Source: Ascidiella aspersa (Eukaryota). Taken from it: a stretch of 64,000 bases of DNA. The position numbers and the translations under genes are program-made. The notes beneath the pieces are model-generated. The model saw nothing but the letters and a program-made list of their open reading frames with translations, was not told the DNA's origin and ran no database searches. Location of the stretch: assembly GCA_963924565.1 (NCBI GenBank), contig OZ004610.1, forward strand, positions 14,012,001 through 14,076,000, given 5' to 3'. Shown piece after piece: positions 1-64,000 of this stretch; position 1 is the first letter of the stretch; every line of letters begins with the position of its first letter.

Positions 1-1019
1 TAGCTTATTTATCACTATCACCTTGATGAGGTTTTAAAAATATGCGTTTATGATAGCCAATAAAAAAACGATGTTTCAAAAATTTAAACGCAAATCTACT
101 GTATGGTTAATATGCTCTTTTTTAGTCGTCCTTACATAAACCACCAACATATGAAGCAAGAAAAACTGAATCTTGCAAAATTTGTGTTCAGATAATTATA
201 TGAATGCCGTTCAAATATTTATATGAAATACACCATGAAATATAATTTGACTCAGGCGCAAAGGCAGAATGTTAATTGTTTGAATTCTGTTAATTCACTG
301 TGTTACAATTATCATTTGTTGATCTGGACGTTTTTGGCAAACGTTCAAGCATTTGAACATCCTGCCATTGGCAAATGAATTTGACAAGTTAATTAGTTGC
401 ACTTATTGACAAGCATTTCTTCTACCTTAGTAAACAACTGGCACCTATATGTCTTATTGTGTACTCTGTATACATGAGCGAATCAACAAATGATTTTACC
501 GAGGTTCATTTTAAAAGAAAATTTTATAAAGTGCCGAATGTTAACAACCGTGTCTTTTTCTGGTTGAATTGTGAGACCCTTGACTTGCTAACCAAGTGAG
601 ATAACTTTGTCGAACTTTAAATTTCGTTTGAGTGTAGATGTTTGGCACAATACCCAAACGCAAATTTCATCCGTTATAATACATAAAACGATAAACGATT
701 AATTGACTAGTTACCTAAATGTTAGGATTTCTAAAGGGAGGGGGGCTGCAGGAAAATCAAAAAATATTATGCGATCCTGGTTAATGTCCCCAAAGCTTTA
801 TTTGTACAATGCATGGTTCCATACTCCAAAATTGATACGAAGGACATATATCGATGCTCTTTAGAATTGCAGTTGTTGGAATGAATTAATATTGTCATTA
901 AGCTAAAGAGCATAGAGCAAATTTAGAAAAGTTTATTTGAAACTCTACACTACAGAGTCACGCAAAGAAGCGTCGCCAATGTACAACAACAGCTTGGTGT
1001 GCTATTGATTTCAAGCTGC

Positions 1020-1260
1020 AAGTCGAGACTACGAGAGGAGCGACTGAGAGAACAGAGATAGACAGAGAAAAAAAGGAGAATTAAATTTGGCCAGGCTTAA
1101 AATGCGGCAGCGGTCGTTCAGAGAATGGTGGGTGGTGGCGTCGTGACGGCGACGCGCTGTGGTTTACGCGCAGGAGTTCTTCCTGCCAATAACGTCACTC
1201 GATCGTTTCTCCGCCCCTTTTGGCTCAGCGCGACGTCAGGAGGAATACGAATCGCTCTAC
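1020..1260 (-). promoter_or_regulatory. CpG-rich putative promoter, probably driving a leftward (minus-strand) transcript that leaves the window
   Basis: Local CpG-rich patch with CCAAT (~1186), two CRE half-sites (acgtca at ~1192 and ~1233) and a GC box (ccgccc at ~1211). On the minus strand a pyrimidine tract with a TCAGT initiator-like site lies at ~1043-1080. Confidence 0.35.
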
Positions 1261-3354
1261 AAATTGGCCACTGACACTGATCTCGTTTTAACATGCGGAC
1301 GTTACTGACTAAACACTTAACCGGAACTGACTAAAAGTATTTGCAACTTAAAAGACCATAACCATTAAGAGTAAACGACCAATCTGCATGAATTACTTCA
1401 TAAATTGTTTAGTTTTCAAAACCTTTTAAAATAAAGTATGGTGTAACTGATTCCCACAATATGCTTATATGTGCGAAATATTACATTTAGAGCCCAAGTA
1501 CAATAGTATGCAAAACGAATGGACGTTTGTGATTTAATTGTGAAGTATTGCTACGAGTGCTTCGGTTTGTCAAAAGGTGCTACATCACCAGCTTCAACAA
1601 ATTTAAATGGGTGGAAGGTATCCCGAATTGAGCAGATGAGTAAAGACTATTATCCCATAAAAACTGGAAAAACCTAGAATTTAAAAAAGGAGATAAAAAA
1701 ATCACTAAAAATTCACTAAGTTTACGAATTAATGCTGTGTGGATAAGGTGTTAAAACGTAAAAAGGTCAATATTGCAATTTGTGACACAGTTCTTTTTAA
1801 GGTATTGATATGTATTTGGGACTTGCTATTCTATAACAGACGACGTCATCTGTTCAGTAGAAATTAATGCATAACGTTTAAAATTACATAGAAAACGTAC
1901 GTTGTTTAAATCGACCCTGTCTTCGGCTTCCTGATGATTCAATAGTTATTGATTGTGTTTCAAAGTAATACCAATTCAAGCATTAAACTTAAGCATTATA
2001 CTGTAACAAATAGCTAAAATTACCCTCTCTTGATTTCCCTTAAGGCACAAAATGATTAAGGAACGAACAACGTTGTAAGTACTCTAATACCTTGTCCTAC
2101 CTTTTAAGCTTGACCTTAATGTATTGAATTTTAGAATAATAGATTTTTATGCCACTCTTTTTGCACAACAGAGGATCCTCGGGATATTGCGGTATTGATT
2201 TGCAGATCCACTGAGGGTCACCCTTTTGCGTAAAAGCCCTTGAACCTATCAAAACTATGCTGTCCTACATCTCTTAATTTTTACTTAGGCCAAAGATGAA
2301 GATTACATTTCCAAATAAAATTGCTTGGTGCAACCAAGTAAAAATAATTTTCACTCTAATATTTGTTTTCTACGCCGAAATTAGTAAAGGTGAATTTAAC
2401 GGTTTTATTTGTAGTATTGTTTAATCATATCGTGCAAGGAAAACGTTAGTGGGGCTTCTCCCAAATGCTTACACGCCTAGTTTTGCAAGTAGCTATAAAT
2501 AATTTACCTTTAAATAGTAACTTGGGAATCGTAAAATTGGTGTGTCGCCCATACAATAAAAGGATAGGCAATATTTCAAGTGATGGCTGGATGAAGTTTA
2601 AACAGTCATTTGCCAGTCGTCATAAAGTTATATCTTAACCTAATAAAACAGACAACGCTATATACTACTTTTGTAGAACTTGTATGGGATTATGGTTAAT
2701 ATCGTCACTTAGTTGACTTTTAAACAAATGTCATATACACAATTACACACACTCCCCTACAAAACACGATTTTTAAATAGAAACCAATTTATTCCTCAAG
2801 ATAATTTTATAGAAAATGCGATTTTCTCGGTCCGCGAGCGAAATTCTATTAACAGTTGCACGTTGTTTGACTTCAGCAACGAGAGCTGTTAAACGAAAGT
2901 GTCAATCTGGCAACGCTTATCTTCCGTTTGTTGAAATAGTTTTGTTTACTTTTCGGCAATAAAGAGATGGCCGTAAAAAAAAGGTACGTTTTTGTATAAC
3001 TTCTCTTTCCATTTTAATGTAGTTATATGGATTTTTCTTGGTTTTGGTATATATTGGAACGCTAATGACGGTCGCAAACGAAGGATTTGCCATAAAGTCC
3101 AATAATCTCTGCCGTCCGTCGATAGATTATAGATATATAGGTACATCATTTGAGGATAAACAACTTTTTTATTTAAACCCTGGTGTGAATAAGTAAAAGA
3201 AATTGTCATTGATATGGGAATTTAAAACGAAGGTGAAGATTTACTATTTCGAAACCAATCCCTGGGATTTCAAAATGCGATTATTAGTATTATTTTTAAG
3301 TGTAATATGTATTACTTATGAAGGTTAAAAATATTATACATTATCCATTGCCCC

Positions 3355-4829
3355 CAGTGGCGTATGCAGGTGGGTGGGAGTTCTTACCCCCTTTTGTAAA
3401 GGATATTATCGTTTTTTGTTCGTTTTCGTCATGGTTTAACAAACTGTTCGAAGCGGCGTGCTTTTTAAGTAATTGGGTCACGCGTCTTAATCTAATGCAA
3501 AACCAAAATCGATCGCAAAACGCCGTTTTTCGTCTTCTGTTTGGTCCACCGTAAACGCCGGGAGTTTTTTTCTACGCTCTTTAAGCATACTCTAAGGCCA
3601 CGTGCTAAGTGTGCAATGGACACAACTTATTTTCCCTCAACCGCAGCTTGTAATTTAGCTGACTTGGCACACAGCTCGGCGCAGATATTGCGCTAATCGT
3701 GGCATAATAACACCCGGAAAAAACGATCTTCGTTTAGTATTGCAGGTGGTGAAAGACGTGCTTGTAATTAAGCGCTCGTTGCGTTCATGGAACTTGAAAC
3801 CTGCGCTGCTAATAGTCGAATAATGTGTGATTCTACCACAATTAATCACTAGGGCCATTTTTATTTTAACCTAAAAAAAAAAATTTTTAACTTTATTTTT
3901 ATCAAATTTTAACTTTATTTTAACCTAACGAAATTGCTTGTTTGTAGAGGCCACAGTTCTTCCTTGAATTGATGCCAGTTACCCAAACATAATATTTTGT
4001 CGGTTTCAGACCCAAACGTAATATTTTGTCGCAAAGTCAAGGTGTTTTATGGATTATAAAAAGTGTGTGGGTTTTTTTGGCGATACAAACTGTTGATATT
4101 CGAAAAGACCACGTTTATCAAGATGAAGTGTTTTATAAGAATTATTTAAATACGTATAATAAAAAAACAATAAATAAAAAAATAGACAATTTGCGATAAA
4201 AGTTACTGCTGATTCAAGTGGGCATTGTAACATATTTTCTGCTTTTATAGGTTAATATGGTTTAATTGTGTCGCAGTTTCTGATTTACAATGCTTTCACG
4301 ACGATTTTCACAAAAATTACTCTCAAGAAACACAAAAAACTTTGTCAAAAACCATAATTTGACAAATTTTGACTTTATTAAAAACTTTTAACTTTATTGT
4401 AAATTTTAACTTTATTTTGACCTATAAACTTCTTAGAAACAGTCCCCTAGGTGCTGAAAACAACTTATTCTTTGATTCGTGGACAGACAAGGTCCTTAAA
4501 AAATTTTAACTTTATTGACTTTTGCGGGCCCTATTAATCACACATATTTCACGGTCTTGGTTGTTTTTTTGCCTGAAGTCAACGATTGTACACCGTGATT
4601 TCGCAGCTAGCGCCTGACAGGATTGTCGACGACGCACGTGGTAGCTTTTGCTGGACGTATTTGGCTATTTCTGATTAGTTTTTTTATCACGTCTTGCAAT
4701 CACCATTGTATGACGTCATACTGTCACTGTTTTATGACGTCATTATTCATTAACGTCAGACGAAAAATAGGGGAAGTCCCTAAGTTGAAGATTCAGGACC
4801 CCCTTTTTGATTTTCTGGTTACGCCCCTG
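3355..4829. mobile_element. hAT-type non-autonomous DNA transposon carrying a nested element
   Basis: Termini cagtggcgta / tacgcccctg, with a perfect 8-bp TSD attgcccc at 3347-3354 and 4830-4837. Confidence 0.8.
3850..4533. mobile_element. hAT (Ac-like) MITE nested in the 3355-4829 element
   Basis: TIR tagggcc / ggcccta, perfect 8-bp TSD ttaatcac, and subterminal ttttaactttatt repeats. Confidence 0.8.
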
Positions 4830-7083
4830 ATTGCCCCCCCCTGGAAAATTTTCTGCGGGCGTCCTTGGTCGCAACTGTATTTGGGCCTAACTTTTACAGG
4901 CCTCTCTCAGTGTGGTGTGCGTGTGCGGTTGGTAAGCAGTATGTGTTAACACAAAAAAGTGTTTACTTTAGTTGAAGAATCGGTCTTCAACGGAGAGTTT
5001 TTGTTGGTTGAAACTGGGTAAAAAATCGCTGCAAACTGGTTTGCGCTCAGCCTTTCACTAAAGTGGACTGGGGTAGCATGTTCCTTTATTTGAATGTATA
5101 GCAGCTGTCCGACAAGGACACGTCGAATATGTATTTTGATTGGTTGTGTGAAGTGCACGGCACATTGTTCTATTTCAAAGTGTTTAAAATAATTTTATCA
5201 GGGTTTTACCATGCAGTATAGTATAATGAGCATGTATCATTGACATCACATTTGTTAAAATCTTAAAATGTAATATGGTCCTGGTTCTTGGTTAACGCTG
5301 GACCCATTTGTTCCACATTGCCTTAAGTGCACGGATCCACAGTATAGGTAGGCCTGCACACAACACGCGGCAGGCTACCTGTTGCGCCAAATCACCGATA
5401 TGAAAGATCGTTTTCCGTCAAAGAAGGGAGTTTTGTCTCGCATGTTATCAGCTATTAAGTGATAGATCATCGACCCAAAAGCGTTAAAGGAAGTTGTCAC
5501 CATGTTGCGCTCATAACATAGAGGAAGCTTGAAATACCTGTAACGACTACAATACGTAGAAGCGCTAGCTTTGACCAACATTCTCGAAAAGGTGAAAAAA
5601 ATAATTTAGAATGACGTCGTAAAGTTGCGTCATTATACAAATGATGTTAAAAACAAGCGAACTATTGCGCAAATATTTAGCTAAAAATTAAGATGATGCC
5701 ACAGAATACATCGCCTTTAGGCTAAATACGTTTAAGTAAAACGAAAAAAAATTGCAAGTATAGTTTAGAATTAGAGGGACTAGACCACCTGATAAAACAA
5801 AACTATTAGAAAATAGGTCTCGGCTCACTAAAAAGGGCTAAAAGGCCCATATTTGAGCCGCGTTTATCGACCACTGATCTAATTGGTGGTATCATATATA
5901 TTGCAATATATTATTTCGCTTTTTACAGTAAAAAGAACTAAATTGTAAATCAAAACCACAATCGCTCTCTTGTAAGAAGGCTTTTTGTCAGTTGTACTGT
6001 AAATGTTGTCCGTCGTCGCAGGTTGAGCGTTTAGTTGCGAAGACTGAAATGCTTCAAAACGTCACTGAACTTGTTTGTGCTGTGCTAGTCATGCGTGTAA
6101 TGGACGCGACGGGCTTGAGTGCTCATAAACTACGAGTTGGCCTGCGTGCAACAGTCTGCTTGATACTTGCTTTCTGTGGAGTCCAGTCGATTTAAATCAA
6201 AGTTTATAGCAGAAACAGCCAATATTTAAAAGCTTTTAGTGTATGTATTTAGGTCTAGCGGTTATGTAGACTGTCTAACTTTATCTAGTTTTATGGTAAG
6301 TTTGGCCTTTGCCTGGTATAATTACCAGACAATTGTTGTCATAGAATGGTAATGCTGTGTCAAACCGTGGTCAATGTTTTAAATTGTGATTTTGCACATG
6401 TGTATGCTGTGGATAAAAGTCAGTCAGTCAGTTGTGAGAAATCGCTTGAGTAGCCTAACAAGCTAGGGATTATTTAACACCGGAAAAACTTAATGTTCGT
6501 AGCCTTCAATTACCGGATTTACTATTGAATAAAGCGAATGTATAGAAAAGCGTTAGTGGCGTGGGCAACAAATTAAGAAAGTTCAATATACTTGTTTACT
6601 GCTGTATATTGTTAAGTTACAATTTATAAACATCTGGTCCAATCCTAACCGAGCCTACACGACTAATTGATTTTAGACGGCCTTATAAGATATCCATGGA
6701 TCCAAAGCCAATGGATTTTACCGATCTTATTGGCCTATTTAGATAAACCAGCACTTTTTTAGGTAGCCTGTAAAATTCCCTGAATCACGTTACCGTTACG
6801 GGCGTTACGTGCATACTGCTCACATATAATTCTGATGACCGTGAAATATTTTTTAAATTGTCATTTTTAGGGCCTTGTTTGGGATAAATTCCGAATGAGT
6901 AGCTATACAAAACACGCGTATTGAAATCATTTTATTGAGTTTCGCTGTTTTTGTAAAAGTTACACTCTGTATAAAACCTGAAAGCCATACATTAAAAACT
7001 ACGTAATTTGATACCAACTTTTTATACCAATTTGTAGCTGCTGCTTGTAATTTAATATTGTTAGTAGATTTCATTTTTTAATT

Positions 7084-7954
7084 CAGTGATTCTCAAACTT
7101 TACCACGGCACATCGGTGTGCTTCTATAGATTAATTATATAAAGTGTGCCGCGGTACTTTTTTATAATTTAGGACCATAACTTTTGTGTGTTACAAATAG
7201 CCGTATAGAAAAGACCAAAAGGAAGTACGCAGCTCGAAATTCTTTGCGTAATATCTCCGGAAGTAAACAAGATATCGATCAGAAATTTTTACACATTAGC
7301 CTACTCAAAGCAACCTAAGTTAGCCAGCAATCAGGCTTTTTTTTTATTGATATTCAGTCATATTCGGCCCTAAAATATAGTTCGTGATTCTTGATTGTGC
7401 GCTAAAGGCATCAAGCATCCTATTTTTTTTTAAATTGGACATTTTGTCAATTAAATCCAAATAGTCGGTTCTTTTTTCGCGCGATCGCTTTGTTGCAGTA
7501 TCCTTGAACATATTTAATTCGATTGCAGTTGCACATGCTTATTAATTATAAATATGTGTTTCGTGACGTCATCTTTAAAATTTTCACGCCTCGCCACAGT
7601 ACAAAAAACATTGATCGGTCGCGGGCCCCTGCCAACACAGCCTTATATATTCTTGCGCACTACAAAAATATTCTTGCGCACTACAAAAAATATTTGCGCA
7701 GTAGGAAATTTTCTTAGAGGGAACACTGGTGACAGCTACGATTATGCTCCTTAAAATGAGATATGACTCGACCGTAAAGGCAAACATGCGATACTAAATG
7801 CACACTACTCTTTATTAAACTGGTGATATTCTGGCTTTAACCTATTGACTAGCCCTGTATTGGGGTGATTGCCAAGCTTTGATATTATTGTTTTGTGCAA
7901 ACGAAGTCGCCAATATTTTTTTTGTCGCAAGCTAAAAAAAATTGAGAATCACTG
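7084..7954. mobile_element. hAT (Buster/Charlie-like) non-autonomous element
   Basis: TIR cagtgattctcaa / ttgagaatcactg, with a degenerate 8-bp TSD ttttaatt/ctttaaat. Confidence 0.6.
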
Positions 7955-8140
7955 CTTTAAATAAATTAATGTTATTTATCGTTCTTGCTTTTTAGAATTA
8001 TTATAAATAGTCATTTTTTGCTACATATAAATTATTTTATACCTGTTAAAAACCAACATTATACTCACTGCAGGCGGCTAGCCTAGGAGAACAGCTTTAA
8101 AGTTTCCAGAAGAACGTGTTACAATTTTGCTACACGAATG

Positions 8141-8590
8141 CAGACTTGGACAACTAGATAATTCTAGTTTTCTAATTTAATGAATTAGTGCAAAATGCGT
8201 CTAATTTTAATTCTAATCTCATTTGTGAATTGCTTATGTGCTCTAATTCTAGTTCTAATCTAATTCGGATTTTACCAAAAATGTTACTTTGTCCAACGCC
8301 ATATTTAGTCTCTTAGTCAAGGCAAAGAATTTAAACTTCAACTCTTTGGTTGGAACTTAATTTCCACGGACTAAAAATCATATGCTATGCTAAAATGCTA
8401 AAAAATTAGCACACACATAATTGACATGCGCATTCCTATTAAAATACTTCTCGATTTAAGTGTAATTGATTATGAATAACTCAAAATGATCTAATTCTAA
8501 TTCCAATCTAATTTGGATAAACGGAAATGCTCTAATTTTAATTCTAATTTAATCTTAAAAAGCTAAAATAAATCTAGTTGTCCAAGTCTG
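8141..8590. mobile_element. hAT-type MITE with (ttctaa)n subrepeats
   Basis: 19-bp TIR cagacttggacaactagat / atctagttgtccaagtctg, with TSD cacgaatg/cacgaaag (7/8). Confidence 0.85.
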
Positions 8591-11500
8591 CACGAAAGGT
8601 TACAAATAGCTACACAGTAAAATTATTATAAATAAACCTTTTCCCCTCACTGCTTTTTTACCTGTATCAATCATAGGATTTATGTTTGGAAGTTGTATTG
8701 TAGACGAATCAACGAAGGTAAGGTGGTGGGACGTTAACCGTAAAACGCGACACTGTTGTGGTTTAGAATTGGCAAGTCGTGGCTAAGTTGGAATTTAGCG
8801 AAAGTCGTGGCTAATGGACAGATGGCTTGGGATCAGATAACATTCCTAAGCGACTTAAGGTTGCAAGCATCGAGTCGGAGAGGTTTGGGCTTGATGCAAC
8901 GCTCTCAGAACTGCTGTTTCCACAGAGTTGTTTTCCAAGAACCATCTTGGCTTTCTTACATTGAATCGGTAATAGAATAAGATAATATAGATTATATCTA
9001 CTTGGATATCGTGCAATGGCGTTGCAAAAGGCCAGCAATAGACCGAAACGCTATGTGAGAAAAGTAATGTTATCTGTAAAAACACATTTTATTTTAAACA
9101 GTTGTTATTTAGCACGAAACAGTATTTGTTGTATGTACATATAAACCAGCGATAAACTTAAAAAGCTTTGATTTTGTACGATAATCTTTCCAAAGCTGAT
9201 TGTTTACGATAATTTCTTTCAAGCCCAGGAAACAGCACTGGGCTTATTTAATGTAGTTGTTGGAATCGGCTCCTTGGTCTTTTTTCACCAATGTTTACAT
9301 TTTGCCAAGTCCAAACTAAAGGACAATTGTACAGTTAATATTTTCGCTTTTAATTCTTATGTTAAGTCAGTGTTATGAAGGCAAGTAGAAGTTCGTCTTT
9401 TGGGCTATGTTCAACAAGCAGTGGCAGCCATAAAACTCGCTAATAACGCAGGGAAGCCTGAGCTTTTGGTTGTTTGGTTGTTGGCAAATGTCTCAATCAG
9501 CCCAATAACGAGCCCATGCTGTGAAGTCTAGGAAGTAGTTTGTTCTATTGCGACAAATGTTGTTGTGGAATTAGAAAAAAGCCTATGGAAATGAGCCAAT
9601 ATAACTTCGATAAAAAGCAGTAAAACTAAAACACAGAGAGGGAACTTTTATGCCTTTCTATGTATATACATTGGACCTTACAGGTTAAAATTTAATGACG
9701 GAGAACGGCATTTACCTTCACACTAGCGCCTAAATTAGAAAAAGTTATCATGAAAATCGCACCGTATACATGCTAGCATTAGTTTGCCCTGAAAGCGCTG
9801 CGACCCAGCATTTGTTTAATCTTTTGCTGGGCTTCAGCTTCCACATTGTACTAATTCAGCGTTTCCACAATACCCGACAAGGACAACAATGCAAGCATTT
9901 ATTCGGATACCTGATCCAATTTCACGGATATGTTATGGCCTGACCGCCAGTTAACTATTTCAGTCCGTACATGCTCAACACGGACTCGGTGAAAAAATTG
10001 CTTGAATCTGCTGTGAACTGTACGATGGAAAATATTTCTGATTTAGGGAACTTAAAAAAAGATTGTGTTATGGGTATAATAGTCACTAGTATGTATAGTA
10101 TGGGTATGGTAGTCATAAGAAATTCTTAGCGAGGGTCTTTTTCTCTTTCAACATAAGTTTACATTAATTTAATTAAAAAATATCGCATATTGTTGTTACA
10201 TACTTGGCAATTTTAAGCTATTAAATTTTCGTGTTGCTTTTTACAAACCAACCTGCTTGTTAATTTTATTCGAAATTGCAAATATTACTTTGACTAAATA
10301 AACCGTTTTTCCAAACAAAAAGACCTTGGGCTTAATATTTCGAGTGACATATTGCCCGTCATGTGTATCATGTTGCAAGGAGCGGGCCACCAAACACCAT
10401 TTCCTGTCAACGTATAAAAGCACTTCTGTTTCTATAATGGTGAGCTAAGGGGATTTTGCCTCAGCGTTGTAGGCCTACTTAATACTTGCTACTCACAGGA
10501 TTTGTTGTCCATTGCTATATAGGCTAAACGATCTCGTAGTTCATTAAAATCATTTAAGACTATTTATTTGCTGTATTGCATGAGGTCAAAATATTTGCAT
10601 ATTAGTCTTTACAACTTGAACGTTGATATGCTTAAAAGTTTCTAAAACCCATTATTAACTAAGACATGGCTTACGCATAGCATGACTCCCTTTTTACAGT
10701 GCTAGGGTGTTAATTCAATTCATCGCTATTGTGTTAATTGAATGTATGGACATTGTTTATTGAATGACACATGCCATGTTTGGTCAACTTTGGAACGAGG
10801 CAGACTTGCGCTAAAACACGATTTTCATTTTTCAGCCTGGTCGGTTCTACAATAGTATCCCTTTCTCGGGTATTTTCGGTTGTATTAGTTGCTTATAAAT
10901 AGTATAAATTTTAGTTAGTACTGCAGTAAGTCTATTGGTTGTTAGAACCGACATTCAGCCAAAGAAAGATAATATCCGAATATTGTTACTTGTGCTACCA
11001 AATTGTTCATCTAATAGTTAGTTAAGTATGAATTTAACTCGGACTCACGTTTAAATTAAATTAAAATAATTTTAAATTTCGATAATTCTGAATTGCAGAT
11101 GCCTTTTTATGTAAATACCCCATTCTTAAATATTTGTGCCCCGTCGCTGTACTGCTAGTCTGGTTGCCTAATAATTTCGTTTAATACACAGCGTCTTGGA
11201 ATTTTGTGGATAACTACAATACCTAAAACCTTTGTTTACTTTCAAATTTGGATCTTGACATTGGGAGTGTCGAGCGTTTGCCTACGCAGCTTCGACAAAT
11301 GTTGACAAGCTTGCTGAGCTGTCTTTTTTACGCCAACTGCAGAAAAAGGCAGGTGCGATATTTGCCTCGTTCAGCGCTCAGAAAAAAAGGTCGCGGTCTA
11401 GTCGAGATTAAAGAGGGTTGCCCGCCTCAGCAGACAGTTTTACGTACGCGAAGAGTGCTGGACTAAAGCGAGACCTCTGTTCTGTAACGGTGATAAGGTG

Positions 11501-11953
11501 TTTTGGTGTGCTAAGATGAAACACTGCTGTGTTCGTTTTTGAAATGGTTTTATTGTCGTAAGCCAATTTGTTATTATTTATTAGGTATATACGAAATTCA
11601 GCAATCTGTGTATTAGACCTCGCTGAACTTGTTATTCTATTGCTTCTTAGTTGTTTCCCCCAGCAAAGCTGTGGTTTGTTTTGCTTTTTTATTTTGTCTA
11701 ACTCTTGCTTTTTTTCAATTTTTCTAAATATAGCAACAAATATTTTTTTCCTGACCCCTCTGGCCCGTAGTTTTTGTTAAGTTAATTTAAAAAAGACTAA
11801 TCATTTTGGCAATAGAAATACTAACCAGAACTTCCAAACCAGCCGACCCAACCGTATGCTTGACAGACTGCAATTGCTTAACTTTTTGTCCCTACCGCCT
11901 GACGTCTGCGAATTCGAGTGGAAACTGTAAAGTTTGACTGGAAAGCTCTCAGT

Positions 11954-12417
11954 CAGTGGTCGGCAAACTGTGAGTCGGAGCCATTTTTAGTGGACCGCGA
12001 GTCACTTTTAAGTAGTTGAGTGTTATCATGTAGTTGTGGGCCGCGTGATAGCCATGCATTTATTACACTTTATTTTAAAAGTTGTTGTGATATAGAATTT
12101 TTAAATTGGCTCACCTTGGAAAGGCCCACGTGCCAAATGTGGTCCTGAGATGCAGTCGAACTATATTTTTTGCCAACTTTAACTATATGTAAATAAAATT
12201 TGTTTCGCGCTTCGCGCGTATATTCTTCGTTTTATAGTGTTTTACAAGTACATTATGCTACAGCAGTGTTTTGGGCATTGAGGCGCCGTGTAATATTTCA
12301 CTTTAAAATCAAATATCGTGAATCCGCCACTGTTTTCTTAGAGGTTTTACGTAGTGGGCCTTCAATAGCTCTGAAAAGAGTACTTTGGGCCGCGACAAAA
12401 AATATTGCCGACCATTG
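11954..12417. mobile_element. hAT-type MITE about 200 bp upstream of the receptor ATG
   Basis: TIR cagtggtcggcaa / ttgccgaccattg, with TSD ctctcagt/ctcttagc (6/8). Confidence 0.7.
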
Positions 12418-12631
12418 CTCTTAGCAGTTTGTATGCCACTAAGTTTGGGACTTTTATGGATATTTTTTATTTTTCAGGATATCGTCGGTTTTAGTATTAC
12501 CCTTTATAATATTAGGCAAGAAGTAAATGTTGGCGCGGTCCGGCTTACATCACATAGAGGAATTTAACGTGGTATAACATCGATTCGATATTGCTAAAAA
12601 AGGAACTGTTTAGCAGGAAGGTCAATCCAAC

Positions 12632-15600
12632 ATGAAGTTTCCTTTTGTTGCCCTTACCAGTCTTGTGTTGCTTCCGACCGCAATGCTTCTTAAAGTTCCA
12701 AACTGCTCGGAAGTACATGTAAATGCTGCTAATTCAGAGAGCAAATGCTGTGGATTCGAAGATGGTAAGAAACAGTTAACAGCTCAGTAGATTATAGTCA
12801 TAAAATTTTGACATCTGTTTCGCCTCGCAAACTATAAACCTTTGCGGAATCATATGGCCCTACAATTTTGCAATGCTAATTAGTTAACCTTTGATCAAGG
12901 TATCGTGTATATAATACACTTATCAATATCTAATGTAGCACCATCAGCAAATTATTTTTGTTGATCAGTGCAGATAAGCAACCATCATCACAACTGATCA
13001 ACAAACAACAATTTGTTATTGCAGTGGCCTTCAACCGTTTGCTTTGGAACGATTTGAAAGCAGCAAAGAATAATGTTAGTAAACACCTTACTGTTGAAAC
13101 GACAAGCGTTCTTCTTAACGAAAAATGGAGATTATCATGGAGTTACACCATCAAGGCAAATTACACAAAAATTGATTTGGCGTTTTTTACTGCCTACTAC
13201 AAAAATACGTAAGTTTTACACAGTTCTGCCATTTTCTAATTCTACGGAAAACAACACAGTGCATGTTTAAAAACCATGAACCTCGTTTTCTATGTTTAAC
13301 GCTGTTCTAGGACAAATGAGATGTACGAGCCGATTGATGGATGCTGCAACATCCCCCTAAAAAAGAAATATTGTCAAATATCACCAGACGATTTACCAGA
13401 CAATTTACCAGATGAACTGTTTTACAGTTACAGTTATGATGGATTCAGTTTAATCGCTATGAATGGTGTAGATCGTAAGTAAATTTCTTTTTGCAACATA
13501 TTTATGTTTTATCTTTCAGGTGCTGTTCTAGATTGCTTTTTGTTTGAGGGGAGGGGGGCATATATTTTCAGTTATGACGTCACAAATTTACGTGTAAATA
13601 TCATTTGACGGTCCAACAAAAATTAAACATAAATTATAACTTTTATAAATTGCTGTCTTTTCTAGGCAATACCACCCCTCAGAAAGTCGTGTGGTGCGAC
13701 AACAAACCAAACAATGCCAGACGTTGCATGATCGTGGACAGAACTACTGGCGAAATGAAACCTACGGACCCGATACTGGAGGGAACGAGTGACATTGATA
13801 GGCGAAATGATTTTGTCGCTTTGGGAATCGCTCGCACTTGCACCTACGAGGTGTACAAAGGTATATTATAGTTTTAAAAGATCTGATCAGAAAAAAAAGT
13901 AGAGATGGACTTTCTTGCCGTGTCTAATAGGCCTGTTAATCGTGATAAATCGATCTTATTTGTCACGTTTCATGGAACAGTCTTGCCACTTTTCATTTAA
14001 AGTAAAGTCGTTTTCGCTTTTTCAAAAAACTCGTCTCCCATTTGCCAGACGTTATACAAAAGAACAAGACTCTGCCTCAAGTTGACGCAGCTGCACAATT
14101 TTTCGATCGTACGATGTGGGTTGCCACGTCGTACAAAAACAAGTTCGTTCCAGAAGATTCCATCTGCAGTAATTCTCACAACCTCAGCACCAGGAATATG
14201 AACTACACTACCAAAAAAGATCACTTTCTTTGTTTCAGCTTTAATGTGACCAACCCGATAAACTACTACTGCATGGAACCGTCATGTTAGTAATTAAATA
14301 AGTCAAGTAACTAAAACAGTGCAAATAGTCGTTACAGTATAGTTGAGTTGTTAAGTTTTGCCAGTGAAAGCATATTAAAAGCCTAAATATAACCATTTGT
14401 TTAGAAATGCAGAGTAAAGTTTATTGTTTATCTAATTGCTTGCACCCATTCTACATAATGAAAACTTTGCATTGCAGATTCACCCAACCCTCCGAAAAAA
14501 GAAAAAATACAGCAACCTTTGGTTTTGATTATTGCTCTTAGCACTTTGGCAGTCTGCTTATTGTTGCTGATTGGGGTTTTGATTTTGTGGCGTTGCAGAA
14601 GAGCATGCAAGTCTTTCTTCAAGGTCAAATTACCTGGCAATCTGGTACGAAATATTTTTTAACTGAATTGTGCGGCTCGAAATGCTTCTTTCGTGCCACG
14701 TTGTATTTAAATAAATTGTCCCTTGTTCGGCTTTCATCACGTTGCTAAGCTTTTCCGAGCACATGCTGTTTAAAGTAAATTTATATTGTATTGATTTTAA
14801 AATTAACCACAAAATAATTCTTTGAAAAATAAAAATAACCAGATATAGAATCGGTTAAAAAGAGGCGTATGTGTGTATTGCAGTAAACTTGTGAGAAAAG
14901 TCGTAAACAAAGTGGTATTCCAATACGTTTGGGTTGTATGCATCAAGGCGATAAAACCCCCTCTTCTTTATCCCTTCCGCTTTGTATTTACCACGAATTC
15001 GGCTGCACGCCGCTAAAATGCGTTTGTGAATGCGCCTCGTGAGGTTTTTATTCTCGGTTAAGACTGCGGCTGTTTGCGCTCGCCACAATCAACAATAGCG
15101 ATTGGTGTGACGCCGGCCTCGTCAGAGAAATCACCGCGAAGCGTAGGACACCTTTCCTGTTATGTGCACAACACGGCCACCGCAGAGCCTCTATTCTATG
15201 GGACACCTCCGATGGGTGCGCGATTGTGATTGCTTTGGGTTATGATATGCCCTTTGCAGCGTACTGCAGAATGCAGCATTGTTTATGTTAAGCCATCTTT
15301 CATGATACTTTGGATGCGGCGAGATGCCTGTTTGGATGGACTTTTTCCGTGTACGCATAAATGTAACGAACGAAAATCACGAATTTTTACAGTCGTCTTA
15401 GTCGTTGAATACATCGCAAAACTGGACCGCAAGCAGTCGGTTCATCTTTTTTTAAAGCATCTATCTATCGGATCGGATAATTGGAATAGGTTTATTGGTG
15501 CTTACCAACTGGCAGTGTTAACGTGTGACAATTTCAGCGTGAACCACCTATATGAACTACCTAAAAACACGATATATAAACCTTTGCGTCACGAAGACCA

Positions 15601-18327
15601 AGGTTCAACACACGCAGAAACGTTTTTTTTTGTAAGAGAATTTACTAGTTCCTTGTTTTTTTTGTAAGAGAATTTACTAGTTCTCACAACATTAACTAAT
15701 TGCGAAATTTTGTTTATAGGAATCGGACAAGGATTGGTCCCGTCCGAGTACGTTTAAGAACATTGATGATCGCGAAAAACCTGGAGACCTCTTTATTTAC
15801 GAAAAACCTGAAACACAGAGTAAGTGTTTTTTTTCGGCCAGGATGATGTTCACGCCGCAATGTTTTACATTGTTACATTGGTTTTATCAATGATACTATA
15901 CAATATAGTATCATTGGTTTTATCGGTTCTCTGAAGCAAGGGTATATTTTTTTGGCCATAAATTTTTAGCCCTCTTTTTATGTAGAAAAAAAAATTGTCG
16001 TAATAATAGGAATTTAGCAGTCAGGTAATTTTAAGAAAACAACAGATATTGTCCTTACACTGAGAAAATTACAAACTCTTTGTAAACTCCTGGTGAAATG
16101 GATACTTTTATCAAACCCGCAAAATAATATTAAAAATCACATGTAAGGTGAGAATTAAAGTATAGTTTGCACGAGTTTTTAGTAATTGGTCTCGTACTAA
16201 AATAATGCGTTGTTTTAACTATTCTCAATTTTAAATCTTGTTACCTGCGCAATTTATGGAACTTAGTCGTAATATTTAGGCATCCACAATTTCAAATTTG
16301 TTATAAGCAACAAAGTTGGTTGATGTTTGTTTGCCGAAAGGTGCGTTTTCGTAATGTTCTTTCTTCCTATTGCCTTTGGCGACAGAGCCGTGTGCAAAAA
16401 AATAAGCCGCGTGTGTCAACGTGATAAATTCTTCACAACCCTGTTTAAACTTTAAATGTACATTGTGTAAGTCTCCTTCTAATGTATTTTAACTGAAGTT
16501 CAGTCTCTGTATCGACAGTGCGGGTATGTCTAACTTATTAGCATTTCTAAAAACTTATGTAGCGAAATTTTTAATGTCGCAATAACCATTAGCGTGATAG
16601 TTATAGACATTTGCATACAATTTTTATCAACATTTAAAAAAAGGATGAGTGCCTTGTAGTGGAAAAATTTCAGGTGTCACTGTGAACTTACAATAGCATT
16701 CAAACGAAAGTAAAGAGCATTTGGTCAAAGCAGGTGTTTGCGAACACGTTGAGTTATTTCAACCACGCCATTATGGCAACAAAACACGGCAACGGTAAAC
16801 ATCCTCTTAATGTTCTTACCCGACAGAATGCGAGGATGCACGCTGACAAAGTCGACAACTTAACGTGTAATTGAGCGCATAGCCTATATCTACAGACTAC
16901 AGTAATCACTCTTGTGTTTCCCGACAAAAAGTCCAACGTCAGTCCCGTGACCCGCGTGCCAGTTCACCTTGTAGCCGCTTTACTGTTTAACGAGGACGCG
17001 ATAGCTTGAATCGGCACCTCAATACCAGTAAGGAAGATGCCGTAGAACTGGGGCAACCGCACTGTTTCGTCTAAAAGTGATACAATAACCTTGTTATGCG
17101 ATGCTGTCAAATTACAAAGACTTTGGATAGTAATGCTGCAGTGCTTTTTGTTGTTTACAATAGCTGTCAGACGACTGCCGAATCCGTCGCGTATGCGCGA
17201 AATTAACAGAAATGTCATGTCATAAAACTGTTGCATCTGGCTGAACAAGCTAATGACTTTGTTTTTTGGCGAAAAACAGAGCCGTTATAGTCACCGAGGT
17301 GAGCCCCGCAGGGAAGCGTCAGACTAACATTTTTTGTTTTTGTTTTTTTAGGTGTTCCGAATTCCGGTGAAGCGCCACCACCAGTTGTTCACCATTTGCC
17401 TTATCTCGTAACAGGTATAAAATAATTTTAGGCACAATTCAGTGGTAAAGCGGGCCCATCTAGTTATAGCTTGGTTTGCTGCAACAATAACTTTGGTGTA
17501 GTATTTTGACTTGCGGAATATGTGGTCCACAAACGTTATGTAAACATTTCTCTAATGTGCGTACACGTAAAACCATAACCAACAAAGGCGACTGTTCCAT
17601 TACTAGGTGTTTTTGAAGGTTTCAATAGATGTACAATAACTTGGAATTTAGTGCAATATTTAAGGTTGTGATGCGCTAGAATTTTTTAATACCCTTACTT
17701 GTTTGTCGCACAGACGAAAGCTGGACGAACAGAAACGATGCCTACATGGACAAGTCGGAAGCCGACGAATCGCTGATGGGTTCGGTCAGCACAGGCTGCT
17801 ACCAGGACTCCGGCATGGTTCGGGCCCTTGGCGATAGCGGCAGTACGAACGCCTCTTCGCAGTGGACGTCCCGCAGCAGTTCCAGCAGCAGCAGCAGTAG
17901 TGAGGTCCGTGTGGACGCGCAGCAGCTGGATGAGTGTGTCCACCCGTGCGAGTCAGACCTATCGGGCTCGTCTGGCCTGCAGAAGGCCTTCCTCTCTGTC
18001 AGCGACGCGGGTGAAGAGCTGTGCGGCGACCAATCCGACAGCATCGCCTTTCGCAAATCGAAGGCGAGCGGCAACGACACCGGTTACAGTCGTTCAAGCA
18101 GCAGCGATGACGAAGCGGGGAACGGCAAAAGGCCATTCAGCAAGATCGGACCGGTCGAGTCCAGCGACAATGTTTTTCACCCGTCTTTGGACGACCAGCC
18201 TGCGGTGGGGGTGATCACGAAACGTAGCGCTGAACAGGAGCGTATTTTTCGAGCGCTTTTCGCTCCGTTGGTCGAAGATAAGTCAGTTGCCCCTGGTAAT
18301 TTAGCACCTGGCTACTGGAACAAGTAA
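12632..18327 (+). CDS. Single-pass type I membrane receptor, class II cytokine receptor-like (IFN/IL-10 receptor family), 8 coding exons, 597 aa
   Basis: Exons 12632-12764, 13025-13208, 13311-13474, 13666-13860, 14049-14285, 14478-14644, 15720-15819 and 17714-18327 are all GT-AG bounded and join in frame (1794 nt). Signal peptide MKFPFVALTSLVLLPTAMLL. Ectodomain has LSWSY..FFTAYYK..GCCNIPLKKKYCQIS and LCFSFNVTNPINYYC. TM segment LVLIIALSTLAVCLLLLIGVLILW is followed by RCRR. The cytoplasmic tail has KLPGNL, is acidic and Ser-rich, and ends PGYWNK*. The gene model is solid; the family call is motif-based. Confidence 0.75.
15624..15683 (+). repeat. Short tandem duplication of ttttttttgtaagagaatttactagttc (x2)
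   Basis: Directly visible in the intron just upstream of receptor exon 7. Confidence 0.85.
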
Positions 18328-20016
18328 AATGCGCCAGTAACCATTCTGGCGCGCAGTTCGAATGTTTTTTTATTTTGCGAGATACTGCTGTGTAAGGATG
18401 TTAAGTTTCCACGTAATAAAGTTCAACGTTGCTTAGTTCCTTTTTTACACTTTTATCGCAAAAGTTGAGACTTTCCAAGGATATCTATAAAGTTCATGTT
18501 TTTTCGAAACTGTATCCTTTAAATTCCATACCGCTGTAAAATGGCTATTTGCCGTTTGTACACTGCCTCTGAATGTTGCATATCGAATATTGCACGTGTA
18601 CGATTTTCGTGTTTAGAGATTGTGTTACAGTGGCAATCATTTATGCTTATTATCCGTATGAAGGCTATGCTTTCGAGAAAATTCTACCAATTAAATTGCT
18701 CATTGTCAACCTCAGATTGATATAATATATATTAGTCTTCAATGTTATCCCGGCGGCCACTCTCCTGATTGCCGATTATTTTTAACTATATCTGACAACA
18801 GCAAGTGATCTAATGTAATTCCGTCGAAGTGTACCATTTCCCAAATCATTTAAATGACTTTCGTTAGCTTTAGATGTATCGCCGGCGTTTAACGGTTGTA
18901 AAGTGATTTTACCACAATCCCTAAAACATTATCAGCGTAATTAATAACTTTAAAAGTTAAAAATTGTATTTAGGTAACAATCTCTTGTTGCGGGTTTCAA
19001 CAGTAGTGTGCACACAACATGATGTATCGCGCGGTTACAAACTATTTTAGCCTACTTCTCGAGTCATTCTTGAATTTATATATTATGCTATAGTTCATGG
19101 GTTCCCAATCGTTCAAGCTTAAAGGGTACTGATTTGTAGTTGGATACAGAAATTTAAACACCAAACGAATTGCCTCACGTTGATACCTTCATTGGTATGT
19201 TTTCAGCTTACGCAATTTAAAGACAAACCCTTTCTGTATTTAAATAAATCGTTTTTTTAGCGATTAGAAATTGCTTTATTTGTTTTTAAACTAAGTGATT
19301 ATATGACGTTTCAACTTTTATCTATTAATAATGCCTCATCTAAAAAGATATCGTTATTATTGAAGTAAACGTTTTGACAACGATTTTCTATATGATTTTG
19401 GCATTTTAGGCACTGTTATAGTTTTACTGCACAACTCCATTTTCTTTCATGGGTCATTATCGCTTATTTTATTTGTCAACGTTATGTGTGCTGTTCCATC
19501 TTGAACGAAAACAATTGCTATAATCTAGTAGGTCTTAACTAAACAGTAAGGATTTGCTTTTTTTCTGTGTTTTGTTTTTGCTTTTGAGAAATATATACGG
19601 ATTTGTGTAGATTTAAAAAATTCTAGTTTGTTGACTGTAGCAGTTATGTATGAGTAGGTTGCCTGAATAAACGTTGCTGCAAGAATATGTAGTTATACTT
19701 ACAACATTGATGCTTCGTACCTTAGTTGGATTTCTAAAGCTGAAAAAATCATTATAGGCCTACAAATATTACCGGCAAAGTTTTCTGAGATATTCAATAG
19801 TAGCACAGAAAATCGATCGGTTTTCGTTGTTTTGCAATTTGATCTCTAATTGGAGTCAAGTAGCTACAGTTAAAGTTTTTCTCATATTTATGCTGTAACT
19901 TCTATTAATCGTTAAACGAAAGGGGAAAGTACCGTGTTGCGCTGGACGCTAAAAACGAAAGCAACTGATTTTTTTGAAGTTAACTTAATTTTCTATTTAG
20001 TTTGATAAACTAATTG

Positions 20017-20207
20017 GGCGCTGGTCTAGAATCCTACCACAATTATTAAGTCAACGCATAACATTTGGGTTAGTGTGCGAGTTAGCGTTTGGGTTTCGGT
20101 AGGTCAAGTATTATTATATTTCAGTATTTAGTTCAATACTTGACCCACCCTAACCCAAAACGCTAACTCAAATAATGTGCGTTGTGGTAGGATTCTAGAC
20201 CAGCGTT
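20017..20207. mobile_element. Palindromic MITE with GG terminus and 8-bp TSD (Merlin-like)
   Basis: TIR ggcgctggtctagaatcctaccaca / tgtggtaggattctagaccagcgtt and perfect TSD actaattg. The core is shared with 62066-62327 and 62377-62465. Confidence 0.8.
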
Positions 20208-20515
20208 ACTAATTGTATCTATCGCAATAATTGAGATAATTAAGATTTTATTCTTTTTCTAGAATAATAACCTTTCAACAAACGTTAATGGTTAAAATGT
20301 ACGAGATAGGTATACCTAATTTCCAGGTGAACGATGTATTTCAATGATAAAGTGGGCATACCGCACATCATACAAAAAATAGTTTTAATCCAATATGTAT
20401 TCTGTGGCAGGTTCACTTCCTGGATTTTTGAAGCTATGGATTGTAGGCACTGTTAAAATAATAAATGGACTATCAAGTAATATAGTTGACGTTTGTATGT
20501 TAGTGTTTTTTAACA

Positions 20516-23500
20516 ATGGATGCCGATCAATATGATGTACCCCCAAAGGCTAATGTAAGTATTCTTGTATTGTATAAAATCTACAATAATGTATTCAAAT
20601 ATGTAAACCCCAAATTACATTTAGGATGTACTCGAAGCGCTTTTTCGATATGATTTATTGGACAAAGATAGCAATGTGTCTGATCCGCCATCCTTAGTTA
20701 CAGTAAATTACCTGTGGCAGTTGTTTGAGACTGTTGAACAAAAACTTGAAAGCACCAAAACAGTACAAAGCAAAGAACTAACTGAGGTATGGGTCAACAG
20801 TGTTGCACATCTTATTATTTTAAATAAGTTTATAGACAGTCAAGAAATGGATGTAAGACTTTTTTATTTTAGGTTCAAAATTATGTTGATCATGTTAGAA
20901 CTCTGAGTGAGGAACGAGACAAGTTGACTGCTGAGTTTGAATGTGAAAATGAGAAGCTGAAAAAAGAAATCCAACAACTTCACAAAAAATATGGTTTCTA
21001 ATGTTTATTGTGTAAAAATATTAAGAAAATATGTAAAACGTAAATATCTTTTTACTTTTTTTAGCAACAGGCACTTAAACTTAACACCAAAACTATGCTT
21101 AAAATAGTGCTGGGTTAATTTTTAACAAATATATACATATATTTTAGAAACTTAAGACAATACCCTCTAATTGTTTACATAGTGGAACATTCTTTCAGAT
21201 AAAACAAACAAGTAGCAGTAGTCCTATATATATTGGTTTACCAATGATGTTCTGCTACAACAGTGTTGGTAAATTTGGGCCAGTATTTACCAAGATTGAA
21301 ATAAGAATGTAATATAACGTTTTCTAAAAAAACAAGCTCATTTTTGAACTTTCAATTTTGTCATTTGCCTTCATTTTCAATTTTGTTTTGTTAATTGGTA
21401 ATTGATTCAGTATGAAGTTTATACCATGTAAATTAGGGTTTCCTGAGGTTGTGCATACCAGGCTGGCAGAATCTTGCCAGCCTTCTGGTGACGAGCATTT
21501 TTGGGCTAAATTCTTCGGGTTTTTTGTCGCACCCTAAACTTAAATGATGTGTTCGCCTACCTAAGGAATGTATCAACCTTGCCATGTTTAGACAATAAAC
21601 AAGAGTGTTAACAAGTAAATGGATTAGCAAAAAGTTGCGGCGTAGGCGCCAATTTTTTTGTGACATAAAGCAATACATCAGGGGTGTGCTGAGGTACAGT
21701 GGGGACTAGAGGTGCACCATGTCTGCTTTTCTTAGTCTAACACTGTTACATAGATAAGCTGTTTTGGGGTGAACTCATGTGCACACATGTAACTCAAAAT
21801 TAGATCAAAAATCGAGAAAAAAATTCTTTAAATTGGGACAATTTTTTTTGTTGTTAAACGATATTTATAATCCAAGTTATTAGAAATTGTTTTTTGAAAT
21901 TAGAGTCACACAGTGAAGTGCAACATACCATAGTATGGATCGTGCCTTTTGGAAACTATATATTCTTGAAAGACACTAGCATAGCAAAAGGAGGCAGGAG
22001 TTCGCGCGAAGCGCGAACATTTTTGCGTTTACATAATTAAAACAGCCCAAAATATAGTTTAAGCCTTGGGTGGAGAAGCATGGCTTGGTACTTTCTTGAT
22101 ATGCCGTGGGAATGTCATACCTGTCTATTTAACAGGAATGGCAACTATCATGTTTGCTTTTTTAACTCAATAAAGAAGTACTTGTCAAATCAAAGTAAAA
22201 CTGCAAATATACAACAGTTCTATTGAAATTTAGTACTTATTAAACTAATAAACAATCTATATGCTTAACACTGGCCTTTCCCTGCTAAACAACGTGCTTC
22301 ATACTTTCGTAACTTTTTTTCAGAATGGCACAAAAAAATTAATTATTGCCAATTTTAGTGCATAATGTTCCTACATATAAAGCATTGTGAAAATATATTT
22401 GTTTCAATATGTGTAAAACAAGCACAGGTTCTTTTTGGAAAATCGATCTTTCAAATAAAATACAAAAAAAACTTAAAAAAAAACTTTTTTTTTGGCGAAT
22501 TTCTTCGGTTTTCTGTCTGATTCTTCGGCCGTAGTCGCCAAGTTGCCAGCTTTCTGCCATACTGGGGCATACTGCGCATAATTTTATTTTTAATGTAAGC
22601 ATTTCACTATCACTGACACAAGAACGATCAGTTCCCATACAAAGCAAATTTGATGCATAGTTGTGTGTATGATAAGTTTGTTGTAAAGATAAGACTTGGT
22701 TGATAGCGTTACCAAAGTATCCACAAATATGTTAGTTCTATCTGGACATAGAATTTTTTTTTTCAAAAGGCAATACAGACTATTATATGTACTTTATTTT
22801 GCTTTATGCTTTAAAACAATTTAGTTATGAGTATTGTCCCAAAATATGATATCCACTACCCAGCGATCTACAATAAGAACACTTAAGGCAGGGGTGTCCA
22901 ACATGAGGCAGGCATGCCAAATGTGGCGCGCGACATAATAAAAAATGGCATGCAAGCCCCCAAAAATATAGCCATTTGTCAAAAAAGCTAAATTTGTTAT
23001 ACAGCCAATTGTCATTGTTTATTCAAAATACAAAACAATCATATCAATTACCACAACAAACAATTACTTCTAATATTATAACAATGCTATACTGTTTTTT
23101 ATTTTTTGTATAAAAGCGCTTTTAACTTTAGAAAAAAATAGTTGCTAAAATTTGGCTCGGAAAGAAGTTAAAAGATACCAATTGGCATGTCGGCATGTTG
23201 AGTTGGACACCCCTGACTTAAGGTTTTAGCCTAAATATTCTACTTAAAGCAGACAAAATATCCTTCCCCGTAAAGACCGGAATATGTCATACCTTGGCTT
23301 ACAGTTGGCCTAACTGTGTCAGTGGCACATTATATAATTTAGTGCTGGCTAATCGTTTTTAAATTTCCTTACCTTTTGAAAGTTTAAGTGTTTGCTTACC
23401 ACCTATTTTCTGAAATATAATTTTATTTATGGATAATATATTTGTGATCAAACAAAAATGCTTAAGAAAATAAATTTGTTTTATTCCCAAGCAAAGTTAT

Positions 23501-26500
23501 TAAACAAAACTTTAAAACAAGCTTTTGTAGAATTGTGAAAATAGTCTAGGCTATTTATTGTCTTGTGTTAAAATATGGGTATGTGTAGAAAGTGAGAAAG
23601 ATGAAGTTGTTGATATGTGCCAGCAAGAAGGATTGCATGAATTGATTGGTAGTACATTCAGTGAACAAGTGGGTATATAAGCGTAAAACTAATATATTTT
23701 ACATTTTAAATTCATTATCACATTTTTTATACTATAGTGTGCATGTTATGCTAAAGAGTTTTTTTATATATAATGTGGTGGAAAAACTGTACTTTTTTTG
23801 TTGATCAAGATGGCATATTTGCTTGTTGTCCGTGCTACTCTCATGGACAAGGTTGAAGTAATGCAAGATCAGCTTCATGAATCTAACCTTCACAGTTCAA
23901 AGCTGTCTGATCAACTTAATGTAAGTATCTTGCCAAAACACCCCTTTATTTCTATCTTAAATACTACTCACTAAAGATTTTTTAATGAGTCTTAGAACCT
24001 GTTAGCTATTTACTAGAATAAGTAGATCAGAAAGCATAAGTAGATCAGAAAGCGTGTGTCAAGTGGGTAACATATTTTGTTTCCCATGTATAAACTTTAA
24101 TTAATTTAAAACAGAATAATATATATAGTTCTGTAACATGACTTTCACATTCAACAGTGTTGTTTAAATTAAAAAAAAGTAACAATGGGTATCTTTTTTC
24201 AATTTCATTTAATTAAAAATATTTGGGTAAAAAAGATACTAAAACAATTTTTGTTTATGCCCTACTAACAACAGGAATTTTAAGTATGTTATTTTAAAAC
24301 AAAAAAGTAATTCTTCTCTTTTAGTTATATCGATTTACCAATATGTAAATTTAAAATGTTTATTTTATTAAATATGGAATTAGAGTATTTTTTTGCTTTG
24401 ATCTGGAATGGTATATTGTTAAAATAGTTGTTTATCTTTTTTGACACGATTTATATACTGTATTCATGCAAACAATTTGTCTAAAATGTTGTCAGAAACT
24501 CATGCTAATTAGTAAGACAGAATTATGTGGAGGGAAAAGTTTTAAACTGTCACTCTGAGTTTACTTGGCATACTACTTGTCAAACAAATAAGCCAAGCTA
24601 ACTGTTAAAAAAAAATTATTGAAAAAAACAATTATCAGGAAGCTCAATGCAACAAATTTGCCATCTAGCTGTGAATTTACTTTTAAACACCTAGATAAAA
24701 TTTACAAGTTGTGTAGCAAATTTGGCTCGAATTGCGCTGTTCGCAAAAATAAGTAGGACCAATGTTGTTTGAATGTTGTAACTATCACAATTACCTAAAT
24801 CCTTTTCAGAGTTTAGTGTCCGAAGACAGTGAGCTCCGTCACCGAATGACCAGCGCAATGTCCGAGATGGGAGGCATGGCTTCGAAACTCACTGAGGCTC
24901 TCAAAGAAAGGGACCAACTAAATCAGCAGGTATGTACTTTTAACAAAAATTTAAACGAAAAAAACTGTTAAACGTTTATGTACAAAATGCAGGACGTGGT
25001 AAACCCAACAAAATAAAACGCAATTGTATCACGATTACTGTAAAGAAAACACCGGGTTCTTCGGAAAGGCTTCATCGAGCCAGTTGACCTAATCAGGATC
25101 ATACTACATTAAAATAATAAACATCAGTCAGCCCGTTCCTAGCAACTAACCTAAGTAGTTGGTATAAAAATGTTCAAATATAGGGATTTTTACGATTTCT
25201 TTGAATCTTTAATTGCCTTTCCTCGCCCTTGAATTGATTTGTATATTGAAAAGTCGTTGATGAGCTTTATGATTTTGCAAAAGTCTTTGCATTTATTTCA
25301 GTCTTTCTTTTTTATCTGGCCTTAACAGTCTTTCCTTTTTATCTCGCGTAATCTTCCTATTTTATCTGGCCTTAACACCACTTCTGACTTGGGAAGTTTC
25401 GCAACTCGGCGCCGTTTTTATTCAAAAGGTCGTCGATCTCACGAACGCCTTGAACGGAATCAAGGGCCTCCCGTGCGTGGCCGAGGCCAAGGCCGAAACG
25501 GCCACCCACGTGCAGGATATTGAGAGGCTGCAGCGGAGGCACGACCTCGAAACAGAGCGACTGCGCGGCGAGATTCTGAGCGCCCAGGAACAGGAGCAAA
25601 GCGGAAGGCTGGAGCTCACCACGCACATCGAAGGTGGGTTGCTTGACTCTGGCCGCGCTTCTTAATTGCGCGTGTATATGATGAGCACATTAGCATTTTT
25701 GACTCTTGCGAACATTGTACAAAAAACAAAATAGTTAAATTATATAAAAAGTCGCCTTCCAGATATATATTTTTTATAAAGGTGTCCTTTTAGTAGTTAT
25801 TTTTGTAAGAAACTTTTCTCACCTGTGATTCCAAAAAAATGCACCTTAAGTTTTTACCGTAGCCAAACAATAAAGCTGCCCATTTAAATCAAGAGAACAA
25901 TGTTAAATCTACAATGACGCTTGCGCAAACTCAGAGTTTTTTACATTCCAAATCATTTTTGAACGCTGGATGAAGTTGCCATAAAACTTCCAACCTGTCC
26001 ATTCAACCCTATGTCTCTTTCCGTTCCGTATATATTGACGATGCTTCGATTTGGGCAGAATTGCAAGAGATGAACCGAAACCTCAAGGAAGTGAACCTGA
26101 AGTTAAACGACCAGCTGAGTTCCCACTTATCGGCCGAAGTCCATAATCATGAAACGACTGACCATGGCCACGACAGGACTAAGGTGGTTTCTCACTCCAA
26201 GAGGATCATCGACGAAATGCAGTAAGTCAATTTATATGTCTTTTTTGAATGGGCCTGGATTTGTGCTTCTTTACGAAGTATTGCGAATACAACTGGAACT
26301 GAGACACAAAAGGAAATAAATTTAAATTTTCTATGTTTTTTAAACCAATTTCAAAATACTATTTTTTTTAAAACTAGAACGTCAACAAACTGCATAATTT
26401 AATTCAGTTTCAAATTCATTTTATTAGAGTCAAAGGGAAAAAAACTAACTATTTTGCTCTAAATCGTCGTAGTGGCCAACCAAGGGTCACCTGTTATGAT

Positions 26501-29500
26501 GTCATAAGCAAGATACGGCTTGATTTATGTTCAGAAATAAACTTTAGGTAATAAAATATTGCTAAGTTTACCAGCATTACCCCATAATATTGGTTCGCCT
26601 TTATGAAGGCACACCTAAATCAGTAGTTTTGATGATCGCATACACGTCTTAGGCATTTCTGCCTTTCAGTCTAAAAGCCGTCATCAAAAAACGCACATTG
26701 GCTCATCGGTTTATGGATATTTGTTAACCGAATTTTCCTTGTGAAAATGGGTGCTTAAATTATTTTTCCAACACTGATTTGCTTCGATTAGGTAGCTGTA
26801 CCTATTAACTTCTATATGTAATTTTAAGTGACTGCTGAATGGTCGAACTGCAAATTGGGTGTAGCCAGATTTGTTGTTGTTTTCTATGAAATAGAAGGAA
26901 ATTGACCTTTCTATTTCACATGGACATGGTAATTTCATAGTAAACTGAAATTGATACGTGTATTGTACGTAGTTTGTCATATATTGTACAGTATTTGGTA
27001 TTCTGAGTTTTACCACTGCATATATGAAACGTAATGCAAGTATAAAACAACATATTCACCAAAATTTACCGCAATATTAATGTACGTTTTATTGTAAATC
27101 ACTTAAATGGGTGTCGCATGTAATTTTATCTAAATTAGTCCCAGTTTTTTTCTACGCTATATTTAGATCAAGACATCGATTAGTTATAATTGTGGGATGT
27201 TCTTTTTTCCTAACGCCGTGTAACCCTTCACGCACGATGTACAGGCTTAAAAGGGTTTACACATTTCTACGCTACATTAGGTCTAAGGTTTATTATTCAC
27301 TTATCGTGACGCCACAAAACGAAAACTTATATAGCTTTGGCGCTGAAGGGATTTCGGCATTTGCATACAATAAAGACTTTGTTGACATCAAGCCAGAAGT
27401 CGCTTTGGCCCGTGAGCTTGCACCTTTACCGAATTAGGGCCGAATGTAAAATTGCAGCTTTTTAGTTGTCCCCAGTCGAGTGTAATCCACCTGGCGCGTC
27501 ACGCAGATTAGGTGGAAGCGTTTAAGGCGAATGGGGTGATGTACTTCATGTGTTTTTAAAGGTTGGTCGCTTGATTTCTTAAGATTTCGTTCGTTTGTTG
27601 ATGGGTCACGAACATCGCCGCGAAGAGCCCAACCGCAAAAAACCTTTTAGGCGCACGACGTATCTTTTGCATTATATGTGTTCGGCTTGTTTAATAAAAG
27701 TCATACTACTTCCAAATATGTCGACTTCCTTAAACTTGTCGGCGTTACGAAGCGTCTACTTTTTAAAGCACTTGATTCAGTGAGCATTTAAAGTAAATTT
27801 CCTTACGCCTGTATTATTAAACCCCTACACCAGTGCTTCACAACTTTTCAGCCAGAAGCAAATACTAAAATACGTGGCACGCCATAAAACACGAAATTAT
27901 AACTTGACATCATACTTAGGACGCTACTCAGAAAACAAATCCATTAATATCAGCTATCTAATGGTAGCATGCATTGAACGTTGCTTTTTTACAGTAGGAT
28001 ATTAATTTGTTTCGTGTTATTTAGCCTTGCGTTTATCACTTAACTGTCTCTTAAGGGAAGCCCTTGCTGACGACGAGGCAAAGGCAGCGGAGCGTGAAGC
28101 GCGTCACCGAGACGAATTGCAAAGCCTGCGGAGCAGAATCCAGCAGCTGGAAAACAAGCAGGTAAGACCTTGTCAAATAAACTAATTTTACTGCGTTTCA
28201 TTCCGCCACTTTTCATTAAGTTTTCCTGCATAACGGCCGCACGTGCGTAAAGCTAATCCCATGTTAATGGCATAAGGCCGCATTGCTTTTTTGTCTAAAG
28301 AAAGGTAATATGATGCAATAGGTGGTGAACATTAGAAGGCAAACCGCTGCTAAGTTCCATCCGTATTTTAAAACTTGTGTTTAATCAAGGATTCTTAACG
28401 AAAAATTACCTTAAATGGGTCGAACTCTTATCACCGGGTTACTGAGTTTGTTTATAATTTGCATTGCGAATTGTGCTTTTCATCAGCGAACATTTAAATT
28501 TTTAACTTTTACTTCGTTTAATTTAAAGCATTTCTTTTTTTTGGATTACCCTGTATGACGATTTGCAGCTTCACTGCGCTGCAGAGTTGTTTCTACTATG
28601 CATGGGTATTGCTGTGTATTACACTTAACCTCTCATTGGAGGTGTGCCACAAAGCGACAAATCACCAGCTGTGTTTGAGAGGACACTTGACGTCGTTCTG
28701 TCGAGCGTGGTCGAATATTGAAACTCGCTAATCTACTGTGTTTGGTTTAAACGTCAAAACCTGGTTGGTGTATAATTTTTAAAAATGGCATATCTATCAG
28801 TAAAGGTTGAAAATAAGGGTGCTCCGGTAGACAATCTAAAAAAAATAATCCTCAAAACATACTTTCTCTTACAATTTCCTTCCAACGACGTTTACGCACA
28901 TTTGGTACAACTTTTACTTTAGGTAGGTAGCTATACTTGTCAACTTCGATCTTAGCTTGGCGGTAATTTTAAGCGACTGTTTTATGGTCAAGCTGCAAAT
29001 TGGGTGTAGCCAAATAATAGAAAATTTGACCTTTCTATTGCACGTGGGCATGTAATTTCATAGTAAACTAAATAAGGTACAACTTTTACTCGCGTACGAG
29101 GAACCGATTATGAACACACTCCCTAATGTAAAAAAGACATTACCGTGGACACATGCAGGTGTGGGTGGCGTCTATTTAAAACGAAGATAAAGCGTTTGTC
29201 TTTAAACTAATTTACCGGCAACCATCAGTCTGTTGTTACAGATAGAAAAGACAAACTCCGATTGAACCGTTCACGCTCTTACTTGACAAAATGCGCCCAT
29301 GGTCGTTCACTCGTAACGCCACAGTTTTGTAAGCAAGCGGCCTGCGCCGTGTTTGGAAAAATATTGGCCTCACTCTCATCGCAGGCCAACATGTAGATCG
29401 ATCGTCTCCGCCGCTCGTCGTGCACTTTTTCAAATTTAAGGCGTCGCCGCTGCTATCAATCTTACTTGGAAATTTGTCAGTGGCGTCCTGTGTATTTGCG

Positions 29501-32500
29501 GCAATGACACGGAATCGCGTCAGTGAAACGCTGAGTAGCGACTAAGTCGGCGTGTTTTGCCTTTCGAACCTGCGCGATTGTTGTTTCAGTCCACGACAAA
29601 CGATGTTCCTTGCTGCTGTTGGCAAAAGCTGTTTTGTTTTTTCGGCGGCGACACCTGTGCGTGAAAGGACAAATTAACTTACCGACAAACACCCTTTTGA
29701 GTTTCCAAGTGGGAGATTTCACGCTGTTTTATGAGAAAAAATATGTTTGAAGGATCGTGCGATAGTTTTCGTACCATTGACTATAACAAATTTTTCAACT
29801 TGCGAACCACATTTTTATCCATTAGTTTAATAATAGCCGCCTATAAAGTGGGTTAACGTGTGATGAATTTAAGTGCAAATCTACAATAGGAAGCTGGAGT
29901 AGGCTGTTGCGAGGGCCACAACACAGATAATTTGCAAAAACATGGTCATAAATAATACGTATTAAGGAATTTTGATAAATGGCGCTCCTTATGTAACAGA
30001 CAGACACTGTTCTGATTGTGTTATTTAAATCAGTCACATCGCAACGTAATATCGCAGTCTATTATTGGGTAAGGTATAATTATTTTGTTATTTTCGCGAC
30101 TTTGGTAGACTTTATTTTAGTAGGAAAATTTACCTATTCCTCGTATAACAGCTAGAGAACCGCGTAATTTTCAGAACACGTTAACTTTTGCATTAAATCT
30201 TATATATTTGCCCTCATTATTGTTAGGTATATGTCAATGTCCACTGTGTATTAATTTTTCATGAACGTAGACAAAGGGCCTTATTTTATTTTCACCAGAA
30301 GGCTTTACTGCCAGCCGCGGTTACGTAAATGTAAGCGCAGACCGAGCAAGTGAACTGTAGCAGACAAACCCTCACTTTGTTAAGGTGAAATTCCGCACGT
30401 TCCTTTGGTATTTCCTCCAGTCACGTCTGCTTCGCTTTCGATAAATTAAACTTTGAGAGATGTAAACTTATTCGTTGTCTCAAACTAAAGGCGTCGGGAA
30501 GTGTCATTTGCTCAACGGTTTTGGCCTACCTACTGGTTGAAATACCAACGCAAAATAAGTAATGTTTTTTGCGCTGCTGCTTTTATGCAGTAGTGGCGCG
30601 TGGCCCATACAAAGCAATATCACAAACCAGGTGAAAGTTACGATAATATTTAATGTTAACTTATATATTGTGTATTATTTTTATTTTTAATTTTTCTACC
30701 AAGGTGCAATAATAAACATTTTAACAACATACGCCTAATTTTTAAGTAATCAGCAGCAGTTTAAGCTTACCGTTGGGTTTATTTGCGGAACGCAGGTCAA
30801 ACATTTTACTCTGTTGGTCGTTTTTAACAGTCTTACCAATCCTAAACTGAAGTGATATATGTCTTTATTCGTAACTAGGATCGTTTCCTTCGGACGTTGT
30901 CAGCGATAACGGCGCAGTATCAATAGAATACCGTTTAGCTGCACCAAAACTATGCAAAAATCACCTTTTTTGCAAGCAATGCATTACCATTAGCAAATAC
31001 TATAATCTGTCGAATACAATTTGCAGTGAGACCCAGGGGTGGGCAAATATTTTTGACTGGAGCCGCACAAGAAACAGAAAATGTGTTTGAGAGCCGGGAC
31101 AAAAGAAATAACTAAAAAACATAACTTGAAGTGTGACTTTTTTTAAAAGAAAGCTGTAAATACCCTTGCTTTGACAACCTAGCAAAAGTAGGTTTATGTG
31201 AGGGTGTCTTACAAGTGTAACTTATTGACTGAAATAAAAATCGTGCATAAAAAGTTCTGTTGAAAATTGGCGGCACGTCAAAATAACTTGCTTGCTTGCA
31301 GGGCCGGCCCGACCCCATCCGCGGTCTGGATCTGCCGTATAAGTCCAGGAAGTATCGCATGCGAGAAGAAAGCAAGTGACCACTATGCGTTGTACCTCTC
31401 TCCAAACCGAAACTTAACACTTTCCGGTAATCGGGTCAAAACATAATTCTTTTTGCCTTCTTTAGGTGCCCCCCGACACCAAATCTCTGGCCGAATTAGA
31501 GGCCAAGCTCGCGGAGGCCCGACGTCAGTACGAGGCACAGTGCGCCGAGGTGGACCGGCTCCAGGCCCGCTTGGCCGACAGCGAACGGGATAGCGTGCTG
31601 CGTGTCGCGGCCGGAAGCGGCTGGAAGGAGCGTCACGACGCACAACTGAAGATCGCCGCGGATTTACAGGATCGCAACGCCGTGTTGGAGAATGAGCTGA
31701 CCAAGGTATTTTCTTTTACCAATAATATGTTTTTGAACTCCGCAATTACCGACCGCTGTTCAAAGTTGGTCTATAGCTGTATCGCGGGTATTTTTACGAC
31801 CAGTGTTGAACAGGAAGAGATTATAGGTAATTAATTTTGTAGATGTTAAAGCTGGTAATTCCGTAAATATGACGAAGTTTGAGTTTGATTTTTCATTTTG
31901 TGACTTAAATGTACTTTTAAAACCAGTTTCTATAGTCTCTATAGTTATAGTTTGTAAAGCTGCGTTGGAAAGCAAAATATTTCAGTACAATTTTTAAGAT
32001 TGACCAGTGTTTATATTAAACAAATAATCTAATAACCTACAAAGTGTTATATTAAGGTAACTTAAAAACTTTGACGCATTTACACAAATGTAATTGGGGC
32101 CAGCTGAGACCGACGCTATATTCATACTTAAAAGCAAATTTCGCTGTTATTGCTTGGTCGCAGTTGCAGTAGGCGAAAGGCCACCAATTTTCTCGCGAAT
32201 AGTTCTTACAGCAGCAGTAAAGTATGCCCCTACTCGCCTGGTAATTTCGTTACCTGACTGAGCTGCTATCTATGAAATAGGCGCCTTCGCCCGAGTGTAC
32301 CTTGGGTAAGTGTTCCACGTCCAAAAAATCTTTGCGCTATGCTGCTTTGATCGCGTATCCAGTTTCGTTAAGTGAATTGGAACAATGTAATTTGTGGTTT
32401 GTGCTGTTGTTTAGTGCGGTAGCATACATATTTTGTAAACCACGTCTCTTGTTGTTTGCCACCCAGTACGATTTTGTGTCACGTTGGCCATTTTCTTTTG

Positions 32501-35500
32501 CGAAGAATTTGTCTTTCTTTTTTTAATTTAAACTAAATTCGATTTATTGATTTTTCACACAGCCATGCCCCTTAAAAAAATTTCTATCTAAAACCTTTTT
32601 TTTACGCTTCGCGCTTTGTAGTAAATCCGTTAATATCGAAGGCGCTATGTATAGCATGTTACGCCGCGTTACTAACAAAACTTGTGTATAGTTCAACTTT
32701 TAATAAATTACAGCATAAATGCCGATGTTTTTAACAAAATGCGATGCTTTTAATGTGCCTAAGATCATTTCGTTTGAATTAAAAGTTTTGCCAAATTTAA
32801 ACCCTATAAGTTTTTTCGCACTTCGCGCATTTAGCCAACATTTCAGTTCCATATTTTCTTGCGAGTTCCTTAGAGACTTCGCACGAGTTCGTTAGAGAAC
32901 ATCATGTCTTAATTATTTTATGACGTCACTTTTTGGCTTAAGTTGCTGAAGTCATTTCTGAAAAAAATTCAACTGGTGTAAAAAAAATGAACACTGTCAA
33001 TGCGGCTGTCACCAGCTGAAAGGTTATGCACCCCTTCGCTAGATGTTATGTATGTTTTTTCAAAGCGTTGCCAAACCATTCTGTTTCGCAGGTTTGGCGT
33101 CAGTTGAAGGAGGCCCTCGACAAGTTGAACGCCGCCGAGCGAGAGAAGGGAATGCTGGAGCTCAGGATAAAAGACAGCGAGGACGGGCTGGAGGCGGCCG
33201 GATTAAAACGCTCGATGAGCGATGATCGCGAAGAAGTGCAAAGACTTCGCACAAAGGTAACATGCTGCGAAATGAATGAATGTAAAAGTGTGTTACACGT
33301 AGACTTTGTTCCAATGCCATTTTATGTCCCAGTCTTAAGACGCGATTTAAACGTTTTTGCCTTCTGAATTTGTGGGGATTTTTAGGTAACTCAAGTTCAA
33401 GCGATATTTTACCCGCAATCCAATAGTCCAGTGGCTCTTAACCAGGGTTCAATCGAACCCTTGGGGTTCGACGCAGCTGTTTCAAGGGTTCAGCGAGAAC
33501 GTCCTCTGAAACATAAATGCTGTTATTTCAAGCTAAATTTGAATTTCTTTATGTGCCAAGGTGTCATGTGACAATATAAATTAAAAGTTTGGCCAATTTA
33601 ACCTATATAAATGCAAGTTTCAGCTGCTAGGAGGAAGAAACAAATACTGAGCGAAAATTTGGGGCTCGACGAACGCTTGCAAAATAACATAGGGGTTCTT
33701 CAGGTTACCAAAGTTTAAGAACCACTGCAATAGTCGAACACGGCAAATAACACATTGCAATTCGTACATGCTTCCAGCAGTGAGGACGATCAAAGCGTTC
33801 GAAAAGCTCGCACGCAATGCTAAGTTTTCACATCAAGCTTAACGAGCAGCACGTCTTATTCTATTAGTCAATATTTTTTTATAGTAAATAATCAAAAAAG
33901 AAAATTCTTAACGCCCTTTTTCTTTACGTTTTCTCTAGTCTAGAACAGTGTTTCTTAATCAGGTGAATGGTTCACCCCAGGGTGAATAAATTTTTTGCAG
34001 GGGTGAACCAACCAAAAGGGATGAATAAGGGTGAACCAACCAAAGGGGATGAATAAGGGTGAACCAACCAAAAGGGATGAATAAGGGTGAACCGTCAGAA
34101 ATGGATGATAGCTTGCGAGCAGGGCGGAAATTCCGGGTGTTTAACCTGTTCAGTGAACAAATCTAGAGATAGATGTTAGGGTTAACAAAACTTAAAAAGT
34201 TAAGAAGCACAGATCTAGAATATTACGAGGTCACTTGTCTCTTCGAGTTTAGGGGATCCGAAATCATGGTTAGTTGTTATTTGCTTCTTCATCAGCGGTT
34301 CTCAAACTTTTTCACCTAGAGATTCCTCTTGTTTGCTTGAAATAATGCCCGACCCAATATTATCTGAAAAATAAACCTAAAGATCAAGAGAATTGATTAA
34401 TTATCATTAAAACTCTTGAAAAATATGCCGGATAAACCAATTTGCCAGTCAATAAATTACAAAGTTTAAACTTCCATTTACTTTAAGAACCACAGCTCTA
34501 CACTGATCCAAACCGCAAAGAGTAAACCCAAAGTCATGCCAACAAACAGTTCCGCGCAAGACATTTTGTCTTTAGCCCCCAAATGCTCAGCTTTTACCAT
34601 TTTTACACTAGCTTGCTGAGTTTGAGGAGAAGCTGATGTCTGAAACCACGGGAACATCTGGTAAGCTGGACGTGAGGCTGGCGCAACTGGAAACTGAACT
34701 TAAGTTCAGCCAGGATCAACTCGCCGGAGAGACGAGGGCCAGGTGAGAGAATTTGGGGCACAAAATATTGTTATACAGATGGAATTTTGAACGGGTTAAA
34801 GCAGGGGTTCCCAACCTTTTTTACGCCGTGGCCACCTCTGAAAATTTTGAGAAATCAATGGCCCCCGCAATTTAGTTAGAATGATAAAATAATAGGAATA
34901 CAACACAGATAACTTTCATCATACTTCCTTATTTTAGCAGGGGTAGCCAAAATATTAATATTAACAAATTTTGAGGAAAAAAAAGAAAGTAAACTCAAGA
35001 TCAAGAAGTAGCTTATTGCTGTACTGTACTAGTATTTTTTTATTAAATTTGAATTGATTTCTTTTGTCATAGTGGAGTAGACTTAGATATGATACATTAA
35101 AAAATATATTATTTTTCAATGTTTTTCATGGTCCCCTTGAAAAAGGCTGATGGCCCTCAGGCTGGGAACCCATGGGTTAAAGTCTTGAGTAAAACCATTT
35201 ACGTAATCGCTATATTAAATTCGCAGCCAAGCGTTTTCTATATATGGCAAGTCAGGGTTTAATGCAAGCCATCACTCCGATAATTAAGTCGCTTATTGTT
35301 TGCCTTCAAAAAGTTATTTCTTGATATTCCGTTTGGCATGTAATTTCAAATATGCAAGGCCCAAAATATATTCGAGGCGAATAAAGTGTGTGTTGAAGAT
35401 TCGTCCAATGTAGGTATATAAGAAACGTTTTAGCTGCCCTTATTCCAAAGGAAGAAAGTCATAGTATTAGCTTAATTAAATTAGTGGCGTGGGTGTGTTT

Positions 35501-38500
35501 TCTTATAATAAGAATAACCAATTGCCACAATTTGTTTATAATCACTTTAACCAGCGTTTGTATAAAACCATTTACTTAATTTTGACAAACAACTCATTAG
35601 TAAAAACGAAACAACACAAAAACGTTTGTATTGTGGTAAACGTCAATTTACGTTTTAGGGCATTGTTTAAAATCGCCACTAAATCGCATTTTATAATAGC
35701 TGTCGGTAATCATATAGATTAGAACAATCCCCAGTCTGTTAATAGCATGTTACATGGCGACATACTTTGCCATCCAAGATTGCACCTGTGGTGTAATGCT
35801 TTAGGTAAACAAGCGGCGCAAGCGGCGCAAGCGGCGCAAGCGGCAACTGTTTGTTCTTATTTTAGCTGATTACTGAATCCTGCGGTTTTATCCTAAAATT
35901 GCCGCTCGGGCCTGATTTTTTTGGCAGAAAATATAGGAATAACCTTTTTCGAAACGGTGACACCTTTGAATAACGTTACTGCGCTTAAATCTCGTGTTCT
36001 TCTTATAGGCTTTTTCTGTAAAAAAAGTAATGGATGCGTTTGATTTCAAATAGATTGGTTTGATTTCCTAACACACCCGTGGTCATATTTAACTTGTACG
36101 TCCTAGTATTTTCAATCCAATTAGTATCAAGCATGCATTTTAATATTACAAAAACACGTGTTGTTATGCTTTCCTCTTTTTTCATCTGTGAGCTCAGTAC
36201 CCTGATTGGTTGGTGGGTTAAGCTTTAACTGTTTTTTCCCATCATGTGGGTTGATTTTATCATTACACATCAGGTGATTTAATCTTGTAAATCAAAATGA
36301 AATTGCTGTCTGGTATTTCGGCGACTATTTCGACGTTCACAATTAAATAACAACGTGAACCTCTCTGTGACTTTAATCTGGGAAACAGCGTCACTGCGTG
36401 TCACTTCTGGTCATCCTGTTTACCGTACAAGCTTGTCAACGTTCGGTTAAGACGAATAGTCCCACACAGCAACCCTACGTGTCGTTATGTTGGCCGCTTG
36501 TCAGTGCAGGTGCATTCCATGTCGTACTCTTATAAATCTACTCGCGCAAGAATAAAGACGGGTTTCTGGTGAATAGAGGAATTGTTTGCCGCGAGCGCAA
36601 CGGTAAAACGCCGCGAAATTCCAACTAAAACCATAAGGCGGGCTCTCCGACGTTGCAAACATACTGCTTTAAAGCTACCGATCGCGCATTCATTACGTCT
36701 TTAAAATTTCGTTGTAAAGTTTTTTGCCCACAGGTGTTTTCATTTTCTCAACTTTACTTTAAGAGAATGAAAAAAATATATATTAATGTTTGTTACTTTA
36801 TTTATGTTTTCTATTATAATCTGTAGACTTTCAGAAATTGGTTAAGATCGTAACCAACAGGTGAACATGTAATGCTACATGCCCAAACTAATTTATGGCG
36901 TTTCTTTCAATTGAGTGATTGACACTTAAAAGGTTATTTATTTATTCATACGCATATAGCGCATTGTGTGGTGCACCGTAATACGCCGTTTAATTTTGGC
37001 GGCGTGCAGACACGCGTGCAATTGTCCTCGGACATGTGGCACCACGTATCTTTATTGTCGGTTTTTCTTGTATTGAAATTGTGACCTACCGAAGAACGGG
37101 GCAAACGCTCTAACCGCGCGAGTTTACTAAGGTACTCCAATGCAGCAGCCTATCGACAAGAGTGGCGCGCATCTCATTTGCGATCTGGTAAAACATAAAT
37201 AAAAAGCAGAGTCCCCCTATTCCTGCCACAGTTTTCCTGAGTGATTACCGCAAGGCCTGTGGGGTATGCTGCTTACCTGCGAGTTTACTGTTTCGGCGTA
37301 ACCGGTTTTCAGCATGGCAGAGATGTGGCGCTGGCCATAGCAAGTAAAATGCAATAGTATATTATGCAAACTTCACAAAACGCTATTTTTGTTTCCTAAA
37401 ATGTTATAATGTCCTAGACACACAATGTAATTTAAGTGTAAAAACCGTTTTGAATTACCAAAAAAGGTTTGGACAAAAATAATATTTTCGTTTTTTACTT
37501 CAATCTCTGGCGAATTTCCTCCCGGCCGTCAACATACCAATGAAACGTTAATTTCCGTGTATATAGGGATGCTGTCTATTTTCTTGCTTGTTGGTAGAAC
37601 TCCCGATCGCGTGCAGTATGGTCGAATCACGCCCAATCAAGTTCGCTACGGGTCAATGAATAGATTTCTGTTGAGATCGAAGACGGATCACTGAATTTTA
37701 GCGCGTGTGTATTTGCACAAACGCCATCCAAATAAAAGGACAATGGCATAATATACAGATGTGCATTATATGCCATTACCCTGACAAAGGTGTCTTGTAT
37801 AGGACGTCGAAACGTCGATTGATTATAATAAAACTGCTAGATGAGCAACACTCAGTTATAGAATGACATGTTTGCAACACAACGTTTTTTCCAACCGTTC
37901 TGCTCCGCACTTTACCAGGCTCGAGTTGGAGCAGCGTCTGGAGTCGGCCGACCGCGACTTGTACTGTCATAAGGGCTCTGAGGACGAACTGAGGGCCGCC
38001 ATGTCCGATCTCCAGAAGCGGGCTCTCAACGCTGAGGCTCAAGTACTGCTCATAACTGGGCAGCGGGACCAGCACCAAACCGAGGTAACGTGATTTTCTC
38101 GCTTATTAAAAACGCAAAACTGCGCGGGGTCATTCCGTTTTTTGTCGATTCGTATGAGCACATTTGGATATAATGAATGATGGTGATGTACTGTTCTTGT
38201 ACTTTGGGAACGTTCTTGTGTTTTCTGGGTTTTAAACAAGCAGTGTGAATTAGGCCTTTCAATGTTAGTGTAAAACATTTGTTGTTGTTGCAGATTCAGT
38301 CCCGTTTTTGTTTCATCTGACAAAGTATTTCCCCGCGGTAACCGTTATTTGCGAGCAATAGAGATACCACACTTATACCCAGGTTCTTACAACGTACATT
38401 TTCACATTGTGAAAACATAAAAGTTCAAACGCTATTGATAAAGTGGTCGCCCGATATATGTAATGTGGAGTTATGTGTGGCGTTTACAGCAAATGCTTGC

Positions 38501-41500
38501 CAAAAAACATTTTTTGACACTTTTAATGTCAGTTACGTATTTTGGTCAATTTGTGTCGTATACTGGAATTTGAAAAGCATAAAATTTTCGTGAGAATCTT
38601 AAATTCTCATTCGGTTAAAGTTTTTTAAACTGTTAAAAGAATCTGCAAACTTAAAACAAAATACCACTGGTTTAACCACCTGCCAATGTCACGCTGTGCA
38701 GAAACTCGTCGCCGAACTTTCGAGAAACCAGCTCGAGGACGCCGTCGATCTTCTGCGGGAAAGGATGGACGCGCACGCGGCCCAAACCCGATCCTACGCT
38801 GATCGCTACAAGAACCTCAAGTCCAAGCACCGCAGCAAAATCAGGCGGATAAGGTGAGACGGCGATCGATTTGCTACTTTGCAAGGTCAAGGGTATGACT
38901 GTCGGTGCAGTATGTTTCATCTATCGAAAGACGTTTTGCTTTTCTATGCAGGGATGAGAAGTCGTGGCCGGATTCGGACTGACGTATTATATTTGGTTGT
39001 AATCGAACTCCGACGTGCGATTTTTTTGAGCAAGTCGGTAACCTATAAGGCCACATATTGTAAATCGTATTGAGGTGAAATAGCATAAGGAACATTTTCC
39101 GACTATGTTTTGTAGTTGAGTGAGAAATAACCCTATAAGTGCGAATTGTATATCGACCCTATTTTGGTTATGGGTGGAATACTGAGCTATGGAGTAGGGT
39201 CGGACTCCGGGAGTTGACCTTGTATTTTACTGACCCAGTTTGGGTCAATTTTACTTAATAAAACTACCAATCTTTGCCTAACTGTTTAACTATTGGTTTA
39301 CGTAAGGACTGCAATTGATGTGGGGTGTACATTTATCTAGCTCAGCAAATGTATGTGCGAGTGTGGAAGAACGAGGCAATCGATTTCTGTTTAATGCCAT
39401 GGCTTATTGTGGTTAATACAGCACGTTTGGCTCAAACATATCTAGCTGGGCGCCGCCCTTGTATAGTATTTTGGATTATTTACGGCGAAGATTAATTTAT
39501 TCTGTAAAAAATCAAACGCTTAATCATTTGTACGAAAATATCCTATCGCTCTTCCCATAGCCTCGTGTTTCTCCCTTCTATTTTCTTACTAGAATGACTC
39601 ACCTGCAATTACAAAGTCAGCGAATAACTCTCTGTGTACTACGATTGTATTTTTTCATAGTTTACATTTGTTAAGAAGACAATATCGATCGGTCGTCGGA
39701 AAGCCAATCGAAACTGGTGAATCACCGACCGTCAAACGCATCTGGCGGGCATTTAGGCGTTTTGATATAATTGGCGCTTATGACCCAAGACCTAGTTTAC
39801 TTTATCCATTAGTATACGTTATACTAATCCCCGAAAATCGCGAAATTAGCGTAAAAAAGGAACAGGTGATCCGCTACCCTGCTGAAAATGAATTATGTTT
39901 TCCTGGAAAATAAAGCGTCTACTTAAGTTCGTAATTCCCACGGTTTGTTCTCCATTGTCCGTGCTGCATTATTTTCTACATGTTTATCTTAAGCACTGGT
40001 TCTCAACCTTTTTAGTGTCGTTACTGATGAGTAGTACTTAATGGGTATCTGTTAAACTTTTTTTATATAAAAATATCTAAAAATTTACATTTAAATAAAC
40101 TTTAAAGGTTGGACAATTAAAAGAATATATTGCTTTTTGTTGTTCAACATTTAAAGATAACACCCCATATCACTTTCAATTTCCCATATAATATACTCCC
40201 ATATAATTTGTCAAATACCTCCATGATGGTAATTCTCCATATTTAAGATACATTCTTGTAACATGTCATTTTTAATTCAACAGTCGCATTTGGCGTGATG
40301 CGCATCAAACTCGAGAGGTATATACTGCGGTGGTGTTAAGGTTCATCAACTGTTGAGATGATGGATTGCACAACCGTGACAGTGGCGGCATTTGGCTCCT
40401 TTTTATGTGCAAAGAAGCGAAACTATCGCGTCAAATCCATTCTCGTCATGTCCCGTGTTGACCTTGCAATGTGCTATAGACGCGTTGCGAACTTCCATGC
40501 GAGCTGCGGCTTCTTTTTAGCCAGGTTTTTGTGAGTTGATCGCTTTGTTTGTTGCGTTAAAAGGTATTCAGTCCCGGTTTTCACATTCTGTTCGTTCTTG
40601 TTCGCACCCCCTCAGAAAAACAAGGAGTCAGTCGGCTTCTTTTTTGAAGAATTGTCTGTAACACATTGTTGCCCTGTAAGGAATTTCGCGCTTGACAACA
40701 AACAGCACATTGTTAAAGTCAGGCACCAAACTAAATGTGTTTAAACCAGGTTCTTGTGTACTATCGGAACATGTTAAATTGACATTTCAAAACTGTGTAC
40801 CTGTACCTTGAAAATATACATTTAAATTTTAATCCTCAAAGTTACCAAAACGTGCAACCGAATTTGATATGGCCATGTAAAAAAATGATTTCAAACTTGT
40901 TGAATCCAGACATTGTATCACTCCCTCGTTATGGCCCGAGGGCAAGACGATAAACTTTCGCACATATTAGCGCGAATTTTTTGAGGGAAACCCAAACAAT
41001 GTTTACCCGAAAATGCGACAGTCTGTCTGCTGTAAGTGACATGTTCGCCAGCCATTGGCGCGGGTTAAAGCTATAGTGGACGGACAGATCACAAATCGGT
41101 TCTGCGGTCTGCGAAATTGCTACGCAGTTAACGAGATGGAGAAAACAAACCCACTCGTGCTGTCAAAGCGTTAAATTCTGCGAAAAATCGACAAACTGGA
41201 ACTTGTTGATTTAAACACATGCCGGCGGTTTAAGCGGCGTAAGACTTTCAAAGCGAAAGAAAAAATCCTGAAAAACAGCGTTTTGCCAAATGCTGTACGT
41301 GTTTTAGGTTAACTCAAACCGCGAACCATTCAAATTACTTTCCTGTGCACCGTTATAGAATATCTGTAACAATTTTTTTCACATCCACCTTTTTGCTATT
41401 TTCATCATCAGTGTCACATAAATTAGTTTCAAACTTTATGTGATGCACTGCCCTTTTAAACTTTTTTTTTTTATCTTATTGTATCTAAAAGCGTTATTTA

Positions 41501-44500
41501 TTTTTCACTTGTTACGCTTTGAGTTTGCTGTCCGATGCTAACGTGGCACCTTTGTTTCAAGGAGCTATTTGTTTGTAATGTATGGATCACCCGCCTTAGT
41601 AAATAGTTAATCTCATGGCACTTCAAGAATGTTGCTAATTCTTAATTTAAACCAAAACCGGGGCGGTCTTGCAAAAAGAGCTTTTACAAGGATACTATTT
41701 GTACCAACCACCAAATCTCTTCAACAATGAATAAACCGATAAATTTAACCTGCCAACCGTGAAACTACCCATAATTCTATTAACCGGACGAGCCTAAAAT
41801 ACGTCATTTTGTACTGACAAAATAGCTTTCTCTTCAAACGTCAACGAAAGTTGTCACATGCTTTAAAGATGTAGGCGCCAGAAACTACCAAATAAAAAAT
41901 AGTCGATACCATACGGATGTACGATACTTCATATTTTATTTCTTCACCGATACCCGATATTATTTTGGTTGATAAGTGTTTCCATCCGATCCGATACCAA
42001 AGAACGTGAATACTGTGACAAAATCATCAAAATGATGAAATCAAAACGAGCAGGTGCAATGTTTTCAGACCTTTAGGCCAAAATTTGATGTAGTGTCAAA
42101 AAGTTAAGTTGCTTTCGACTGTTGATTTATTTTTTTCGCAAACCATGTCTGAAATGCGATAATAAATTTTGGCTCTGGAACCTGAATATCGGATAAGAAG
42201 CGATACTACCGATTAACATCTCGTGTGGGCTCGGGTCCTATTTTATCGGACATTTATAATCAACATACAAACTATGACAAACTTAATGTTTGTAACCAAA
42301 TATGTCCTCGCCCGTGCAAGTAAATTACGACAGTGACTTTGAATTAAAGCAAATATTCTTAGTTCGAATTGGGAGATTAAAGATGCCGTTTTGGCCAAAT
42401 GGTCTTGTCTTTACAATTTTACATCTTAAAATTACGTAAAAGAGTTGGGTTTTTTTTGCATACCCTCTTTTTCTCACACTATTCTTTTTACTTTCCAAAA
42501 CCGGCTTAGCCTATCCATTTTTTTTCATTTAATTCAACCAACTGATTTTGTATAGCTTTTTCCTGAATAAAATCGACCATGCTCTTTTTTAAACGGCCTG
42601 TTTATAAAACGACTGACTTTGCTTAAGGTAAAACGAGAGAACATTTTTACATTAACCTTATACTATATGTACCGCTTTCTTCAGGGAGCTATTCTTCCTG
42701 GAGCGACGCGCCACCGCCGAGGAGACAGAGAACCTGGAGCGGCGCCTCGCCTCCGCCGAGTCCCAGCTGGAGCGGGAGCTTGAGTGGAAGGAGGAGGCCG
42801 CCAGTGACGTCAGGCGCTCGGAGGAGGAGCGGAGGAACGCCATCAACGCGGCCGACGACGCGCTGCGGAAGGTCGAGGAGAGGTCGGCCTGGCGTTTTTA
42901 CTTGATTTTTATTTACGAAATATGTTTAAAGAAGGAAACTCGTCGGATAATTGTGATTTCGCACTAAATAGACATTTTTTTAATTGGATTTTTTTTAAGC
43001 GACATCTTTCGAAGAAGGGTTCTCAACCTGTAGGTAACTTCCCCCGAAAGGGATGATTTGAGATTTTCGTGTGGCAAAATTTAACATTAATATTATTTGT
43101 TTTGCTGCTATAACATTAAGATTGTTTTGTTAATCCATAAGCATGTAAGCATTAGGATCTTAAACATCAACCTTCCAACTGTTTAAAATTTAATGTTTGT
43201 TTATATGCATGTCATTGCACTATTTTTATGTTGTTTATCCTTTAATTGATTGCCGGTTATGACTTTTAATTTTAAAAGTGGGTAATTTAGGTTTGTTAAG
43301 CGGTTTATGCGTGGGTAATCACATCATCCAACCATTATTTCCAAATGCACACATTGCGATCATAAGGGCATTACTAGTGATTCATTGATAGGTCAGGAAC
43401 CGCGGGGTCATCAACCGATCGAAGTCACAATTTCCGACTCCTCGCCTTCTCGCTAACGTTGGTTAATTTAATCTCAAAGTAGCCCCTGTGCTTAATTCGT
43501 CGAACTTTAAGTAGTTAATCCGGTGTTTCTAGTGTTTCACATGTAAGATCACATATCGTTTTTACAGTTTGGACAAGATCAATAACCTGACAAGCGCCAA
43601 GCAAGACCTAGGTGCGGAGAACAGCATGCTTCAGGTAAGTAAAAAAAGAAAAGTTACTTAGTAATTTCCAGCGGCAAACAAAAGCCTGGCAAAACCAGCA
43701 ATACCGCTTCCTGAGAAACCTTATAGTGGCCATGCCCTTTAGTAAAAGTTTCTTTTGCGTTCACTTGACTAATAGGTTTGCGGTTGTCAGGGAAAATAAA
43801 TATTTTATGGAAGGTTTACTTAGCAAAGACTAATTTGAAGTTGATCTGTTTATCTACCATGTTTGTTTTTGTAACACTTATTGTTGCTTTCCCTATATAT
43901 GTTTTGTACAAATACAATTTTCGGCGAAATACGACATTTGAAAACAAACAAGGAAACAAATGGCCTGCGGTGAGAGTCGAACTTCCGACCTCCGGAATCT
44001 ATCAACGGAAATATTTGGATTATTGGTTAGGCAAATAAGCTGCCAGAAATTAATTTGCGTTTCATGCCAAAGATATCGCCAAATTAGAAACCTTATTTAT
44101 TTTAGGTTAAATGTTAAACACAAATATATCCATATAGGATATAAAATTTGCCCCAAAACCTATACTCTACCTTGAAGATAAAAAACCCTTCTCAATGTAA
44201 GAAGATTAAATTTTATAAATGGATAACCGCATGGCCCATACGTTCAAGTTCCTAGGTGACTGGGCATCAGTTAGGCTTTGGCACTTCTGTGTTATTTAGG
44301 CAGTTAAGCTATACAATAAATAAACACGCTTTGTAATGCACAGCAAAAAGAGCTGAAACGCTATAGGTTTTCTTGATTCGTAGAAACAACTGGGACTTCT
44401 CGAGAAGCAGAAACAAGAGCTTGGAAAACTTGTTGATGCCAACAGGCAACAGCAAAAAGAGGTCTGTGACGTCATTGCAATAATAATCTTACCCAGTCAA

Positions 44501-45187
44501 ACTGACGTATTATAATAAGTTAAGAGTTTTTTTGGTATAATTGCACGGCCGCAGCGTTAAAATACTGCATTTAACTAAACCTGTGAAATAAAGATATACC
44601 AAGGGTTTACTGTTGCCCAGTATTTCTTGGAAGGCATGGTTTTGTATCATTTTCCTTAACAATATATTATCGTATGATGTTTTGGTTGCTGTACTATACC
44701 TACGTGAAATTCGTGTTTGAACTAAACGAAATTAGCGGCCTCTATAAAGTTTTGTGTATAGTGAGCATAAGCGTATGGGATCGGGCACAACTCGAGAACT
44801 AAGGCTTCCTTCACTGCTTTATTGCCACTATTGTTTTAAATCGGTACGAGGCCCAAACCAGATCACTTTTCGGTCGTGAAAGCGCCGCGTTTAATTGCTA
44901 TCTCGCGCTTTTTGTGTGTTGCTCAGGAACTGAGCACCTTGCTGAGCAGCCTCAGCATGAGCGGCAGCCTTCCTCAGCCTTTCGTGACGAACGCCAACTC
45001 CCGCCTTTCAACCTCAATCGACTTCGGCGCGTCATCGCCCGAGAAAGGCGCCTTCGACGCTATGACGTCACCCTACGGTTCGCGCAAGAGCGGAAGTGAA
45101 GCCGGCGGAACGCGACTGTCGTCGTCCTACCTGAACCTGAGCAGCTCTGGCGGCTTCCAGCCTGGAGTCGGAAAAGTGATCGATTAA
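20516..45187 (+). CDS. CCDC30: Long coiled-coil protein, CCDC30-like, 18 coding exons, 854 aa
   Basis: Exons 20516-20554, 20625-20786, 20873-20993, 23589-23668, 23810-23920, 24810-24929, 25429-25633, 26059-26221, 28056-28161, 31466-31705, 33092-33256, 34612-34742, 37919-38084, 38702-38853, 42685-42882, 43568-43634, 44384-44461 and 44927-45187 splice in frame (2565 nt). N-terminal motifs EVQNYVDHVRTLSEERDKLTAEFECENEKL and QEGLHELIGSTFSEQMAYLLVVRATL resemble long-form CCDC30 as I recall it. The remainder is heptad-rich and ends in a Ser/Gly-rich tail. Confidence 0.8.
22889..23215. mobile_element. hAT (Buster-like) MITE
   Basis: Perfect TIR caggggtgtccaac / gttggacacccctg and perfect TSD acttaagg. 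Confidence 0.9.
26820..26950 (+). repeat. Dispersed repeat, copy 1 (copy 2 at ~28965-29070)
   Basis: The two copies share ctgcaaattgggtgtagcca, ttgacctttctatt and taatttcatagtaaact in the same order. Confidence 0.7.
28965..29070 (+). repeat. Dispersed repeat, copy 2
   Basis: Diverged direct copy of 26820-26950. Confidence 0.7.
33429..33727. mobile_element. hAT (Buster-like) MITE
   Basis: TIR cagtggctcttaa / ttaagaaccactg and perfect TSD caatagtc. Confidence 0.85.
33946..34212. mobile_element. hAT (Buster-like) MITE with an internal ~28-bp tandem repeat
   Basis: TIR cagtgtttcttaa / ttaagaagcacag and TSD gtctagaa/atctagaa. The unit gggtgaaccaaccaaagggatgaataa occurs three times at 34001-34093. 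Confidence 0.75.
34802..35174. mobile_element. hAT (Buster-like) MITE, same family as 48629-48874
   Basis: TIR caggggttcccaac / gctgggaacccatg and perfect TSD ggttaaag. Confidence 0.9.
35810..35844 (+). repeat. 9-bp tandem repeat (caagcggcg) x~4
   Basis: Directly visible in the sequence. Confidence 0.9.
43962..44045 (-). pseudogene. Degenerate tRNA-like fragment or SINE head
   Basis: The minus strand reads ggaggtcggaagttcgactctcaccgcaggcca, a T-arm/B-box-like sequence. The 5' half does not fold as a cloverleaf. Confidence 0.3.
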
Positions 45188-46931
45188 AATTGCGTTTATA
45201 AAATCAATTTATTTCAAAGTGCCTATCTGTTAATATCGGATCCGTGGCGTTACCAGAGGCCAAGGTGTATAGCATCGGTACTTGTCCTATACTAGGGTGG
45301 TGTCGGTATCGATCAAAATCAATTTATGCATTTCAGCCATCGTTTGCCATCCAACGCAACGTTTTCTTCCTTGAAAGATTTTAAATTGTAAATCAAGAGT
45401 GTAAAATGTATTTTGGGCCTGAAACCGGACCACATTGCATATTATACGACACGTTTTATATTTTACCAGTTTGAATATTTTGCCACAGTCATAATATCTT
45501 TTGGTATCGTATTGGACAATTCTGTATCACCGTACGATTGAATGCGTATTAGAAGGTTTTGTCGTATTCTTACGTTGCAATAACCTCCTTATGTTACGAC
45601 TGTGACGACTTTTGTTTAGTTTTTTAAACTTTTCGCTCCGCCCTTACCGGTGTACATCTTATTGTAAGGACACGGCTGCCTCGTTAAGCGCTCGTAAAAC
45701 ACAACACAAGATTTTTAAACAACCAGAATACACCTCTTTTTTTGCATTTCTTGGAAGCAATAAAAGTCACCTGTTTCGCGGCTCTATAACTTAGAGGTTT
45801 CTGTATATTTGCACCACGATTTTTTAGGGTCTATGACTATGTTAAACATGTAAATTTAAATCGTTTTGTGACTGACATCTGCTTTGCCTTGCCCGTCTGA
45901 TGGTGAGTTTTGTGTTTTAGTGATACGTCACTGTGATTACACGTCCTTCCGTTTCCGCTGTGTGCCCTATACCGTCACCACAAAGCCGTTTCATTTCAAT
46001 GCGTTTTTTAAGTACGTAGCCCCCCTTGTTTTTTACAAGTAACCACTAGAAAACGAACTTTTAACCGATCAAGCAATACCGTGTCTAAATTAATATTTTT
46101 TTACCACAACGTTCAAACCCAGTTGTTTACTTTTGTTCACGTCTTAATACCATCTCCGACCAATCTGGACCGAATGCTCGCGAGTTCTTCATGATATCTG
46201 TATTCGTAATGCTTTAACGGAAACTTCCAAGTTGGTTTTATTTAGCTTGTGACCCCCTTTTAAGACATAACAGTTTTTGGGTGCTGGATGGACGTTATGA
46301 TTTTATAGGTTTTCTGCCACACCACATCGTGTTAGTTTTAATTCTGACGTAGGTTTATTGTTTGCCTTTCCGTTGTCGCTCCGCCTCTTCAAAAGATCGT
46401 AAAAGCTGTGTGCGTTTTTCTGAAGCCGACGTTGCCGAAGTGTTTTGAGTTCAAACAGTATTCTTCAAGTTGTTCAGCGTGTTTGTTTAAAGATGCAAAT
46501 CACTGTAAGCCTGTCCGCGCAGTTCGTTTAATTCTTGTGTTATGCGCCCTTGCAAAACAAACCGTAATATTTTATGTCCAAACGCCTTGGCTTTATATTT
46601 TGTTTTATAATTTTTGTAAAAAACTGGAATATTTAAACAACTTATTTTCACATGTTACTCATCCGTTGCTTCAACTAAGTGACTTAATGACCCATGTTCA
46701 CTGTATTGCTGAATATTGTTACAATTTATGACTTTTTATATCAGTTCGTTGAGTGGAAATCTGTAAATTGTACGTGTTTCGTGTTTTTTTATAGTCAGTA
46801 ATACATTTTGTATGGAGTTTTATGTTGAGAGTGCTTCGCAACTGCATTACTGTGCTCTATTTTAAAAGTTGTGACAATCGGTTCTTAGCAGGTCAGTCGA
46901 AAATAGAAAAAACTGCCGGCTCTTTTTATAG

Positions 46932-47049
46932 CTTCACGGTGGTGACTTAAGCTCGGTCCTACTTCACGCTCGTGATAAAGCGATACTACAACTTCACGGT
47001 CGTGATTAAGCGAGACTCCAACTTCACGGTCGTAATTAAGCGAGACTCC
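46932..47049 (+). repeat. ~30-bp minisatellite x4 (cttcacggtcgtgattaagcgagactccaa), probably the subterminal repeat of a transposon relic
   Basis: Four contiguous diverged units with no spacers. Confidence 0.8.
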
Positions 47050-48628
47050 GGCACAGACAGTTAGGCGTCAACAAGTCAAGTTGGTTGCTCCACGACAAGG
47101 GTCGTTGCAACAGCAAACAACCACACTATATCCTCGACATTCAAAAATTGACCTCATGTCCGAAAATCATTTGTTTTTGGTCGGATCGCTGAACGTGATT
47201 TATTATTACGGGAAACGACCTTGGAATTTCGTTCGGTTTGTTTTTGTCGTCTTTTTGTTTTCTTTCGAGCCCAGCTGGCCTTTCATTTCACTCACCCATA
47301 TGTACGGTAGCCTACGCGTTTTTATAGGCTGTTATCTCAGGTGGGGTGAACAGTTGAAATTGGTTTTGCTTAGGTAATTTAATTTCCGACCGTAATTCAA
47401 GGCTGTTAGAGCGAAAAGCTAATGCTCCATCGATTTTCGTAAAATTATTTGGTACCGAAGTCACTGGGCTGGTAATACAATTAGGTTAATGGTTTATAAG
47501 CACGTCAGTCAGGAAGGCATCATAAAACAAAATTTGAAGAAAAAAAACATATAAAAAGTTTAGAAAGAATACTAAATAAGATTGTCATTTTTATTATTAT
47601 AATATCAATGTGTGCTTTAAATTAGAATATTGCGTACATCTACTTACGTTGGCAAAGTTGAAATTAAAAAACAGACATGCAATATTGACTGGAAACGCAC
47701 CCACAGTTACTCCCATAAGGTACCCTGAAACTCACTGATCTGACAATATATAACTTGTTGTTCTGATACAAAATTTCGTTGTTATCCTGAGCCGATAATT
47801 TATCAATTTTTATCTTGGAAATGGCTGAACAGAGGTTTGCGTGCAACGAATTTTATACGCTTGAAATCGATTGCCCCGTTTTGGTTTTTGTTTTTTGCCT
47901 TTGTAGTCATATAGGCTAGGTTAACATACTCTGTGTTCATAAACAGGTCTTTCGAACTTAACTTCCCGCGAATAGCTAACGACAAAAACACGTTTAATCA
48001 ATCTGTGTTTATTGGCAAAATTTTGTTTCAAGCCCTACAAGATAGTCACGGCCATGACTAAACAAAACGTTACTTGAGGAACTGTTAATTTAGTATAAAA
48101 ATTCCTCATGTTTTCAAATTACCAGCCATATTAAATCTTTAACAAACTAAACTAAAACAGGAAGATTTAGTTTGCTGGCAAAATATATACATATACAAAT
48201 TATACATCTTTCAATAGTGTCTGACCTTAATTGCTAGCTTTTCTAGAGTATTCTGCTGTTATTGATGAGAAATAAAGGTCGACTTTTATCTTGCAAGGTT
48301 CAATTTGGTTTCTATTATCACATATTCAGTGCTATAGTAAAACCTAATGAACAATTTTTTTCCATGTACCTCTCGACTGTATTTTTTTAATTAAAAATCC
48401 ATAACACTGAAACTTTATTTTTGTTAATAATTTGTATATTTTGAGAGTTTGATGCATGGCACTTTAGAAGCACATGTCTTTCCACTCTTAAGACGAAAAA
48501 AATAATATATTTAACAAACAGAAAGTGTGATTTTTTAGCATTGCACAGATACAGGAAATGAATGTTTAAGTAAATTTCAACACAGAAAAGTAAACAATTG
48601 AAGGTTTAAAACGTACAACTACTTAGCG

Positions 48629-48874
48629 CAGGGGTTCCCAACCTTTTTTCACCGTGGACCCCTTTGGAAATTTTGAGAAACCAATGGCCCCCCTAGTTTT
48701 TCAATATTTGGAAAAATTGTGGAACGTCATTTTAATTAAAAAAACTTATTTTTACAGTAACCGGTAGTTAGAATGTTAAAATAATATAAATACAACACCC
48801 AATAAACATGATAGTACATTATTGAGTTATTACATACTCAGTTAATGTGATGGTCCACAGGTTGGGAACCCCTG
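48629..48874. mobile_element. hAT (Buster-like) MITE, same family as 34802-35174
   Basis: Perfect TIR caggggttcccaacc / ggttgggaacccctg and TSD acttagcg/acttaccg. It shares the internal gaaaattttgagaaa.caatggcccc. Confidence 0.9.
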
Positions 48875-50468
48875 ACTTACCGTGAAAAACAACTGCAATT
48901 AAAGTGGTCATTTATTTTGTTTCTGATATTCCAAAGTGAAAAAAACATAAATAACTGAAAAAGTTTCTTCATTTTGAATAAACTGTAAAAAGGATTGTGG
49001 CATTGGCTCCGGCATGTGTAGCGCAAGACCGTTTTTTTACTTCTAGCGCACAAAAGTCTTTCGGCGGCCGGACAACAAAATGGGCATTTTTTAATAGCTT
49101 TTAGTTTTCAAAGAAATGTCTCACGCGCTGGTTAACATGTAACGAAAAACACACAACCCACTCTTTGTTTGACCGTGCCCGATTGCAGGTGCAATTGTTT
49201 GCACAATTTGCCGAGTAAGGATTCCCAATGAAAAAAAGAAATTGTCAAGAGGCCCTACTATCGTTGATGCGCTTGGGTCACTTGAACCGACAAGAAAAAC
49301 CTGGCCAGGTACATGAAAACGACAAAACGTGCGCTGCGAAATCGCCCTTGTGTGAGTAATGTCATGGCGGGGAAATTTGACAAGGATCAGCCACATAACA
49401 ATGGCCGTATTGTATTTCCTTGCAATTCTAAGTAAAGCGTAATTTAACTGAACAAAACACGCAGAGAATATGACATGTTCAAAGTAAAATTGTTGGATCC
49501 TGTGGATTTTGGAACAAATTCAATTTAAAATCGAAAAATAGCAACATCTTGAAAGCATCGGCGTAAAATTTGAAAAAGTGAGGTCACAAAAGGTCGGCTT
49601 TCCACAAACGAAACGGGTTGAATTTGAAAATCCAGCAATTTATCACCGTTTAACACTGAACGGTTGTCACCTAGTACAAGTACAATTCATCAGTCACATT
49701 TAAAGTTCAGGAAGGTTTTATTTTTCATATGAGTTTCACATGAAAACTATATTATAATATGAAGTTTGTATAAAGTAACAAATATAAATGACCATTGTTC
49801 TATTGCGTTTTATGGTTACAAATGATTTTTATATTTGATTGTAATTAAGACATTGTTATATTGTTATATATGTTATACTTAACTGTATAAGACTAAACCT
49901 CCTAACACCAGAAGTCCTTAAATGTGATATCGCGCATCCGACACCTACCGATTTGAATAATGTAGGAATTTACTTTACTAGTGAACCTACGATTGCCTTA
50001 TAATGCAACAAACTTGCCAAAAGAAGACAGTAACACCCATATCTTGCACCATTTTTACAAAAAATATGATCTTAATAGCGAAACAATAAGGTAAACTGTA
50101 ACACGCAGTATCTGCATACGAAGACATAAGCGACGCATAATAATAAAACAAGGCATGTTAACCTTGACACCGAATGGATTCTGAAAGCCACGATGCATAT
50201 GAATAAAAACAAGTGCTTCAAATAGTTTTCACCACTGTACAATTGATAAGAAAAAGGGATGTGAATGCAAACGCATTTACTGAGATCAAATGATTTGCGT
50301 CGACCCCATGCCACATGTGGCTGGAAACAAGATTAAACGTGACGAATAAAACCGGTTTCTAAGGCGCTGAAATAAAGTGACGCAAAGCTTTGTGACTCGT
50401 AACAGTTTTATGAAATTTCGCGCATACAGAATAAATAGAACAGAGGAAAGATCCCAAAATTGAAGACG

Positions 50469-53400
50469 CTATCTTCGGACACCGGCCTTCCTGCATTCTT
50501 CCGGGCTGAACTGAAGGATGGTAACTATGGCAACCATGATCCTTTGTCTAGCGGTAGCATCGCTGGTCGTTAGATATTGATAAAGGACGTTTTTAAGATA
50601 CTCCATGTTGGCGCTTTCGCGTAACCTACGTAAAAGTGTTTGATTTATTGTTTTATTCTAGAAATCTGCGATAAACTCCTAACAATAAAAAAAAAATTCG
50701 TTTCGATAAACCAGGATATTCCAGAAAATTTGAGTAGTGAGCCAAAGTAATAATTACGTAACGGATTAGGTTTTATTACTATTTACAGGCAAACCGCTAA
50801 ACTAAAAATAAATGCCGGTGACTATTTGCGTTGTTAGCCAAGAGGAAAAATCAAAATTACTGCTCCGTCAAAACAGTAGAAAATTCTAGGGCATCGTAAC
50901 AAAAAGTGTCAATTGTCGCGTCTACTGTTGAACTTTGCATAAACGCTGGTTTTGTATTTCCGCCTGATTCAACCTTCAACCAAGCAGAAAACCTGTGGTA
51001 TTAGGAGCCATTCGGGCCCAATCTCCCGAACATACACACAACGAAGTTGGGGGGTTGTGTAAACACTTTCGGCTTTTCAGATTTAGCACAGTGTTATATA
51101 TTATAACCCTGTACTTCATATTGTGTTTACGGCTGAACGCGCTAGAAAAGACCGCTGAAATACTACTTGCAATTGAGCCTATAATATTCGACCTTATATT
51201 CGAGTTCAATTTTTGTCAGAACAAATATGAACAGTTCACATATAAATATCCCGGGCTAAACCAAATGCAAAATAAATAAGTGTGTCAATTAGTTTTAGAT
51301 GGACACTTTCGGTAATTGAATATCAAAAAACCATGATCTTGCTTTACCGAACCGTAACAAATTATTATATATGTTGAATAATATGCGCTAAAATTGCTCC
51401 GTGCCGACATCATGCGGAAAACCAACATAAACCAATAGACGATTAAAATCTGTAAATACCGGTCTATCTTACGTTTTTCTTTCGTACTCCATCATATTCT
51501 CTCGTAGTTTTGCCAGTTCCTGGGCATTTCGCTCGTCCCTAAAGAAAGTAATCAAGATTCAAGAGCTTGGACCAAAGAAGGATTTATTAACCTAACGAAT
51601 AAATATTTTAGCATTCTGATAACGAACCTATATAATGTTTCTAGTGCGTCTTATCCCGTCTTGTTGAAGGAATGCGTCGTGCAACTTATCGCACCCTCGA
51701 AAATGAAAATTAGACAACTTAAACTCTACAAAAGCACTTTTTAAACTGTACGCCAGTGTTTTCCGTCGTTTAAATATACAAAATACGATACGTTTTGACA
51801 TAACTTTGTGTCGCCATCCCTGTTTTATTTATTGCCCCCCACAAAAAATACTTAGATCCACTAACATTTCAGTTGCTTAAATTAACAATTAGGTAAGATT
51901 AAGCATTACTTTTATGTCAACACACTCTTGTCTTGAGTATATAATGACTAGGGCGAATATTTTTTGACCAAAAAAATTGAAAATTTTTACCTGAAAAATT
52001 GAAATTTTGACAAATTTTGACCTATCAGAAATACATTGATTTAAACATCATATTGTTGTATGAAGTACTGCATTAGTGTCTTGGCGTCGTCAAACACATA
52101 ATTTTGATGTTTGTCGAACACGAATCAGTTATTTGCTTAATTGATGTTTTTGTCATTTAAAAAAGACAAACAGAGATAAAAATGCCAAAGAAAAACATGA
52201 CGCTGGTTATTTTAGAAAAATGCTGTGTAAACAATTGAAATACAAGATATAATAATTGCAGAAAATTTCCAATTATGACCTAGTATGTTATCCAAATAAG
52301 AAATAGGCTAATTGCAAATCATAGTAAAAAAAATGAAATACTGTTCAAAACCATTGGACAAATCAGGACTACACAACGATATAAAGCATAACCTAATGCG
52401 ATAAACTAGACCTGGGTGGTTAATTCTGCCGGCTCGCGTGCACCGTAATATTGCTCTAATGAAGATTTAATACGGTTGACATGTCGTTAGACGTAATAAA
52501 AAACAACACAGCATCAACTAGTTGCGTTCATGAGGTGCCCGATCAGCAAAGTGATCCATCGGATATTTTTTACAAAAATATGGCTCATGGTAAAACGGGT
52601 GAGAAGCACAGGTTTAAGCAACATGAATTTTATCGCTGCTAAGCAAACGAAATTGATACTTCAATTAAAAATCCTGAAACACGCCAGTCGATTACAGACA
52701 TGCCACATCTCAATTATTACGTCACAAACGATGTAGTTATTACGTTTGTCATACTTTTTAATGTATGTATAGTTTTACTACTTTTTAATAATTTTGTTTT
52801 TGCTCTTTGAATGGTTTTTGAGTATAGCGTTAAAACACTCAGTCATTTGCTGCCCAAAGCGGTTTGCTTGCATATTTATTTGTGTTCGATACGGCAGTTC
52901 ATACAATAGAAAAAGCTAAACAAAAAAAGTTCAAACTTTGGCTGGCTACGCTACTGCTTAGAAGTGCAGCTAAACGTGTCCAAAAGAACAAACCGTCGTA
53001 CTTCATGATGTTAGCGTCCTGAAGCTGTCGAATCTGTAACTCGAGTTGCTTCTTGTGCCTTCGAATTGCGTTGATCGCTACATCCTTGCGAGCAAGTTGC
53101 TCCACGTAATGGATGATGTTTGATTCGTGGACCGAACCCTGAAATTGTTTTAACAATACAAACCGGAATAACTAAGTACTTAAGAAAAATTCGAAAAAAT
53201 AGGACCCTTGTTTCGCGTGAGTGCGTGACTATTGACTATGTTAAGTAAAATAGCATAGTCATGCACTTCACATAAACACTGGTAGTCATCGAATGGTTTT
53301 AAAGAGTTTGTACTTAAATTAATGTATTAGCGACCGTTTTAACTGTTGCGCTTGTATAACTAATATTCGATCCATGGGTCTTAAAATTTCGATTCGCAGG

Positions 53401-56400
53401 TATTTAGTAAAATTAACCATATTTTTAGTATATACTCAAACCTAAAACATATAAAAAATGTTACTAAGCCACGGAACTCATACGGGCATGAATCGTGTTC
53501 TAGCCTTGCTAAAGAAGTACTGTTAACATTACGGGTGCCTTTGGAAAGACTATTACCAAAATAAGTTTGCCTAATGAGGACTGTATTGCAAGCAAGGCAA
53601 GGCTGAAAAAATCTAGCGTGTGGTGAGGTTCGAACTCACGACATCGGCCACACTGGCATTTCTCATAGCACAAAATCATTAAAAATCTTCAACGTTATCT
53701 ATCATTACATACAAGCGTTAATAGCTACTGACGACCAGTAAATACCTTGCTCATAATTTCTGACACCGATTCTTCGGTGGGATCCTGTCCGTCTTCGACC
53801 AAGCTGTAGTGCCTCTCGTATTCATGCGGGCCGCCCATCTGATACTCGCTGCGTGAACAAAACTGGTTAGATGGAACGAAACCCCTTGAGGTAATACGCC
53901 TCAACGAGCGAAAATGTTCCTCGTGCAAAACTTAAATAACATAGCTTTTTGAATTTCAGTTTCAACTGGCTACAGCTACAGGACTTGTAAACTTTGGTTT
54001 AGGAAAAATAATTAACTTGGTATTTTCTGTGAAAGAGAATTAAAACAGAAGCGAAAACGATATCCGGCTTAGGCACCACCTCTTATTTTGACTTAGTCAA
54101 GTAACGGTACAGATTTTTGTTTAATACGTTAAAGGTTTCGTTAAGAGTGTTCGTTTTTTATCTATTACAAAAATAAAAAAATATTGGAGACCTAAAGCCC
54201 TCCCCCCCCCAAAAAAATGCATGATATATGTTAGTCGGCCAGTCGACTGTCCACATAAACGTATCCATCATAAAACTCACCCAAGACTAAGTGCAACTTT
54301 GTTTACCTGAACGCATTGCTATCACAACTGAAAGGGTATCGAACCTTCCTGCTCGATAGCAAGTAAAACCATCAGGCTGAGAAAACGCAAACGACCACCT
54401 ACCTGCTGAAGGTTGCGCTGTAGGCTTTAAGATGCTTGATCTCCTTGTCTTTATCGGCGAGCATGGCGACAGTTCTCTCGCGCTGCGACCGTATGTCGCG
54501 CTCTACCTCTGCCAAGCGGTGGGTGTGCTTCTCGCGGGCCGAGTCGAGCTCTTGACGATGGACGGCTGCCTGCTTGTCCATGTCTTGCTTGTGCTGCACC
54601 ACCTGCGGGTAGGACGCAGTTCGGTACTTCGGTTTGCCCGGATATTCGTATTTATAAACCGCTTAATTTTAGGCTCGCAAGACTTATTTTTTAGGTTTTT
54701 TTTAAGTGCCATATGCAGTACTAAGTTAAAGAGATATCGTACGTAAAGTGGGATCGGAAACCATTTGGGGCCCGTTAACCCAATCTAGGTAAATGGAACA
54801 AAGTTAAACAAACAAACCCTTCAAAATAAGTTCGCTATATAAAATTTATCTTGTGTTCATTTAACAACAGTCTTTGTGTAATGACGGTATGTGTTATTGG
54901 AGGAAAGCCGCATCACATCCTTCCATTGTTGTACATCTAATCTGGACGTTAATAAGATTATGCGTATACGCTATATTACACGTGATAAGTTAGAATGATC
55001 TAATGGAGAATTTTCGGTACAAATAATACAACGATTTTAATTGTTGTATCTGGTTCAAGTTTGGGAAGGCTATTTAAAAATAAAATAAGGTCCTAAAATC
55101 ACAAAATTGATTTCATAGGTTTCGGTTAACACTCGAAACACACGAATTCAGAAGTTAGTATCCAAAAAAAAAAATGTTTCATTTGTTAACATTAGGTTAT
55201 TTGAAGATTTTGAACAAGGTTCAACGTAAGTCTTATCCGAAATAAAGCATAAAAGGGCCTACTGGGTTAAGTTTGACTTGCGAAGCTAACGGCAGTACTT
55301 TTAATGTGTGTTATTGTCGCTGGTAGGTTTAAATTCGGAAGAGTTGTTATATGCGGTTAGTAACGATTCAGCCAACCTGTATTCTCTTAGGAGCACTGTA
55401 TGTATTTTTCCCGATCACGTAATACCTTATGCTAATTACTCTCTTTGAGAACCACATGGTTACAGAGTACCCATTCTTACTTGGATTAACAGTTACACCA
55501 TATGTTGAGAAAAACCCAAATAATAAGGGAAAAACCTCTCTCGTCGCGCACATGGCGATCAAAGATTTACAAACTTCGTGGCAGAGACAAAAATGCACCT
55601 GCGACCTCGTGATAATCGCATGGCCCACAAGCTGCTCGGCTACGACATAAAATTCATTCGTCTACCACTTGTGATAATTGTGGTACAAATTGAGTACCAC
55701 TATTCAGTGACCATGAGCAAAACGATAGAGTTAACAAATCAAGAAATTCAAAGAGGCGATCATACCAGCTGAGCCGACTTCTCCTCGAGATCGTCGCAAC
55801 GCACACGGAGATGGAAGTGCCTTTCCCTTGCCTCTTGGAGCTGCCTCTTTAATTCCTCCAGCTCCCGGTTGTTCCCTCCTCCCCCAGTTCCCACTCCCCC
55901 TGGAGTGAGGTTCGAACCCTTCATGTTCTTCAGCACGTTCTGGGCACGAGTCTGTGAATAGCGAGTTTGATGAAACGAAAATCTCCCAGAACTTGCGTTC
56001 ACTTTAGTTGGTATTTGTGTTTCATTGAAATTAACCTCATACCAGCTTGTAACAAAATGACGAACGAGAGATGGAATAAAGTAGCAAAAACACTTTTTTT
56101 ATTTAAAGGATACATCACCTAGAAAGCTGACAGTCGTTACTATTTTTGATTAAAAAATAATTCAGTAATGCTCACTAATGTATTCCCTGCAAAACTAGGC
56201 TAGATCTATTTGTACTACCTTGTATCTTTCGAATTCCTCCTTCTGTTCCAACATTTGTTGCTGGGAATCAAGATATAGCCGCTGATAATCCTGACCATCG
56301 GACTGAAGGGATTTGACAACATCTGAAACCAAGTGGCAATCAATATTTATGATTATGGAAGGTTAAAACGCACTATTAACAGTTTAAAAACTAAATGACT

Positions 56401-59400
56401 AAAGAATACATGCCATGAGTCTTTTTACATGATTTAGGGTTTTAAATGTGCATTGGGGCAACCCACGCCTCCTAAGGCAAAGTCCTGTACCTTATTGCTA
56501 TATCGTTAGTTATAAATGTTCAGAATAGTTAGGTGTAATTTATTTACCAAGCTGGCATATGTCATGTTTTGTGGTACTTGTTGCTGTAGGTCATAAAGCG
56601 ATAATGATAACAAACTAACAGCGTTAAAACAAGGACAAGTACAATTGAAACATGAATTGAAGAGTCTTGGAATAAACTTTAAAATTCACTCTTACCCAGA
56701 ACAGGTTGTTCAGTGTGTATCGTATGGAAAGCATTAGAAATTTAAGAACTTTAAAACTACTTTTCCGCAAACCATTGCCTAACTGAATAGTTTTTAACGT
56801 AAAGAATAAAAAAATTCCTAGTCGTTTTACAATATGGAAACCCTTGGACGATCACTGTTAAAATGACATAAAATAACTGTCGTAGAATCATACAACACCA
56901 GAATATCGCATCATACTTAAAATCAGGTCAACTGAACTTTATATACCAAACTGTTATGATATTGATGAAGTTTATAATACAATTTAACAACTTTATAAAT
57001 ATATACATACTAAATACGTTAATGTTTCTTCAACCTAAAATAATCAAAAAGAGCCATTTTGTGTCAAAGTTTGGTATTAGTCACAACATCCCTATTGGTT
57101 GCGTTAGTAAATTTGTTTCCTATTGACGCACGGAAGGATTTCATTAAAAATATTTGCACAGCGCAGGGGCGACTTTAAAAATTTCGCCTTGTCCTTTGTC
57201 ACGCCTCGATTTCACTGCACACGCGACATACTACGGAATACGTTAAAAGCGCAAGACGAGGAATTACCGCTGAGGTCCACGGGTTCATTGCTCTTGGCAG
57301 CAGCCTCCTTAAGCAGATGCTGGTATCTGACGATTTGGTCCTTCAGCCCTTCCAGGTCTAGCGAGTCCTCGAGGCGCGACTTGAGGGCGGCCACGCTCAG
57401 GTCTTCCTTCTCGCTCTCCTTGACCGCTTCCAGCTGCTTGGCGAGCAAGGTGTTCTCGACGTCGAGCTGGGCGATGCGGTCCTTTAGCTTTCTGCTCAAG
57501 GCAACAAGTTTAAAACAGAGTTTTTTCTGCGGCGCTAACTGATTTTTGCTGGTTTTAACACACAGCAGGTCGATTAAGGAAGCTGCTTTTAACTTAATGA
57601 GACAACGGTGTTAGCGATAATGTGCGATTAAGATATTTTTAAAAAAGTGTTTGAAAAAAATAAGACCGCAGTAGTAATAAACTGTAAAACGAATAAACGT
57701 TATGCTAGAGAAAACAGCCTGATTACGAACAGTATCGGCTCGACAAAAATAGCACATGTATCCATTTTATATACCCTATTGCTGATGAATTTAATAAATA
57801 ATAATAATGACGCATTTTATACTAGACACTAATACGATCCAGCGAAAAGCAGTGATAATTGAATCAGTACACAAATAGTAAACTAAATGATGTTACACGG
57901 TATGCAAAGCTTTCCTTACTGAATTGATAGCTGATCCTTCTGTCTGGATCCATCATACATTCCCAGTTTGTTGGAGATCTGCACCAGACGATTCTCGAGA
58001 TCGGCCACGCGTTCTTCTTCATTCTTCGCGATTCGCTTTTCCCTCTCCTCCATTTCTTCTACGCGATGGCGCTCGAGCTGGAGCTGCTTGTTATGGTTTA
58101 GCTGAAAAACAAATCGATTGATAAACTCCTGTCTTTGCAAGGAAAACGGCTTCTTATAACAAACTATATTCCACTGAGTTTTGTACTACCAAGTGTCCAT
58201 TCAACAGTGAGCCAAACCATCAAGCAGATTAAAATATTTTGCTATGTTTAATTAAAGTTGTTCAATAGCTTTTCAAACTTTTCAATAATCAATAGCTTTT
58301 CAAATTAAACATACACTGGGTTTGGTATCTTTACTGCTGCTTGGTAATAGTCCATTTAAAATTATTTTTGTTCCATATTGTTTGAAGCTTTTTGTTATCT
58401 CATACAATACGCTGACCCTGATTAATAAGAGCTTAGTTTATAACACGAAGTATTCTTCCAACAATAAAAAAAATTGACTAAGATAGTCCAGGGATATTCA
58501 GTACTTCCTATTAGTCCGATACCAATGTCCAACTTTTTTGATAAAATTACGTCCGCTGACCTACCTGATACCCAATGACGCCATTGTTAAACAAGCGTAA
58601 TCAATAAAACGTAAAAAGGGCGAAAAGGTAATGTTCTACACGACTTTAGGACAAAACTTGCTGTGCCGTTTGGAAAGTAACATTCCCTACCCTCATTTGT
58701 TCCATTTCATTCTGAAGCTGCAGAAGGAGGGGCGACGGGGTGTTGGCCTCCTTTTCGGCCGACTTGAGCCTTTTTCTCACTTCGAGCAGCTCCTCTTCGA
58801 GCTGACGAACCCTGCGCTTGTAGTCTTCGTTGTGCTGTGCTTCCTGGCCAGCATGCTGAGCCATACTCCGTAATTCCTTTACCTAAATGAAGAAACAACA
58901 ATCTGCTTTCAAATCGCATCACCTAAATTAATCGTAACCAACTGCCTACGATTTTTATGGTTTGTTTTTCAATTACAAGTTTTCATGGCGGGAACGTAAT
59001 GAATTAGAGTTCATTTTAATAAAAATCGTTGCCAATGTTTAAAATCTACTATAAAACTGTTCAGGATTTATTTTTACAACGCTATCCTTGAGAATAAAAT
59101 GACAGAAAGGGAAAACAATATAATCTACAAATGTACCACAGTTTCCAGCTTGTCGTTCTTTGTTCTTTCGTCGTTTAGCATACGCTGTATCTCCCTCAGC
59201 ATAATGGAGTGAGTCGCTTGCTCCTGCTCACGGTCTGTTTGCTGAACACGAATTTTGTCTCTAATCTAAAATCAAAGGTAAACTGTTATGTGAACTACAA
59301 AAGTAAACTTCATATCAGATTTGAACAGAGATGTAGGTTTTTTTTTAGTTGTGTTGAGAAACAGTAAACTTTGATAATAATTAATTAACTACGAAGTAAA

Positions 59401-61629
59401 TTTAGTCTATCACATTTCGGGCAATAAATTATAACTACCCAGCGGTGGATTTCTACACAGGTGTATGACAATAACCTGCTGCATTCTTATCTCATTGGCA
59501 ATGATATTATAGGATATGATCAAATGTAGCAGACAACAAGACAACAACCCATTTTTGTTTCCCTAAGGCCTAAAAGATATAATTCTGTAGAGCTTGGCAT
59601 GGTCAAGGTTGTGAGTTTAAACCCAATGCGGGATTGTAGTTGGTGTTAAATCCAATGCGGAATTGTAGTTGGTGTATTATACGATTTATCTAAACCAGTG
59701 GTTTCCCAGCTGGGGGTCCTAGCAAAGTTAGGGCAGTTAAAAAACTAGGCTACAGGATATTATATGACCTGGGATAAAAAGGATATGACCTTGACCCAAA
59801 GTCATTCACTTGATAGCACTCTGTAATCAAGTTTTACATATTAAACTATAAATGCATTTTACAATGTTGTTTATTTGTTGAAACTAAAGAAATCTAAAAA
59901 AAATCTGTTAATTAAACCAAATAACCACACATTTATTCCTCATCTTTTCGCTAAAGTCAAATATTTAGCCGGAGTTTAACCAACAACAAGAGCTTTTCAA
60001 AGGGTCGCTTGCTTAAAGATATGTTATGGCATAACTTTGTGGCTTTATCTTTGAAATTTGTCATGACCCCTGAAATAAAATGCTAAATCCACCCTAGCAG
60101 TTTAACTGGTTTCATTAGGGGATATATAGCCAAGCCATCAAACAACCCATCACACTAAAATGGCTGGGAATCACTGTTATTCTAACCCTTTCAAGCTCTT
60201 CCTCCTGGAGTTTTATCTTTTGAGTGAGAGCTTCATTTTCTTCTTTCAGCAATTTTGTTGAAACTTCCTGCTCTTGCTGTATAACAATGTTATATTTTTA
60301 AATTAAAATAGATAAGTTTTATAAACACATTAGTAAACATTTATATTATAACAGTATATATTATAAAACTAATATTTTATAATAGATTTACCGCTGCCAA
60401 ACTTAGTTTTAATAAATTACTTAGTGAAATAAAAACAATTATCAAAATTAACATTTTATTACAAAGGCAGGTGACCCAACCTTCATCTTTTTCTTTTCAG
60501 CTTGGTAGGTTGCTACTATTTTTGCCTTCTCTTCTGTTACAGTGGATAAGGAAGTGGTCAGAGTATAGATCTGGGACCTCAGATGCTGCACATGCGAGTC
60601 TTCTTCCTCATCTGATTCACTTAGCTCTTCTTTTTCACTCCTTGTAGATTTGCTCTCAATTTCATCGTCTTTACGTAAATAACCATTGGTTGCATTATTA
60701 CCAAATTAAAACTAAAAAAAATTTACAAGATGAAAAAAGTCATTGTTTTTAAACAGTTTATTACAACAAAAATCTCTTTCAATATTTGTAAATCCTACAA
60801 CATGTTTTCTCTTGAATAATGATCAGTGTATTTGTGATGATAATTGATGATAAAAGTTTCTGATGACCATTTATATTAAACCCATTTAATCATTTAAGTT
60901 ACTTACCACACCCTTCATCATTGCTTACACTTTCATCATTGTCTGGTTTTTCAACTACATCTTTGGACCCCTTAACAAAAATATAGGCAAACTTTAAATA
61001 AAAAAATTAACTCAACATAAACACAATAATTTGAAGCACACCCTTCTTGATAGGTCTGTTGCTCTTTTTGCACGATCTATTCGAGGTGATGGTGCTGAAG
61101 TAAGAGCTTTCATGCTCACTTCCAAAGCATCTTTTTCTTTCTGCAAGCTCTTGTAGGCTTGCACAATGTCTAAACATTATTATGCATCAATTTAGATTGT
61201 GCTATATATATACACAATACAAATGTATATATTTTTAATTGTGTTTGGAAACCTTCGGACAAAGTTTTAACTGAAAAAAGGATTAGCTCAGCTCTATGGT
61301 TTGTGATTACAAAACCAAAAAACCAGAAGTTTGCAAATGGTCACAAGAAAAAACATAATCTTTTTTTAGGTAATAAATAGTATGAGATGCATAACATGTA
61401 AATATTTTTTTAAACATCTAACACAAGTTGCTTAAAACATGGTGGACTAATTTACAAGGTTCAACTGTTATCACAAAAAATAAGAAAAAAACATCAAATT
61501 TTTGCAGAGATTTGTAAAAATGATTTTACTTTGTAACTTACCCCGCAAACGGCTTTCATACCGTTGAATTTGATCTTTCTGCTTGTCAATAGTTGCCAAC
61601 AAATCTTCATTTTTGCCAAACTTGAACAT
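50469..61629 (-). CDS. GCC1: GRIP and coiled-coil domain-containing protein 1 (golgin GCC88), 16 coding exons, 745 aa
   Basis: Exons (minus strand) 61629-61542, 61169-61042, 60970-60907, 60668-60481, 60276-60187, 59265-59137, 58882-58691, 58101-57920, 57491-57268, 56322-56219, 55951-55766, 54602-54403, 53848-53746, 53138-53002, 51538-51473 and 50625-50469 join in frame (2238 nt). The N-terminus MFKFGKNEDLLATIDKQKDQIQRYESRLRDIVQAYKSLQKEKDALE and the C-terminal GRIP domain RESANMEYLKNVLYQYL..IVTILQFSPEE match GCC1. Confidence 0.93.
53616..53716 (-). pseudogene. tRNA-derived relic with a tRNA-Ile(TAT)-like 3' half, in a GCC1 intron
   Basis: The minus strand reads gccgatgtcgtgagttcgaacctcaccacacgc, a variable loop plus T-arm. 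The acceptor stem is only partly paired and the D-arm is degenerate. Confidence 0.35.
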
Positions 61630-62065
61630 TATAGGATTAGATTAAATAGTGCACCACACAGGTGGCCTTACATATTTAAAAAAATTCTTAAAAATAAAAA
61701 CATGAATTTATAAATTGCAACACTAAAATTATAATACCATACAAGGCAGGATTAAGAAAACATAAGTAGGCAATAAGAAGCAAATTATCAACTTGTATAT
61801 AACTGAAACATCCTAATACTGGTGTGCCAACATTCCTTGTCATTATGCTATCAATGACATGGTGTTAAACAAGCATTATCTGTGGCAGTCTGCAATCTGT
61901 GGTGGTCTTTGTTTACAGCAGCACTTTTTTACAATTTGTGTGCACACCGAGTTAGCACATCACCTACATCTTTATAAAATGCCCTTTTAAAATACCTCAT
62001 ATATATGCAAGATAGCCACACCTTAAAATTTGGCACTGCACACCTATAATATCTCTGAAGAAAAA

Positions 62066-62327
62066 GGCGCTCTTTCACTATTGTACGTAAAAATTAATAA
62101 AAAAAAATTTCTTTAAATGCCGCATACCACAACGCATATTGTTTGGGTTAGGATGCGGGTTAGCTTTTGGTTAAGGGTGGGTCAAGTTATTATTAATAAT
62201 AAACATACTATTACTTGACCCACCCAAACGCTAACCCGCACCCTAACCCAAACAATAAGCGTTGTGGTAAGCGGTAATATTATTATTTGTTTGCATAACT
62301 TTTCACGTACAATAGTGAAAGAGCGCC
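62066..62327. mobile_element. Fold-back palindromic MITE with GG..CC termini and 8-bp TSD (Merlin-like)
   Basis: TIR ggcgctctttcactattgtacgt / acgtacaatagtgaaagagcgcc, inner arms also complementary, and perfect TSD aagaaaaa. Confidence 0.9.
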
Positions 62328-62376
62328 AAGAAAAATTCCATGAAATGTAGACTGGCTTGCAATAATCTGGGAAACT

Positions 62377-62465
62377 TTGGGTTTCGGTTTGGGTGGGTCA
62401 AGCATTATTATATTCATTATTTATTAATAATATATGCGTTGTGGTAGGATTCTTAACCAGCGCCA
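62377..62465. mobile_element. Truncated copy of the 20017-20207 MITE family
   Basis: The sequence gggtgggtcaagcattatta..gcgttgtggtaggattcttaaccagcgcc matches the right arm of 20017-20207. Confidence 0.7.
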
Positions 62466-62593
62466 AAATTTAAATTTTTAAGACAATAAACAACAAGCTC
62501 ACAGCTAGACTACAAAATCAGCCAAGTGTGACTAACTTACTACAAATAGAATGCTACGTGTACCGCCACCGGTATTGGCTATCCGCCAAAAAG

Positions 62594-63013
62594 CAGGGAG
62601 TCGAACCAAGGCTTATTGTCTGTATAGGTATTGGTCGAACCGTTTTACTTTTCCGGTTCAGGTTCGGTTCGGGTTCCAGGATTTTTTCAGAATACGATTC
62701 AGTTCCGGTTTAGGTTCGGAGTAATTTAAAAGTTCCGGTTCAGCTCCGGTTCGAACATCGTTATTTCAAAACCGGTTCATAAAGTTTCGGTTCAGATACA
62801 ATATAATTTGCGTTAAATCTCAAAATGTGGATCGAAAAATGTAGAGAATAATTTATTCGATTTTTTATTCAATATTCATATTTTTTTCATAAAATTTCGA
62901 ACATGGCGTAACTTGAATCTGTAAAATAGAAGTTGTGGTTCGGTTACGGTTCGGAAAAAATTGACCAAAAACGGGTTCATCAAGTTCCGGTTCGGTTCCG
63001 GTTCGACTCCCTG
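62594..63013. mobile_element. hAT-type MITE with (ccggtt/cggtt)n subrepeats
   Basis: Perfect TIR cagggagtcgaacc / ggttcgactccctg and perfect TSD ccaaaaag. Confidence 0.9.
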
Positions 63014-63038
63014 CCAAAAAGTAACATTTTGGTTAGAA

Positions 63039-63785
63039 CAGTGGTTCTCAAAGTTTTTTTTCGTATTCCTTCCTTAAAGACTTCAACCTTTGCTTCAACA
63101 ATGGTAATTCCTCCCAAAAAAATCCCAAAAAGGAATATTGCCAAAGTACCCCATCTGTCAGAAATTAGTGCAGATCTAAGCCAAAAGGTCTAGGCCCACA
63201 CGGCAGTTAGTGCATACCAAGGATCAAAAAGTCCGACTTTTAGACTTTGAGGTCTTGGACAATGCACTAATTTGACTTCACAAATGTGCATAAGAAGTAA
63301 GTTTAACGGTTATTTGGCATACTTAGCAGTTAGCTCTAACTTGTGAATCCAACCACACTAGATGTTTTCTAAATGAATGAATTGGTAAAAGTCGCTCTCG
63401 AGCATTTGTTATGGCATTTTACAGATTTTAAATATATACTGGATTTAGGCAACCTTATGTTTTACCATTTCTTTACTTTACTTTTACATATCACAACCAT
63501 GCTAAAACAAACAAACAGTAGGGTATGTAACAGACACCCTGGAGTCTAATGTGACGTAGGTTAACACAGTTAAAGCAGCATGCTGTCTTCACATATATAG
63601 GCTACTTTTAAGTCTTATTAAGTAGACGTTCCCATTTAAACTTTGTGCAGTTAGTTATGTGTGTTAATTATCAAATAATAAAAAGTTAGCCATTTTCATC
63701 CACTTTTCCTCCCTGGAACAAATTTCCTCCCTAAAGTTTAAAATACCCCCAAAGTTGGCCAAGTGGCTCCCTTTGTGAACCACTG
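63039..63785. mobile_element. hAT (Buster-like) non-autonomous element
   Basis: TIR cagtggttctcaaag / ctttgtgaaccactg and perfect TSD ggttagaa. Confidence 0.85.
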
Positions 63786-64000
63786 GGTTAGAACGTTTTA
63801 CTCAGATAACTAATCAGCACAGATGAATTGTTAAATTATTGGTTGGCCAAACTGAACTAGCCAGATGTACATCCTTACATATATTTTTTAAATAAACACT
63901 TGCGCAATTAGACTAATGTGCCACATTGAATGTGCCTAGGTTCAAAACAAGGCAATGGTTTTTACAAGTTGTTTATTGTCATATGCGCCCCAAAACATTT

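Follow-up and report, generated by a model that had tools for sequence, protein, structure and literature searches.

Does a sea squirt genome carry, within the 64,000-nt window of Ascidiella aspersa DNA that we analysed, a receptor for an interferon- or IL-10-like cytokine? The initial annotation of this window had joined eight exons into a 597-aa protein and read it as a long-chain class II cytokine receptor with two FN3 domains (D1 and D2). Our data make it probable that the gene belongs, as a very diverged member, to the class II (interferon/IL-10) cytokine receptor family already known in sea squirts. The proposed family assignment draws support from a profile match of D1, from the place of a phase-2 intron and from a transmembrane exon that ends in KLPxxL; the second domain, one intron phase and the Pfam searches do not follow it.

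We found an intact and previously unannotated gene on the plus strand, in which all eight exons have canonical GT-AG sites and good polypyrimidine tracts and together make 1794 nt, or 597 codons, with no internal stop. Exon 1 (12632..12764) holds the start codon, a hydrophobic signal-type leader and a short cysteine-containing N-terminal stretch, and closes with the donor ATG/gtaaga of a phase-1 intron. Exon 2 (13025..13208) encodes the first half of D1, with its L-x-W and FF..Y strands, and is followed by a phase-2 intron; exon 3 (13311..13474) supplies the second half with a Cys-x8-Cys pair and is followed by a phase-1 intron. The membrane-proximal region is divided between exon 4 (13666..13860), which has three conserved cysteines and is flanked by phase 1 on either side, and exon 5 (14049..14285), which has a terminal Cys-x12-Cys pair and a GTTAGT donor, again in phase 1. 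Exon 6 (14478..14644) encodes a stalk, the transmembrane helix and a basic stretch, and ends in phase 0. Exon 7 (15720..15819) encodes a membrane-proximal cytoplasmic stretch with an acidic-hydrophobic, Box2-like patch before a phase-1 intron, and is needed in the model as the bridge between phase 0 and the last exon, whose acceptor is in phase 1. That exon (17714..18327) encodes a Ser/Asp/Glu-rich tail with DSG motifs and a C-terminal G-Y-x-x-K, and stops at TAA (18325-18327). We also identified an optional 63-nt exon (17352..17414, plus strand, phase 1 at both ends) that is absent from the initial model; it has a strong pyrimidine tract, a very strong AG acceptor and the donor CAG/gtataa, and its 21 additional stop-free residues would yield a predicted 618-aa form instead of the 597-aa one.

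In the joined model (618-aa numbering), hydropathy analysis places a hydrophobic leader at residues 1-23 and a single strong helix at about residues 318-341, giving the layout of a type I membrane protein with a signal peptide, ectodomain, one transmembrane helix and cytoplasmic tail. Twelve cysteines lie upstream of the membrane. The motif strings quoted in the initial annotation are all present in the translation where it had placed them.

About 20 kb upstream of the candidate, outside the window, we identified a divergently transcribed paralogue on the minus strand (C4:13999821-14004956). The two proteins are 29-31% identical (BLASTP E 4.6e-35), and the genes share six exons, identical intron phases and 12 aligned cysteines; the paralogue's equivalent of exon 1 likewise ends in phase 1, and exon 5 is 237 nt in both genes, at 36% identity. 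Because the paralogue keeps its exon plan, phases and cysteines, we consider the candidate to be a real coding gene, and the eight-exon, 597-aa model is borne out by its splice sites, its open frame and this matching plan for six exons. Cys, Trp and Tyr residues are selectively kept between the two proteins despite the roughly 30% overall identity, which implies that exons 1-6 have long been under purifying selection. It is accordingly very improbable that the locus is a silent or decaying duplicate, or that the exon model is partly wrong, especially in exons 7-9: its nine phase-compatible exons have canonical sites and are stop-free, and the selective conservation of the paralogues likewise speaks against decay. 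What such an account could draw on is that exon 7 and the optional exon have no counterpart in the paralogue, whose tail exons we looked for and could not locate.

Elsewhere in the genome there are at least three genes recognisable as class II receptors (C1:16.25 Mb, C7:10.31 Mb and C4:11.21-11.22 Mb), and we used these bona fide genes as the reference for the candidate. Like the candidate, all three begin with a phase-1 signal-peptide exon; a phase-2 intron divides D1 behind the FF..Y strand, exon 3 has a Cys pair near its start, the domain border is in phase 1 and the transmembrane exon precedes a phase-0 intron. Exon 3 of the C1 gene is 155 nt, as is that of the paralogue. Pairwise similarity of the candidate to the three genes is absent outside D1. 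For D1 itself, we compared a profile of exons 2 and 3 of the candidate and its paralogue with the corresponding D1 profile of the C1, C7 and C4 genes, a MAFFT-built reference of three sequences only. In hhalign, the two profiles aligned with a score of 29.1, a probability of 58% and P 9.6e-5, one of about a dozen D1 comparisons made in all. The alignment spans 43 columns covering the L-x-W, FF..Y and Cys-Cys motifs, in the register that the initial annotation had proposed, which supports its assignment of the D1 motifs. None of 240 column shuffles reached the real score (mean 10.9, sd 2.4, maximum 21.0; z 7.45), and the reversed query scored 11.5. The match is comparable to those of each bona fide D1 with the other two (P 1e-4, 4e-6 and 5.5e-4). 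Generic FN3 domains did not produce it: the candidate D1 did not match generic FN3 (P 0.34), and generic FN3 repeats scored P 0.38 against the class II D1 profile.

Divided by exon, the comparison gave P 0.0025 in the expected register for exon 2 alone against exon 2 of the three bona fide genes, and P 0.31 for exon 3 alone, which is not significant though the register was correct. The Cys-x8-Cys pair at the start of exon 3 is kept in the paralogue, aligns to the pair of the bona fide genes and falls within the 7-8-residue spacing expected of class II receptors. The phase-2 intron of the candidate falls within two residues of where the bona fide genes have theirs; in the alignment with the C1 gene, the offset is two residues. 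At the level of profiles, these sequence comparisons support homology of the candidate D1 to the tissue-factor-type D1 domains that the class II receptors of this genome carry.

Database searches gave no such signal. We found no sequence match to the candidate in Pfam, PDB sequences, 1.84 billion representative proteins or the ESM Atlas, and no homologue outside this genome. Searched exon by exon, Pfam recognised nothing in either the candidate or the paralogue, whereas the D1 half-exons of the bona fide C1 and C7 genes pass the Tissue_fac cut-off, bona fide half-exons scoring 29 bits. The Tissue_fac and Interfer-bind profiles had no match within the window, and a whole-genome search with an exon 3 HMM from the bona fide genes recovered those three genes only. 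These blanks would fit an orphan membrane protein with no kinship to cytokine receptors, in which the D1 match, intron phases and short motifs are coincidence, as would the marginal single-sequence D1 comparisons (P 0.02-0.03), whose score was reached in 3 of 100 shuffles. We regard this as improbable: the three-gene profile lifts the score well beyond its shuffles, the identical register is recovered separately against each bona fide gene, and agreement comes independently from the phase and position of the D1 intron and from the KLPxxL exon end.

The region between D1 and the membrane is a different matter. Exons 4-5 encode 144 aa with six cysteines, the terminal Cys-x12-Cys pair lying 18 residues before the transmembrane helix, and the initial annotation had taken them for a second class II FN3 domain. 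We obtained no support for this D2: exons 4-5 did not match the three-gene D2 profile (P 0.36-0.68), comparisons with D2 and generic FN3 profiles overall gave nothing significant (P 0.36-0.83), and an AF2 model of exon 5 alone was unusable (pLDDT 48.8). The D2 domains of the C1, C7 and C4 genes are 82-125 aa long with a phase-0 intron just before the Cys strand; in the candidate, the internal intron is in phase 1 and precedes the Cys-containing strand by about 60 residues, compared with 2-8 in the bona fide genes. Canonical class II receptor phases have been given as 1-2-1-0-1-0 (PMC8863823) and as 1-2-1-0-1 (bioRxiv 10.64898/2026.05.30.728932). The candidate and its paralogue both read 1-2-1-1-1-0, agreeing with five of the six phases of 1-2-1-0-1-0 and departing from the strict pattern. 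The C7 gene has the canonical phases; phase deviations do occur in this genome, since the C4 gene reads 1-2-1-0-2-0.

One account of this region is that the protein is a lineage-specific type I membrane protein in which only D1 is of class II type, the 144-residue module being something different, and that it is not a JAK-STAT receptor; it could, for example, serve as a cofactor in the manner of tissue factor, in adhesion or recognition, or as a decoy. We consider this unlikely, though several features lean its way. Besides lacking a D2 or FN3 signal, exons 4 and 5 are both flanked by phase 1, as self-contained modules often are, and the mature ectodomain, at about 295 aa, exceeds the roughly 175-250 aa of the bona fide class II genes of this genome. 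The paralogue has no KLPxxL motif, and its chain may end soon after the membrane; with so short a tail, its layout would resemble that of tissue factor (F3). Finally, a 2026 preprint whose structure-based screen covered a tunicate proteome among others reports no IFN-like ligand for tunicates, and no class II ligand has so far been found there (10.64898/2026.08.17.745176). On the other side, the blank for D2 is weak evidence because bona fide D2 domains hardly align with each other (P 0.001-0.026); their exons likewise miss Pfam when searched exon by exon.

The cytoplasmic region also argues for a receptor of the class II family. Tissue factor probably shares its D1 family (Pfam Tissue_fac) with the candidate, and both have one Cys pair in D1 and another in the F-G region of the putative second domain; but its tail, of about 20 residues, has no JAK site, whereas the candidate tail is 263 aa long (618-aa form), rich in Ser, Asp and Glu, and contains six tyrosines. 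The transmembrane exon closes with the six codons of KLPGNL, directly before its phase-0 intron, and the transmembrane exons of the long-chain C4 and C7 genes end alike, in KLPETL and KLPEKL, respectively, each before a phase-0 intron. These two genes also have long Ser-rich tails, and an acidic-hydrophobic patch comparable to theirs lies about 24 residues past KLPGNL in the candidate. From its sequence and position, KLPGNL is a putative JAK-docking motif resembling a JAK1 site or Box1: its LPxxL lies about 14 residues past the membrane and resembles the JAK1 site of IFNGR1, LPKSLV (PMC4544874). Genes for JAK and STAT are present in the genome, as judged by matches to the Jak1_Phl and STAT_bind profiles. 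We recognised no YxxQ-type STAT site in the candidate tail, and detected no significant similarity between it and the tail of the C4 gene.

Among vertebrate receptors, IFNLR1, IL10RA, IFNAR2 and IFNGR1 have the same layout of leader, D1 Cys pair, membrane-proximal Cys pair and one transmembrane helix, and vertebrate long-chain receptors share the long acidic, Ser-rich, tyrosine-containing tail. IFNAR2 and IFNLR1, like the candidate, have a tyrosine five residues from a basic C-terminus. The candidate nevertheless has no detectable similarity to any solved chain, its ectodomain is about 80 aa longer than those of vertebrate long-chain receptors, one intron phase differs, and no orthology can be assigned. 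Class I cytokine receptors are alike in their tandem FN3 logic, a related intron-phase pattern and Box1/Box2 JAK docking; the candidate differs from them in lacking a four-Cys D1 pattern and in a D1 profile match of tissue-factor type, and the class I WSxWS motif is absent from the translation of exons 4-6.

Amphioxus BjCRFB1/2 and lamprey CRFB7/CRFB14 are class II receptors with identified ligands and functional data (10.64898/2026.08.17.745176, 10.64898/2026.05.30.728932). These are pre-gnathostome receptors of class II type, as the candidate probably is, and like it they fit no vertebrate subtype; in contrast to it, their FN3, tissue-factor and interferon-binding domains can be recognised. 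The lamprey receptor reportedly acts as a heterodimer, and the lamprey genes keep the 1-2-1-0-1 phases (10.64898/2026.05.30.728932). The initial annotation had seen here the sign of an uncharacterised pre-vertebrate cytokine system. The gene is indeed new and diverged, but less novel than that implied, given the bona fide class II genes of this genome and the amphioxus and lamprey receptors with ligands described in 2026 preprints.

If the candidate is a class II receptor, its ectodomain would bind a secreted ligand, presumably a helical cytokine, jointly with a second chain, for which the adjacent paralogue is a candidate. A JAK would be held by KLPGNL together with the acidic-hydrophobic patch, ligand-driven pairing of the chains would activate it, and phosphorylated tail tyrosines would recruit a STAT. 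More speculatively, and with a chance that we rate as low, the candidate and its divergently transcribed neighbour may pair as a single heterodimeric receptor, lineage-specific and fast-evolving, for an undiscovered sea-squirt helical cytokine.

A class II identity for this gene would mean that some receptors of the tunicate class II repertoire have diverged beyond the reach of Pfam or any sequence search, and receptor counts in invertebrate chordates would be lower bounds because members like this one escape such searches. Its cytoplasmic region offers material to test against the single sea-squirt JAK, and the head-to-head pair of a long signalling-type chain and a chain without the JAK motif provides two ectodomain baits for a ligand search. 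Should the two prove to be chains of one receptor, tunicates would have retained an interferon/IL-10-like signalling axis whose ligand has so far escaped the screens.

The receptor-like gene at window positions 12632–18327 (+ strand) comprises eight exons with GT-AG borders throughout and good pyrimidine tracts, and its introns lie in phases 1-2-1-1-1-0, then 1. When joined by script, the eight exons give an uninterrupted frame of 597 codons, which bears out the 597-residue protein proposed in the initial annotation; the motif strings quoted there are also present in our translation. Exons 7–9 were placed by splice logic only. The optional ninth exon (17352–17414, + strand, 63 nt) is phase-compatible and would extend the predicted product to 618 amino acids. 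This product begins with a hydrophobic leader and ~295 residues containing 12 cysteines, followed by a single strong helix at about residues 318–341 and a 263-amino acid tail rich in Ser, Asp and Glu, with six tyrosines. Intron 6 contains a 145-amino acid open frame (15230–15667, + strand). Shortly before its acceptor at exon 7, this intron also carries a direct repeat of 28 nt, perfect and with a spacing of 32 nt (15624–15683); intron 7 holds an imperfect 20-nt repeat pair (15869–15924). Downstream of the receptor, heptad-like, Glu/Leu/Arg-rich open frames at 31466–33367 (+ strand) and 57212–57499 (− strand) suggest coiled-coil protein genes.

Exon 5 of the candidate matches a second copy upstream of the window (G000:C4:14000393-14000605, minus strand, on sequence C4 of the same assembly) with 36% identity and an E-value of 5e-10. 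We rebuilt six exons of this paralogue (G000:C4:13999821-14004956, minus strand), which lies 7–12 kb before the window start and is transcribed divergently from the candidate, with start codons 19.7 kb apart. The two genes share the intron phases 1-2-1-1-1-0 and an exon 5 of 237 nt, and their products are 29–31% identical over ~340 residues (BLASTP E 4.6e-35), with 12 aligned cysteines. That Cys, Trp and Tyr residues are kept at ~30% identity speaks for prolonged purifying selection across exons 1–6. No third member of the family was found in the 308.6-Mb assembly. The paralogue’s transmembrane exon lacks KLPxxL, a motif resembling a Box1/JAK1 site, and a scan of the downstream sequence for a tail or 3′ exons gave nothing convincing. 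If its last donor is unused, the paralogue ends 10 residues further on; its product may be a chain with a short tail.

Family and structure searches were performed exon by exon, while the joined candidate model was compared only with other loci of the same genome, using local BLAST and hhalign. The initial annotation had proposed, as a check, a search against the Pfam models of the two class II receptor domains, Tissue_fac (PF01108; N-terminal domain, D1) and Interfer-bind (PF09294; membrane-proximal domain, D2). Neither model matched within the window, and, run exon by exon, no Pfam model matched any part of the candidate or the paralogue. PDB sequences, searched with individual exons and with a two-row profile, returned chance matches only, and the ESM Atlas yielded no usable match. 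Among 1.84 billion representative proteins, nothing resembled candidate exon 5, the sole match being a chance one of 24 residues. AlphaFold 2 modeled exon 5 with its paralogue at a pLDDT of 48.8, so a fold search was unjustified. A weak Poxvirus 2L match to paralogue exon 5 (E 0.03) was taken as noise. Interfer-bind over-calls on exon-level matches in this genome, since its matches on sequence C8 are not receptors but ordinary FN3 repeat arrays. The C8 region (G000:C8:22.78-25.27 Mb) carries near-identical, Thr/Ser-rich single-exon FN3 repeats that score above the Pfam cut-off for this model.

As references, we rebuilt three recognizable class II receptor genes from the same genome. The compact C1 gene (G000:C1:16246936-16250100, 16.25 Mb, minus strand; phases 1-2-1-0) has lost one intron, since a single exon covers the latter half of D2 together with the transmembrane helix. 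The long-chain C7 gene (G000:C7:10308001-10318000, 10.31 Mb, minus strand) has the canonical class II phases 1-2-1-0-1-0 (PMC8863823; see also preprint 10.64898/2026.05.30.728932) and a Ser-rich tail exon of 452 amino acids, for which a search meant to deepen the reference profile found no homologue among 5.8 billion proteins. The C4 gene (11.21–11.22 Mb; phases 1-2-1-0-2-0) encodes 579 amino acids. These genes are so diverged that none recovers another in exon-level protein searches, and their D1 domains match among themselves with hhalign P-values of 0.0012–0.01. The Tissue_fac test had power, as D1 half-exons of the C7 and C1 genes score 29 bits, above the cut-off; if the candidate is a class II member, it would be far more diverged than either.

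We compared D1 of the candidate and paralogue (exons 2+3), as a two-row profile, with these references. Taken alone, the matches to single genes are marginal (P 0.018 for C1 and 0.032 for C7), with 3 of 100 shuffles reaching the real score in each case. Against a profile of all three D1 domains, the score was 29.1 (P 9.6e-5, hhalign probability 58%). The 43 aligned columns begin at the L-x-W strand, take in FF..Y and extend as far as the Cys pair. In 240 column shuffles of the query, scores averaged 10.9 (sd 2.4) with a maximum of 21.0, placing the real score at z 7.45, and the reversed query scored 11.5. Each bona fide D1 tested against the other two gave comparable P-values (1e-4, 4e-6 and 5.5e-4), so the candidate D1 behaves like a member. 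The match is also distinct from generic FN3 similarity: the C8 FN3 repeats gave P 0.38 with the class II D1 profile and the candidate D1 gave P 0.34 with generic FN3, neither being a match. Run separately, exon 2 gave P 0.0025 and exon 3 P 0.31, with the same register in both. The candidate’s phase-2 intron lies two residues off its aligned position in the C1 gene, and exon 3 is 155 nt in both the paralogue and the C1 gene. A genome-wide HMM search with bona fide exon 3 returned only the three known genes and chance matches, and did not recover the candidate; one match on sequence C3, with a double Cys, was rejected as having no neighboring receptor exons. Judged by its sequence profile, the candidate D1 appears class II-like.

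The region encoded by exons 4–5 (144 amino acids, six conserved cysteines) matched neither the three-gene D2 profile (P 0.36–0.68) nor FN3, though the best local pieces, at the T-G-E loop and at the strand that precedes the intron, fall at the expected places. Its internal intron is in phase 1 and precedes the Cys strand by ~60 residues, whereas the equivalent intron of the bona fide genes is in phase 0 and precedes that strand by 2–8 residues. It is here that the main rival explanation, a protein keeping a class II-type D1 only, has to be weighed; we consider it unlikely.

At the sequence level, the start of the cytoplasmic region likewise fits the class II pattern. KLPGNL closes the candidate’s transmembrane exon, and the next intron is in phase 0; the transmembrane exons of the C4 and C7 genes end in KLPETL and KLPEKL, likewise before a phase-0 intron. 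IFNGR1 has LPKSLV as its JAK1 site (PMC4544874). Exon 7 encodes Arg and an acidic-hydrophobic patch that aligns loosely with the C4 and C7 genes. This resemblance to both genes is suggestive only. A tail stretch common to the candidate and the C4 gene (DSG...W-x-SRSSSS) was rejected as compositional (BLASTP E 43). The genome contains STAT and JAK genes; a Jak1_Phl match (G000:C4:504977-505204) lies inside a 1034-amino acid stop-free open frame, so a large part of the JAK gene may be encoded by one very large exon.

The initial annotation’s highly diverged long-chain class II receptor thus stands in part, favored by the D1 profile match and the KLPGNL exon end and disfavored by the lack of a D2 or FN3 match in exons 4–5. 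We conclude that the candidate is probably a class II cytokine receptor of the long-chain type, very diverged and with its second domain unproven. Since class II receptors are known in this genome and in amphioxus and lamprey (2026 preprints 10.64898/2026.08.17.745176 and 10.64898/2026.05.30.728932), it would be a further member of an established receptor class. A 2026 screen found no ligand of this class in a tunicate (preprint 10.64898/2026.08.17.745176). On this reading, the tunicate class II repertoire would reach beyond detection by family models, and the candidate and its paralogue would provide two ectodomains usable as bait for a ligand that the screen did not detect.
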